Shown here piece after piece: positions 1 through 64,000 of a stretch of 64,000 nucleotides of DNA. Every line of letters starts with the position of its first letter. Positions within the stretch are counted from its first letter, which is position 1. Under the pieces are notes generated by a model. The model saw only the letters and a program-made list of their open reading frames with translations. It searched no databases and was not told the origin of the DNA. Source of the DNA: an uncultured delta proteobacterium (GTDB taxonomy: Bacteria > Myxococcota > Myxococcia > SLRQ01); assembly GCA_963727485.1 (NCBI GenBank), contig CAVSGM010000003.1:672001-736000 (forward strand), in the 5' to 3' direction. A program made the position numbers and the translations under genes.

Positions 1-489
1 GCGGTCCTCACCACGCTCCTCTCGCTGGTGTGGCCGGCGCTGGCGGGGGCGCGGATCATGGGCCCCTACCCGGTCCTCGAGGGGCTGGTCATCGCCTGGG
101 GCCTCACCTTCCCCCGGCAGTCGGTCTACCTCTTCTTCGTCCTCCCGGTGCAGGGGATCCACCTCGTCTACCTCACGGTGGGCGTGGTGGTGGTCTACAT
201 CCTCTTCAGCGGGCAGCTCGCGCCGTTCATGCCCCAGATCTTCGGCATGGCGCTGGGGGCGGTCATCGTCACCGGGGTGTGGAAGCCGCGGTTCCTGGTG
301 CTGCGGTGGCGGAAGTTCAAGGTCGAGCGCGAGCTCGAGCAGGAGCGCCGGCGCCGCAAGAGCCGGGTCTCCAAGGCCGACCACCTCCGGGTCATCGACG
401 ACGAGGACAACGCGGACGACGAGGACGACGGTGGGCCGAAGCCGCCCCGCCGGGGCAACGGGGCCCCGGACGGCGGCTGGCTGAACTAG
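1..489 (+). CDS. Rhomboid-like intramembrane protein, C-terminal part (runs off the left edge)
   Basis: Open frame from base 1; several hydrophobic helices (WGLTFPRQSVYLFFVLPV resembles rhomboid-family segments), then a basic and an acidic tail. Catalytic motifs not seen. Confidence 0.55.
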   Translation, partial: AVLTTLLSLVWPALAGARIMGPYPVLEGLVIAWGLTFPRQSVYLFFVLPVQGIHLVYLTVGVVVVYILFSGQLAPFMPQIFGMALGAVIVTGVWKPRFLVLRWRKFKVERELEQERRRRKSRVSKADHLRVIDDEDNADDEDDGGPKPPRRGNGAPDGGWLN

Positions 490-508
490 GCGCCTCGGCG
501 GCGGCGGG

Positions 509-3097
509 TCAGGCGACCCGGCGCCGGCGCATCGCCATGAGGCCCAGGAGGATCAGCGCCGGGATCACCGCGTCGGCGGGGCTCCCGGTGGACGCGTCGC
601 AGCTGCAGCCGCCGGCGGTCTTCACCGTCACGTGGATGATGGCGTCGCCGAGCTTGGTCCCACTGGCGTCGTAGGCGGTGGCGGTGATGGTGTCCTTTCC
701 CGGCTTCAGCTCGAGGTTCGCCGAGAACGCGCCCTCGGCGCCGAAGGTCGCCTGGACGCCGTTGACCTTCACCCGGTCGGCGCTGCCGTAGCTCACGGTG
801 CCGGCGACCAGGACCTTGACCTGGTTGAGGACGTCGCCGTCGGCGGGGAAGGAGATGTCCACCGCGCCACCGCCGGTGTTCGAGCCCGGGGTCAGGGCCA
901 CCTCGAGGGCCTGGCGCTGGCCGGGGACCACGGTCACCGAGCCCTCGAAGGCCTGGTAGCCGTCGGCGGTGATGCTCACCGGGAAGGTGCCGGCGGGCGT
1001 GTCCACCGAGAACTTGCCGTCGGCGCCGGTCTGGGCCTGCTGCTGCTGGCTCCCGGTGCCCACGGTGACGCTGGCGCCCTGGAGCACCGCGCTCTTGCCC
1101 TGGGTGGCGTCGTAGACCAGGCCGTCCACGCCGGTGACCTGGCCGGTGTAGGTGACGGTGACGCTGGCCTTGCCCACGTTGCCGGCGGCGTCGGTGGCGG
1201 CGACGGTGATCTTGTTGTCCCCGGGCTTGAGGGAGAAGGGCACGCTGAAGCCACCCTTGCTCAAGGTGGCGGCGGCGCCGTTGACGGTGAGGTCGCTGAT
1301 CGCCGACTGGTCGGAGACGGTGCCCACCACCTGCACGTCGGGGAGGTCGAGGACGGCGCCGTCGCTGGGCGCGGTGATCACCACGGTCGGCGGGGTGGTG
1401 TCGGTGGTGCCCCCGGGCTTGAGCACCATGGTCGAGCCCCAGCTCACCGCGCCGGTGGTCACCGTCACCGGGTTGGGCCGGTCGTTGGCGAGGTAGCCGG
1501 TGGCCGCGGCGTGGACGGTGTAGGTCCCCGGTGCCAGGCTGATCTGGTAGTAGCCGCTGGAGTTGGTGGTGATGCTCCTGCCGCCGGGGCTGAAGCTCAC
1601 CGTGGCGCCGGCGAGGCGCTTGCTGGTGTCGGTGAGGTTGGTGTTGTAGTCGCTCTGCTGGTTGCCCCAGAACACGAAGCCCTTCACGGTGCCGCTGGAG
1701 CTGGTGTCCTGGGCGAGCATCACGCTGCCCCAGCTGGTGGTGCCCGCGGAGACGGTGACGCTCTTGGAGGCGGTCTGGTAGCCGCTCTTCGAGGCGGTCA
1801 CCTTGTAGGTCCCCGGCGCCAGCGTGAAGGTGTAGATGCCGTTGGCGTCGGTGGTGGTCGACTTGCCGTTGTCGAGCTTCACGGTGGCGCCGGAGATGCG
1901 CTTGGCCGGGTCGCTCTTGTCGGTGTTGAAGTCGGTGCCCCAGAAGATGGCGCCGGTGAGGGTGCCGGTGCTCGAGGTGCCGCCGCCGCCCTGGACCAGG
2001 CTCATGTAGTACGACCAGTTCCAGTACTTGCCCGGGTCGGTGTGGGTGTTGCAGTCGGAGAGGTCGACGTGGCCCTTGAAGCCGCGCGCCGACGAGGGGC
2101 CGCCCTCGGGGCCGGCGTGGTGGTACTTGGGGATGCCGTACTTGTCGGCGAGCCACCGGCCCAGCGCCGCCGAGGCCTTGTACATGGCGGCGGTGTAGGC
2201 GTTGGGATCGCTGACGTAGCCCTCGTGCTCGATCCCGATGGCCCAGTCGTTCCAGCAGCGGGCGTGCCAGGCGGTGTCCTTGTCCTGCACCATCTGGGTG
2301 ACCTCGCCGCCCTTGCTCACCACGTAGTGGGCCGAGACATTGGACGAGGGGTTCTTGAACCAGCTGATGGCGCCCAGGTAGCTGCCCTGGATGGTGTGGA
2401 TGACGATGGTGCGGATGTGGCCGCCGCTCCCGGAGCGGCCGACCCGGTAGTTCGAGGGGTCGGCGGGGCGCCAGATGGCGTTGGGGTAGTCGGGGGTGAG
2501 GTAGTCCTCGTGGGTGGTGAACATCAGGTTGCCCTGGATGTTCACCGGGCTGGGGGTGAGGTGCACCACCACCCCGTCGGCGAAGAGCTTCCGGGTGCCC
2601 AGCTGCAGGGCCTGGTAGACGCCCTTGGCGTAGGACTCGGCGAGATCGGGGTCGTCGTAGCCCGAGTAGCGCTCGAGCACTTCGAACCAGTCGGAGAGCA
2701 CCTTGGGGTTCCGGCTGGGGTACTCGGCGAAGTAGTGGTCGGCGACGTGCCGGAGGACGGCGGCGGCGCCCTGGATGTTGGCCGTCGGGTCGTGCTCCAG
2801 GGCGTCCAGGGGCAGGCCGGTGAGGCGGTGGGCCTCCTGGAGGGTCGAGCCGTCCTTGAGGTTCATCAGGCCGTAGCCGCCCTCGATGTTCCGGTGGGGC
2901 GGCATGAACCAATGGCTCTCCTGCCAGCCGATGGCCTCGAGGAGGCGCTGGGGGACGCCCTGGTGGGCGGCGGCGTCGCGAAAGGCCGCGGAGATGGTCG
3001 CGCCGTCCTGGCCGGGGTGGGCCGGGCCACCGCATGCGGCGAGGGCCGCGGTCAGGGCCGCGCAGGCGAGTACGAGTGGGAGCCGTCGAGTGGCCAT
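509..3097 (-). CDS. Surface peptidoglycan hydrolase: lysozyme/SLT-like domain + N-acetylmuramoyl-L-alanine amidase (Amidase_2) + carboxypeptidase-regulatory-like/Ig repeats + MYXO-CTERM
   Basis: ATG 3097 with GGAGG RBS; lipobox LAAC; QES..GYGLM; amidase motifs IVIHT, SAHYVV, AWHA, IGIEHEG, GH..HTDPG; C-terminus GGCSC-hydrophobic-RRRR. Confidence 0.85.
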   Translation of the reverse strand: MATRRLPLVLACAALTAALAACGGPAHPGQDGATISAAFRDAAAHQGVPQRLLEAIGWQESHWFMPPHRNIEGGYGLMNLKDGSTLQEAHRLTGLPLDALEHDPTANIQGAAAVLRHVADHYFAEYPSRNPKVLSDWFEVLERYSGYDDPDLAESYAKGVYQALQLGTRKLFADGVVVHLTPSPVNIQGNLMFTTHEDYLTPDYPNAIWRPADPSNYRVGRSGSGGHIRTIVIHTIQGSYLGAISWFKNPSSNVSAHYVVSKGGEVTQMVQDKDTAWHARCWNDWAIGIEHEGYVSDPNAYTAAMYKASAALGRWLADKYGIPKYHHAGPEGGPSSARGFKGHVDLSDCNTHTDPGKYWNWSYYMSLVQGGGGTSSTGTLTGAIFWGTDFNTDKSDPAKRISGATVKLDNGKSTTTDANGIYTFTLAPGTYKVTASKSGYQTASKSVTVSAGTTSWGSVMLAQDTSSSGTVKGFVFWGNQQSDYNTNLTDTSKRLAGATVSFSPGGRSITTNSSGYYQISLAPGTYTVHAAATGYLANDRPNPVTVTTGAVSWGSTMVLKPGGTTDTTPPTVVITAPSDGAVLDLPDVQVVGTVSDQSAISDLTVNGAAATLSKGGFSVPFSLKPGDNKITVAATDAAGNVGKASVTVTYTGQVTGVDGLVYDATQGKSAVLQGASVTVGTGSQQQQAQTGADGKFSVDTPAGTFPVSITADGYQAFEGSVTVVPGQRQALEVALTPGSNTGGGAVDISFPADGDVLNQVKVLVAGTVSYGSADRVKVNGVQATFGAEGAFSANLELKPGKDTITATAYDASGTKLGDAIIHVTVKTAGGCSCDASTGSPADAVIPALILLGLMAMRRRRVA

Positions 3098-3134
3098 GCT
3101 GCCTCCAGGGGTCGAAGCCGAGGAGCCAGACAAC

Positions 3135-3149
3135 GCATCCCACGTGCCA
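3135..3149 (-). promoter_or_regulatory. Putative sigma54 (-24/-12) promoter of the amidase gene
   Basis: Minus strand reads TGGCACGTGGGATGC (GG-N10-GC; consensus TGGCACG-N4-TTGC), about 38 bp upstream of the ATG. Confidence 0.6.
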
Positions 3150-3307
3150 GGGCAGGGCGCACCTTGCCATCCGCAACTGACCGGAATCACAGGGGGTGAA
3201 TCGGTCCGGGGTGTCGCCCTTGACGACGCCCCCCGGCAAACTGTCGCGTGCATGGACAGTCGGCCGTAATGGTGCGTTACGTTCTGCGCCCGGGAGGGTG
3301 CGACCGA

Positions 3308-6300
3308 TCAGCCGGAGACGATCTTGCCACCGTGGTGGTAGACGAAGATCCGGGAGACGTTGGTCCGGGCCGGGTCCTCGGGCGTGAGGAAGAAGCCCGG
3401 GGCGCCCTCCTGGGGGTCGTCGGCGAAGCCGCGGATCTCCCGGCCGGTGGGGAAGCGGACCACCACCCGCCGGCCCTGGGGCGGGCGGGGCCGCTCGCCG
3501 GGCTCGAGGACGAAGAACACCGCGGAGATCTGCTCGATGGGCACCGGCTCGGCCGCGCCGCCGGCCATGGGCTGCACCGCGACGGCCGCGGCCTCGAGGT
3601 CGGCGTCGTGGAGCCGGCCGCGCTTGGCCTGGCCCTGCATGGTGTGGACGACGACCCGGTGGTCCCCGGCCACGAAGGCGGTCGCCCCGAGCGCCTCGCC
3701 GAAGGCGGCGCTGCCCGCCTCGAAGGGCACGTCGTCCTCGATGATCTCGCCGCGGACCACCGGTGTCGCGTCCGCCTCGGGCGCAGGCGGCCGGACGGGG
3801 ATCCCGTAGGCAGGCGTCGGCGTAGGTCGCTGGGCGAAGCCCGGCGGGACCGCCGCCGGCGGGGGCGGTGCGGGCGGGGGCGGCATCGGCGGTGCGGGCG
3901 GGGGCGGCGGCGCGGCCTGGGGCGGCGGCGCGGCCTGGGGCGGCGGCACGGCCTGGGGCGGCGGCGCGGCCTGGGGCGGCGGCGCGGCCTGGGGCGGCGG
4001 CACAGCCTGGGGCGGCGGCGCGGCCTGGGGCGGCGGCGCGGCCTGGGGCGGCGGCGCGGCCTGGGGCGGCGGCGCGGCGTCTTCGCCGAAGTCCTCGATG
4101 AGGAAGTCGTCGGGCGCCAGCTCCTCGATGGGCTCGAGCCCCTCGGTGGAGAGGTTCACATCGATGTCGTCGTCGGTGGTGTCGAAGGGCGTGGGGAAGG
4201 CGGTGGACCCGAAGGGTGAGTCTGCGGGGAGCCCGAGGGCCGCCTCGTCGACGATGACCCCGGGGACCGGCTCCGCCTCGGCGACCAGAATCCTCGACGC
4301 CGACGTCCACGTCGATGTCGTCGTCGGTCTCCGCCTCGTCCGCCGCAGCGGCCCGGTCGGCGTTGGGATCGAAGAACACGCCCCCAGCCGGCTCGAAGGG
4401 CGGGGCGTCGGGCACCTGCCAGCTGTCGCCTTGCACCGGGGCAGGCTCGACGGCGGGCGGCTCCGGGGCGGCGGGCTCGGGGGTGGCGGGCGCGAAGGCC
4501 GCCGGGTCCCAGGCCGCCGGGTCCTCGGCCGCAGGCGGCGCGGGCTCGGGTGCTGGCGGCTGCAGCTCGTCGGCGCCCACTTCCTCGCCGCCGAGATCCG
4601 ACAGGTCCCAGGCCTCGGCTGCGTCCAGGGGTGCCGGCTCGGTGGCCTCCGTCGGCGCCGAGGGCACGGCGGCGTCGGATTCTGTCGGCACCAGCTCCGC
4701 CGGCGCGAAGGCTGCGGGATCCCACGCCTCGACCTCGGCCCCCACCTCCGAAGCGGCGGGCGCGGCGTCCGCGGGGGTGAGCGCCACCGGGTCCAGGGCT
4801 TCCGGCTCGGGCGCAGGCTCGGGCGCGGGCGCGGGCTCGGGCGGTGCGGCCTCGAGCCCGGCGAGATCCCAGCTCTCGGTGGCAGGCGGCTCGACCGGGG
4901 CTGGTGGCAAAGGCGCAGGCGGATCGGCGGCCGCCTCGGTCGGGGTGACCTCCTGCGCCCCCAGGTCCCAGGCCTCGGGTGCAGGGTCGGTGGCCGGCGC
5001 CGGAGGGGCTCCCTCGGGCGCCGCGGCCTCCCCCCAGGCACCCGTGTCCCAACTCTCGGCCGCGGGCGGCCCGGCGTCAGGGGGCTCGGCCGCCGGGGCG
5101 TCCGCGCTGTCGGCGCCGGTGTCCTGGTTGGCCTCGGCGGCCATGTCCAGGAAGTCGGCGGCGTCGTTGGAGATCTGCATCTCCCCGTCGTCGTCGCCGA
5201 CGTCGAGCTCGATGGGGGCCACCGGCTCGGCAGGCGCCGGCGGCGTCCCGGTGGCGTCCTCGGGTTGCGTCCCGATCGCCGGGCCCTCGCCGAGGGTGTT
5301 GGCGTGGTCGGTCTCGCCCTCGGTCGCGGCGGCTTCGGCCGCCGCGGCCTCCTGGGCCGCCGCGCGCGCCGCGGTGTCCCGGTTGGCCTCGGCGGCCATG
5401 TCCAGGAAGTCCGCCGGGCTCGCGGTGAGGGTCATCGGCGCGACGTCGTCGGGCATCTCCGGGCCGAGCTCGAGGGCCTCGGGCTCGGCGGGTGGCGCGG
5501 GCTCCTCTGCCGGCACCGGGAGGGGACCGGCCTCCACGGGCGCGGCCTCCTCGCCCCAGGCCGCGTCGGCGGGAGCGGCGGCGGCGAGCGGCGTGTCCTC
5601 GGTGGCCGCCGGCGGCGCGTCGGCTGCTGGAGGCGTGGCATTCGCCTCGGCGGCCATGTCCAGGAAGTCGGCGGCGTCGCGGGAGACGGGAACCGCGTCG
5701 GGCTCCGGCGCCTCGTCGGTCACCTCGGCCAACCCCAGGAACTCCCCGGCCGAGTGGGTCACCTCGAGAGCGGGGACATCGCCCGCGGCCTCGGTCTCGT
5801 CGGCGGTGCCGATGAACGCGCCGGTGTCGTGGGTGATCTCCATGGGCCCCGGGTCCTGGGCGAGGGTCGCGAGGGGGGCATGCTCGGTCTCCGGGGTCAC
5901 CTCGTCCGTCGCCCAGGCTGCGGGGCTCTCCACGTCGGGCAGCTCGGGCTCCGGCGGCGGGGCGTACGACGCCGAGGTCGGGAGCCCAGGGTCGGCGGCG
6001 GCCGGCGCCGGCGGCGCGGGCGCGGGCGCCGGCGGCTCGGGGGCGGGGGGCGCGGCCTCGACGGGCGGCTCGGGCGCAGGCGCCGGCGGCTCGGGGGCGG
6101 GGGGCGCGGCCTCGACGGCCGGCTCGGGCGCGGGCGCCGGCGGCACGGGCGCGAAGGGAGCGGCCTCGACGGGCGGCTCGGGCGCAGGCGCCGGCGGCTC
6201 GGGGGCGGGGGGCGCGGCCTCGACGGGCGGCTCGGGCGCAGGCGCCGGCGGCTCGGGGGCGGGGGGCGCGGCCTCGACGGGCGGCTCGGGCGCGGACGCC

Positions 6301-7039
6301 GGCGGCTCGGGGGCGGGGGGCGCAGCCTCGACGGGCGGCTCGGGCGCAGGCGCCGGCGGCTCGGGGGCGGGGGGCGCAGCCTCGACGGGCGGCTCGGGCA
6401 CAGGCGCCGGCGGCTCGGGAGCGAAGGGCGCGGCCTCTACGGGCGGCTCGGGCGGGGGGCGCGAAGGCGCCGGGTCCGGCGCGGGGCCCGGCCGCAAGGG
6501 CGCGGCCTCGAGGGGCGGCTCGCGGGCACAGGCGCCGGCGGCACGGGCGCGAAGGGCGCGGCCTCGACGGGCGGCTCGGGCGCGGGCGCGAACGGCGCCG
6601 CCTCGGTCGCCGACGGGCCGAAGCTGCTGGCGAACCCGGCATCGAGGGCGGCGTCGAGATCGTCAGCCCCCGCGAGGAGGTCCGCGGCCGAGGGCTGGTC
6701 CATCCCACCGGCGGCCGCCTCGGCGCTGGGCGCCTCGGCGTCGGGCGCCTCGACCTCGTCGAGGCTCATGAGCGCGTCGTCGTCGACGAAGGGCACGTCG
6801 TCGTCGTCGTCCGCGGGGCCGAAGGGCGAGCCGGGGATGTCCCCGGAGAAGGCCGAGGCGCTCGCCGGCCCCCCGGGCTCCACGTACGTGCCCGGCGGGG
6901 GGATGCCCTCGGGGAAGTTCGCGTCGAGGTAGGCCTTGAGCTCCTGCCAACGCGCGGTGCCGGCGCCGTCCAGAACGCCCTGCACCCGCTGCTGCTCCAA
7001 GAAGTCGAACTCGCGCAGGACGTCCCGCAGACCACTCAT
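3308..7039 (-). CDS. FrgA-like/DUF6982-like large low-complexity Pro/Ala/Glu-rich protein (two apparent frameshifts, ~6520 and ~4290)
   Basis: Joined from ORFs 6437..7039, 486..6497 (first part) and 3308..5041 (last part). Globular C-terminus HRVVVHTMQGQAKRG...REIRGF...GFFLTP resembles myxobacterial FrgA-type proteins. Confidence 0.6.
3905..4078 (-). repeat. 18-bp coding tandem repeat (QAAPPP)n, about 9 copies
   Basis: gcggcctggggcggcggc units in tandem inside the FrgA-like CDS. Confidence 0.9.
6010..6600 (-). repeat. 54-bp coding tandem repeat (PEPPVEAAPPAPEPPAPA)n, about 10 copies
   Basis: Near-identical units gcggcctcgacgggcggctcgggcgcaggcgccggcggctcgggggcgggggg. Confidence 0.9.
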
Positions 7040-7195
7040 GCTGGAGGCACTCCTTGCACCACTGAACCGCGCCGACCGGGGGGAAAGGGACGCGACGACA
7101 GCGACTGCCGCATGTCCGCATGGTAGCAGCGGGCAAAGCGGCGCTTCAAGGCGTCAGGCGCCCAAAATGCCAAGGTTTTTCGCCCGGGAGGGCCC

Positions 7196-8413
7196 TCAGC
7201 GCCCGCTGATCACCTCGACGCGGTAGCCCCGCTCCTCGAGGCGGGCGACGATCGCGTCCACGTGGTCCGGCCCGCGGGTCTCGAGGGTGAGCTCCACGTC
7301 GGTCTCGCCCAGGGACGCCGCCCGGGTGAAGGCCCGGTCGTGGGTGATCTGGAGGATGTTGGCCTTGAGCTCGCCGACGACCTGCGTCAGCCGCCCCAGC
7401 GCCCCGGGGATGTCCCGGACCTTCACCGTGAGCTGGACCATGCGGCCGTCCTTCACCAGGCCCCGCTCGATGATCCGCGAGAGGAAGTTCACGTCGATGT
7501 TCCCCCCGGAGAGGATCATCACGACCTTCTTCCCCGAGAGGTCGACCCGCCGGTTGATCACCGCCGCCAGCGGCGCCGCCCCCGCCCCCTCGGCCAGGGT
7601 CTTGTCGCGCTCGAGGAGCAGCAGGATGGCGCTGGCGATCTCCTCCTCGTCGACGGTGACCATCTCGTCGACGTAGCGCTGCACCACCGGGAGGGTCTTC
7701 TCCCCCGGGCGCTTCACCGCGATCCCGTCGGCGATGGTCAGCGCCGGGTGGATCTCCACCGGCGTCCCGGCCTCGAGGCTCTCGACCATGGAGGGCAGGG
7801 CCGCCGTCTGGACCCCGATGACCTGGATCTTGGGGTTGGTCTCCTTGAGGGCCACCGCCACCCCGCTGATGAGCCCCCCGCCCCCCACCGGCACCACCAC
7901 CGCCTCCATGAAGGGGTTCTGCTCCAGCAGCTCGAGGCCGATGGTCCCCTGGCCCGCCATCACCTCCTCGTCGTCGAAGGGGTGGACGAAGGTCGCGCCG
8001 TCGTCCCGGGTGATCTCCCGGGCCCGGGCGTAGGCGTCGTCGTAGCTGGCGCCGTGGAGGACCACCTCGGCGCCGAAGTCGCGGGTGGCGTTGACCTTGA
8101 TGAGGGGCGTGCCCTCGGGCATGACGATCTTGGCCCGGAGCCCCAGCCGGCCCGCGTGGTAGGCGACCCCCTGGGCGTGGTTCCCGGCGCTGGCGGCGAC
8201 CACCCCGGCGGCCTTCTCCGCATCGGTGAGGGTCAGCAGGCGGTTGAGGGCTCCCCGCTCCTTGAACGAGCCGGTAAGCTGCAGGTTCTCCATCTTGAAG
8301 AACGCGGAAATGCCACAGAGGCGGCTGAACGTTTCAGAACGGGCGCAGGGCGTCTGGTAGACGAACTCGGAGATCCGTCGCCGGGCGGCCTCGATCTGCT
8401 TGAAGGAGAGCAT
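7196..8413 (-). CDS. ilvA: Threonine ammonia-lyase (single C-terminal ACT domain)
   Basis: PLP motif ENLQLTGSFKERGA, ASAGNHAQG, VGGGGL, SGGN; ACT domain DIPGAL. Confidence 0.93.
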   Translation of the reverse strand: MLSFKQIEAARRRISEFVYQTPCARSETFSRLCGISAFFKMENLQLTGSFKERGALNRLLTLTDAEKAAGVVAASAGNHAQGVAYHAGRLGLRAKIVMPEGTPLIKVNATRDFGAEVVLHGASYDDAYARAREITRDDGATFVHPFDDEEVMAGQGTIGLELLEQNPFMEAVVVPVGGGGLISGVAVALKETNPKIQVIGVQTAALPSMVESLEAGTPVEIHPALTIADGIAVKRPGEKTLPVVQRYVDEMVTVDEEEIASAILLLLERDKTLAEGAGAAPLAAVINRRVDLSGKKVVMILSGGNIDVNFLSRIIERGLVKDGRMVQLTVKVRDIPGALGRLTQVVGELKANILQITHDRAFTRAASLGETDVELTLETRGPDHVDAIVARLEERGYRVEVISGR

Positions 8414-9482
8414 GGCGGCGCGAGCCTACCACAGGGAATCCCGGCCGACCGCGGCACTGCGGGCGTCGATCTTCGCCCTCTTCGCGGTGGCCGTCCTGGC
8501 CGCCGGGGCCGGCCGTCACCTCGCCTGGGCGAGCCCCCTGACCATCCAGGCGGGCCCCGCCGCGGGCACCCCCACCGCCCTGCGGATCACCGGGCGGGTC
8601 GTCACCCCCGGGGCCTCCGCCTTCGTCCCAAGGCGGCCCACCGGCGAGTCCCCGGCCTCGGACAACCTCGGCGCCTTCCTGGTCCACGACGTCGAGGACG
8701 CGAAGGTCGTGGTCACCGTCGCCGGGCACCGCGCCGAGACCACCAGCGGCGACGAGGGCTTCTTCCAGGTCACCCTCGGGAAGGACCGGCCCCTCAAGCC
8801 CGGGACCTTCGTGGTCACCATCGAGGCCACCCGGCGCCACGACCGGGGCCACAGGACCCTCTACGCCCAGGTCGTCCCCGCCGGCCCCGGCCTCACCGTG
8901 GTCAGCGACTTCGACGACACCGTCGTCGTCACCGGCGTCCGGGACCTCTCGACCCTGGTGGACAACGCCTTCCTCAAGGCCCCCGAGGCGGTGACGCCCG
9001 TGCCCCGGATGGCGAGCCTCTACCGCTGCCTCGCCGCCGGCGGCGACACCCCGCGCGTCATCCAGTACGTCACCGCCACCCCGATGAACCTCCAGTCCCG
9101 GCTGATGCGCGTCCTCGCCTACCGCCGCTTCCCCCGGGGCCCCGTGGTCCTCAAGCGCCTCTCGCTGAAGACCCTGGGCGACCTCAAGGGTTACAAGGTC
9201 CACGCCATCCTCGACCTCGCCCGGCGCTTCCCGGACCACCGCTTCGTCCTCCTCGGCGACGACGGCCAGAAGGACCCGGAGGTCTACCGGGCGGTGCAGG
9301 CCAGGCTCAAGGGCCGGGTGGCGGCAATCCTCATCCGCCAGGTCCCCGGGGTGAAGGTCACCCCCGGCCGCCTCGCGGGGATGATCCCCTTCCACGACGG
9401 CCGGGACGCCGCCGCCGCCCTGGCCACCCGCGGCCTCATCAGCCGCACCTGCGCCCAGGCCGTCACCGTCGCCGCGCGATGA
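8412..9482 (+). CDS. App1-family phosphatidate phosphatase (DUF2183), probably exported
   Basis: VVSDFDDTV and FVLLGDDGQKDPEVY motifs; N-terminal hydrophobic segment. Start uncertain. Confidence 0.75.
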   Translation: MAARAYHRESRPTAALRASIFALFAVAVLAAGAGRHLAWASPLTIQAGPAAGTPTALRITGRVVTPGASAFVPRRPTGESPASDNLGAFLVHDVEDAKVVVTVAGHRAETTSGDEGFFQVTLGKDRPLKPGTFVVTIEATRRHDRGHRTLYAQVVPAGPGLTVVSDFDDTVVVTGVRDLSTLVDNAFLKAPEAVTPVPRMASLYRCLAAGGDTPRVIQYVTATPMNLQSRLMRVLAYRRFPRGPVVLKRLSLKTLGDLKGYKVHAILDLARRFPDHRFVLLGDDGQKDPEVYRAVQARLKGRVAAILIRQVPGVKVTPGRLAGMIPFHDGRDAAAALATRGLISRTCAQAVTVAAR

Positions 9483-12072
9483 GGTCCGCCACCAGGCCGG
9501 TCCACCCGGTCTGGTGCATCGCCCCGAGGCCGGCGCCGGTGTCGCCGTGGAAGTACTCGTGGAAGAGGAGCAGGTCGTGCCACGCCGGGTCCGTCTGGAA
9601 CCGCTCGTAGCCCCCGAACACCGGCCGCCGCCCCGAGGCGTCGTCGCGGAAGAGCGAGACCAGGCGCCTGGTGAGCTCGCCTGCGACCTCGGCGAGGGTC
9701 GCCATCCGCCCCGAGCCGGTGGGGCACTCGACCCGGAAGTCGTCGCCGAGGTAGCCGTGGAACCGGCGCAGGGCCTCGATGAGCAGGAAGTTCACCGGCA
9801 TCCACACCGGCCCGCGCCAGTTGGAGTTGCCCCCGAAGAGGCCGGTGGTGCTCTCCCCGGGCTCGTAGTCGAGCCGCGCGGTGGCGCCGCCGAGGCGGAT
9901 CTCCAGGGGATGGTCCCGGTGGTACCGGGAGAGCGCCCGCACCCCGTGGGGTGAGAGGAACTCGTCCTCGTCGAGGACCCGCGCCAGGATCCGCCGGAGG
10001 CGCTCGGGCGAGACGATGGACATCAGCCGCCGGGCCCGGTCCGAGCCGGTGTCGCAGTGGGCCACCACCCCGCCGTACTCGGGCTTGTGGTCGACGAACC
10101 ACCCCATGCGCCGGGCGAAGTCCGGGAGCCGGTCGACCCCCTCGCCGTCGAGGACCGCCACCGCGAACAGGGGCACCAGCCCCACCATCGACCGCCCGCG
10201 CACCGGGGTCACCGACCCGTCCCGGTGGCGCCACACGTCGTAGTAGAAGCCGTCGGCCTCGTCCCAGAGCCCCTGGTCGTTCATCGCCGAGGCGATGTAG
10301 GCGAAGTGCTCGAAGAACTTGGTGGCGACGTCCTCGTAGACCGGGTCCTTCTCGGCGAGGACCAGCGCGATGTCGAGGAGGTCGAGGGCGTACATCGCCA
10401 TCCAGGCGGTGCCGTCGCTCTGCTCCAGCCACCCGTCGCCGGGGAGCGGCTGGGAGCGGTCGAAGGGCCCGATGTTGTCGAGGCCGAGGAACCCGCCCTC
10501 GAACACGTTGTTCCCCGCCGTGTCCTTGCGGTTCACCCACCAGGTGAAGTTGAGGAGCAGCTTGTGGAACACCCGCTCCAAGAACGCCCGGTCGCGCCGC
10601 CCGTCGAGCTCGAAGACCCTCCGCGCCGCCCAGGCGTGCACCGGCGGGTTCACGTCGCCAAACGCCCACTCGTAGGCCGGCAGCTGCCCCGAGGGGTGCA
10701 TGTACCACTCGCGGCACAGGAGGGTGAGCTGGTGCTTGGCGAAGGCCGGGTCCACGTGGGCCAGCGCCACCGTGTGGAACGCCAGGTCCCAGGCGGCGTA
10801 CCAGGGGTACTCCCACTTGTCCGGCATCGAGATCACGTCGCGGTTGTTGAGGTGGCGCCACCCGGCGTTGCGCCCGCGCTTCCGGGACGCCGGCGGGGTC
10901 GGCTCGCCGGGATCGCCGTCGAGCCAGCGCGCCACGTCGAAGTGGTAGAACTGCTTCGACCAGAGCATCCCCGCGAAGGCCTGGCGCAGGGTGGCGCGGT
11001 CCTGGGTGTCGGTGCCGTCCGGCGCCCGCTCGGCGTGGAAGGCGTCGGCCTCCTGCGCCCGCTGGCGCATCGTCCGGGTGAAGCCGCGCTCCAGGTCCGG
11101 CGGGTCGCCCGTGGGCCGGGCGAGGCGCAGGCGCAGCTCGACCTCGCCCCCGGCGGGGACCTCGAGCCGGTAGTGGAAGGCGGCCTTGGTCCCCCGGTGC
11201 GCCGGGTTCACCGTGGCGGCGCCATGCAGGAGGTGGTCGCCGATGCCGTCCTTGGGGAAGGGCGTGGCGGCGGCGCCGCCGAAGAGGCGGGGAAAGTTGG
11301 TCTCGTTCTCGCAGAACAGCGCCTCGGGCGCCTGGCCGTCCGGGCCGGGCGCCGCCGCCAGCCGGTAGTCCCCGAGCCCCTCGTGCTGCGCCAGGATCCC
11401 GCCGTCGGCGTCGAGGGCCAGCTTTGGCCTCGCCGACCCGGGCGCCCAGCTCCAGGTGTTCCGGAACCACAGGGTCGGCAGCACCCGCAGCGGCGCCGCC
11501 TCCGGGCCATGGTTGCGCACGGTGATCCGCATCAGCAGGTCCTCGGGCCCGGCCTTCGCGTAGTCCACCGAGACCGCGAAGTACCGGTCGCCGTCGAAGA
11601 TCCCCGTGTCCACCAGCTCGTACTCGGGCTGCCCCCGGCCGCGCCGGCGGTTCTCCGCCACCAGCTCGCCATAGGGGAAGGCGGCCTGGGCATAGTGCAT
11701 CCGCCAGCGCATCCAGGCGTGGGAGGGCACCGCGTCGAGGTACCACCAGTACTCCTTGGCGTCCTCGCCGTGGTTCCCCTCCTCGCCGGTGAGCCCGAAG
11801 ATCCGCTCCTTGAGGATCGGGTCGCGCTCGTTCCACAGGGCGAGCGCCAGGCAGAGCCGCTGGCGCAGATCGCACATCCCCGCCAGGCCGTCCTCGCTCC
11901 AGCGGTAGGCCCGGGACCGGGCGTGGTCGTGGGGGAAGTAGTCCCAGGCGGTGCCCCCCGGGCTGTAGTCCTCGCGCACCGTCCCCCAGGCCCGCTCCGA
12001 GAGGTAGGGGCCCCAGGCGCGCCACGCCCCCGCCTCCCGGTCCCCGCCCAGCCGCCTCGACTCCGCGCTCAT
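9463..12072 (-). CDS. MGH1-like (GH63-related) glucosidase
   Basis: [53 protein letters not shown]. Confidence 0.9.
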
Positions 12073-12130
12073 GGTCGTTCCTCCGTCCGGACCCCTTCTG
12101 CGGCGAGGCCCGTCGTGTCACCTTGCGACC

Positions 12131-14035
12131 ATGAACGGGATCCTCCTTGGGAGCCAGACCTGTGGCGACCTGGCCAGCGGCGCGGCGCGGGAGTGGCTGG
12201 TCACCGACGGCCTCGGGGGCTACGCCATGGGGACGGTCAGCGGGCTGCGCACCCGGCGCTACCACGGCCTGTTGGTCACCGCGGTGGCCGGCCCGGGGGT
12301 GCGGCGGATGGCGCTGGCGTCCCTGGACCCGGTGCTGGTCCTCGGCGACCGGCGCGTCCGCCTCGGGGTCCACGCCTGGGAGAGCGGCGCCACCGATCCC
12401 CAGGGGCACCGGCTGCTGGCCCGCTTCGCCCTCGTCGACGGGCTCCCGAGCTGGCGGTGGATGGTCGACGGGGTGGTCCTGGAGCGGACGCTGGCCCTCG
12501 CCCGCGGGCGGCCGGCGGTGGGGGTGGTCCACCGGCTGGTGGCGGCCCCGGGAGCGGTGCGCCTGGAGCTCTCGGCCCTGGGTACCTGGCGTGACGTCCA
12601 CGGTGAGCGCTTCGGCACCGGCCCCGCGCCCCTGCGCCCGGTGGACGGCGGCGCCATCTTCGACGACGCCTGGCGCGTCGACGGCCCGGGCTTCGTCCCC
12701 GCCGGCGACTGGTACCGGGGGGTGCGCCACCCCGAGGAGGCGGCGCGGGGCCTCGCCGACCACGAGGACCTCTGCCACCTCGGGACCTTCGCCCGGGACC
12801 TGGCCCCCGGCGACACCCTGGAGGTCCTCGCCTGGGCCGGGGAGCTCGACGCCCGCCCCGACCCGGCCGCCACCCTGGTCGACGCCGCCCGGGCACGGGC
12901 CCGCGCCGTCGTCGCCCGGGCGAAGGCCGCGGACCCGGTGGACGCCGCCCTGGCCCTCGCCGCCGACCACCACCGCATCGACGGGCCCACCGCCGTCGCC
13001 GGCTACCCCTGGTTCGGCGAGTGGTCCCGGGACAGCCTCACCAGCTACGCCGGCCTCTACCTCGAGACCGGGGAGCACGACGCCGGCCGGGCGCTCCTGG
13101 CACGCCTCGCCGGCCGGTTCGAGCAGGGCCTGCTCCCCAACACCACCGACGGCGGCGACGCCCAGTACAACACCGCCGACGCCACCCCCTGGTACCTCCA
13201 CGTCCTCGCCCGCCACGTCGAGGCCACCGGGGACACCGATCTGGCCGCCGAGGTGCTCCCGGCGGTGGAGCGGGCCGTCGCCGACCTCGTCGCCGGCACC
13301 CGCTACGGCATCCGCGTCGATGCCGCCGACGGCCTGCTGACCCAGGGCGCCGACGGCGTCGCCCTCACCTGGATGGACGCCCGGGTCCGGGGTCGGGCGG
13401 TCACGCCCCGCGCCGGCAAGCCGGTGGAGGTGAACGCCCTCTGGGTCGCCGGGCTGACCGCCGTCGCCAGGCTCCAGCGGCGCCTCGGGCGAAAGGACAC
13501 CCTCTCGGCCCTCGCCGACCGGGCCCGGGCGGGGTTCCCCGAACGCTTCGTCCGGGGCGGCGCCGTCCTCGACGTCGCCTCCGGCCCCGGCGGGGACGAC
13601 GCCTCCCTGCGCCCCAACCAGCTCTTCGCCGTGGGCCTCCCCGGGGCGCCGCTCCAGGGCGACATCGCCCGCTCGGTCGTGGACACGGTGCGCCGCCGGC
13701 TCCTCACCCCCCTGGGCCCGAGGTCCCTCGATCCCGCCGATCCCGCCTACCGCGGCAGCCACCACGGGGGCCCGGCAAGGCGCGACCGGGCCTACCACCA
13801 GGGCACCGTGTGGCCCTGGCTCACGGGGATCTACGTCGACGCCGCCCTGGCCACGGGCGCCCCCACCGACGGCGTCCTCGACGGGCTCGAGGCCCACCTC
13901 GGCGAGTGGGGTCTGGGCTCGGTCTCCGAGACGACCGACGGCGACGCGCCCCACCTCGCCACCGGCTGCCCGTTCCAGGCGTGGTCGGTGGCCGAGGTGC
14001 TCCGGGCACGTCGCCGTCTCATCCAGTCACGCTGA
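12131..14035 (+). CDS. Amylo-alpha-1,6-glucosidase (glycogen debranching enzyme, GDE_N + GDE_C)
   Basis: REWLVTDGLGGYA, TRRYHGLL, AGYPWF, LTWMDA, RPNQ, YHQGTVWPW, QAWS. Confidence 0.92.
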   Translation: MNGILLGSQTCGDLASGAAREWLVTDGLGGYAMGTVSGLRTRRYHGLLVTAVAGPGVRRMALASLDPVLVLGDRRVRLGVHAWESGATDPQGHRLLARFALVDGLPSWRWMVDGVVLERTLALARGRPAVGVVHRLVAAPGAVRLELSALGTWRDVHGERFGTGPAPLRPVDGGAIFDDAWRVDGPGFVPAGDWYRGVRHPEEAARGLADHEDLCHLGTFARDLAPGDTLEVLAWAGELDARPDPAATLVDAARARARAVVARAKAADPVDAALALAADHHRIDGPTAVAGYPWFGEWSRDSLTSYAGLYLETGEHDAGRALLARLAGRFEQGLLPNTTDGGDAQYNTADATPWYLHVLARHVEATGDTDLAAEVLPAVERAVADLVAGTRYGIRVDAADGLLTQGADGVALTWMDARVRGRAVTPRAGKPVEVNALWVAGLTAVARLQRRLGRKDTLSALADRARAGFPERFVRGGAVLDVASGPGGDDASLRPNQLFAVGLPGAPLQGDIARSVVDTVRRRLLTPLGPRSLDPADPAYRGSHHGGPARRDRAYHQGTVWPWLTGIYVDAALATGAPTDGVLDGLEAHLGEWGLGSVSETTDGDAPHLATGCPFQAWSVAEVLRARRRLIQSR

Positions 14036-14044
14036 AGCGTGGCC

Positions 14045-14590
14045 TCAGCCCGCAGGGACCTCGCCCGGCATCAGCACCGTGTCGATGACGTGGATGATCC
14101 CGTTGGAGGCGCGGATGTCGGTCCCGGTGACGGTGGCGCCACCGACCATCACCTTGCCGTTCATCGACTTGACCTCGAGCATCTTGCCGTTGACGGTCTT
14201 GAGCTCGGTCTGCTTCATGACGTCCTCGGCGGTCAGGCTGCCAGGGACCACGTGGTAGGTGAGGATGGCGCGCAGCTGGTCCTTGTTCTCGGGCTTGAGC
14301 AGGTCGGCCAGGGTGCCCTCGGGCAGCCGGGCGAAGGCCGCGTCGGTGGGGGCGAAGACGGTGAAGGGTCCGGCCCCCTCGAGGGTGGAGGTGAGGTCCG
14401 CGGCCTTGAGGGCCTTGAGCAGGGTGCCGAACTCACCCTTGTGCTCCGCGGTCTTGATGAGGTCCTTCTTGGCCTTGGCGCTCTCGCCCTCGGCGTGCTC
14501 GTACCCACCGGCGAGGGCGGCGGTGCCCACGCCCAGAGCGAGACCGGCGACGAGGGCGACCAGGGCGCGCAGCGAAAAGATATTCTTCAT
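14045..14590 (-). CDS. Secreted fasciclin (FAS1) domain protein
   Basis: Signal peptide; GPFTVFAPTDAAF, ILTYHVV, ASNGIIHVIDTVL. Confidence 0.92.
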   Translation of the reverse strand: MKNIFSLRALVALVAGLALGVGTAALAGGYEHAEGESAKAKKDLIKTAEHKGEFGTLLKALKAADLTSTLEGAGPFTVFAPTDAAFARLPEGTLADLLKPENKDQLRAILTYHVVPGSLTAEDVMKQTELKTVNGKMLEVKSMNGKVMVGGATVTGTDIRASNGIIHVIDTVLMPGEVPAG

Positions 14591-14754
14591 GACGTTCTCC
14601 ATGGCCGGGGTGCATCGATCGCGCACCACGCGCGCAGCCCCCCGGCAGCGGTGGATCTAGGGACCCGGGCCGAGGGTTCAACGCGGGTTCGTGCCCCACG
14701 AGGAGGGCTAGGTGGGGCAGGATGCGCCCGGGGGTGGGGGGCCTCGGGGGCGCG

Positions 14755-14805
14755 TTGACGGGCGGGTCGGCTGGTCTATACTCGGCCTGAATGAGTATTC
14801 ATTCG
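14755..14805 (+). promoter_or_regulatory. Sigma70-type promoter followed by a palindromic TetR (FadR/YsiA-like) operator
   Basis: TTGACG (14755-60)-N16-TATACT (14777-82); palindrome TGAATGAGTATTCATTC at 14788-14804. Confidence 0.7.
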
Positions 14806-14870
14806 GTGGCTCGGCGAGCGTCGCCGGGCCCGCCGCGTCCCACCCCGACGATCCCCCGACGGAGCCCACC

Positions 14871-16685
14871 ATGACCGCCCAGCCCGAGGCCCGCACCGAG
14901 TCCACCGCCCCCAAGCCCGCCGAGCCGCGCCCCCCCCGGGGCGGCGCCTTCCTCCTCACCGAGGTCGCCACCGAGCCGGTGTTCACCCCGGAGAAGCTCA
15001 CCGAGGAGCAGCGGATGTTCTTCCGCACCGCCACCGACTTCGTCGAGGGCGAGGTCCTCCCCAAGGCCGAGGCCATCGAGCAGAAGAACCCGGCGCTGCT
15101 GCGCGACCTGCTCGGGAAGGCCGGTGAGCTGGGCCTGTTGATGATCGAGATCCCCGAGCGCTTCGGGGGGCTGGGCTCCGACGTGACCACCGCGCTGCTG
15201 GTGGCCGAGGCCATGGCGCGCCTGGGCTCCTGGTCGGTGACCATCGGCGCCCACACCGGCATCGGCACCCAGCCCATCCTCTTCTTCGCGAGCGACGCCC
15301 AGAAGCAGAAGTACCTCCCGAGCCTCGCCACCGGCGAGAAGATCGCCGCCTACGCCCTCACCGAGCCCGGCGCCGGCTCCGACGCCCTGGCCGGCCGCAC
15401 CAAGGCGACGCTCTCGGAGGACGGAACCCACTACCTGCTCAACGGTTCCAAGCAGTGGATCACCAACGGCGGCATCGCCGACGTGTTCGTGGTCTTCGCC
15501 AAGATCGACGGCGACAAGTTCACCGGGTTCATCGTGGAGAAGGGCACCGAGGGCTTCACCGTGGGGCCCGAGGAGCACAAGATGGGCATCCGGGGCTCGT
15601 CGACGACGACGCTCCACTTCGAGGACGCCAGGGTGCCGGTGGAGAACGTGCTCTTCGAGATCGGCAAGGGCCACAAGATCGCGTTCAACATCCTCAACAT
15701 GGGCCGCCTGAAGCTGGGCTTCGGCGCCACCGGCGGCGCCCGCTACATGCTGCGCGACGCCATCGAGTACGGGCAGACGCGCAAGACCTTCGGCCACGCC
15801 ATCCTCGACTACGGCATGATCCGGATGAAGCTCGCCCGGATGGCGGCGCTCATCCACGCCTCCGAGTCCATGGCCTACCGCACCGCGGGGATGGTCGACG
15901 CCTTCATCGAGGCCGGCGGCGGGCACGAAAACGAGGAGGCCACCCGCGCCGCCCTCGAGGAGTTCGCCATCGAGAGCTCGATCATGAAGGTCTTCGGCTC
16001 CGAGACCCTCTTCTACGTCGCCGACGAGGACCTGCAGATCCACGGCGGCTACGGCTACGTCGAGGACTACATGATCGAGCGCGGGTTCCGGGACCAGCGC
16101 ATCAACCGGATCTTCGAGGGGACCAACGAGATCAACCGGCTGCTGGTCCCGGGGATGCTCCTCAAGCGGGCGATGAAGGGCACCCTGGCCCTGCTGCCGA
16201 AAAGCGCCGAGGTGGTGCAGGCCCTCGAGGCGGGCGAGGCCACCCTGCCCACCTACGAGGGGCCGCTGGCCCGGGAGCGCCAGGCCGCCGAGGCGGTCAA
16301 GCAGCTGGCCATCTACGTCACCGCCATGGCCGTGGGCCGCTTCGGGCCGGGGCTCGAGGCCGAGCAGGAGGTCCTGGGGCCGCTGGCCGACGTGGTCGCC
16401 GCCGCCTACGCCATCGACGCCACCGTCACCCGGTCCCTCCAGCACCAGGGCGACCGCTTCGAGCTGCGCGAGGCCCTGACCCGCCACTTCGTCGCCGACG
16501 CCTGGGAGCAGGCCTTCGTCACCTCGAGGCGGCTTCTGGCCACCATCGGCGGGGAGAAGGCCGGGAAGATGATCGCCGCCGTCGCCGGGCTCTACGTCCA
16601 CGCGCCCTTCGACTTCAAGGCGACCCAGGAGGCCATCGTCACCGCGGCCATCGAGGCGGGCGGCTACCCGCTGGCGCTGGGGTAG
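14871..16685 (+). CDS. Acyl-CoA dehydrogenase (FadE/VLCAD-like)
   Basis: YALTEPGAGSD, GSKQWITNG, KMGIRGS, QIHGGYGY, RINRIFEGTNEINR; GGAG RBS before ATG. Confidence 0.93.
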   Translation: MTAQPEARTESTAPKPAEPRPPRGGAFLLTEVATEPVFTPEKLTEEQRMFFRTATDFVEGEVLPKAEAIEQKNPALLRDLLGKAGELGLLMIEIPERFGGLGSDVTTALLVAEAMARLGSWSVTIGAHTGIGTQPILFFASDAQKQKYLPSLATGEKIAAYALTEPGAGSDALAGRTKATLSEDGTHYLLNGSKQWITNGGIADVFVVFAKIDGDKFTGFIVEKGTEGFTVGPEEHKMGIRGSSTTTLHFEDARVPVENVLFEIGKGHKIAFNILNMGRLKLGFGATGGARYMLRDAIEYGQTRKTFGHAILDYGMIRMKLARMAALIHASESMAYRTAGMVDAFIEAGGGHENEEATRAALEEFAIESSIMKVFGSETLFYVADEDLQIHGGYGYVEDYMIERGFRDQRINRIFEGTNEINRLLVPGMLLKRAMKGTLALLPKSAEVVQALEAGEATLPTYEGPLARERQAAEAVKQLAIYVTAMAVGRFGPGLEAEQEVLGPLADVVAAAYAIDATVTRSLQHQGDRFELREALTRHFVADAWEQAFVTSRRLLATIGGEKAGKMIAAVAGLYVHAPFDFKATQEAIVTAAIEAGGYPLALG

Positions 16686-16743
16686 GCCGGGCGCCTCGTA
16701 TCCGTTGACCGCCGCCCCGGGCACCACTAGGGTCTGCGCGCCC

Positions 16744-17514
16744 ATGGACGCGTCCGTCGCCACCCTCGAGGCCGAGGCTCTCAAGGGCCCCATCCCGGCC
16801 CACGTCGCCATCATCATGGACGGCAACGGGCGATGGGCCGAGGCCCGGGGGCGCCCGCGCCTCGCCGGCCACCGGGAGGGCGCCGAGTCGGTGCGCGCGG
16901 TGACCCGCAGCGCCCGGCGCCTGGGGGTCAAGGCCCTGACCCTCTACGCCTTCAGCGCCCAGAACTGGGCCCGCCCCGAGGCCGAGGTCGCCGGGCTCAT
17001 GGGCCTGCTCCGGGACTACCTCCTCGGCGAGCGCGAGGAGCTGATGGACCACGACATCCGCCTGGCCGCCGTCGGCGACCTCGACCGGTTGCCGCCCCAC
17101 GTCCGGGAGCCCCTCGACGAGCTGATGGCCGACACCGCGGTGGGCGAGGAGATGGTCCTCACCCTCTGCCTCTCCTATGGCGGCCGGGAGGAGCTGGTCA
17201 CCGCCGCGAGGCGCCTCGCCGCCGAGGTCGCCGCCGGGCGCCTCGCCCCAGACGACATCGACGCCGAGGTCTTCGCCGGGCGCCTCTGGACCGGCGACCT
17301 CCCCGAGCCCGACCTCCTCATCCGCACCAGCGGCGAGCAGCGCCTCTCGAACTTCCTCCTCTGGGGGAGCGCCTACGCCGAGCTGGTCTTCACCTCCACC
17401 CCCTGGCCCGAGTTCCGGGAGGCGGACCTCTGCCGCGCCATCGGGGCCTACCAGCGCCGGGATCGGCGCTTCGGCCTCACCGGCGGCCAGCTGCGTGGCC
17501 CCGACGGCCTCTAG
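16744..17514 (+). CDS. uppS: Undecaprenyl diphosphate synthase
   Basis: HVAIIMDGNGRWA, YAFSAQNW.RP, IRTSGEQRLSNFLLW. Confidence 0.95.
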   Translation: MDASVATLEAEALKGPIPAHVAIIMDGNGRWAEARGRPRLAGHREGAESVRAVTRSARRLGVKALTLYAFSAQNWARPEAEVAGLMGLLRDYLLGEREELMDHDIRLAAVGDLDRLPPHVREPLDELMADTAVGEEMVLTLCLSYGGREELVTAARRLAAEVAAGRLAPDDIDAEVFAGRLWTGDLPEPDLLIRTSGEQRLSNFLLWGSAYAELVFTSTPWPEFREADLCRAIGAYQRRDRRFGLTGGQLRGPDGL

Positions 17515-17526
17515 GACGCCCGGGTC

Positions 17527-18387
17527 ATGGCCGAGAACCGCTCCCAGCTCGCCCTGCGCATCGTCAGCGCCCTGGTGATCCTCCCGGTGGTGCTGGGGCT
17601 GGTGTGGCTCGGGGGCTGGCCCTTCGTCGCCCTGGTGGCCTTCGCCGCCGGGCTCTCGGCCTGGGAGCTGGGCAGCCTGGTCCTCGGGGGGGCGCCGACG
17701 CTGCAGAAGTGGCTGATGGCGCTGCTCACCGCCGCGGTCCCGGTGGTCGCCGGGCGCCTCCTCGCCCACGCCCCGGGCGAGATGCTCCTGGCCGCCCTGG
17801 CGGTGCTCCCGCTGCCCTTCCTCTTCGCCGCGGTGCTCCGCCCCGGTGAGCACCTCGAGCGCGCCGTGGCCTTCGCCGGCCTGGGCATCGCCACGGTGGT
17901 CTACGTGGGCGGGATGCTCGCCGCCGCGGTGCGCCTCCGGGACCACGGGCCGTCGGGGTTCTGGTGGCTGGTCCTCCTGATGGCGGTCACCTGGCTCAAC
18001 GACACCGGCGCCTACTTCGCCGGCCACGCCTTCGGCCGCCACAAGCTCTCGCCCCGGGTCTCCCCGGGGAAGACCGTGGAGGGCGCCATCGGCGGCCTGC
18101 TGGCCAGCGTCGGCGGGGCGTTCGCGGTCCAGGCGGTGAGCACCACCTCGCTCCTCCACTCGGTGCCGCCGCTGAACCTCTCGCCGGTCGGCTGCGTGGT
18201 CGCCGGGATCCTCGCCGGCGTGGTCGGGCCCCTGGGCGACCTCGCCGAGTCGCTGTTCAAGCGGGCCTTCGGCGCCAAGGACTCGGGGCACTTCATGCCC
18301 GGCCACGGGGGGCTCCTCGACCGCATCGACGCCCTCCTCTTCAACGCCGCGGTGCTCTGGGCCTTCGTGGTCCTCCTCCACCGGTGA
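17527..18387 (+). CDS. cdsA: Phosphatidate cytidylyltransferase
   Basis: DTGAYFAG, SPGKTVEG, GDLAESLFKR..GAKDSG..MPGHGGLLDRID. Confidence 0.95.
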   Translation: MAENRSQLALRIVSALVILPVVLGLVWLGGWPFVALVAFAAGLSAWELGSLVLGGAPTLQKWLMALLTAAVPVVAGRLLAHAPGEMLLAALAVLPLPFLFAAVLRPGEHLERAVAFAGLGIATVVYVGGMLAAAVRLRDHGPSGFWWLVLLMAVTWLNDTGAYFAGHAFGRHKLSPRVSPGKTVEGAIGGLLASVGGAFAVQAVSTTSLLHSVPPLNLSPVGCVVAGILAGVVGPLGDLAESLFKRAFGAKDSGHFMPGHGGLLDRIDALLFNAAVLWAFVVLLHR

Positions 18388-18391
18388 CCCG

Positions 18392-19141
18392 ATGCGCCTC
18401 CTCGCCCTCGACAGCTCGACCCTGACCCTCTCCGCCGCCCTGGTGGAGCTCGGCGACGACGGCGCGGTGATCCGGGTCCGCGAGGCGGGCGGGCAGACGG
18501 CCCGGGGCCAGCACTCGGTCAGGCTGCCCGGGGTCCTCACCGAGCTCCTCGAGGCCGAGGGCCTCGCCGTGGGCGACCTCGACGGCCTGGTCGCCGGCCT
18601 CGGCCCCGGGTCGTTCACCGGTCTGCGCACCGGGCTCGCCACCCTCAAGGGCCTCGCCTACGCGGCAAGGCGCCCCCTCACCGGGGCCTCGTCCCTTTCG
18701 GCCATGGCGCTCGCCGCCGCCGACGCCCTGGCCGCCGCCGGGACCCCGGCGGGCCCGGACACCCTCCTGGTCCCCACCCTCGACGCGAGGCGCGAGCAGG
18801 TCTACGCGGGCTTCTACCGGGTGGACCGGTCGGGGGCGGTGGTCGCCGACGGAGACGATCAGCCCCTGGACCCGGCGGCCCTCGTCGAGGCCGTGGCCCG
18901 GGCCTCCGGCGCGGCGGTGGTCTTCGGCCAGGGGGCCGTCGCCTATCCGGACGCCCTGGGGCCCGTCCCCAAGGGGCTTCCCCTCACCCCCCCGGCGGCG
19001 GCCCTGGCCCGCCTCGGCGCCAGGTCCCTGGGATCCTTCGACAAGGCGGCGGTCCTGGCCCTGGTGCCCCGCTACGTCCGCCGGAGCGAGGCCGAGGAGA
19101 AGCGCGCCGCGGGCCTCCTGCGCCTCCCCGGGAGCCGGTGA
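18392..19141 (+). CDS. tsaB: tRNA threonylcarbamoyltransferase dimerization subunit
   Basis: LALDSST, GPGSFTGLR, DARR.QVY, P.YVRRSEAE. Confidence 0.92.
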   Translation: MRLLALDSSTLTLSAALVELGDDGAVIRVREAGGQTARGQHSVRLPGVLTELLEAEGLAVGDLDGLVAGLGPGSFTGLRTGLATLKGLAYAARRPLTGASSLSAMALAAADALAAAGTPAGPDTLLVPTLDARREQVYAGFYRVDRSGAVVADGDDQPLDPAALVEAVARASGAAVVFGQGAVAYPDALGPVPKGLPLTPPAAALARLGARSLGSFDKAAVLALVPRYVRRSEAEEKRAAGLLRLPGSR

Positions 19142-19159
19142 CGACACGGCGTCCGGGCG

Positions 19160-19188
19160 TTGACAGGCGCCGAGCCCGCGCCTACCGT
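19160..19188 (+). promoter_or_regulatory. Putative sigma70 promoter
   Basis: TTGACA (19160-65)-N17-TACCGT (19183-88). Confidence 0.55.
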
Positions 19189-19199
19189 TTCCCGTGTGG

Positions 19200-19355
19200 A
19201 TTGCCCCCGGCAGCCCACGACGGCCCTGGCCCGAGGCCGCGTCCCGAAGGCGCCCCCAGCGCCGATTCGGACGCGATCCAGGCCGGGACCGAGCAGCAAC
19301 TCCCGAGAACGGGTCTCCATCCGCCGGGGGCGGCTGGTGACCACCAAGGAGACGG
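19200..19355 (+). ncRNA. Candidate structured RNA or 5' leader of unknown family
   Basis: Nested stems 19203-11/19323-31, 19221-29/19278-85, 19238-44/19269-75, 19249-53/19259-63; GTCTCC (19313-18) is complementary to the RBS region GGAGAC (19348-53). Confidence 0.4.
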
Positions 19356-19362
19356 CTTGACC

Positions 19363-19563
19363 ATGGAGCGCGCACTCTCGCAGAGCGAACCCACGGAAGA
19401 TCTGATCCACCAGCTCGAGGATCGGCACCAGCAGCTCGACACCCAGCTCGACTCCCTCGAGCACCAGTCCTCGTGGAGTGTCGACGAGGAGGCGGAGATC
19501 CGTCGGATCAAGAAGCTCAAGCTCCAGACCAAGGACCAGATCGCGAACCTACGCCACGACTAG
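19363..19563 (+). CDS. DUF465/YdcH-family small coiled-coil protein
   Basis: H..LD..L..LE...EE.EI.RIKKLKLQTKDQI pattern; AAGGAG RBS. Confidence 0.8.
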   Translation: MERALSQSEPTEDLIHQLEDRHQQLDTQLDSLEHQSSWSVDEEAEIRRIKKLKLQTKDQIANLRHD

Positions 19564-19644
19564 CGTCTCGCGACCCGGCATTCTCTCGCCCCGGGGGCCC
19601 ACTGGCCTGCCGGGGCGTTTCACACCCCCAGGAAAGAGCAGCAC

Positions 19645-20667
<1,023 letters not shown>

Positions 20668-20868
20668 GGCGCGCCTGCCAAAGTGGCACCGGGGCCGCGG
20701 CCCGGCCCCGGGCTTTGACACTTTGTCGCCGCCGGTGTAACCCCGTGGCGGCTGGGCCCCCAGGGATTCCAGGGGGTTGAACCGCCAGGCGCGGGCGCGC
20801 GCCCTGGCCCGGCCCTTGCTCAGGACCAACGAGGTCCCGATCCACCTCCTCCGTCCAAGGCTCCCGCG

Positions 20869-22461
20869 ATGCACCGTGCCGCCCTCCTCCTCGCCGTCGC
20901 CTTCGCCCTCGCGCCCGCCGCCGCCCGGGCCCAGGCCACGACCTTCTCCAAGGCCCAGATCCTCTCCACCGGCAAGAGCGACGCCACGGTGAACCTCGCC
21001 GACTGCAAGGCGGACAGCGCCCTGAGCCTCGCCTGGGCCCTCGACGCCACGCCCACCAGCGACCAGAACGTGAAGATCTTCACCACCGCCGACCAGAACT
21101 GCGGCACCGCGAACATCATCTCCACCCTGGTCGACGAGGCCGCCCCCGACGGCGACCAGAGCACGATCCTCCACGTGGGCGCCGACATCGCCGGCGGGGA
21201 CTGCAGCGCGGTCGAGACCACCGACTACGTGTGCTTCGTCCTCACCGGCGCCGGGACCACCGGGGCCACCGCCTCGATCACCGTCACCCTCGACACCCAG
21301 GCGCCCACGCCCCCGGACACCGTCAGCACCACCGGCGGCGACACCACCCTCACCGTGAGCTGGTCCTACTCGGCGAGCGCCACCAAGGCCGGCGACATCG
21401 ACGGCTACCGGGTCGCCTACCACCAGGCCTCGTCCACCAGCACCAGCGACGTCCAGTACACCACCCAGGTCTCGTCCTCGGCGGGCAGCACCAAGATCAC
21501 CGGGCTCACCAACGGCGTGGCCTACGAGGTCTGGGTGGAGGCGGTGGACACCGCGGGCAACTGGAGCGCCGAGTCCACCTCGGCGCTGGGGACCCCCCGG
21601 GCGAGCGAGGACTTCTGGGAGCTCTACCGGGCCGACGGGGGCAAGCAGACCGGGTGCATGGCCGCCCCCGGCGCCTCCGGTCCCGCGGCGCTCCTCCTGC
21701 TCCTCGGCGCGGTCCTCCTGGGGACGCGGCGCCGGCGCCTGGCCCGGGGCCGCCACCTCCTCGCCGGCCTCCTGGTCGCCGGCTGTCTCGTCCCGGGGGT
21801 CGCCCGGGCCCAGACCGAGGCGCCCCAGGATCAGCGGGGCTTCTTCTTCGAGGTGGGCCTCGGGCCCTACCGCCCCTCGGTGGACCAGGAGTTCAACGGC
21901 AGCGGCCCCTACTCCAAGATCTTCGGGGACCAGAAGAACCTGCTCTTCCACCTGCGCTTCGAGCGGGCGGTCTACCAGGGCATCGGCCAGGTCGACCTGG
22001 GCCTCTCCGCGGGCTTCGCCCAGGCGGTGGGCAAGGCCCTCTACGCCGACGGCACCAAGTCCCCGGACACCACGGTGTTCAACTGGATCCCCCTGACCGC
22101 CACGGTGACCTACCGCCTCGACTACGGGGCGCTGCACTGGCACATCCCCTTCGTGCCCTTCGTCCGGCTGGGTCTCGTCTACCAGTACTGGTGGGTCCTC
22201 GACGGCACCGGGGCGGTGGCCAGCGACGCCAACGGCAACTCGGCCCAGGGCGGGCGCACCGGGTTCCTCTACGGCGGGGGGCTGGCCTTCCAGCTCGACG
22301 CCCTCGACCCCGAGCTCTCCCGGGACTTCCGCAACAGCTCCGGCGTGGACAACACCTACGTCTACTTCGAGTGGGACCAGCGCCAGGTCGACGGGTTCGG
22401 CTCGCCGGGCTTCAACCTCTCCGACGGGACCTGGTCCGCCGGGCTGGCCTTCGAGTTCTGA
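20869..22461 (+). CDS. Fused FN3/MYXO-CTERM protein (MXAN_2561-like) + outer-membrane beta-barrel (MXAN_2562-like)
   Basis: Signal peptide; FN3 (GLTNGVAYEVWVEAVD.AGN.S); DFWELY..GG..TGC-hydrophobic-RRRR; second signal-like segment ending VARA-Q; barrel ending in WSAGLAFEF. Confidence 0.7.
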   Translation: MHRAALLLAVAFALAPAAARAQATTFSKAQILSTGKSDATVNLADCKADSALSLAWALDATPTSDQNVKIFTTADQNCGTANIISTLVDEAAPDGDQSTILHVGADIAGGDCSAVETTDYVCFVLTGAGTTGATASITVTLDTQAPTPPDTVSTTGGDTTLTVSWSYSASATKAGDIDGYRVAYHQASSTSTSDVQYTTQVSSSAGSTKITGLTNGVAYEVWVEAVDTAGNWSAESTSALGTPRASEDFWELYRADGGKQTGCMAAPGASGPAALLLLLGAVLLGTRRRRLARGRHLLAGLLVAGCLVPGVARAQTEAPQDQRGFFFEVGLGPYRPSVDQEFNGSGPYSKIFGDQKNLLFHLRFERAVYQGIGQVDLGLSAGFAQAVGKALYADGTKSPDTTVFNWIPLTATVTYRLDYGALHWHIPFVPFVRLGLVYQYWWVLDGTGAVASDANGNSAQGGRTGFLYGGGLAFQLDALDPELSRDFRNSSGVDNTYVYFEWDQRQVDGFGSPGFNLSDGTWSAGLAFEF

Positions 22462-22478
22462 GCCGGGACGGCGAGGGT

Positions 22479-23240
22479 GTGCGCCGGGTCCGACTGGTCC
22501 TGGAGTACGACGGCACCGACTTCGCCGGGTGGCAGCGCCAGCCCGGGGAGCGGACGGTGCAGCAGGTGATCGAGGACGCGGTGGGGCGCCTGCTCGGGGT
22601 CGAGGCGCGGGTGCCCGTGATCGCCGCCGGGCGCACCGACGCCGGGGTCCACGCCCGGGGCCAGGTGGCGCTGGTCGAGGCGCCCCGGGCCCTGCCGCTC
22701 TCGGCCTGGGGGCCGGGCCTCACCGGTCGCCTCCCGCCGGACGTGGCGGTGGTGCGGGCGACGGTAGCCGAGGCGGGCTTCGATCCCCGGCGCTCGGCGA
22801 CGGGGAAGCGCTACGTCTACCGGGTGTGGAACGGGCGCCGGCGCTCGCCGCTCCGGGCCCGGTTCAGCTGGTGGGTGCGCGGGCCCCTGGACACCGCCGC
22901 CATGGGCGTGGCCGCGGCGCACCTGCTGGGCGAGCACGACTTCAAGAGCTTCCAGGCCGCCGGGTGCGCGGCGAAGACCACCGTGCGCCGCCTCGACCGC
23001 GTCGACGTCGAGGGCGCCGCCGGCGGGGCGCTGTGCTTCACCGTCGAGGGGACCGCGTTTCTCAGGTTCATGGTCCGAAACCTGGTGGGCACCCTGGTGG
23101 AGGTGGGCCACGGCCGCCTCGACCCCGGCGCCCTCCCGGCCATCCTCGCCGCCCGGGACCGGGACGCCGCCGGCCCCACCGCCCCGCCCCAGGGGCTGAC
23201 CCTGGACGAGGTGTACTATGGGCCCCGCGATGGACGCTGA
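22479..23240 (+). CDS. truA: tRNA pseudouridine(38-40) synthase
   Basis: EYDGTDFAGWQRQ, AGRTDAGVHARGQV, FLRFMVRNLVG, GPTAPPQGL; GTG start. Confidence 0.95.
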   Translation: MRRVRLVLEYDGTDFAGWQRQPGERTVQQVIEDAVGRLLGVEARVPVIAAGRTDAGVHARGQVALVEAPRALPLSAWGPGLTGRLPPDVAVVRATVAEAGFDPRRSATGKRYVYRVWNGRRRSPLRARFSWWVRGPLDTAAMGVAAAHLLGEHDFKSFQAAGCAAKTTVRRLDRVDVEGAAGGALCFTVEGTAFLRFMVRNLVGTLVEVGHGRLDPGALPAILAARDRDAAGPTAPPQGLTLDEVYYGPRDGR

Positions 23241-23835
23241 TCCCAAGCACGACCCGGACGCGGGCGCCATGCGCCAGGCCGTTCGGGGCCTGCGCGGCCG
23301 GGTCGCCGCGGTGGAGCGCGCCCTGGCGCTTGGGATCCTCACCGTGGTGGTCTGGTCCTTCGTCCAGTTCTCGGTGGCGGTGAAGCTCTACCCCCTGATC
23401 TTCGGGAGCCACCCCCCGGGCGACGGAGTGGGCGGCCAGATCCTCGACGCCCTGGCCAGCCAGGCGAGCCTCCTGGTGGTCCTCCCGGCGCTGGCCTGGA
23501 TCCTGGGGCTCCTCGTCGAGGGCTCGCCTCTGGCCGTGGGGATGGGCGCCGCCGCGGTGGTCGAGGTCTTCGTGCTCGCGGTGCAGTACCTGTCCACCGG
23601 GAGCCGGCTGCTCCTCGACCAGCCGGCCTACCTGGGGACCCTGCTGCTCCTGGGCCTCGCCGCCGGGGTCGCCGCGTCGTTCAGCTTCCGCCACGGCCGC
23701 CGGTGGATCGACGCCCGGGAGCGCGCCCGCCGCCGGGTGGCGCCCCCCGGTGACGCGCCCCCGGGCGACCCGCCCCCGGCGCCTAGTGGAGACGCGCCAG
23801 GAGCCGATGGGTCAGGTAGTGGCTCATCGCGATGA
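23230..23835 (+). CDS. Hypothetical membrane protein (about 4 TM segments)
   Basis: Hydrophobic helices; overlaps the truA stop region. Confidence 0.6.
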   Translation: MDADPKHDPDAGAMRQAVRGLRGRVAAVERALALGILTVVVWSFVQFSVAVKLYPLIFGSHPPGDGVGGQILDALASQASLLVVLPALAWILGLLVEGSPLAVGMGAAAVVEVFVLAVQYLSTGSRLLLDQPAYLGTLLLLGLAAGVAASFSFRHGRRWIDARERARRRVAPPGDAPPGDPPPAPSGDAPGADGSGSGSSR

Positions 23836-25313
23836 TCGGCGTCATGGTGTGGCTGGAGCTGGTCGAGGGGAACCCGGACGAGTCGAAGACGTAGACGTCC
23901 CGGGTCCCGTGGACCCGCCCGTCGGGGTCGCTGGCCCCGTCCTTCGCCGACGCCGCCATCCGCACCCCGCCCTGCTGGTGGGCGGAGAGCCAGGGGGCGG
24001 TCGCCGGCGCCAGGGACATGGCGTCGAGGCGTGAGACCTCGGCCTCCCGGGTGATCACCAAAGGCGGGCTCACGGGGACGATGACCTTCTGGGCGCCGGC
24101 GGCGAGGTAGATGCGCGCCGCGGTCTTCGCCGCCTCCCGCGCCCGGGCCTTGTGCTCGGCGGGGTGGTCGTAGTGCACCACGCGGCCTCGCCCCGGGGCC
24201 GGGTCGGACCTGGCCGGTGGGCGCGTCGGGGACCAGGCAGAGGGCCGCGGCGACGTGCGGGTAGAGGGTCATCATCTGCTTGTTGGCGTCGCCCACGTAG
24301 GGCTGGAGCGAGGCGACGATCCCCGGGGTCCCCATGATCCCCTCGACCCGATAGCCCCAGAAGCCCCGCTCGGCGTCGTGGCGCTCGCCGTCGGTGACCG
24401 CGTAGCTCTGGGGGATGCCGGTGAAGGCCATCACCGGGTCCCGGAACAGCGCCATCACCGGGAGCTGGGGCTGGAGCGAGAGGTGGCGGCCGAGGTGGGG
24501 GTTGTCGACGCCCGAGCGCAGGAGCAGCGGCGCGGTGTTCACCGGGTTGCCGGCGACGATGACGATCTTCGCGCGCACCTCGAAGCGGCCGGTGGCGTGG
24601 TAGCCCTTGGGGTCGAGGGTGTGGACGGTGAGGCGCTTCACCTCGGCGCCGAGATCGTGGAGGCGCGCCACCCGCGCCCGGGTGAGGATCCGCGCCCCGT
24701 GGGCGAGCGCCCCGGGGAGCGCCACGAAGCGGGCGTTGCGCTTGGCGTCCGCCGGGCAGCCGATGAGGCAGGTCCCCAGCCCGGCGCAGCCCACCCGGTT
24801 GTGGTGCATCACCTCGCCCTCGAGGCCCAGGGCCTCGGTGCCCTTCCGGAGGAGCCGGTTGGCCTTGTTCACCTGGCGCTCGTCGATGCGGCTCGCCGAG
24901 AGGTCCTCGAGGGCCCGGGCGGTGAACGGCGCCAGGGCCGCCTCGGTGAGCTCGGTGAGCCCCAGGCGCCGCCAGTGGGCGAGGACCTCGGGCCCGAGCG
25001 GCACCACGTCGCAGGCGTTGATCACCCCGCCGCCGCCGAGGACGTTTCCCTGGAGGATGCTGATGGCCAGGTCGTCGGTGGTGCGCCCGCCGCGGTCGGC
25101 GTAGAGCTGATCGTACATCGCGGCGTCGCGCTGGGTGAGCTTCGTCCCCGTGAAATCGCCCCCGGCCTCGAGGACGAGCACCTCGTGCCCGGCGGCGGCG
25201 AGGTCCCAGGCGGCGGTGGCGCCGCCGTAGCCCGAGCCCACCACGCAGACCTCGGTGGTGATCGTCGCCGGCGGGGCGGTGCGGCTGCAATCGGTGATGG
25301 ATCCCGGGCTCAC
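23783..25313 (-). CDS. GMC-family oxidoreductase (frameshift ~24185)
   Basis: VVGSGYGG FAD motif, GNVLGGGGVIN, C.GLGTCLIGCP; C-terminal SAHQQGG...YVFDSSGFP in the second frame; GTGA overlap with the upstream gene. Confidence 0.85.
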
Positions 25314-25891
25314 TTCTGGGGCATCCCGTAGAGCGAGGGGCCGGGGTAGCCGATGTGGGGCCACACCGCCGGGGTGTCGTAGAACACCAGGCCGAAGAAC
25401 TTCCGGAAGGCCACCGAGGCCTGGCGCCGCAGCAGCAGGGAGCTGGTGCCCCAGGTCTCCCAGAAGCCCAGCCGGTCGGCGGCCGAGAGGTGGGAGAAGG
25501 TGGCGAGGTGGGCGCCGAAGAGGACGGGCCCGAGCTCCACCAGGGTCAGCGCCCGGCCCAGGTCCCGGACGTTGTTCGCCGGCTCGTCGGCGAGGTAGGC
25601 GTCGAAGGCCCGGGCGAGGTGGGCGTCGTCGGCCCCGGGGGGAAAGGCGCCGCCCTCGGGGAGGGTGGTGCGGGCGAGGTTCGCCAGGGTCCGGTACTGC
25701 TGGTCGTCGAGGACCTTCAGGCCGCGCACCGTGGGCGCCGGGCCCCGGAGCGCCATCAGCCCGCCGCCGCCGGCGAGGAGGAGGCCCCCGGCGCCGAGGC
25801 CGATCTTGAGGAAGGTGCGCCGGGAGACGAAGGCGAACAGCGCGGTGCCCCCGCCCTCGGCGTCCGCTGGGCGCTCCCGGTCGGCGGACAT
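25310..25891 (-). CDS. Tat-signal partner of the GMC oxidoreductase (gluconate-2-dehydrogenase subunit-3-like)
   Basis: SRRTFLK twin-arginine motif; C-terminal FY..P.VW..IGYPGP. Confidence 0.7.
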   Translation of the reverse strand: MSADRERPADAEGGGTALFAFVSRRTFLKIGLGAGGLLLAGGGGLMALRGPAPTVRGLKVLDDQQYRTLANLARTTLPEGGAFPPGADDAHLARAFDAYLADEPANNVRDLGRALTLVELGPVLFGAHLATFSHLSAADRLGFWETWGTSSLLLRRQASVAFRKFFGLVFYDTPAVWPHIGYPGPSLYGMPQK

Positions 25892-25895
25892 GGGC

Positions 25896-26319
25896 CTAGG
25901 CCCCGGCCTCCGCGTGCCCGGCGGCCTTCAGGGCCGCCCGGATCTTCTCCGCGGCGTCGTCGAGGCCGCTGGGGTCGGGGTCCTTCTCGGCCCGGGCGAA
26001 GTCCAGGTCGCGTGACGCCGTTGATGGGCACCACGTGGAGGTGGACGTGGGGCACCTCGAGGCCCGCGATCATCAGGCCCACCCGCTCGGGGGCGAAGGC
26101 CTGCATCTGGGCGGCGCCGATGCGCCGGGCCACCTGGGTGAGGTGGGCGGCGAGGGCGTCGTCGAGGTCGAGCCAGTGGTCGACCTCCTGGCGGGGGACC
26201 ACCAGGGTGTGCCCCGGGTTCAGGGGGTTGATCGAGAGGAAGGCGACGCAGAGGTCGTCGCGCCACACGAAGCGACCGGGGAGCTCGCCGTCGATGATCC
26301 GGGTGAAGATCGTGGCCAT
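25896..26319 (-). CDS. HIT-family hydrolase (frameshift ~26010)
   Basis: TIFTRII.GELP, GHTLVVP, VPHVHLHVVP. Confidence 0.88.
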
Positions 26320-26373
26320 GCCCCGGTCCTACACCCGGCGCCCCCAGGGGGCCAAGGGCTCACGGGCCGCCGG

Positions 26374-27562
26374 TCAGCGGCCGCGGCGGTCCTCCCGGGC
26401 GGGCTTGCCCTTGGGCTTGGCCTTGCCGTCGTCCTTCTTGGCGGGCTTGGCCTTCGTGGCCTTGCCCTGGGTGCGCTTGGGCGCCGGCCTCGCCGCCGGG
26501 GCGCCGGGCCGGGGCTGCGGGCGGACCGTGGGGCGCGCCGGCTGTGGGGCCTGGGGCCGCTGGGGCGTGGGACGGACGCGCGGGGCGCGCCGGCTGGGCC
26601 TGGGGCCGCTGGGGCTGCGGGCGGACCGTGGGGCGCGCCGGCTGTGGGGCCTGGGGCCGCTGGGGCTGCGGGCGCACGCCGGGGCGCGCCGGCTGGGCCT
26701 GGGGCCGCTCGGGCGTGGGACGCACGCCCGGGCGCACCGGCGTTCCGGGCCGCGCCGGGGTGGGTTGGCTCCGGAACCGCGGCGGCCGGTAGACCGGGAG
26801 GGTGTCGCCCTGCACCCGCGCGGGCCGGCCCCGGCGCGGCGCCTGGTTCGCCTCGATGACGCGCACCGGCCGCACCGGGTGGCCGACCACCCGCGCCACC
26901 TCCCGCACCGGCACCCCCACGTTCACCGGGCGTCCACCCTCGACCCGCCAGGTCTGCTGGTGGCGGCTCTGGCGGATCAGGCGGGCGTTGCGGTCCCGGC
27001 GCGCGAGGTAGCGGTGCACCCGCGGGTCGAGAAACCGCCGCTCGGGGACGAAGCACCACCACCCGGTGTGGATGAACACCCCCGCGTCGCCGCCGCGGTA
27101 GACCACGCCCGCGCCGGGGTCCCAGTAGGCCTGGGGCGGGAGGGGCGCCCAGCCGACCCAGCCCGGGCCCCAGCGCCAGGCGACCCACGCCGGCCCCCAG
27201 ACCTGGCCCGGGATCCACACCCAGCCGTAGGAGGGATCGAGGGCCCAGCGGCCGTAGTGGAAGGGCGCCCAGCCCCAGGCGTAGGCGCTCACCCAGGTCC
27301 ACCCGTAGTCGTCGGAGTAGACCCAGTGGCCCTGGGTGTAGGGGCGCCAGTCGCCGGCGACGCCGTAGGGGTGCCACACCCAGCCGTAGCTGGCGGCGTA
27401 GACCCACTGCCCGTAGGGCGAGAGGCCGTCGTAGAACTCGCCGTACTCACCGGTGGTGAACGAGGGCGGCGGCTGGGCGCTGGCCGGGTGGCCCAGGGTG
27501 ACGCAGCCGGTGGCCGCGACGGCGAGGGCGAGGGCGAGGGTGACGGAGAGGTGTGGTCGCAT
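26374..27562 (-). CDS. DUF6600-like Trp-rich lipoprotein with Pro/Gln/Arg repeat tail (probable frameshift ~26575)
   Basis: Lipobox ATGC; LSPYGQW, WRPY..GHW, WGWAPFHYGRW, WGPAWV.WR, GWAPLPP; repeated RPQPQRPQA.PA. Confidence 0.8.
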
Positions 27563-27584
27563 GGTCTTGCCTCCGGACCGGCGC

Positions 27585-28247
27585 CTAGTTGGGCGCGAGG
27601 TCGACGGTGTAGGAGTTGGCCTGGCCGGCATCCACCGGCACCACCGCCGAGCCCGAGTAGGTCTTGGCGCTGCCGGAGAACCCGTCGAGATCCACCGACC
27701 ACTGGCCGGGATCGAGGTCGGTCCAGGTGACGCCGGCGTTGTTGCAGGCGAAGGTGCTGGAGTCGACGAGGGCGCCGGTGGGGTCGTAGAGGTAGTAGTC
27801 CACCTCATCGACGCCGGCGGCGGTGCAGGAGGTGAGGCCGTCGAAGGTCCAGTAGACCGTGAGGTCGCCGACCACGGCGGGGGCGTCGAGGTCGTACTGG
27901 TTGTCCGAGCTCGCGGACACCGTCACCGACTGGGCGGTGGAGGTGGCGTAGAGGGTCCGGCCCGAGCTGTCGCGGCCCTCGACGGTCACCGCGTAGGTGT
28001 CGGCGGTGAGGTTCTTGATGGTGATGCCCTGGGGGAAGGCGGCGCAGCTCACGCTCTTGGTGGCCCCGTCCCCGTGGACGTCGCCGCTCGCCACCAGGCG
28101 GATGGTGCTGACCCCGGCGGCGGTGCAGCTCGAGCCCCCAAACGTGTAGAAGACGCTGAGGTCGCCGGTGCCCGCAGGCACCACGCACACACAGGCTCCC
28201 GAGAACGCGACGACTGCCAGAACCAGCGGCAAGCGATGGCGCCACAT
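27585..28247 (-). CDS. Hypothetical lipoprotein with two beta-sandwich repeats
   Basis: Signal plus Cys; duplicated GDL.V..TF.G..SCTAAGV. Confidence 0.7.
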   Translation of the reverse strand: MWRHRLPLVLAVVAFSGACVCVVPAGTGDLSVFYTFGGSSCTAAGVSTIRLVASGDVHGDGATKSVSCAAFPQGITIKNLTADTYAVTVEGRDSSGRTLYATSTAQSVTVSASSDNQYDLDAPAVVGDLTVYWTFDGLTSCTAAGVDEVDYYLYDPTGALVDSSTFACNNAGVTWTDLDPGQWSVDLDGFSGSAKTYSGSAVVPVDAGQANSYTVDLAPN

Positions 28248-28301
28248 GGTAAGTCCCCCCTTCGCGGAGGAACCTAAGCGCTTCGCTGGCCGAGGGTAGG
28301 G

Positions 28302-29516
28302 CTACTCGTAGCGCAGGGCGTCGATGGGATCGAGCGCCGAGGCCTTGGCCGCCGGGTAGGTGCCGAAGATGACGCCCACGACGAAGGAGAAGCCGAAGCC
28401 GATGCCGATGGCCCAGGGTGGCACGTAGGCCGGGGGGAAGTTGGGGATCATGCTCGCCCCGAGGATCCCCAGGCCCCAGCCCAGGAGGATGCCGATGGCG
28501 CCGCCGAAGCACGAGAGGGCCACCGCCTCCACCAGGAACTGCACCAGGATGTCGCTGCGCCGGGCGCCCACCGCCTTGCGCACGCCGATCTCCCGGGTGC
28601 GCTCGGTGACCGAGACCAGCATGATGTTCATGATCCCGATGCCGCCGACGAGGAGCGAGATCCCCACCACCGCGCCGACCACGGCGGTGACCGAGCCGAG
28701 GATCTTGCCCACGGTCTTCTTCAGCTCCTCCTGGAGCTGCACCTCGAAGTCGTCGGGGGAGCCCTTGGCGAGGTGGTGGCGGCGCCGGAGGATCTGGGTG
28801 ATCTGCTCCTTGGCCAGCTCCACGTCGTCGGCGCTCTTCGCCTGGAAGGTGAGCACCAGCTGATCCAGGGCCTTGAGCCCGTAGAGGTCGCCGGCGGTGG
28901 TGATGGGCACCAGCACGGTTTCGTCGCGGTTCCGGCCGAACATCTGACCTTGCTTCTCCATCACCCCCACCACGGTGAGGGACATGGAGCCGAGGGTGAT
29001 CTCCTTGCCGATGGGGTTGGGCCCCAGGCCCAGGTTCTTCACCGTGTCCACGCCGACCAGGCAGACCTGGGCGTGGCGCTCCATGTCGATGGCGGAGAAG
29101 AAGCGGCCCCGGGCCACCCACTGGTTGTCCACCTCCTGGTGGGAGGCGCCGGCGCCGATGACGGTCACGTCGTCCTGGCGGTCCCGGTAGTGGACGGTGC
29201 CAGAGCGGTAGAGGCTCGGGTCGAAGGCGGAGATGGCGGTCGCCTCGCTGGCGATGGCCTTGCCGTCGTCGTAGGTGAGCTTCACGTCCCGGCCGGCGGC
29301 GGTGGGGTTGTTTCGGTCGAACTTGGGGAACACCTGGATGAAGGTGGAGCCCACCCCCTCGAGCTGGCCGGAGATGGTCTGGTTGAGCCCCTGGACGATG
29401 GACACCACCCCGATGACCGCGCCCACGCCGATGATGATGCCCAGGGTGGTGAGCACCGAGCGCATCTTGTTGGCGCGCAGGGCGGCGAAGGCGATGCGGA
29501 TGTTGTCGAAGATCAT
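28302..29516 (-). CDS. MacB/FtsX-type ABC transporter permease
   Basis: [51 protein letters not shown]. Confidence 0.93.
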
Positions 29517-30202
29517 GCCGAGAGCTCCGCGGCCTCATCGTCGACGATGCGGCCGTCGCGGATGTGGATTTGGCGCCTGGCCTGCTTGGCGATGTCCGGC
29601 TCGTGGGTCACCAGGATGATGGTGTTGCCCTGGCGGTGGAGCTCGGAGAACAGCGCCATGATGTCCAGGGAGGTCTTGGAGTCGAGGTTCCCGGTGGGCT
29701 CGTCGGCCAGCAGGATCGACGGCCGGTTCACCAGGGCCCTGGCCACCGCCACCCGCTGGCGCTGGCCGCCGGAGAGCTCGTTGGGCCGGTGGTGAATCCT
29801 CGGGCCGAGGCCCACCTGCTCCAGGGCCTCCCGGGCGCGCTGGCGGCGCTCGGCGTGGGGCATCCGGGCGTAGACCAGCGGCAGCTCCACGTTGAGGAGC
29901 GCGGTGCTCCGGGAGAGCAGGTTGAAGCTCTGGAACACGAAGCCGATCTCCTGGTTCCGGATCCGCGCCAGCTCGTCGTCGTCGAGGGTGCTGACCTCGT
30001 GGCCGTTCAAGACGTAGGTGCCCGAGGTGGGGGTGTCGAGGCAGCCGAGGAGGTTCATCAGGGTGGACTTTCCGGAGCCCGAGGCGCCGGTGATGGCCAC
30101 GTACTCCCCCCGGTCGATGTCGAGGTCGACCCCGTCGAGGGCGTGCACCTCGGTGTCGCCCATCACGTAGGTCTTGTGGAGGTCGCGGATCTCGATGAGC
30201 AT
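29513..30202 (-). CDS. ABC transporter ATP-binding protein (MacB/LolD type)
   Basis: [32 protein letters not shown]. Confidence 0.95.
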
Positions 30203-31461
30203 CAGTGGGCCTCGACCTTCACCCCGCCGGCCTTGGCCACCGCCTCGGGCTTCGCGCCCGCCTGCTTGGTGGTCTTCTCCACGTGGATCTCGTGGCCGGC
30301 GCGCAGGGCCTTGAGGGTCCGGTAGGGGCCGACGATGACCGGGTCGCCGACCTTGAGGCCGCTGACCACCTCCACGTGGAGCTCGTCGGAGATGCCGGTC
30401 TTGACCTTGGTGAGCGCCGCCTTGCCCTGCTCGGCGAGGTAGATGACGTCGGTGTCCTTGCTGGCGCCGGCGCTGTCGCTGGCCATCTCCTTGCCCTGCT
30501 TGTCGAGGGTCCGCTTGACCACCGCCTGGATGGGCACCGCGATGACGTCCTGGTGGACGGCGGTGACGATGTCGACCTTGGCGGTCATCGCCGGCTTGAG
30601 CGCCGGGTTGGGGTGGTCGAGGGCGATCTTCACCTTGAAGCGCACCACGCCGCTGGCGTCCTTGTCGCCGGACGACGCGATGTCGATGACGTGGCCCTCG
30701 AGGGTCTGGTCGGCCAGGGCGTCGACGTGGACGTGGGTGAGCTGGCCGAGCTTGACCTCGGGGACGTCGATCTCGTTGACGTCCACCTGGGCCTCGAGCC
30801 GCGACATGTCGGCGACGACCATCATCTTGGAGCCCGGGAGGTTCATGGTCCCGGGGACCACCGACTCGCCCTGCTCCACGTCGAGGCGGACGATCTTGCC
30901 GGCCATGGGCGCCGCGATGGTGGTCTGCTGCAGGCTCTCCTGGGCCCGGTCGAGGGCGTAGCGCTGCTGCTGCACCGCCTGCTTCTGGCTCTCGACGTCC
31001 ACCGTCGCCAGGTCGGCCTTGAGCTTGGCCTGGTCGTACTCGTTCTGGCTGACGTGCTGGCCCTTGTAGAGCTGGGTCATGAGCCGGAGGTTGCGGTTGG
31101 CGTCGGCGAGGGTCGCCTGGGCCCGCTGGACCCCGATCTGCGCCTGCTGGAGGGCGGCGCGGGCCTGGTCCCGGGCGGCCTTGTAGGTGTCCCGCTCGAT
31201 CTGCGCCAGGACCTGGCCCTTCTTGACCATCTGCCCCTCGACCACCGGGAGGTCGACGATCTCGCCGCCGACCTTGGCGGAGATCTCCACCTTCTTGGTG
31301 GGCTCGATCTCGCCGGAGGCCTTCACCAGCCGCGAGATGGTCATCTTGCCGGCGGGCTGGACGTCGACGGCGACCCCGGACTTGTGGGAGCCGGCGAGGC
31401 TGGCGGCGACGACGCCGCCGATGACGACGACGAGGCCGACGCCGATGAGGATCTTCTTCAT
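30202..31461 (-). CDS. Periplasmic adaptor / membrane fusion protein (MacA/YknX-like)
   Basis: N-terminal anchor, lipoyl-like V.EGQ.VKKGQ, coiled coil, IAAPMAG, VNEID. Confidence 0.9.
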
Positions 31462-31481
31462 GGGAAGGCTCCGAGAGCGGA

Positions 31482-32318
31482 TCAGGAGAAGGCGTGACGG
31501 AGGGCGACGATGCCGACGTGGCCCGCCACGTAGACCAGCCACAGCCCGCCGACCAGGATTGTGGCCCGGGCCTGCTTGATCCGGGCCACGATTGCCAGGC
31601 CCATGGCGACGAGCACCAGGGACCAGAGGGTGAACACGTCGATGGACCCGGCGAGGGTGTGGAGCACCGGGCTCGCCGAGTCGGGAAGGAAGGCGCCGAG
31701 GTTGGACTTCACCAGGCCTTGGACCGCGTCGGCGGTGAGCATCCCCGCGCGGCTCGCCAGGATGGAGACGATGATCCCGCCGACCACCGCCGCGGGTAGG
31801 AACGCGTGGGAGACGGTGGACAGGACTCGCATGAAGCCGGTGTCCGAGCCCATCAGCTTCACCCCCAGCCAGAACACCAGGCCGAGGATGAGGAAGACGA
31901 CGGGGGTGGCGACCGCGCCGAAGGCCAGGCCCACGTACTTGAACTTGTTGGCGTTGGCGAGGACCTTGTCCATCTGGGCGTCGGGGATCTTGTTGCCGCT
32001 CTTGGCGAGGCGCTCCTGGATGGTCGCCGCCATGTCCAGGTGGCGGATCACCACGAACTGGTTGCCCACGCTCACCGCGGTGAGGAGGATGAGCGCCAGG
32101 GCCACCGTGGGCTTGCGGCCGATGTCGGCGAAGACGGCGCCCGGGCTCACGAAGACCGAGAGCACCCGGGCCAGGGCGCCCATCTTGGGCTTGTCCACCG
32201 CCGCCTCGACCATCTCGGCCGCGCGCGCGTCGCCCGGGGCGGGCGCGTCGCTGGGGGCGGGCGTCTCGCCGGTGCTGGGGGGTACCGCAGAGGACTCGGG
32301 ACGGTCGGTGTCAGCCAT
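31482..32318 (-). CDS. Yip1-family membrane protein (YknW-like)
   Basis: VFVSPG..F..I...P, about 5 TM segments, SID.F.LW; first gene of the ABC operon. Confidence 0.75.
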
Positions 32319-32459
32319 CGTATCTCCCCTTCAGGGACGAAGCCGCCGGCCTGGGTGGCCGGCGGCGAAGGGTCTCACGACAGCCGTCTCTACGCACCTC
32401 TGACGGCTGGATTTCACCCCCCCAGGATCCCGTGGGTCCGGGGGCGCTGGGGGCCGGGC

Positions 32460-32843
32460 TCAGCCGTTGCCCGAGGCCTGCTTGGCCTCCTGGGCCTCGA
32501 GCTCCTTGCGCACCTCGTTCATGTCCAGCTTCTGGACCTGACCGATGATGTCCTCGAGGGCCGAGGCCGGCAGGGCGCCGGGCTGGGAGAAGATGCCGAT
32601 CTGCTCCCGGAAGATCATCAAAGTGGGGATGGAGCGGATCTGGAACATCGCGGCGAGCTCCTGCTCGGCGTCGGTGTCCACCTTGGCGAACACGATGTCC
32701 GGGTGCGCCTCGCTGGCCTTCTCGAAGGTCGGGGCGAAGGCCTTGCAGGGCCCGCACCACGCGGCCCAGAAGTCCACGAGGATCGTGTCGTTGTTCTTCA
32801 CGATCTCCTCGAAGTTGTCCTTGGTCATCTTGACGGTAGCCAC
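32460..32843 (-). CDS. trxA: Thioredoxin
   Basis: DFWAAWCGPC, IRSIPTL. Confidence 0.93.
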   Translation of the reverse strand: MATVKMTKDNFEEIVKNNDTILVDFWAAWCGPCKAFAPTFEKASEAHPDIVFAKVDTDAEQELAAMFQIRSIPTLMIFREQIGIFSQPGALPASALEDIIGQVQKLDMNEVRKELEAQEAKQASGNG

Positions 32844-32927
32844 ATCAGTCTCCTTCCGGGGCGTCCGCGGGGGACGGGCACCCGCTAGCGTGGTTTGGGG
32901 CCAGCATAATCCGTCTCGCCACCTTGG

Positions 32928-34620
32928 CTATGGGTCGTGGGGGAAGTCATCCTCCCAGAACTCCAGCGCGCCCCGGGTGTCCTCGGCCCGGCGCGTCCGC
33001 TCGGCCTGCCGGAGCTCCACCCTGCGGATCTTCCCGGAGATGGTCTTGGGGAGCTCGCCGAACTCCAGCCGGCGGATGCGCTTGAACGGCGCCACCTTCC
33101 CCCGGACGAAGTCGAGGATCTCCCGGGCCAGCTCCGGCCCCGCCTCGCGCCCGGGGACCAGGGTCACGTAGGCCTTGGCCACCGCGAGGCGGATGGGGTC
33201 GGGGCTCGGGATCACCGCCGCCTCCTGGACGGCCGGGTGCTCGATGAGGACGCTCTCCAGCTCGAAGGGGCTGATGCGGTAGTCCGAGCTCTTGAACACG
33301 TCGTCGGCCCGGCCCACGTACCAGAAGTACCCGTCGTCGTCCCGGGCGGCGACGTCGCCGGTGCGGTAGAAGCCGCCCTCGGTCACCGCCGCGGTGCGCT
33401 CCGGGTCGTCCATGTAGCCAGTCATCAGCCCCAGCGGCCTGGGGTCGAGGACCAGGCCGATCTCGCCCTCCTTGGCCCCGGGCTTCCCGTCGGGGCCGAG
33501 GAGCTCGACCCGGTAGCCCGGCAGCGGTCGCCCCATGGACCCGGGCCGCACCGGCTGCCCCGGGGGGTTGCCGATCTGGGCGGTGGTCTCGGTCTGGCCA
33601 TAGCCGTCGCGGAGCGTGATGCCCCAGGCGGCCTTCACCTGGTCGATGACCTCGGGGTTCATGGGCTCCCCGGCACCCACCAGCTCCCGGAGCTTCACCT
33701 GGTAGGACTTCAGGTCCTCCCGGAAGAGCAGGCGCCACACCGTCGGCGGGGCGCAGAGGCTGGTGACCCCCTTGTCGACGATGACCTGGAGGGCGGCCTT
33801 GGCGTCGAAGCGCGTGTAGTCGTAGATGAACACCGTGGCCCCGGCGTTCCAGGGGGCGAAGAAGCTCGACCACGCGTGCTTGGCCCACCCCGGCGAGCTG
33901 ATGTTGAGGTGGACGTCGCCCTCGCGCAGGCCGATCCAGTACATGGTCGAGAGGTGGCCCACCGGGTAGCTCTGGTGGGTGTGCAGCACCAGCTTGGGCT
34001 TCGCGGTGGTCCCGGAGGTGAAGTAGAGGAGCAGCGGGTCGCCGACGTCGGTACGACCGTCGGGCTCGAAGGCCGCCGGCTCGGCGTAGGCGCCCGCGTA
34101 GGGGTGCCAGCCCTCGGCGGCGGCGCCGGTGGTGATCTTGGTGTACGACCCCGGTACCCCCGCGAACTTGGCGACCCCGGCGTCGTCGGTGATCACGTGG
34201 CGCACCTCGCCCCGGTCCACCCGGTCGACCAGGTCGTCGTGGGAGAGCTGGGTGGTCGCCGGGATCACCACGCACCCGAGCTTCATCGACGCCAGCATCA
34301 CCTCCCAGATGGGCACCACGTTGGGGAGCATCACCAGCACCCGGTCGCCGCGCACCGCGCCCCGGCGCCGGAGGAAGTTCGCCACCTGGCTGGAGCGCCG
34401 GGACATCTCGGCGAACGAGAATCTTCGTCTCCTCGCCGGTCTCGCTGACGATCCACAGGGCCGGCCGGTCGTTGCCCTGGGCCATGACGTCGAAGTGGTC
34501 GAGGGCCCAGTTGAAGTGCTCGAGCTGCGGCCAGGTGAACTCCCGGTAGGCCGTCTCGTAGTCGGTGCGGTGCTCGATGAGGAAGTCACGGGCGGCGAGG
34601 AAGACGTCGGTGGGGGTCAT
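32928..34620 (-). CDS. Acyl-CoA synthetase / AMP-binding protein (frameshift ~34420)
   Basis: FNWALD.FD, YFTSGTT..PK, DGYGQTET, YRTGD, GRADD, LPKTISGKIRR. Confidence 0.9.
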
Positions 34621-34723
34621 GGGCGCGCTCCGGCTCGAGGGGGGGCAGGGGATCCGTCCCGAGAGACTAGGGACCGCGCGCGCGTGGGAAAGACGCAACG
34701 CGTCACCGCGGCGCCGGTCGGAG

Positions 34724-35934
34724 TCAGAGCAGCCGGCGCGGGTGGACCACCACGTTGGCCACCAGGAGCCCGGCGACGATGGCCACCGCCACCAGGACCA
34801 TGGTGAACGCCGTGTCCACCCCGGCGACCACGTTGCGGTCCAGGAGCGCTAGAGGCTCTGGAACCCCAGGCTCCCGGGGACCAGGAGGATGAACCCCGGG
34901 GTCAGCGGCACCAGCGCCGGCCGGTCGAAGCGCCGGGCGAAGGCGTTGCTCGCGGCGGCCACCCCGAAGCCTCCGATGAAGGCGCCGAGCGCCGGGCCCA
35001 GCAGCGCGGTGCCCACCCGGGCGCCGTAGTAGGCCAGCGCGCAGGCGGCGAGGATCCACCCCAGGCGCTTGAGGCGCGCCTGGAAGAACACGGTCAGGGC
35101 CAGCGCCGTCACCGCCACCGCCATCGCCTCGGTCCACGCGGGCAGCGGCGGCACCGACACCTGGGCCACCGGACCGAAGAGCGCCCGGGCCACCTTCTCC
35201 CCGGCGGCGACCCCCAGGGCGAGCTGGAGGAAGACGATCCCCGCGGCGGTGAGGCGCGCGGTCCCCGAGACCAGGTTCCGGGTGGCGAGCTCGGCCATGG
35301 CCACGGTGAGGGTGAAGCCCGGCACCAGGATGATGAGCCCCGAGAGGGTGGCCACGTAGAGGCCCACCGGGCCGGCGAGGCGGGCGGCGAGGTGGGCGAT
35401 GAACGCGGCGGCGAACCCGGCGACCAGCTCGTAGACCCGGGCGCCGGTGCCCTCCCGGCCCAGGCCCAGCGAGAGGGCGCCGATGACCGCCCCGATGACC
35501 GCGGCGGTGAGGAGGTCCCGGAGGCCGCCGTGGAAGAACCGGGTCACCGCTCCCGACGCCACCGCGAAGGCCAGGACCGTCGCCACCTTCCCGTAGGGGG
35601 GCGGGGCGGCGACGATCTCCCGGACCCGGGCCACCCCGGCCTCGGCGTCGAGGTGGCCGTCGATGATCCGCGCCACCACCGCGTCGAGGCGCTCGAGCTT
35701 CTCCAGGTCGATGCCCCCGGGCGCCACCCGGAGGAGCGCCGTCCGGGCCTCGGTGGCCTTGCCGAAGCCGGCGAGGAGCGCGGTGGGGGTGGCGTAGAAC
35801 TGCCCCTCGAGGCCCAGGGTCCGGGCGACCCGGGCGAGGACCTCCTCCAGGCGGTGGGCCGGGGTGCCGTAGGCGTGGAGGGCCCGGCCGAGCTCGAGGA
35901 CGAAGGCGGCGTCGGTGTCGGGGGCGTCGGCCAC
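34724..35934 (-). CDS. ThrE-family threonine/serine exporter (frameshift ~34850)
   Basis: ELGRALH.YG.PAHRLE, LIILVPG..LT.A..EL, SG..RL, ILLVPG; about 10 TM segments. Confidence 0.88.
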
Positions 35935-35986
35935 GGGCGCTACCTACCACACTGGGGGCCCGGTCCGGGTGCTAGAGTCCCGGACC

Positions 35987-38047
35987 ATGCGACGCCCGGG
36001 CTCCCTCCTCCTCGCCTGCCTCCTGGTCCTCCTCGCCGGCTGCGCCCAGGTCGGCGGGGGCGGCGGCGGCGCGGCGGTCTGCGGCAGCACCGGCGGCACC
36101 CAGGTGCACTTCGACCCGAGCCTGGGCAAGCTCGCCACCCCGGCGGCCACCTGGCTCGCCGCCCCCTGGCCCGCGGACTTCCGGAAGACCGCCCGGGGCA
36201 CCCTGCGCATGGTCGACTTCCCGGGGACCGGCGAGCTCATCTCCGACTACGTCTCCGTGGCCCAGGGGGAGCTGACCGGCTACAGCACCGCCGGGGGCAT
36301 CTACCTCGCCTTCACCGGGGCCCTCGACCCGTCCACCCTGCCGTCGGGACCCGGGGCGGGGCTCGCCGACGGGGCCACCGTGCAGCTGGTGGACGTGACG
36401 CCGGCGTCCCCGGAGTACGGCCAGCGCCGGCCCCTGCGCCTCATGTGGCAGGCCCAAGGCGACGACTTCCTCCCGGCGGACACCCTGGCGGTGGGCCCGG
36501 CCTGGGGCTTCCCCCTGCGCCCGAAGACCACCTACGCCCTCCTGGTCACCACCGGGGTCAAGGACGCCGGCGGCCACGCCCTCACCCAGCCCCCGCGCCT
36601 CGCCTGGCTCCTCGGGGGCGACAGCCGGTGCCGCAGCCACTTCGATCCGGCGGGTCCCGACGACACGGTGTTCTCCGACTTCGCGCCGTTGCGCGGGCTC
36701 CTGAAGGCCGAGAAGACGGACCCGGCGACCCTCGCCGCGGCGACGGTGTTCACCACCCAGGACACCCTGGGGCAGATGCGCGCCATCCACGACCAGATTG
36801 AGGCGGCGCCGCCCCCGGCCCCGGACCCCGCCGGGTGGCAGGCCATCGGGCCCAGCGGGAGCTACAGCCAGGCCCACAGCTACCAGTGGTCCCGCACCCA
36901 GACCGTGCAGTACCACGTGATGGAGGGCCGCTACGACGCCCCCAACTACATGGAGGGCGAGGTCCCCTACGCGAGCCAGGGCGGGGCCTTCCACTTCGTC
37001 AACGGTGAGCCGGCGCCGGTGCGCACCGAGCACCTGCGCTTCGTCCTCACCGTCCCCGACGCGCCCCCGCCCGACGGCGGGGCCTGCTACCCCATCGTGA
37101 TCTACCAGCACGGCACCGGGGGCGACGCCTACACCTTCGTGAACAGCGCCACCGGCGCCCGCCTCGCCGCCCGCGGGCTCGCGGCCATCGGCATCGACCA
37201 GCCCCTCCACGGGCTGCGCGCCGAGGGCAAGAGCTTCAACGTCGAGCTCGCCACCTTCAACCTCCCCCACATCGAGGCCGGGCGGACGGTGATGCGCCAG
37301 GGGGCGGTGGACACCTTCTCCCTCGCCCGCTTCGTGCGCCACTCCCTGACGGTGCCCGCGGACAAGAGCCCCACCGGGCGCGCCATCTGCTTCGACCCGG
37401 ACCGGGTGCTCTTCTTCGGCCACTCCCAGGGCGGGATCTCCGGGTCGATGACCGCGGCCCTCGAGACCCACATCCACACCTGGATGCTCTCGGGCTCCGG
37501 CGGCGGCATCTCCATGACCGTGATGCAGCGGACCTACCCGGTGAACCTCAAGGCGCTGGTGGCGTCCCTGGTGGGCATCCCCGCGGAAAAGCTCTCGGAC
37601 CTCCACCCGGTCATCACCCTCATCCAGACCCTGGTCGACGTCTCCGACCCGCTCAACTACAGCCCCTGGTGGGATCGGTGGGGCAGCCCGCCGGTGGGCC
37701 AGAACGTCCTGATGACCTCGGGCCTCGCGGACCAGGACACCCCGTACCTCACCGCCGACGCCGAGGCGGTCGCCGCGCGGATCCCGCTGGTGGCCGCCGC
37801 CGACGGCTCCATCGCGGGGCCCATCCCCGCCTACTCGGTGCTGGGGATGGACCCGCTGGCCCCGCCGGTGTCGGCAGACCTGGCGACCTCCGCCACCGGG
37901 GGCTTCGCCCAGTGGCCCGCGCCCTGGGACCACTTCGTGGTCTTCGACAAGGCGGAAGCCATCGACACCTCGATGCACTTCCTCCAGTCCGCCGCCTACG
38001 ACGGGGGCCCGGTCATCGAGCGCCACCCCAACGCCGACGCCCGCTGA
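35987..38047 (+). CDS. Lipoprotein with Ig-like domain and alpha/beta-hydrolase (lipase-like) domain
   Basis: Lipobox LAGC; YQHGTGG, IDQPLHG.R, nucleophile elbow GHSQGG. Confidence 0.8.
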   Translation: MRRPGSLLLACLLVLLAGCAQVGGGGGGAAVCGSTGGTQVHFDPSLGKLATPAATWLAAPWPADFRKTARGTLRMVDFPGTGELISDYVSVAQGELTGYSTAGGIYLAFTGALDPSTLPSGPGAGLADGATVQLVDVTPASPEYGQRRPLRLMWQAQGDDFLPADTLAVGPAWGFPLRPKTTYALLVTTGVKDAGGHALTQPPRLAWLLGGDSRCRSHFDPAGPDDTVFSDFAPLRGLLKAEKTDPATLAAATVFTTQDTLGQMRAIHDQIEAAPPPAPDPAGWQAIGPSGSYSQAHSYQWSRTQTVQYHVMEGRYDAPNYMEGEVPYASQGGAFHFVNGEPAPVRTEHLRFVLTVPDAPPPDGGACYPIVIYQHGTGGDAYTFVNSATGARLAARGLAAIGIDQPLHGLRAEGKSFNVELATFNLPHIEAGRTVMRQGAVDTFSLARFVRHSLTVPADKSPTGRAICFDPDRVLFFGHSQGGISGSMTAALETHIHTWMLSGSGGGISMTVMQRTYPVNLKALVASLVGIPAEKLSDLHPVITLIQTLVDVSDPLNYSPWWDRWGSPPVGQNVLMTSGLADQDTPYLTADAEAVAARIPLVAAADGSIAGPIPAYSVLGMDPLAPPVSADLATSATGGFAQWPAPWDHFVVFDKAEAIDTSMHFLQSAAYDGGPVIERHPNADAR

Positions 38048-38060
38048 CCCCGGGGCGCGG

Positions 38061-38601
38061 TCACGCCGGGGCGTGGGCCTCGTGGCGCAGGGCCGTCCCC
38101 CGCACCTCCCGGCGGATGGGGAGGATGAGCGACGAGGCTCACGCCGTAGACCAGGTTGTAGACCAGGAGCCACGTCTTCTCGACGTGGCCGAACATCACC
38201 GGGTCGGCCCAGGGCATGATGAGCCAGGTCATCACCACGAAGAGGCCGGCGCCGTAGAGGAGGCTCATCCACAGCTCGGTCACCACGCCGACCTTCCGCG
38301 GGAGCCAGGTGGCGTAGACCACGCCGAAGACGGCGCCCAGGAAGAGGTGGATGACCACGCCGAGGACCACCGCGCCCACCGCACCGGCGGCGACGGTGTC
38401 GAGGGCCCGGGCCCCGAGGAAGGTCCCGGCGACCAGCTTCATCGGGGTGAACAGGCCCAGGCCCTGGGCGGCGCTGACGAACATGGCGACCAGCCCCATG
38501 GCCACCGCGCCGGCCACGCCCGCGAGGATCCCCGGGGTGAAGAAGTCCCGGGCGGGTGGGGGATCGCTGGGAGGCGGGGTGGGGGCGGGCTGCGTGTCCA
38601 T
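38061..38601 (-). CDS. Hypothetical membrane protein (frameshift near the 3' end)
   Basis: G..AG..GAVAM, G..IH...GAVFG..YA, four hydrophobic helices. Confidence 0.65.
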
Positions 38602-38680
38602 GGCGGAAGGTAGGACGGCGCGTGGGCCCGCGGAAGGGACCCGTCGTTGTCGGCGGCGAGGCGCCGGGGTAGAGGAGGGC

Positions 38681-39412
38681 ATGGCCCGGGTCCTCATCGC
38701 CTGCTCCGACGTCGACTTCGATCCCACCGAGGTGGTGGCGCCCTGGCGGGTGCTCACCGGCGCCGGCCACGAGGTGCGCTTCGCCACGGTCACCGGCGCG
38801 GTGGGCCACGCCGACCCGCGGGTCCTCGCCGGGCCCCTCTTCGGGACCCTGGGCGCCCGCCCCGAGGCGGTGCGCGCCTACGCCGAGCTCGAGGCCGACC
38901 CGGGCTTCCAGGCGCCGGCGCGCTACGCCGACGTGGACCCCCGGACCGTGGACCTCCTGGTGCTCCCCGGGGGCCACGCCCCTGGGATGCGTCCCTATCT
39001 CGAGTCCGAGGCCCTCCAGGGCCTGGTGGTCGCCTGCTTCCGCCGGGGGATCCCCGTGGGCGCCATCTGCCACGGGCCGGTGGTGCTGGCCCGGAGCGTC
39101 GACCCCGACACCGGCCGCTCGGTGATCGACGGCCGGCGCCTCACCGCCCTCACCGAGACCCTGGAGCTGACGGCCTGGGCCCTGACCAGCTGGACCCTCG
39201 GGGACTACTACCGGACCTACGACACGCCGGTGGAGGCCGAGGTCCGCGCCGCCGCCGGGGAGACCGGGCGCTTCGAGACCGGGCCGCTCATGGCGTCCTA
39301 CGGCCGGCCCTTCGTGGTCCGCGACGGGAACCTGATCACCGCCCGGTGGCCCGGGGACGCCTGGGGCTGGGCCGCGTCGCTGGCGGTGGCCGTGGCCCAC
39401 GCCGCCGACTGA
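38681..39412 (+). CDS. DJ-1/PfpI (class I glutamine amidotransferase-like) protein
   Basis: DFDPTEV..PW, LPGGH, GAICHG, DGNLITARWPGD; GAGGAG RBS. Confidence 0.9.
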   Translation: MARVLIACSDVDFDPTEVVAPWRVLTGAGHEVRFATVTGAVGHADPRVLAGPLFGTLGARPEAVRAYAELEADPGFQAPARYADVDPRTVDLLVLPGGHAPGMRPYLESEALQGLVVACFRRGIPVGAICHGPVVLARSVDPDTGRSVIDGRRLTALTETLELTAWALTSWTLGDYYRTYDTPVEAEVRAAAGETGRFETGPLMASYGRPFVVRDGNLITARWPGDAWGWAASLAVAVAHAAD

Positions 39413-39481
39413 CCGGCCGCTCTTGCGCCCGCGCCCCGATGGGATAGACACCGGGGGCACGCCCCCGACCGGAGGTCCCCC

Positions 39482-40705
39482 ATGCGCGTCCTCGTCGCCG
39501 ACACCCTCGCCCCCGCCGTCCCCGGCCGGCTCCAGGATCTTGGATGCGAGGTCCTGGTGGAGCCCGGGCTCAAGGGCGAGGCCCTCACCGCCCGCCTCGC
39601 CGAGGCCCGCCCGGAGGTGCTGGTGGTGCGCAGCACCAAGGTCACCGGCGCCGACCTCGCCGCCGCCCGGTCCCTGGCCCTGGTGATCCGCGCCGGCTCC
39701 GGGGTGAACACCATCGACCTCGAGGTCGCCAGCGCCCGGGGCGTCTACGTGGCCAACTGCCCGGGGCGCAACGCCGCCGCGGTGGCGGAGCTGGCCCTGG
39801 GCCACCTCCTGAACCTCGACCGGCGGATCGCCGACAACGTGGCGGCGCTGCGCGAGGGGCGCTGGGACAAGCAGGGCTTCGGGGTCGCCCGGGGCCTCAA
39901 GGGCCGGCGCCTCGCGGTGATCGGCGCCGGGCGCATCGGCCGGGAGGTGGCGCGCCTTGGCCAGGCGCTGGGCATGGAGGTGGTGATGTGGTCGCGAAGC
40001 CTCGACGACGCGGCGGCCGAGGGCCTCGGCGTCGCCCGGGCCGAGAGCCCCGAGGCGGCGGTCGCCGGCGCCGACGCGGTGAGCGTCCACCTCGCCGCCA
40101 CCCCCGAGACCCGGGGGCGCCTCGGCGCCTCGGTCTTCGAGGCGATGAAGCCCGGGGCGCTGTTCGTGAACACCGCCCGGGCCGAGGTGGTCGACACCGC
40201 CGCCATGCTCGCCGCCGCCGACGCCAAGGGGATCCGCTGCGGCCTCGACGTCTTCGACGACGAGCCGGCGGCGAAGCAGGGGCCCTTCGAGAGCGAGGTG
40301 GCCCGGCACCCGGCGGTCCAAGGCACCCACCACATCGGCGCCTCCACCGCCCAGGCTCTGGAGAGCGTGGGCGAGGCGGTGGTGGACATCGTCGCCGCCT
40401 ACGTCGACGGCCGGGAGATCCCCAGCTGCGTGAACCTCGCCTCCCGCACCCGGGCCACCCACGTCCTGGTGGTCCGCCACGCCGACGAGGTGGGCGTCCT
40501 GGCGCGGGTGCTCTCGGTGCTCCGGGAGGCGGGCCACAACGTCGAGGAGATGCAGAACACGGTCTTCTCCGGGGGCGCGGCGGCCATCGCCCGGATCGCC
40601 GTGGTGGGCGAGCCCGCGGCGGACACCCTCGACGCCCTCCGGGGCGAGGCGACAATCCACGCGGCGACGGTGACGCCCATCGCCGTGGGCCGCCCCGAGG
40701 GGTGA
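39482..40705 (+). CDS. serA: D-3-phosphoglycerate dehydrogenase-like (D-2-hydroxyacid dehydrogenase + ACT)
   Basis: VRST, RAGSGVNTID, GAGRIG, NTARA, HIGAST; C-terminal ACT domain. Confidence 0.8.
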   Translation: MRVLVADTLAPAVPGRLQDLGCEVLVEPGLKGEALTARLAEARPEVLVVRSTKVTGADLAAARSLALVIRAGSGVNTIDLEVASARGVYVANCPGRNAAAVAELALGHLLNLDRRIADNVAALREGRWDKQGFGVARGLKGRRLAVIGAGRIGREVARLGQALGMEVVMWSRSLDDAAAEGLGVARAESPEAAVAGADAVSVHLAATPETRGRLGASVFEAMKPGALFVNTARAEVVDTAAMLAAADAKGIRCGLDVFDDEPAAKQGPFESEVARHPAVQGTHHIGASTAQALESVGEAVVDIVAAYVDGREIPSCVNLASRTRATHVLVVRHADEVGVLARVLSVLREAGHNVEEMQNTVFSGGAAAIARIAVVGEPAADTLDALRGEATIHAATVTPIAVGRPEG

Positions 40706-40762
40706 GGGGGGCGGTGCCCCCCGGCGGGTCCTGGCGCGGGCGATGCACGGGAAAACCGGGTC

Positions 40763-41725
40763 ATGGACGCGACCACCACCCACCCTGCCCCTCCGGTGGT
40801 GGCGCCCCACGCTGGCCTCCGGGCCGGGGTGTGGCGCCTCGCCGATCCCAAGATCACCCTCGCCTCGGCGGCCTCCCTGCTCCTGGGCACGGCGCTGGCC
40901 GCCCGCCACGGCCCCCTGGCCTGGGGCTGGCTCGGGGTGACCCTCGCCGGGATCTTCTGCGTGGAGGCGGCGAAGAACGCCTCCGGGGAGATCTTCGACT
41001 GGGACAGCGGCGACGACCAGGCGGTCACCGAGGCCGACCGCAGCCCCTTCTCCGGGGGCAAGCGGGTCCTGGTGGACGGGCTGATGACCCGGCGCCAGAC
41101 CGCCTGGGTGGCGCTGGCCTTCTACGTCGCCGGGATCCTCGCCGGCCTCGCCATCGCAGTCTGGCGCGAGCCGGCGGTCCTCTGGGTGGGCCTCGCCGGC
41201 GTCGCCCTGGCGTTCTTCTACCACGCGCCGCCCTTCAAGCTCGCCTACCGGGGGCTGGGCGAGGTGGCGGTGGCCCTGACCTACGGGCCGCTGATCGCCG
41301 GGGGCGCCTACCTGGTCCAGCGCCACACCCTCGGCCCCGACGTGGTCTACCTCTCGATCCCGCTCGGGCTCCTCATCGGGGCGTTCCTGCTCATCAACGA
41401 GTTCCCCGACGCCCGGGCCGACGCCACCGCGGGCAAGCGCACCCTGGTGGTGCGCCTGGGCCGCCGGCGGGCCGCGTGGCTGTTCACCTGGACCATCCTG
41501 GTCGCCTTCGTCCTGGTGCTCCTGGCCCCGGCGTTCGGCCTCCCGGTGGGGGTGTGGCTCGGGGTCGCCGGGGCGCTCCCGGCGCTGGCCGCCGCCGGCC
41601 GGCTCCGGCGCCACCGCGACGACACCCAGGAGATCATCCCCGCCCAGGGCTGGACCCTCCTGTCCTTCGTGGTCACCTCGGTGGCGATGAGCATCGGGGT
41701 GGTGGCCGGGGTCCTCTTCGCCTGA
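40763..41725 (+). CDS. menA: 1,4-dihydroxy-2-naphthoate prenyltransferase (UbiA family)
   Basis: N...E.FD..SG.D, Y.GLGE, NEFPD..AD..AGKRTLVVRLG. Confidence 0.82.
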   Translation: MDATTTHPAPPVVAPHAGLRAGVWRLADPKITLASAASLLLGTALAARHGPLAWGWLGVTLAGIFCVEAAKNASGEIFDWDSGDDQAVTEADRSPFSGGKRVLVDGLMTRRQTAWVALAFYVAGILAGLAIAVWREPAVLWVGLAGVALAFFYHAPPFKLAYRGLGEVAVALTYGPLIAGGAYLVQRHTLGPDVVYLSIPLGLLIGAFLLINEFPDARADATAGKRTLVVRLGRRRAAWLFTWTILVAFVLVLLAPAFGLPVGVWLGVAGALPALAAAGRLRRHRDDTQEIIPAQGWTLLSFVVTSVAMSIGVVAGVLFA

Positions 41726-41871
41726 GGCGCCGGTGCACTGGTTGCGCCGGGGGCGGCAGGGGGTGCGGGACCGCGCGCGTGGTGCGCCCCGGGCACGGGA
41801 CGGGCGGCGCCTGCGCGACGCCGCCCGCCCCTGCGCCGGCCCTTCTCCGGCGCGCGTGGCCGTCCTGAAGC

Positions 41872-42321
41872 CTATCGCCTCGGCTGCGGCCGGGCGCCCG
41901 CGCCCTTGCCGAGCTCGGGGACGATGCCGATCTGCTGGGCCATGCTCATCACGTCGTAGAACAGGTGCCCCTCGACGATCTTGCCGCTCTTGTCGAAGCG
42001 GCTGTAGCTGGCGCCGTCGATGGCGAACTTCTTGTTCGACGGCGGGCTGCCCATGAACTCGCCCTTCTGGGTGCCGGTGCAGTGCCAGAGGCCGATGACC
42101 CGCTCGTTCTCCACCACGTAGTCGTTCATCTGGACCTTGAGATCCGGGAAGGCCTTGCGCAGCATCTGGATGCCTTCCTTGAACTGGGCAATGTTGGTCT
42201 TGCCGATCAGCGGATCGTGGCCCACGTACTTCGGGGCGCAGACCTCGTCGATGATGTCGAGGTTGCCCTTCGAGTACCCCTCTTCGGCGAGGCGCCGAAC
42301 GTTCTGCTTCACGTCTGCCAT
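41872..42321 (-). CDS. SnoaL-like ester cyclase
   Basis: AFPDL, GT.KGEFMG.PP..K, GKIVE; AAGGAG RBS. Confidence 0.88.
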   Translation of the reverse strand: MADVKQNVRRLAEEGYSKGNLDIIDEVCAPKYVGHDPLIGKTNIAQFKEGIQMLRKAFPDLKVQMNDYVVENERVIGLWHCTGTQKGEFMGSPPSNKKFAIDGASYSRFDKSGKIVEGHLFYDVMSMAQQIGIVPELGKGAGARPQPRR

Positions 42322-42470
42322 GATGGGCTCCTTCCGCGCAGGCGTGCCCCGCGCACCTTGCAGGTAGGTCCCGGGGCCGGCGGCGGTAGAGCGTCCGGTG
42401 CCCCAGCGTCCGGTGCCCCTGGGCGACGGGCCCGAGGGGCGGGACGCCCGGCGGGCGAGGACCCCGTGCG

Positions 42471-43816
42471 CTATCTGGCCCAGGCCACGGTGACGACCCC
42501 GTAGAACGGGAAGGGCTGGCTGTCGTCGACGCGGATGTTCTGGGCGGTGGGGGTGGCGGTCACCGGGGGGCCGGCCAGGGCGTCGGCGCAGGCGACCTCG
42601 GGATCCTGGGAGAGCTTGTCGGCGTTCTGCTGGCCGACCTGGTCGAGGATGAGCTGCTTCACGTCGAGGTTGGGGTCGCCCACGGCGCCGCCGGCGACCT
42701 GGTCGAGGTAGGTCCAGGGGAGGTCGCAGTGGCGCAAGGTGAGGTCCGCCGGGTGGTAGCCGGCGCCGATGGCGGTGTGCACCCGCACGCACCCGGGGGT
42801 GGCGTCGTCGGGGGTCACGGTGAGGGTGACCCCGCTTCTGGCCACCAGGTCGTAGTGCACCACCAGGTGGCTGCCGCCGGTGCCCGCGGGGGCGCACACG
42901 TCCCAGTCGGTGGGCGAGACCTGCTCGGCGTCGATGAGGCCGAAGGAGCGCAGGCGGGGGGTGACGCCGCTGACCACCCGGATCACCTCGTTCACCAGGT
43001 ACTTGGGGAAGGGCAGGGTGCCCGCGTCGTCGAAGCGCGTGGGGTCGCCGGTGGCGCCCAGCAGGGTGAAGTCGGCGTTGTAGCGCTCGGTGTCGCGGAA
43101 GGGGTTGTAGTAGGCGCGGACGGTGGTCTCGTTCCCGCTGGTCCTTGGCCCAGGCGAGGAAGCTCATGGCGTGGAGCTCGGTGGAGAAGTCGTCGTGGCC
43201 GCAGTCGTCGATGTAGCGGCCCTGCACCAGCGCCCAGTCGCCGAGGTCGGGCAGGTCGAAGCCGGGCTGGAAGCCGGTGGCGTTCTTCTCGGCCATCTGG
43301 GCCCAGGTCTGGCCGGTGTCCGGCGAGGGGTCGGCGGGCAGGTGGGGGATGTAGCCGGAGGCGAGCTCCACGTGCATCATGGTGGTCCCCTGCTCGCCGG
43401 TGTGGGTGCCCAGGTGCTCGGTGTAGGGGCGGTAGACGGAGTCGAGGACGAGGTTCATCGACAGGTCGTTGCCCAGCTCGTGGCTCATGGGCAGGTCCTG
43501 GGGACCGAGGTGGGTGGTCTTCACGGTCCCGGCCACGGCGATCTGCTCGCCGCCGGGGACGATGTCGGCCCACTCCTGCATCACCTTGGCCTGGGTGATG
43601 GAGGTGCTCTGCAGCTCGCGCAGGAAGGTGGCGGTGTCGGAGCCGCAGACGGCCTTGGCGGGTGAGGCCGGTGGGCGCCGGGCCGTTGTGCGCCAGGACC
43701 ACGGCGTTGTCGTGCCAGTGGATGGGGTGGGTGCCGATGGGGGTCGCGCCCCCGGAGGGTCCGCAGGCGGCGAGGGCGGCGGCGGTGGCGAGGACGGGGA
43801 GCAGGTGGGTGCGCAT
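42471..43816 (-). CDS. Hypothetical secreted lipoprotein (frameshifts ~43660 and ~43140)
   Basis: Lipobox LAAC; joined from three ORFs; contains G..I.DCGH....TELH. Confidence 0.55.
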
Positions 43817-43896
43817 GGGAGACCTCCGTACGGCCCTTCGATGCTAGCACCGTCGCCCTGGACGCGGCGGCGGCCGCGTCGGGATCCGCTGGCGCC

Positions 43897-44352
43897 TCAG
43901 GCCTCGGGCGGTGCCACCACCGGCCCGTGGGGGCCCTCCTCGGGGGCACCGGCGTCGAGGTAGCTGCGGAGGATGATCTCCGCGGCGATCTGGTCGATGA
44001 CCGCCTTGCGCTTCTGGGGCGGCACGCCCCGGTCCCGGAGGATCCCCTCGGCCTCCCAGGTGGTCAGCCGCTCGTCCCAGAGGACCACGGGGAGGCCCAG
44101 GCGCCTGACGCACTCGCCGGCGAAGCGCCGGGTCTTCTCGGCCCGGGGCCCCTCGGTGCCGTCCATGTTCATGGGCAGGCCGACGACGAGGCGCTCGGGC
44201 TGCCACTCTTCGAGGAGCCGCGTCAGCTCGGGGAAGTCGTGCTTGTGGCCACGGCGCCACACGGTCTCGACGCCGGTGGTGGTGATCCCGAGCTCGTCGC
44301 ACACGGCGACGCCGATGGTCTTGTCGCCGACGTCGAGGGCCATCAGGCGCAT
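43897..44352 (-). CDS. ruvX: Holliday junction resolvase-like / pre-16S rRNA nuclease YqgF
   Basis: ALDVG.K.IGVA..D, VVGLP.NMDG, WDERLTT, D..AA..IL..YL. Confidence 0.93.
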   Translation of the reverse strand: MRLMALDVGDKTIGVAVCDELGITTTGVETVWRRGHKHDFPELTRLLEEWQPERLVVGLPMNMDGTEGPRAEKTRRFAGECVRRLGLPVVLWDERLTTWEAEGILRDRGVPPQKRKAVIDQIAAEIILRSYLDAGAPEEGPHGPVVAPPEA

Positions 44353-44415
44353 GGCGCGCCTCCGGTCACAGGAAGCGGCGCCCGGGCGGACCCGGCGCCG
44401 CGCGTGGGCCGGGGC

Positions 44416-47004
<2,589 letters not shown>

Positions 47005-47674
47005 GCGCCAGAGGGTAACCATGGGATCGGGGGATCAATGGGGGTGGGGGTGGGTCGGCGGCGCCGAAATCGCACCCCGGCTTGCCCACGCCGAGCAGGA
47101 CGCCGACCAGGCGCGGGCCCCGCCGGGTAGTGCGGGCCTGGCACGTCACCTCAAGCGGCCTTCAGCGAGCGCTGATTAGGCGGGCCGTCGGGGAGGCTCG
47201 TGCCAGCGACGAGCCGGGCCGGCAGGTCCCCGCAGCTCGCCGGCGTTCATCACCTTACGCCGTCCATCTCACACTCCCGACCGACCACAAGTCGCAACGT
47301 GAGCGAACGCGCGAAGGCGATGGCCAGGGCCGCTCCAGGGAGTGGTGGTGGACATCCAGGGCACCGCCCGTTGCGATGAGCAACGCCGCGGGCGAGTGAG
47401 GCCAGGGAGTGCAGCTTCGGCCTTGGTCACCGCCGGAGTTCACGGTGCCGCGCCTACTCGGTCATTCTCCAGACCGGTGCTGCGATCGCACAAATTACTG
47501 AAATTTCGCCACTTTTACTGCCTGCGCCGAGCGATGTCAGGGGCCTGATGTAGATACCTTGGGCCCCCGGAGGATCTCTGGCTGGGGGGCCAAATAGTGG
47601 CCTTGCGGGGACTGAACCCATGGTTACTCTCGCTACCCCCTAGGGACACCCAGAACCGGATCGAGGTGCAAGCT

Positions 47675-48731
47675 ATGGCAGAGCTGCAGAGTGAGTTCAG
47701 ACGATTCCACGAGGAGATTGCCTTCGAGCGGGACAACGAGCAGAAGACGCTCTCGGAGAAACGTGAGCGGATCCTCAAGCAGGCTGCAGCGACGCCATCG
47801 CGCAGTTGCGGAGGGATGGCGCCACCATCCCCAGCTACCGGCACCGCAACCAGGGCAGTTACGCGATGGGAACGGGCGTCAAGCCGCTGGACGGCGACTA
47901 CGACCTCGACGTCGCCATCGTGTTCGACCTCGACACCGAGGACTACCCTGACCCGGTCGTCGTGAAGAGCTGGGTGTTCGATGCCGTCATGAAGCACACC
48001 GAGAACGTGCGGATGCGTGAGCCGTGCGTCACCGTCTTCTACCAGGACAAGGGCGAGTTCGTGTACCACGTCGACCTTGCGATTTACGGCCAGAGGGGCG
48101 AGTCGAAGCCGATTCGGTTGGCCCGCGGTCGGAAGGGCGGTGCCGAGGAGTCCCGGCGCTGGGAGGACTCCGATCCCAAGGCTCTGCTCGAGACCGTCCG
48201 TGACCGGTTCGCGGATGAGGACGGCGCCCAGTTCCGGCGGTGCATCCGCTATCTGAAGCGTTGGAAGGACTTCAAGTTCCCGTCCGACGGGAACGCCGCT
48301 CCCCTCGGCATCGCCCTCACTGCGTGCGGCCTCCACTGTTCCAGCCGGTCAAGACCACCGACCCCGTCTCCATGAAGACGACCTACGACGACCGGCAGGC
48401 GCTGCTCAACCTCGTCCACAGGATTCTGGGGGCCTTCCGGCAGACCATTGACCCGACCACAGGTAACGCGGCTTTTCGGCTGGCCGTCAGCCTCCCGATT
48501 CCCCCGGGGAACGACCTCTTCGAGAAGATGAGCGCAAAGCAGCAGTCGGACTTCCACGGAAAGCTCGAGGCCCTGGCCGAGGCGCTGAGGTCCGCCGGCG
48601 ACGACCCCGACCCGCACTCGGCAGGCAAGACCCTCGAAGCGGTCTTCGGCGATGCCTTCCCCGTGCCCGACGAGGAAGACCAGGCGAAGCGCAGGGGCCC
48701 GGCTATCGTGTCGTCCGGCGATGCCGCCTGA
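47675..48731 (+). CDS. CBASS cGAS/DncV-like nucleotidyltransferase (CD-NTase 1, possibly clade B); frameshifts ~47790 and ~48340
   Basis: NQGSYAMGTGVKPLDGDYDLDVA (GS..DxD), PCVTV.Y, YHVDLAIY, W..SDP, RYLKRWKD, FG..FP; C-terminal tail ending SSGDAA. Confidence 0.9.
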
Positions 48732-50453
48732 CGGGGAAGGCACAGACGGCGACGCGCACCTTCTGGCTGTCGTCCTGGGCCATCAAGCCCTCCGGAACGC
48801 CCACCGAGTCGAACCGGGCAGCGACGGGCCCCGGGGTGGTCCCTCCGGCCGTCGCTTTGCGGTGGACTGCGAGGTCGACAGCGACTCCGGCGTGGCCCGC
48901 CTCCGGATTGTCGTTCGCCAAGCCTTTCCGCCCAGGTTGCCGGACGTGTACTTGGTCAACGCCGGCGACTTCGACTCCCCGGCCCACGTCGAGGCCGACG
49001 GGCGCGTCTGCTACGTGTCCCAGGAGGGCCTTTCGATTGACCTGGATGCCCCGGAGCTCGTGCTGGCGGAGGCTATCCAGATGGCTGTGGACGTAGTCCT
49101 GGCGTCGGTCAGTGGGAGTAGTCGAGCAGACATCATCGAGGAATTGGACGCCTACTCACGGCAGGCCGGCGCGAAGACGGTGCTGATTTCCCTCGTCGAA
49201 CCGACCGCTGAGATGCGGTCGATCGTGTCACTGCACCGGAAAGGCAAGACGGAGCTCGTAGCCGACTCTGAGGAGGCGGCCGTAGCATTCCAGGACGGGC
49301 TCCGCGGTGCCAGTTCTACGAAGGCCCTCTACATTCCCTTGCCCAACGTCAGCGACGCTTGTCTCCTGGATCCTCGCCGGCTGCAGGAGGCCGGAGCGCT
49401 TCGCACTGTCGTAGAGCGGTCGCTCACCCGGCCAGAGAAGAAGCGACTGCGACGTCTTCTCGCGAAGAAGGCCTCCTACAGCACGGTCGTGGTCGCTCCA
49501 GTCGCGCCGAGCGGCGGCCGTGCGCTTATCGCGTTCCGACGAGTGTGCGAGGGCCGGGCACATCCGCTGTCCGATGAGAGGCTTCGAGACCGAATCGAAC
49601 CCGTCGACCTGAGAAGAGCCGATAGGACACATCTGATCACCCGGGGAGGAGCCTCGCTCCGCCTAGCGGGCGCGCGAGTCGCGCTGGTCGGCTGCGGCGC
49701 GGTCGGTGGCCCACTCGCGCTCGCCTTGGCAGCCGTGGGCGTCGGCAAGATTGACCTATTCGACCCTGATCTCCTGTGGCCCGAGAACATCTACCGGCAC
49801 ATTCTTGGGAAGTCCGCTCTGGGCAAGCAGAAGGCCGTAGCACTCGCCCATGACATCGCCGCCAGATACCCTTACCTTGAAGTGCGCGGCTGGCCGAAGT
49901 CGGCGGAAGACGCGGTCTAGAAGGTCTCCTCGACTTCTCGAAGACCGACCTTGTGTTAGTGGCCATCGGCCAGCCAACTGAGAGCCGCTTGTTGCAGCGC
50001 AGGCTGGCGGCCGCGAACGGACCCCGGGCCGTCTTCACCTGGGTCGAAGCACTTGGTATTGGTGGGCACGCCCTCGCGTCGGCGCCCCGTGGGGAGCCCG
50101 GCTGCTACGACTGTCTGTTCTCCAAGAACGGCGCTCCCTACGCGCGCTCCGACTTCGCGGCGGAGGGGCAAGATCTCACAGCGAGGCTCGCCGGTTGTAG
50201 CTCCAGCTTCACACCGTACAGCTACCTGGACGCGCTCCGCACAGCAGAGCTGGCGGCCAGGCTGGCAACGAAAGTGCTTCTCGGCGAAGAGCCCGAAGCA
50301 ACGCTGATCTCCCGGAAAGGCGATGCGGCCAAGTTCATCACCCAGGGCTACAAGACCTCGGAGCGGTTCAACGCGGCAGGCCCGGAAGTCATCGTCAGGG
50401 GTGAGGCGCTCGCCAATACCGACTGCACGACCTGCGGCAGGGCCGCGGCATGA
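48721..50453 (+). CDS. cap2: CBASS Cap2-like E2-E1 (ThiF) fusion; frameshift ~49915
   Basis: E2: FPPRLP..Y..PAHVEADGRVCY; E1: VALVGCGAVGG, DPD.L..ENIYRH, GCYDC, AGC.S.FTPYS, DCTTC. Confidence 0.88.
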
Positions 50454-51019
50454 CGGCCCTCATCTTCCAGTCGCGTGATGGCTTTCGGCTCAAAGTTTCC
50501 GGGCCGGCTGCCGAACGCCTGCGCTCTCACGCCCAGATGCACGGGAAGTCACCCGAATCTGGTGGTGTGCTGATTGGCCGCGAGATTGAGGCCTCAAGGG
50601 GCCTTCGTGGTGGACTCCTTCACATCGCCAATGAGAGGAGACGGGAAGAAGAGATTCTCGTTCTTCCGGAGGGATACCGGACACCAAGCCGCGATTGACA
50701 AGACGTGGCGCGCCTCCCGCGGTCGTCGCGGCTACCTCGGCGAATGGCACACACATCCGGAGGCTACGCCGAGACCCTCGAGATTGACCGCCAGGACTGG
50801 AGACGCCGGCTCACCCTGGACACCGTTGACGCCCGGTTCGTCGTCTTCCTCATCGTCGGCACGGACAGCATTGGCGCTTGGCGAGGCGAGCGTACTTCCG
50901 GAAGGCTGGAGCAACTGGCCCTAGCGCCTGCCGGTAGCGCGGCGACCGATCCGGTTGAACCAGACTCGCTGGTACGCACCCGCCGGAACGAAGACCGAGG
51001 AGGAGCGGACAGTGAGTAG
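50450..51019 (+). CDS. cap3: CBASS Cap3-like JAB/MPN peptidase; frameshifts ~50595 and ~50780
   Basis: ESGGVLIG, YLGEWHTHPE..P.PS..D; ATGA overlap with cap2. Confidence 0.88.
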
Positions 51020-52229
51020 AGCGTCCAAGAAGGGCAGGGCCAATGGAACGTCCCCGGTCAAGAAAGCTCGCGATGTCGGCCTGACCACGAAGCTGACTCT
51101 ATTCGCACGAGCCGCCGGGCGATGTGAGTTCGCGGGGTGCAACCGAAGCCTGGTCGAGCACCCGATCACCGGTCGCCATGGCAACTTCTCTAGGTTGCAC
51201 ATGTCGTCGCATTCCACGAGGCCGGACCACGGGGGCGTAGCTCGACCCGACCGGCGGACATTAACTGCGTGGAGAACCTCATGCTCCTCTGTCCGACGTG
51301 CCACAAGCACGTTGACGACGAACCGGAGACCTTCACCCGAGAGGTGCTGCTCTCGTACAAGTCTGACCACGAGGAGCGGATTCGCCGCCTTACTGCCTTT
51401 GGGCCGGACATGCAGACAACGGTCGTGCAGCTAAGGGCGCAGATTTCAGGCCGGACCGTGGACATCCCCATCACGCATGTCTACGACGCAGTCGCCCCGC
51501 GGTGGCCCACAGACCAACGCGGCTGGGTCATTGACCTGACGGGCATCGGCAGCGTCGAGACCAAGGCCGGCGCCCAGGCTGCTCAAGAGCAGATTGACCG
51601 AGAAGTGCGTCGAATCTACGACGCGGGTATGGACGTGCAAAGGACCCGCCATGTCTCTTTGTTTGCCCTGGCGCCCATTCCGATTCTGGCCTACCTGGGC
51701 GCTCGACCTTAAGCGACAAGGTGGAGACAGACTTCTTCCAGCGCCATCGCGACTCGGGACTCTCTCCCTGGAAGTGGCGCGACCTCGGAGAGTCAGTGCG
51801 CTACTCGGCTAGCTGTCAACGCTCGGGACGAGCCACCGGGAGCGTCGCTCTGGTGCTCTCCTTGAGTGGCACCATTCTGCCCGATCACCTACCGCCGAGC
51901 GTCAGCGGTGACTGCACCCTTTACGAACTCACGCTCGCGAACGCCAAGCCCAACGTAGACTTCCTCCGGCAACGGCGTGACCTCGACGAGTTTCGTACCG
52001 CCTACCGGGGTTTGCTCTCCGAGATTGCGAGGACACATGGCTCGTTGGAGTCGATTGACGTCTTTCCGGCGGTGCCAGCGCCCATTGCCGTGGTCCTCGG
52101 CTTCGACCGGCTGCCGAAAGCGCACCCGAGCCTAGGCTCTTCGACTACGACCGGGGCCGCGGCGGCTTCCATCCGGTGCTTTCCGTTAGCTCACGAGCCA
52201 GGGCTAGACAGGATAGGGGGACAGATTGA
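51012..52229 (+). CDS. HNH endonuclease-SAVED effector (Cap5-like); about 4 frameshifts
   Basis: LFARAAGRCEFAGC, NLMLLCPTCHKHVD (HNH); SAVED motifs VSLFALAPIP..AYLG, FQRHR..W.W, LVLSLSG, VFPAVPAPIAV.LG; GAGGAG RBS before GTG 51012. Confidence 0.85.
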
Positions 52230-53150
52230 GCATCCCAGAGAGCCAACTGGAGACATGGTCACATCTAGGCGCCCGAACGCTCTCGAGCGCCACGGCTCGG
52301 TCCATCGCGAGAGCACTGGAGGCACATGAGTGGCCGGAGGGGTGGTCGACCAGCGTCTACCAGCAGGGCTCCTATCGCAACACCACCAACATCAGGGCGA
52401 ACAGCGACGTTGACCTTGTCATAGAGTTGACGTCCACCTTTCGCGTCGACATGAGTGGGCTTACGCCAGAGGAAGAGGAGCGCCTCGTGCCGCTACTTGC
52501 CAAGCGGCCGAAGGCCGACAAGAAGATGCTTGAGGCGTTTCGTTCGGAGGTAAGGTCGGCCCTGGTGTCCAAGTTCGGATGGTGGAAGGTGGATGGCGGC
52601 CGGAAGGCGCTTCAGGTGAACCGGGACAGGCACGGGAACCGGTTGAAGGCGGACATTCTCCCAGCGCTGCAGCACCGGACGTATGTCGGAGGCTCGGCGC
52701 AGCGCTTCTCCTACGTGCCCGGCGTGGCTTTCTGGCCAGACGACTACTTTGTCGACTGCATTGTGAACTACCCGCGCGTGCACTACTCGAATGGCGTCCG
52801 CAAGAACAGGCGCACGAAGGGCCAGTACAAGAGAACGGTCCGGATCTTCAAGAATGCCAAGGCCAGATACGACCGCGACTCCTGGTGCATGAACCTGAAT
52901 GCTCCCTCTACTTCATCGAGTGCCTTCTCTACCAGGCCCAGACGCACTGTTTGCGCAGCCGCTCGAAACAAGGTTCGTCGATATCTGCGCCTGGCTGGGC
53001 GACCACCTGCGCGAACCGGCAGCGAGCCGCTGGCACTGCCAGAAATGAGATCACGGGTCTGTTCGGCACAGGCTCAGACCAGTGGCGTGTAGCGAAGGCG
53101 CGTAGATTCGTTGATGCGATGACTGAACTCTGGAAGGACTACGCCAGCGC
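52226..53150 (+). CDS. cdnE: Second CD-NTase, CdnE-like (clade E); frameshift ~52905, 3' end unresolved
   Basis: IPESQLETWSHLGA, QGSYRNTTNIRANSDVD, NYP..HY.NG..KN..T...YK.TVRIFKN, AP-SYFIECLLY, LFG...DQW...KARRF; closely matches the CdnE layout as I recall it. Confidence 0.85.
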
Positions 53151-53786
53151 ATCCCTACTCGATTGCGCCGGGTGGCCGCACCAATGCCACTGTCGGTGTC
53201 GTGTTGGTCAGCCTCGGCGCCTCCTACCTCGTGCACATGGCTACCCGGGCACTCGGGGGTCTTCCATGGTGGTCTCGGCGCCATCCGTGTGGGCCTCCAT
53301 CGGCTTCGTCATCGTTCTGGCTGGATCGCTATCTCTGGCGTGTTCGGCTGGTGCGCGGGCTCTTCCAAATCTGCATTCCGGATCTTTCTGGAGACTGGGA
53401 AGGCGAAGTTGAGAGCTCGCACAAGGAGGGATCCGGGCCCGCGGCCGTGACGGCTCGGATTTCCCAGACGTGGCTGCACATCTCGATCGTCCTTGAGACA
53501 GCGACGTCTCGCTCGCAAAGCCTATCCGCCTCCTTCGGGCTGCGTCCTGACATCAAGCTAAAGGTATCAGTTTGCCAACGAGCCGCGCGCTACTGCCGTG
53601 GAGTCAATGCGACCGCACCAGGGAGCGGCCTGTCTCTACTACCGAGACGGAGAACTGGCTGGCGACTACTTCACCAACCAGCACCGAGGCAACTACGGGC
53701 GGTTGACGCTCCGGCGCGTGGAAGCGACGAGTCCCGTGGGGAAGGGTGCGTTCAGAGCCGTGCGCACGGCGCCCCCAGAGGTGTAG
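53141..53786 (+). CDS. cap15: Cap15-like 2TM + beta-barrel membrane effector; about 3 frameshifts, start unresolved
   Basis: HPYSI N-terminus, two hydrophobic helices, D.YLW, PDLSG.WEG...SS, ISQTW..ISI.LET..S.S.S, Y.F.NEP, H.G.A.L, L.GDYFT..RG.YG.L. Confidence 0.82.
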
Positions 53787-53948
53787 TAATCACAGCCGCC
53801 GCTGCGGGCGAAGCTGGCGGCGGCGTACCGTGTGAGAGGCATGGCCCACTTGGCCTTCGCCGAAGGGCGTGGGTCGAAGTGTGGTAGCTTGGACGTTTAT
53901 GTCTAACGTGGGGCCCTAGAGGACCTGTACGTGCAGTCTGAATGAGGG

Positions 53949-54883
53949 ATGGGACAAGACATGCCGACAGCCTTCGACGGCCGGAACCTGCTGCCCGACA
54001 TGCGCCAGAGGAGTTTCCTGGCGGACGCAGACACGATCGATGAGTACTTGGCGGAGAACGGTGTCACCGTTCATGGATCGGGTCAGCCAATCGCCCGATG
54101 GATAGACACGCTCAGGCAGGCCGCAGCGAGTCGGAGTGCCCCGCTACCGCAAGTGAGGGCAACGCCAACAGCGCTCAGGAAGGAGTCGACGGCCCTCGAT
54201 CTGGTAATGGCCACGCGTCTAGCGTGGGCGATTGGTGTACTGCGAGGGGAGCGCAGGCGAGTTGACGTGGCCAAGTCGGTTTTCACAGACGAAATAGCAT
54301 CGCAAGACCTGCCTTTGGACGACACGCGCCGGCCTCTGATGCCAAGGGGCACAGAGACCATCTACCTAGCTGCAAGGATACTCAAGGCGTCACCAAACGG
54401 CACGGTCAGGGTGGGTGGCCGCAAGAGCAAAGGGGTTGATGTGGTCTGGAACGCCTCCGGATGTCCGGAGATCGAGTTCGAGAGGAAGGACCGCGCCTTT
54501 CGTGCGGCGTACGACGGTCGCCCCAGTTCCTTGGCGCGTCACTTCAGGACAGGCATCCTTGAGGCCGCGAAGAAGTTCGAGCCAGGAGAAGCTGCCCGCG
54601 TCGTGGTCATTGGCTGCATGGCCACATGGAAACAGATTCCAGACCTCCGAAACATACTTCTTCAAGAGAGGGCGGCGTTGGCAGGGGAACTCGCCAACTA
54701 CCCAGCCGGGCCGCACGTGGCGATCAGCTACTGTGTAGGCGTGGAGATCACGGGCAGCGCGTCATTCCGCACGACAGCCGGTACCTACTCGAGATGCGGC
54801 CCTTCGGGGAGGTCCGGAGCCGGTTCTTCCGTGTCTGGAAGCTGTCTTTGGGCCGCGCAGTATGTGAAGCGAGTTCGGCATAG
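53949..54883 (+). CDS. Hypothetical protein, possibly PD-(D/E)xK nuclease-like; 3' end uncertain (probable frameshift ~54765)
   Basis: Low-GC ORF in the defence island with E.....A..L / GVDVVW / IEFERK / EAAKKF spacing. Confidence 0.45.
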
Positions 54884-55037
54884 AAGCCGACGAGAAGTGA
54901 CAGCGCAGGTGGCACCACGCGGCCTTCACAGACTGGTCGCTGCGGTTGCGCGACTCGTGTCTGCGTACGCGCCGGATGGGCGGACTGCACCGGGTGAATG
55001 CGTGGCCCGCGTACGACTCCTGGTGCAGAGGATGCTA

Positions 55038-56187
55038 GTGTCCCGTTTGTGTAGTGCTGTTGACGGCCGGGTGCGAGTATGATCTACGATGCCGATGGCA
55101 TCCAAACACCGCATCGAGTTGACTGACAGTGATCGCAGCGAGCTGGAGGGCTGGCTGCGTACAACGACGATCAGCAAGGGCCTCGCGGACCGCGCCCGGA
55201 TGATCCTCTTGGCCGCAGACGGGTTGTCCGTGCGGAAGACTGCGGAGCGGATCGGCGTATCGTCGATGAGCGTCTTCCGGTGGCGGAAGCGCTTTGCCGC
55301 CGAAGGCATCGCGGGCCTGAAGGACCGCCCGCGCTCTGGGCAGCCGCGCAAGATGACACCGGCCAAGGCCAAGGAGATCCTGCGGCTCACCACCGAGCGG
55401 ATCCCCAAGGAGGCGACGCACTGGAGCCTTCGGCTGATGGCCAAGTACGCCGGAGTGACGGTCCACCAGGTCCGGCAGGTGTGGATGGCCGCCGACCTTC
55501 GACCTCACCGCCTCAAGACCTTCAAGATCAGCAAGGACCCCCGCTTCGCCGAGAAGGTCGTGGACGTCGTCGGGCTCTACCTCCACCCGCCGGCCAACGC
55601 CGTGGTGCTCTCGGTGGACGAGAAGACGCAGATCCAGGCCCTCGACCGCACCCAGCCGATGCTCCCGTTGCGGCCGGGCCAGGTGGAGCGGCGGACCCAC
55701 GACTACGAGCGCCACGGGACGGCAAGCCTCTACGCCGCTTTCGACATCGCGTCGGGCAAGGTGCTCGGACGGGTGACTCACCGACATCGGGCCAAGGAGT
55801 TCCTGGCGTTTCTTCGCCAGATTGACAAGGCCGTGCCGGAGTGGCTCGACCTGCATCTCATCCTCGACAACTCGAGCACGCATACCACGCCGGAGGTTGA
55901 GGCGTTCCTCGAGAAGCATCCTCGGTTCGAGCTTCACTTCACGCCCACCAGCGCGTCGTGGCTCAACGCGGTCGAGGGGTGGTTCTCGTTGCTGGAGCGC
56001 CGGTCGGTTCGGCGAAACTCGTTCACGAGTGTGGAGGCACTCCGGCAGGAGCTCCGTCGTTTCATCGCCGCCCACAACGCCGAGTCGGCCAAGCCCTTCA
56101 TCTGGACGAAGTCTGCTGAAGCGATCATCGGATCGGTCAACCGCGCAAAGGCTCGCGCGACGGAACAGAACTAACCAAACGGGACAC
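55038..56187 (+). mobile_element. IS630-family insertion sequence
   Basis: Terminal inverted repeats GTGTCCCGTTTG... (21/24 match), flanked by duplicated TA within CTAG at 55035-38 and 56187-90. Confidence 0.93.
55089..56174 (+). CDS. IS630 transposase (intact)
   Basis: HTH (W..RF..EG..GL.D.PRSG), SVDEK, DYERHGT, ILDN.STH, SWLNAVE.WF, KPF.W. Confidence 0.96.
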   Translation: MPMASKHRIELTDSDRSELEGWLRTTTISKGLADRARMILLAADGLSVRKTAERIGVSSMSVFRWRKRFAAEGIAGLKDRPRSGQPRKMTPAKAKEILRLTTERIPKEATHWSLRLMAKYAGVTVHQVRQVWMAADLRPHRLKTFKISKDPRFAEKVVDVVGLYLHPPANAVVLSVDEKTQIQALDRTQPMLPLRPGQVERRTHDYERHGTASLYAAFDIASGKVLGRVTHRHRAKEFLAFLRQIDKAVPEWLDLHLILDNSSTHTTPEVEAFLEKHPRFELHFTPTSASWLNAVEGWFSLLERRSVRRNSFTSVEALRQELRRFIAAHNAESAKPFIWTKSAEAIIGSVNRAKARATEQN

Positions 56188-56298
56188 TAGTCGCCCGCAA
56201 CAGTCGTGATTGAGCGCCCCGCGGCGGCCAGCCCCGTTGCCTCAAGGTGGCGCCGCCATGGGGCCGGATCTACACGGGTGCTCGCAGGGGGCCACACG

Positions 56299-56457
56299 AT
56301 GAGGCTCTTCGCGATGCCGGCGCTCGGCCTCGCCGCCACCGCGGCCGCCCCGATGCCGTCGCCAACCCATTCCTCGCCCCCGCCCGCCTGGGCGCTGAGC
56401 ATCGAAGCCCAACACCACGCCTGGGTTCGGATCGCCGGAGTCGCCCCCCTGGCGTAG
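56299..56457 (+). pseudogene. Remnant of a secreted-protein gene paralogous to the gene starting at 63910
   Basis: RBS region and first ~14 codons resemble 63895-63950; the rest is short and unrelated. Confidence 0.4.
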
Positions 56458-56467
56458 AGTGCTCCCC

Positions 56468-57636
56468 GTGCTCACGACCCTCGCCATCGCGGGCTACCGC
56501 TCCCTGGTGGACCTCCGGGTCGGCCTCGCGGGGCCTCAACGTGGTCACCGGGCCCAACGGCAGCGGCAAGTCGAACCTCCACCGGGCGCTGCGGCTGCTC
56601 GCCGACACCGCCGAGGGGCGCCTCATCCCCGCCCTGGCGCGCGAGGGCGGGATCCCGTCGGTGGCCTGGGCGGGGCCCCAGGAGGCCACCCGGCGCTTCG
56701 AGACCGGGGAGCTGGCCATCACCGACCACGTCCAGGACGCCCACGCGCCCCTGCGCCTGCGCCTCGGCTTCGCCGACGAGGACCTGGGCTACGCCATCGT
56801 CCTGGGCCGGCCGGTGCCCGTGCCCGATCCCTTTTCGACCAGGACCCGGAGATCAAGCGCGAGGTGATCTTCGCCGGGCCCGCGTGGACCCGCGCCCGCG
56901 CCCTGGTCGACCGCGCCGGCTCCGTGGTTAAGGTGGCCAGGGCCGCAGCTGGAAGGTCATCGCCCAGGACGTGCCGCCGTACCAGGGGCTCTTCGACCTC
57001 GGCGCCGATCCGGCCCTGGCCCCCGAGGTCGTCCGCCTCCGGGAGCGCATCCGCGGCTGGCGCTTCTACGACCACCTGCGCACCGACGACGACGCCCCGG
57101 CCCGGAGCCCCCAGGTGGCCACCCGCACCCCCGTCCTCGCCGCCGACGGCGCCGACCTGGCCTCGGCCCTCCAGACCATCCTCGAGATCGGCGACGGGCA
57201 GGCGCTCGAGGCCGCCATCGCCGACGCCTTCCCCGGGTCGGGCCTGGAGATCGGCAGGCCCGCCGAGGGGCGCCTCGGCGTCGGCCTGCGCCAGGACGGC
57301 CTCCTGCGCACCCTCGACGCCGCCGAGCTCTCCGACGGCACCCTGCGCTACCTGCTCCTGGTCGCGGCGCTGCTCACGCCCCGGCCCCCGCCGCTGATGG
57401 TCCTCAACGAGCCGGAGACCAGCCTCCACCCGGCGCTCCTCCCGGCGCTGGGTCGCCTCCTCGCCGCCGCCGCGACGCAGGGCCAGGTCTGGGTGGTGAC
57501 CCACGCCCAGGCCCTGGCCGCGGCGCTCGCCGGGTCCGAGGGGCACCAGGCCATCGCCCTGGAGAAGCACCAGGGCGCCACGCGCATCGCCGGCCAGGGG
57601 CTCCTCGACAGCCCGAGCTGGCACTGGCCGGAGTAA
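56468..57636 (+). CDS. Predicted ABC/SMC-like ATPase (AAA_21/COG4637-like); frameshifts ~56530, ~56835, ~56945
   Basis: LAI.GYRSL, VTGPNGSGKSN, WRFYDH.RTD, ELSDGTLRY, VLNEPETSLHP, VVTH. Confidence 0.85.
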
Positions 57637-57639
57637 GGG
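57589..57639 (+). repeat. Direct repeat copy 1 (3' end of the ATPase gene)
   Basis: gccggccaggggctcctcgacagcccgagctggcactggccggagtaaggg. Confidence 0.85.
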
Positions 57640-58068
57640 ATGCTGGTCGAACAGGTCGAAAGGAAGCTCACGAAGCGGGCGGAGAAGTCGGGCCTCGTCT
57701 TCTCCCTTGGCACATCCGTCGAGGCGAGCCAGCTCCGAAGTGTCGAATCAGCTCTGGGGTTGTCGCTTCCAGCCCAGGTGGAATCATTCTACCGAGCACA
57801 TGACGGTCTGACCGTGGAAGAGCCAGCGCTGGTCGTCTTCCGAACGCAAGACCTGAAGCGAAGAGGCGACCTGCTTCGTTTCGCTACCTTCGATGGCGAG
57901 CATCACGTGGCGTTCGACGTGGGTCACACCAACGAGGCGGGCCAGTGGGACATCGTCTGCGAAGAGACGGGTGACACGATCACCCTCACCATGGCGAGCT
58001 TCTTGGCCAACAAGATTCGGCACTGGATTGACCACCGAAGACGTGTCTGGCTCAACGAAGTATTCTGA
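57640..58068 (+). CDS. SMI1/KNR4 (SUKH) family immunity-like protein
   Basis: QL..VE..LG..LP.....FY..HDG motif; C-terminal S...FL. Confidence 0.75.
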   Translation: MLVEQVERKLTKRAEKSGLVFSLGTSVEASQLRSVESALGLSLPAQVESFYRAHDGLTVEEPALVVFRTQDLKRRGDLLRFATFDGEHHVAFDVGHTNEAGQWDIVCEETGDTITLTMASFLANKIRHWIDHRRRVWLNEVF

Positions 58069-58074
58069 CCAGGG

Positions 58075-58674
58075 ATGGCCAACACCCCCGAACCCGACAC
58101 CCACTGCCCGGTCTGCGGCTACGAGCTGGGTCTGCCCGCCTGGGAGGGTCACCGGCCGTCGTGGGAGACCTGCCCGGCGTGCGGGACCACCTTCGGCCTG
58201 GACGACGACGTCTCCGAGAACCCCGCGGTCCGGGCGCAGTTCTACTCGCTCTTGCGCTCTCGCTGGGTCGCCGAGGGCACGCCTTGGTCGAGCAACACCC
58301 GGCGGCCGCTCCCTCGCGCGACTCTGCTCGCCAATCTTCAGGCCCGGGATCCCGCCGGCGTTTGGAGGGACCGGGCGCGCTTCCTCGACACCGCACGGGC
58401 CTTCCTCGACGGCGAGCTGACCGTGCCCGCAGCGATGGGCGTGCTCACCCCTTTGAGATTCCACGCCGGGGAGACAGGGCTCCTGTCCCGCGAGTTGCTG
58501 CTGGCGCTCACCGCCGTCGAGTCCGAGCTCGACGAGTTCGGCTTCATGCCCCTCGACCGCGTGTTCGCCCGGGACGGCATCGCCTCGAACAGGAAAGCCC
58601 TGGCCGTGCACCAGGACCTGGAGGCGGCCTGCCGCCGGATCCTCGCCGAGCTGGAGCCGGACGCCACCGACTGA
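58075..58674 (+). CDS. Hypothetical protein with N-terminal Zn ribbon
   Basis: HCPVCGY...PSWETCPACGTTFG.DD, R..W...G..W. Confidence 0.65.
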   Translation: MANTPEPDTHCPVCGYELGLPAWEGHRPSWETCPACGTTFGLDDDVSENPAVRAQFYSLLRSRWVAEGTPWSSNTRRPLPRATLLANLQARDPAGVWRDRARFLDTARAFLDGELTVPAAMGVLTPLRFHAGETGLLSRELLLALTAVESELDEFGFMPLDRVFARDGIASNRKALAVHQDLEAACRRILAELEPDATD

Positions 58675-58804
58675 CGAGCCTTGCCGACGCCGGTGGCCGA
58701 CCCGGTGCGCCGTCTCGGACGCTTTGACGGGCGGCCTCGCGACCCACTAGGATCATTCCCTAGAGACTGGTCCTTGCTGAATCCCGGACGACCTACGAGG
58801 GGAC

Positions 58805-59324
58805 GTGTTGGATGGCTTGCGGCGCTGGTGGCCGGGGTGACGGTCGGCGGATGCCAGTGCCAGGCTGTTGTACCGACGGCCCCGCCTGGCGAGGTCTACA
58901 TCCCCGGATCGACCCTTGAGATGGGGCATGCGCCGACATCCGGAACCCAGTGCCCTGGCCAGCAGCGCGGCCCCGGCCAACTCGGACAAGTGGATGCGCA
59001 CGGTGGGCACGGACTCGCGCGACGTCTCGGCCGAGGGCGTCCACGATCTCTACGGCAATCCGTTCGAACTCGTGGCCAATCTCTACGTGGGCGACCTCTA
59101 CGCGCACAAGCTCGCAGGACAACCCTACCAGGCCAAAGGCCTCCGACCTCCCGACGGGCGTCGTTCCCAGCGCTGACCACGTTGTCCGCGGCAACTGCGA
59201 CGGCACGTTGTGGCCGGACTTCGACTATGCCCACAAGGGTTGCCCGGTCTGGTTCCGCACGTACGACTCGGGCGTGGCCGGCCAGGGACTCATCGACGGC
59301 CCGAGGTGGCACTGGCCCGAGTGA
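58805..59324 (+). pseudogene. Degenerate formylglycine-generating-enzyme-like (FGE-sulfatase) lipoprotein fragment
   Basis: VYIPG....MG, DVS.EGVHDLYGN..E.V, HVVRG spread across frames; ends in the borrowed ATPase 3' repeat. Confidence 0.5.
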
Positions 59325-59327
59325 GGG
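59277..59327 (+). repeat. Direct repeat copy 2
   Basis: 45/51 identical to 57589-57639, same reading frame and stop. Confidence 0.85.
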
Positions 59328-59380
59328 CGTGAAGCAGTGCCTTCCCCAAGTCCGTACGAAGAGGCAAGCTTGGTGTTCAC

Positions 59381-59963
59381 ATGAACGAAGAAGAACGAGG
59401 CATCTTCGAGCATCTCGAGGAGATGGGGCACCTGGCGGCGGCGGGTCAATGGGCGTCGCTCGAGCAGAAGTACCTCTCGCTCTGCAGGTCACTGGCAGGC
59501 CCAACCCTTGCGGACAGGGTCATGCGCCTGGACTTCGGCAAGTATGGTGAATCGCTCCGTGCCCCGTACCTCGAGGCCTCGGCCGAGTGCGCCCGGCGCG
59601 GCCATCCCGCGTTGTACTTCGAGTACGACCTCGACAATGCCTGGGAGGGCGCCTTCTTCGTGTGCTGTTGAGTTCCGTCCCATCGAAGAGGCCGATGAAG
59701 ACTGGGCCTGTGACTACGAGGCTCACTTCCGCGCTCCACCATTCGAGGAGGCGTCGGCGCTCTACCTGGAGAATGGGTTTGATCAGACGCCCGAAGCGGT
59801 CGGTACCACGCTGCTCTTGATCGCGCGCCCCGTCCGAGCGGTTCGCGAGCTGGTGCAGGAAGATCCGCCAGGGCTTCGTGCGGTCTGCGTCGCCTTTCAC
59901 GACCAGGATCCCCTTGTGCGTGTCTTCGAAGACCCGAGCGCAACCGCGTTGCACTCCGCGTGA
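59381..59963 (+). CDS. Hypothetical acidic protein (frameshift ~59665)
   Basis: ORFs 59381..59671 and 59508..59963 join: ALYFEYDLDN.W...F..C...EDWACDY...VAFHDQD. Confidence 0.6.
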
Positions 59964-59975
59964 CGGGTTGAAGCA

Positions 59976-60014
59976 GCCGGCAAGGGCGCCTCGGCGGCCC
60001 GAGCTGGCACTAGC
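59976..60014 (+). repeat. Direct repeat copy 3 (degenerate)
   Basis: gccggcaagggcgcctcggcggcccgagctggcactagc; shares a 15-bp core gcccgagctggcact with copy 1. Confidence 0.7.
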
Positions 60015-60238
60015 GCGCCGGGTCCCGACCGCGGAGCGCGTCCAGCACCGCTTCCCTCGCCGCCAGCGCCTGCGCGAGGGACCAGAAGCGACCCGCGGGC
60101 TCATAGAAGCCGTCGCCAGCGAAAACCAGGTGATGAGGGCCTGGCCCGGCTTCGACGTAGAGACCCCGAATCGCCGCCAGCAGGGAGTACCGCTCCCGGG
60201 TCGGGCGGCGAGCCCAGGCGAAGCGCAGTCTCCCGGAG

Positions 60239-61034
60239 TCACCGGTGACGAGGATGCGGGCCTGTACGAGACCGTCGGATGCACCGCACCAGGAGGAGCC
60301 CGAGAGCGAGGCCGATTAACAGTCGCAGCGGCTGGGGCTCGAGCTCGGACCAGACCGCGGACCCTGGCAGACCGGCCCAGGCGCCCAGGGCCATCCCGCC
60401 CGCGGCAGCTACGCCCAGCATCCCCAGCACCACGCCGGCCACCTGGAGGTACGGTCGGTTGCCCACGCTCGCCTCCCGGATCTCCACGCCACCGTCGGGG
60501 ACCCAGCAATCGGCACCGGCTCCACCAGACGGGCCGACCCGCTCGTCCGCACGTTCCCGGCTACCAGGCGGGCCGTGAGCGGTGTCTCCAGGTCGCCGGC
60601 AGCGCGAACGTCGTCGCCGGAGAGGTCCCGCCAGACCAGGGACCAGCCGCCGAGACGACAAAGCCCCTCGGCGAAGGTTCGCACCCGTGTCGGCGACGAA
60701 GTACCCGGAGGACCAAGTGCCGGGTCAATCCGGGCGCCACGAAATCGACGGCGTAGGCCGGACCGGCCACCCCGAGGTGACGTCGACCGCAGCGCGAGAC
60801 CACCACGCACCCCTCTTCTACAGCCAGCGGTCCGGCACGGGTGCCCAAGATGACTCCGCCCTCACGCCGCAGCTCGAGGGCCCTCGGCCGTCCCGTGACC
60901 TGCGGTGCCAGGATGAGGAGCATGAGCAGAGGGGTCGACGGCAAGAGCGTCAGGTAGCCCAGCCCGAAGTGGAGGGAGACGGCTACTGTCGCGGCGAGGG
61001 CGACCAGTGCCCCGCCGATGACGACCCAGCGCAT
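60239..61034 (-). CDS. Hypothetical membrane protein (probable frameshift)
   Basis: Two N-terminal TM helices (ORF 60561..61127) and two C-terminal TM helices (ORF 60239..60661). Confidence 0.4.
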
Positions 61035-61274
61035 TCCGGGTCCACACCGGGGATAGGGGTCGGGTACCCGAAGCCTGGACGGGGTATGCGGGAGGGACTT
61101 CGTCCAGATATGGACGGGCGCAGCCATACCCAGATGAAGCTGCGCCCCCCGCGTTCTGACGCCTTCAGCCCCTCAGGCCGCCGAGCCCCATGGCGCACAA
61201 TCGGGGCCCTGCCCAACCTTCTCCGAGCCGCTGGACGCGGACGCCGCGCGGCTGGTGCCGGGCAAGCCCAGTTG

Positions 61275-61918
61275 CTACCCGCCGCCATGCGCCTGGGCGA
61301 GCGCTCGCAGCCGACCCACGGCGCCGTCGACGACCGCGCGGACCTTGGCATCGATCTCCTGGACCTTCGGCGGGGGACCGCTCGGGTCCCAATCTCCCCC
61401 GGCCTCCAGACCGGGTCGTCGTCGGGGGGCAGCACAATCCCGGGCACCTTGATCGCGGCTCGCTGAAGGGGCTGGAGGCAGGCGCAAATCTGGATCAGCA
61501 GCCGGGTCCGGGCCGGGTCGTCGCCAGTGCCCAAATCCTCCCCGGGATCCGAGCGGTCCCGCAGCAGCGGGTTCGGGAACCGCGCCACCTCTGGCTCCAG
61601 GGCCTCGAGCTGGCGCATCGCCTCCGCGACGTCCTCCTGGGCCGCGGCAATCCGCTCGGACCAGGGGCGTGCCGCCCAGTCCACCTGGGCCTCGAGCGCC
61701 GACAGCCGGGCGCGTCCCTGACCTCCCTCGTACCCGCAGCTCCGGCACACGTAGACATCCGGGCCCAGGACCTCCAAATCGGTGCTGTCGCAGCTCGCGC
61801 ATCGGGGCCGGGCGTCCTCGGCGGGGTCGTTCAGCTCGTTGTCGTAGGGCTTGCGGGTGGAGATGAACCAGACGAAGCCCACCAGGGCCAGGGTTCCGGC
61901 CGCGAGGAGCCAGGCCAT
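61275..61918 (-). CDS. Membrane-anchored Zn-ribbon hypothetical protein (probable frameshift ~61370)
   Basis: N-terminal TM helix, RCASCDS..YVCRSCGY; TGATG coupling to the HNH gene. Confidence 0.55.
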
Positions 61919-62527
61919 CACGCGCCTCCGGGTTCCGTGGAGGCGGCGCCAGCCGCAGGTGGACCTCCGGCGACCGCCGTCTCCGCCGCGCGCCGCCAGC
62001 GTCGCAGGTACGCCGAGGCCAAGGCCTCCGGGTGCGCGTCAGTGTAGGCCAGGAACCAGCCGAGGAGGCCGTCCCAGTCATCCAGGGAGCCCGCCGGGTG
62101 CAGCTCCCAGCCGAGCTCCGCGAGGGTCCAATGCGCCTTCGCGGAGTTCCGGAGCTGCGAGGTCGAGACCATGTTCGACTCGTCGTCGGCGCCGCCGCGC
62201 GCCACGGGCACCACGTGGTCGATGGTGGGAAAGAGCTCCCAGTACATGACGTGCGTCTCCGACACCTTCCAGTTGGGATGAAACGGGAAGGCCTCTGGAA
62301 GCAGGTCCGAGAGGAGCCGCAGCGTGCCGGGAAACACCAGGCGTTCGCCCGAGTACCGGTCGACGAAGCCGTCGCGCCGGAACACGCGCATCATCGTGGC
62401 CTCGGCGTAGTGCCGCCCCGCGTTCTGCGGCGGCGCGAAGGGGTAGTCGGTGCGGGCGATGCGGTGGCGTCATCGCGGTCGCCCTCGGTCAGCGCCCGGC
62501 AGACCGGTCGAGTGCGTCCCAGCTCAT
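61918..62527 (-). CDS. HNH endonuclease (5' part frameshifted, start approximate)
   Basis: VF.RDGFVDRYSG, TIDHVVPVARGG...SN.V......NSAK. Confidence 0.8.
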
Positions 62528-62592
62528 GTCGATGGTGGTTCTCCCATCGAACAACCTTCGTCAAGGACCGCGGTCGCCTGCCGGCCCGGTGC

Positions 62593-63200
62593 CTACTGCG
62601 TCTGCCGGAACCGGTAGTTGCGGACGACGATCGCCGGGATCGGCTGTCCCTTGTTGAGCGCCGGGTGGAACCGGCAGCGGCGCAGGGCGGCGCGCACCGC
62701 GTCGTCGAACACCGGGTTGGTGGACCGCCTGATCCGGATGTCCGTGACCTGGCCCGACCGGGTGACCGTGTACTCGGCGATCACCGTGCCGTGGAGCGCC
62801 TTGCGGCGGAGGCTGCGCCCCGTCGACCTCGGGCGCGTCAGCGGGGCCTGCGCCAGTGCTCCCGCGGACTGGCTTCCGACGCCGGACCGGGCGACGCCTC
62901 GGAGCTGGCCGGGGGCTCGACGGACACCGGACCGGCCGGTGGGCTGACGCCGCGGTCCCTGGTGCCGGCGGCGCCCCGAGACGTCCGGGCCGTTCGCCGG
63001 CGCCACCGGGGCGCCCCTCGTCGAGCCACGCCGGTGGTGCGGGCACGCCGAGGGGTGCCGACCGTCGCCGGCGCCCAGGGGTGGGCTGGCGCTGGTCGCA
63101 CCGTCGTCGGCGGCTCGTGGTCCCAGGATAGCGCTGCGGCCTGCCGTGCCGGGCGCGCACTCCCCCGGACCCGCGGAAGACCCTCGTCCGCGGGCTCCCA
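62593..63200 (-). CDS. TonB C-terminal-domain protein, N-terminal part disrupted or uncertain
   Basis: G.V...YTV..SG.V.DI.I..S.NP.FD.A...A....RF.PA...G.P; Pro-rich upstream sequence in another frame; no TM anchor seen. Confidence 0.6.
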
Positions 63201-63380
63201 CCCACCTCCCGGCCGCCGCTGGCCACGCACATCCGGTAGCGCCGCATCCGGTGAGCCGTCGGGATGGGGATCAACGTCCGTTGCCCACCTCGCGCGCCTG
63301 CCCACCTTGGTGCCGGTCGATTTCTCGGCCGTCTCAACGGGTGGAGTGAACTCCCACCCCTCCACGGGGGATGAAGTCTG

Positions 63381-63770
63381 ATGCACGTCACCAAGAACGA
63401 TGTGGAAGTGAAGATGGAGATTCCGGGCGCCGTCATCCGTCAGCACACGGATTTCGGCGACGCCACCGGGCTGGGCAAGATCAGCTGCGAGTACTTCTCG
63501 CTGGCCGCCGGCGTCGACACCACCCCGCTCTTCGAGGGGCTCGAGGGCGATCTCTGCCAGTGCCCGCACTGGGGGTTCGTGGTCCGGGGGGAGCTGACCG
63601 CCACCGATGCGGCGGGGAAGACGGAGACCGTCAAGGGCAACGACCTCTTCTACTGGCCCCCGGGGCACAACGTGAAGGTCACGGCGGACGCCGACCTCAT
63701 CATGTTCAGCCCGCAGCGCGAGCACTCCCAGGTGATCGCCCACATGCAGGAGAAGGTGAAGACGCTGTAG
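63381..63770 (+). CDS. Cupin-domain protein
   Basis: GDLCQCPHWG.V..G, GNDLFYWPPGH. Confidence 0.8.
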   Translation: MHVTKNDVEVKMEIPGAVIRQHTDFGDATGLGKISCEYFSLAAGVDTTPLFEGLEGDLCQCPHWGFVVRGELTATDAAGKTETVKGNDLFYWPPGHNVKVTADADLIMFSPQREHSQVIAHMQEKVKTL

Positions 63771-63909
63771 GCAGGCGCATCCCAGCGCGGTCATCCCTCG
63801 ACGGGCGACGGGCAGGGCTGGCGCCGCCCTGGGGTCGGGCCAGCTTCGTCGTCCGGGGGTGGCGCCCCCCGGGGCCGCGCCTAGATCAGTGTTCTCGGGG
63901 GGACACACG

Positions 63910-64000
63910 ATGAAGCTGCTCGCGATGCTGGCCCTGGGCCTCGCCACCGGCGCCGGCGCCACCACCGCAAGGGCCCAGGGCGACCCGCCGCCGCTGAAGA
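63910..64000 (+). CDS. Secreted protein, N-terminus only (runs off the right edge)
   Basis: MKLLAMLALGLATGAGATTARAQ signal peptide; G-rich RBS. Confidence 0.6.
   Translation, partial: MKLLAMLALGLATGAGATTARAQGDPPPLK

Follow-up and report, generated by a model that had tools for sequence, protein, structure and literature searches.

Comparison with described systems

Type II CBASS operons with a Cap5 effector (PDB 8ysc-8yss and 8ysq; As/Ll Cap5, PMC8568899) encode a G/A-tailed CD-NTase, and the Gly/Ala tail of type II cyclases serves Cap2 conjugation (10.1101/2022.03.31.486616). Type I-B CBASS, as represented by Rm-CdnE (PDB 6e0k), is a two-gene system composed of a cyclase and a 2TM-beta effector. 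Further CdnE systems include Cl/Ef/Lp-CdnE (PMC10442399) and the staphylococcal Ssc-CdnE03-Cap15 system, which uses 3',2'-cGAMP and is flanked by a type I restriction-modification (R-M) system (PMC10686824). The DdvS island of Myxococcus xanthus also brings together CBASS systems of types I and II; it is described as driven by several promoters (P1-P4), with other genes between the systems and a CHAT-SAVED effector (PMC11506125). DS-2 (patatin, CdnE and diadenylate cyclase) likewise encodes a pair of nucleotide cyclases within a single CBASS operon, but its second enzyme is a DAC, and it has one effector and lacks Cap2/Cap3 (PMC13092281). Panoptes and Panoptoo, which are often located near CBASS, combine a synthase (mCpol or a minimal DAC) with a Cap15-like effector and work by an inverted logic (PMC12657218; 10.64898/2026.08.10.743927).

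The locus analysed here, which lies in a window of 64,000 nt (the whole stretch of DNA examined), shares the gene order of the Cap5-type operons, but a second cyclase-effector pair directly follows. In contrast to type I-B CBASS, its CdnE-Cap15 pair does not stand alone but is found 3'-terminally in a type II operon. Unlike the systems of the DdvS island, the two modules abut, each with its own effector. The CD-NTase of DS-2 belongs to the same subfamily as the second cyclase of the locus (NF053871), but no patatin effector or DS-2C diadenylate cyclase was matched in the 17 ORF pieces from 47597 to 56171. The synthase preceding Cap15 is a CD-NTase, and neither an mCpol nor a DAC gene is present.

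Gene content of the locus

Searches with PADLOC, Pfam and NCBIfam profiles identified six genes on one strand in the order CD-NTase 1, Cap2, Cap3, HNH-SAVED, CD-NTase 2 and Cap15 (Table 1). The gene identities and order proposed in an earlier note on this DNA were thus confirmed, and its statement that a type II CBASS module abuts a type I CBASS module was borne out by identities, order and spacing.

Table 1. Features of the CBASS locus and its flanks (positions in the window)
Feature	Position	Strand	Evidence and remarks
clpB-like chaperone gene, 868 aa, intact	44416..47022	-	ORF; left edge of variable island
Leader between divergent clpB and operon, 652 nt	47023..47674	.	Sequence; putative shared-promoter site
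CD-NTase 1 (type II cyclase)	47675..48731	+	PDLC00795 E 1e-70, PF21654; 2 frame breaks
Cap2 (E2-E1 fusion)	48721..50453	+	PDLC00837, PF14461, PF00899; 1 frame break near 49918
Cap3 (JAB isopeptidase)	50450..51019	+	PDLC00896, PF14464; 2 frame breaks; stop as assembled
HNH-SAVED effector (Cap5-like DNase)	51012..52229	+	PDLC00746, PF18145; 3 frame breaks; stop 52229 or 52216
CD-NTase 2 (Rm/Ec-CdnE, E01-like)	52226..53142	+	PDLC00788 E 2.8e-64, NF053871; 3 frame breaks
Cyclase 2-Cap15 junction, unreadable	53143..53149	+	No stop, no standard start
Cap15 (2TM + beta-barrel membrane effector)	53150..53786	+	PF18153 E 1.3e-11, PDLC00703/705; 3 frame breaks
ORF of unknown family	53949..55082	+	162 nt downstream of Cap15; 3' end overlaps IS630
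IS630, 27-nt terminal inverted repeats, intact transposase	55035..56190	+	Sequence, NCBIfam

The first module shows the features of a type II CBASS: a cyclase with the GS-DxD-D catalytic motifs, coupled Cap2 and Cap3, a Gly/Ala tail and an HNH-SAVED effector. The last residue of cyclase 1 is Ala, and G/A occupies the C-terminus in 112 of 120 cyclase-1 relatives versus 6 of 109 cyclase-2 relatives. P0110, an intact relative that shares 63% identity with cyclase 1, hits the PDB 8ysc series (E 4.7e-85), and an intact relative of HNH-SAVED (L098) matches 8ysq (E 9.8e-93) and 7rwk (E 2.4e-57); relatives of both proteins therefore match a single PDB deposition series (8ysc-8yss, 8ysq), for which our literature search found no accompanying paper. 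Cap2 matches the Cap2 structure 7to3 (E 5.9e-7). Cap3 contains an HTH motif and matches NF050170 below the cut-off, on a fragment.

In the second module, a clade E CD-NTase gene lies directly 5' of a 2TM-beta-barrel effector gene, the arrangement that characterises type I-B CBASS. Cyclase 2 matches Rm-CdnE (PDB 6e0k, E 1.8e-40) and is nearest to the cUA-making Rm/Ec-CdnE group, not to the c-di-UMP or 3',2'-cGAMP CdnE groups. The lid Asn is also kept, Asn181 aligning to N166 of Rm-CdnE; from the role described for this residue (PMC10442399), uracil is predicted at the acceptor site, and cyclase 2 is a predicted cUA synthase. A relative of Cap15 (L071) matches the Cap15 structure 7n34. A quick tree places Cap15 itself among effectors partnered with CdnE (support 87); three effectors adjacent to mCpol form a clade (support 98) that does not include it.

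Frame breaks and assembly quality

As assembled, the six genes contain approximately 14 frame breaks and each gene is split into two to four frame pieces. Three other runs (X1-X3), in which most of the small shared-word fraction came from clpB, yielded six near-identical contig pieces (approximately 1,250 nt in total, read depth 2-7); four additional placements of 18-20 nt were discarded as chance. All five gaps in these pieces mend the four frame breaks that they cover, and the three pieces over stretches without a predicted break have no gap. Two of the eight breaks in the four type II genes are covered by reads, and both are missing in those reads. The contigs differ from the assembly by five indels and five substitutions. 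Errors in a long-read consensus typically produce such a pattern, with indels as numerous as substitutions. Thus, the frame breaks are probably assembly errors, and the view of the earlier note that the indels are likely errors is supported by the contigs from three runs, which are in frame at every covered break.

A truly decayed operon with genuine frameshifts is quite unlikely in this strain. Although decay would fit a break density approximately ten times that of core genes (8 alignment splits in ~5.6 kb versus 10 in 79 kb, with splits in 8 of the 78 core genes), the unreadable fifth junction (see below) and the nearby IS630, it is difficult to reconcile with the in-frame contigs, the equal numbers of indels and substitutions, and the retention of every catalytic motif checked in the operon.

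Gene junctions

Three of the overlaps listed in the earlier note are present in the sequence, namely the 11-nt overlap at 48721-31 (ATG at 48721, TGA at 48729-31), the ATGA at 50450-53 and an 8-nt overlap formed as assembled by GTG at 51012 and TAG at 51017-19, where the Cap3 stop assumes no further indel. The assembly likewise contains the TTGA at 52226-29. However, the end of one short-read contig (a loose end, depth 4.2) has an extra base at 52205/6 that, if real, would shift the HNH-SAVED stop to 52214-16 and leave a gap of 9 nt. At a fifth junction, which the earlier note did not list, cyclase homology stops at 53142 and Cap15 homology begins at 53150, with neither a stop nor ATG/GTG/TTG within 53143-49; the corresponding gap is -1 to 11 nt in 46 of the 52 relatives measured. 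A single erroneous extra base would suffice for cyclase 2 and Cap15 to be fused, but such a fusion is quite improbable, because no fusion was found among 64 loci, among the best 150 representatives or in a search for longer proteins, the last being a weak search. The claimed absence of intergenic space therefore stands for three junctions; at the TTGA, 9 nt may separate the two genes, and the boundary between cyclase 2 and Cap15 is unreadable. In either configuration of the TTGA junction, there is indeed no room for a separate intergenic promoter before cdnE. A promoter inside the operon may still exist, because a sigma-70 consensus scan was uninformative: it returned 0 sites, including in the region preceding the operon.

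A misassembly at the type II-type I junction would be conceivable in an assembly so rich in errors, particularly as no contig crosses the junction with at least 31 letters on each side. We nevertheless regard it as extremely unlikely, because one contig is identical to the assembly at 238 of 238 nt (52206 to 52443), its 9 loose letters fit the upstream sequence apart from a single additional base, pieces of both modules occur in run X1 and again in run X2, and GC content is alike in the two modules.

Gene neighbourhoods in other genomes

Second cyclases were detected in other neighbourhoods with home-made profiles, in small samples. Among 46 cyclase-1 loci whose downstream sequence extends for 1.5 kb or more, none has a CdnE-Cap15 pair behind the type II module; among 61 loci of the cyclase-2 family that retain 5 kb or more of upstream sequence, none has a same-strand type II module upstream of the cyclase. 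The six-gene order is thus absent from all informative loci of these samples, the very outcome that the earlier note had named as speaking against its proposal. In a 401-genome phylum sample, three other genomes contain both cyclase families, far apart or on different contigs. In the Pseudomonadota sample, where Cap15 was detected in 4 and the E2 domain in 10 of 401 genomes, neither a same-strand second cyclase in type II loci nor the six-gene order was found. Two-cyclase loci were also absent from viral contigs (10 and 3 loci), and none of 60 plasmid Cap2 records (best 60 of 319) was among 40 CdnE records (best 40 of 53). Because both halves belong to known system types, the locus alone adds an arrangement and not a mechanism, and the failure to find its exact order elsewhere makes it an unusual but modest departure.

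The separate families yielded further patterns. Cap15 lies directly behind the cyclase in 64 of the 80 cyclase-2 family loci, and in 76 of the 80 the surrounding 10 kb hold no further CBASS. In six of the 80, CdnE-Cap15 is located 1-3 nt behind a type III R-M methylase gene; all four such loci tested by Pfam have a Res gene behind Cap15. The mCpol profile matched only L079 and L113 among the loci. A second cyclase directly 3' of Cap3 was found in 4 of the 46 cyclase-1 loci (L153, L154, L195 and L203), all four having a pair of cyclases and a single detected effector, and AGS-C cyclases occupy the 3' second position in two other lineages. The recurrence in the cyclase-1 loci hints at selection for the pairing. 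In the searchable literature, we found neither two-CD-NTase operons nor CBASS inserted within type III R-M described, although tables of subscription papers may list such loci. It is nonetheless unlikely that two-CD-NTase operons form a recurrent undescribed class in which the type II cores of this clade recruit a 3' second cyclase, each module cross-activates or guards the other, and the CdnE-Cap15 cassette additionally inserts between mod and res as a backup for R-M.

One system or two

Overall, our findings suggest that the locus is likely a complete type II operon to which a self-contained CdnE-Cap15 cassette has been appended, probably in one transcript and with independent signalling. 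Upon infection, Cap2/Cap3 would prime cyclase 1 via its Ala-ended tail, and the HNH-SAVED DNase would respond to the product of this cyclase, a purine cyclic dinucleotide that is probably an isomer of cGAMP. Cyclase 2, presumably not a Cap2 substrate, would synthesise 3'3'-cUMP-AMP; this messenger would cause Cap15 to form oligomers, leading to disruption of the inner membrane. The two messengers and two killing modes envisaged in the earlier note are also predicted here, the products from motifs. The benefit may be additive coverage of different phages rather than a new signalling logic.

The earlier note had further taken the tight coupling as an argument for one evolved dual system. However, the type III R-M loci show that CdnE-Cap15 also occurs 1-3 nt behind methylase genes, and tight spacing therefore does not demonstrate cooperation. 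A coupled dual-messenger system, in which the product of one cyclase also drives, primes or tunes the effector of the other module, is unlikely. Besides the spacing, it could draw on the four loci with a second cyclase behind Cap3, on DS-2, whose CD-NTase is of the cyclase 2 subfamily and which requires both its cyclases (PMC13092281), and on the response of one Cap15 to 3',2'-cGAMP (PMC10686824), by which Cap15 could here answer the product of cyclase 1. Against this, each cyclase has its own effector, the order was not found again, the cyclase 2 family lacks the Cap2 tail, and two characterised Cap5 proteins are approximately 10,000-fold ligand-selective (PMC8568899). Nothing in this analysis speaks positively for the proposed cross-talk between the cyclases. 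The redundancy that the note proposed, here against anti-CBASS proteins, is plausible but is weakened by sponges of the Tad1 type, which bind both cGAMP and cUA (PMC10680739).

The Cap15-like effectors of Panoptes and Panoptoo, the frequent proximity of Panoptes to CBASS and the ability of Panoptoo to take cUA as a decoy (PMC12657218; 10.64898/2026.08.10.743927) suggest a further alternative, in which steady cUA keeps Cap15 off until phage sponges directed against the type II signal free it. Such a guard is very unlikely, given that the synthase is a CD-NTase, that Cap15 falls on the CdnE-partner side of the tree and that most cyclase-2 family members have no second CBASS nearby.

With two modules signalling independently as the favoured reading, the locus provides a naturally occurring case in which to test whether the pathways of two CD-NTases sharing an operon are orthogonal, additive or cross-talking, a question posed as open for co-located systems (PMC11506125). 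The wider patterns may matter more: CdnE-Cap15 lies within operons for type III R-M, and some type II cores combine a pair of cyclases with a single detected effector.

Flanks of the operon

The divergent gene to the left, which we take to be clpB-like from recognition of its sequence, has a 76% identical match in a genome of the same family (G128), and in G000 the gene adjoining that match maps at a distance of approximately 35 kb. Neither target-site repeats nor repeats at the cassette ends were apparent. The ORF downstream of Cap15 has no Pfam, PADLOC or NCBIfam match and falls in unnamed Atlas clusters (0.94). A second copy of the IS630 element, 99% identical, is present on C2.

Gene content and genomic setting

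Profile scans of 17 frame pieces identified a type II CBASS module followed by a CdnE-Cap15 pair, in agreement with the six-gene content and one-strand order that an earlier note had read as one composite dual-messenger operon with coupled junctions (see the table). Three junctions are exactly as that note gave them, and the TTGA overlap between the HNH-SAVED and cyclase 2 genes is present as assembled, but a 9-nt gap is possible instead. At the cyclase 2-Cap15 junction, neither stop nor start is readable. Both halves are known CBASS types; what is new is their arrangement at this locus.

Features of the CBASS locus (window positions) and of comparison loci (locus positions)
Feature	Position	Strand	Basis or content
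Six-gene operon	47675-53786	+	gene order as listed below
Cyclase 1 (CD-NTase)	47675-48731	+	PDLC00795
Cap2		+	profile scan
Cap3		+	profile scan
HNH-SAVED		+	profile scan
Cyclase 2 (second CD-NTase)	52226-53142	+	PDLC00788
Cap15		+	profile scan
Inverted repeat	47011-47028 / 47614-47631		18 nt, 89%
Downstream ORF	53949-55082		no family match
Gaps in run pieces	47779, 47786, 51191, 53272, 53319		
Region with run pieces	46779-54417		
Flanks with split genes	41872-43584; 56247-57636		ORF list
L153	2117-8086		cyclase-Cap2-Cap3-second CD-NTase with AGS-C-2TM-SAVED
L154	9797-15724		as L153
L195	6905-13627		CHAT-SAVED-cyclase-Cap2-Cap3-second CD-NTase with AGS-C
L203	2152-9004		as L195
L222	3809-7610		tandem TGT-CdnE-CdnE-Cap15
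L046	10001-12704		tandem CdnE-like genes, one effector (patatin)
L079	7636-12603		patatin-CdnE, Panoptes (mCpol and Cap15-like gene), Cap15-cyclase
L113	5619-6606		mCpol and Cap15-like gene, head to head

The source assembly comprises 5.55 Mb in 14 contigs (73% GC), and the GC content of the CBASS region is lower (62-68% versus about 72%). A 652-nt leader separates the operon from a divergent clpB gene. The operon lies at the left end of a stretch of about 35 kb, which is missing between the same genes in a same-family genome (G128). The HNH-SAVED effector is the sole SAVED match in the source genome. One arm of the inverted repeat is in the clpB start region and the other in the CBASS leader; the pairing may be due to chance (one of 78 pairs) or represent a shared operator. 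The downstream ORF, a candidate island defence gene, resembles three unnamed Atlas clusters (0.94), and sequencing run X3 contains an identical 178-nt stretch of it.

Frame breaks

When the three frames are read against relatives, the frame changes about 14 times over 6.1 kb. Counted in the same way throughout, as tblastn splits, breaks number 8 in about 5.6 kb of the operon, versus 10 across 79 kb of core genes (in 8 of 78 genes, drawn from 150 of 176 G128 queries), an excess that counts against assembly error and would fit an operon truly broken in this strain. However, direct evidence favours error rather than decay. Six near-identical pieces (151-264 nt, depth 2-7) from three unrelated runs contain five gaps that cancel exactly all four frame breaks covered, the three pieces over stretches without a predicted break contain no gap, and catalytic motifs are kept in both cyclases, Cap2, Cap3 and the HNH domain. 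We therefore regard decay as improbable. Misassembly of the type II-type I junction is extremely unlikely; none of the six pieces formally bridges it, but runs X1 and X2 each carry pieces from both modules.

The three runs come from different studies and habitats, and their low-depth pieces may reflect a widespread rare strain or cross-contamination. Genes in both flanks likewise seem split across frames, unlike clpB and an IS630 transposase, which are intact.

Two CBASS modules

The first module shows type II CBASS features in its gene content, catalytic motifs and cyclase tail. In the PDB, the 8ysc series is the match for an intact cyclase 1 relative, and for a relative of the HNH-SAVED effector the matches are 8ysq and Cap5 structures. 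The C-terminal residue of cyclase 1 is Ala, a G/A end being present in 112 of 120 relatives, and such a tail is reported to be the Cap2 substrate (10.1101/2022.03.31.486616).

The second module shows the cyclase and effector types and the order of type I-B CBASS. For cyclase 2, the closest match is Rm-CdnE (6e0k, E 1.8e-40), whose N166 aligns with Asn181 of cyclase 2 (position counted by hand) and is described as the uracil-selecting lid (PMC10442399). Its C-terminal pieces contain family-like Cys-Gln and Asp-Gln-Trp motifs, which would correspond to the open donor pocket of the cUA-making enzyme; just 6 of 109 relatives have a G/A end. Cap15 binding of uridine-containing dinucleotides has been reported (PMC13712596, PMC10419184), but 3',2'-cGAMP is given as the signal of one staphylococcal CdnE-Cap15 system (PMC10686824).

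From these identities and neighbourhoods, we consider it probable that two orthogonal modules share one transcript. Cyclase 1, regulated by Cap2 and Cap3, would act through HNH-SAVED to degrade DNA, and cyclase 2 would produce cUA, leading to membrane disruption by Cap15. True cross-talk between the modules is unlikely, and a Panoptes-like guard role of CdnE-Cap15 is very unlikely, the Cap15 falling outside the mCpol-adjacent clade in a quick tree with three references. The proposed redundancy against counter-defence is plausible but only partial, because Tad1 is reported to bind both cGAMP isomers and cUA (PMC10680739).

Conservation of the pairing

Among the best 80 of 287 confirmed genome loci of cyclase 2 relatives, Cap15 lies directly behind the cyclase in 64, and a same-strand type II module upstream was found in none of the 61 that offer 5 kb or more of sequence on that side. 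Another CD-NTase occurs within 10 kb at four loci (tandem in L046, divergent type II in L063, type II 7 kb off in L062 and a cluster with Panoptes in L079). The cyclase 1 side comprised 113 loci (80 of at least 318 confirmed metagenome loci, 30 phylum regions and 3 viral loci), with Cap2 and Cap3 in 75 and at least 1.5 kb downstream in 46; none of these 46 has CdnE-Cap15 behind the type II core. Cyclases were detected with profiles built from these same loci, which may miss very distant ones. The six-gene order is real and so far a single instance.

Outside the main classification papers and their supplementary tables, our literature search turned up no account of a two-CD-NTase operon or of CBASS nested in type III restriction-modification. 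DS-2 is a published operon that has two cyclases, as here (PMC13092281), and type I and type II CBASS are reported to be co-located in a Myxococcus xanthus island, also as here (PMC11506125).

Tight spacing in defence operons

The lack of room for an intergenic promoter before cyclase 2 had been taken to argue against chance adjacency. At six of the best 80 of 287 cyclase 2 loci (L006, L023, L024, L041, L042 and L043), however, 1-3 nt separate the CdnE-Cap15 cassette from an upstream DNA methylase gene (PF01555). Behind Cap15, all four loci tested carry a type III Res gene; L024 and L042 look similar but are cut by contig ends. Five of the six fall in one Cap15 clade of a quick tree and L041 stands apart, indicating about two events, not six. 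Inspection of 52 upstream ORFs by eye gave further tight neighbours, including genes for a restriction nuclease and an HNH protein. The cassette thus tends to join other defence operons without intergenic space, and tight spacing proves little.

Other two-cyclase loci

At 4 of the 46 cyclase 1 loci, Cap3 is directly followed by another kind of second cyclase, one that bears an AGS-C domain. The four loci represent two lineages, L153/L154 and L195/L203, whose members share 64% and 62% identity. L153 and L154 have two cyclases and one detected effector; the L195/L203 operon resembles a compacted version of the Myxococcus xanthus two-CBASS island. Haloarchaeal plasmids carry the tandem of L222 and opposed CdnE-Cap15 pairs (L223, L237 and L238).

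The L079 cluster lies within 5 kb. The L113 pair, with overlapping starts, is right behind a type II CBASS, its layout possibly being an inversion or assembly fault. P0230 (614 aa) is a single protein in which two CdnE-like domains are joined and the catalytic motifs are altered.
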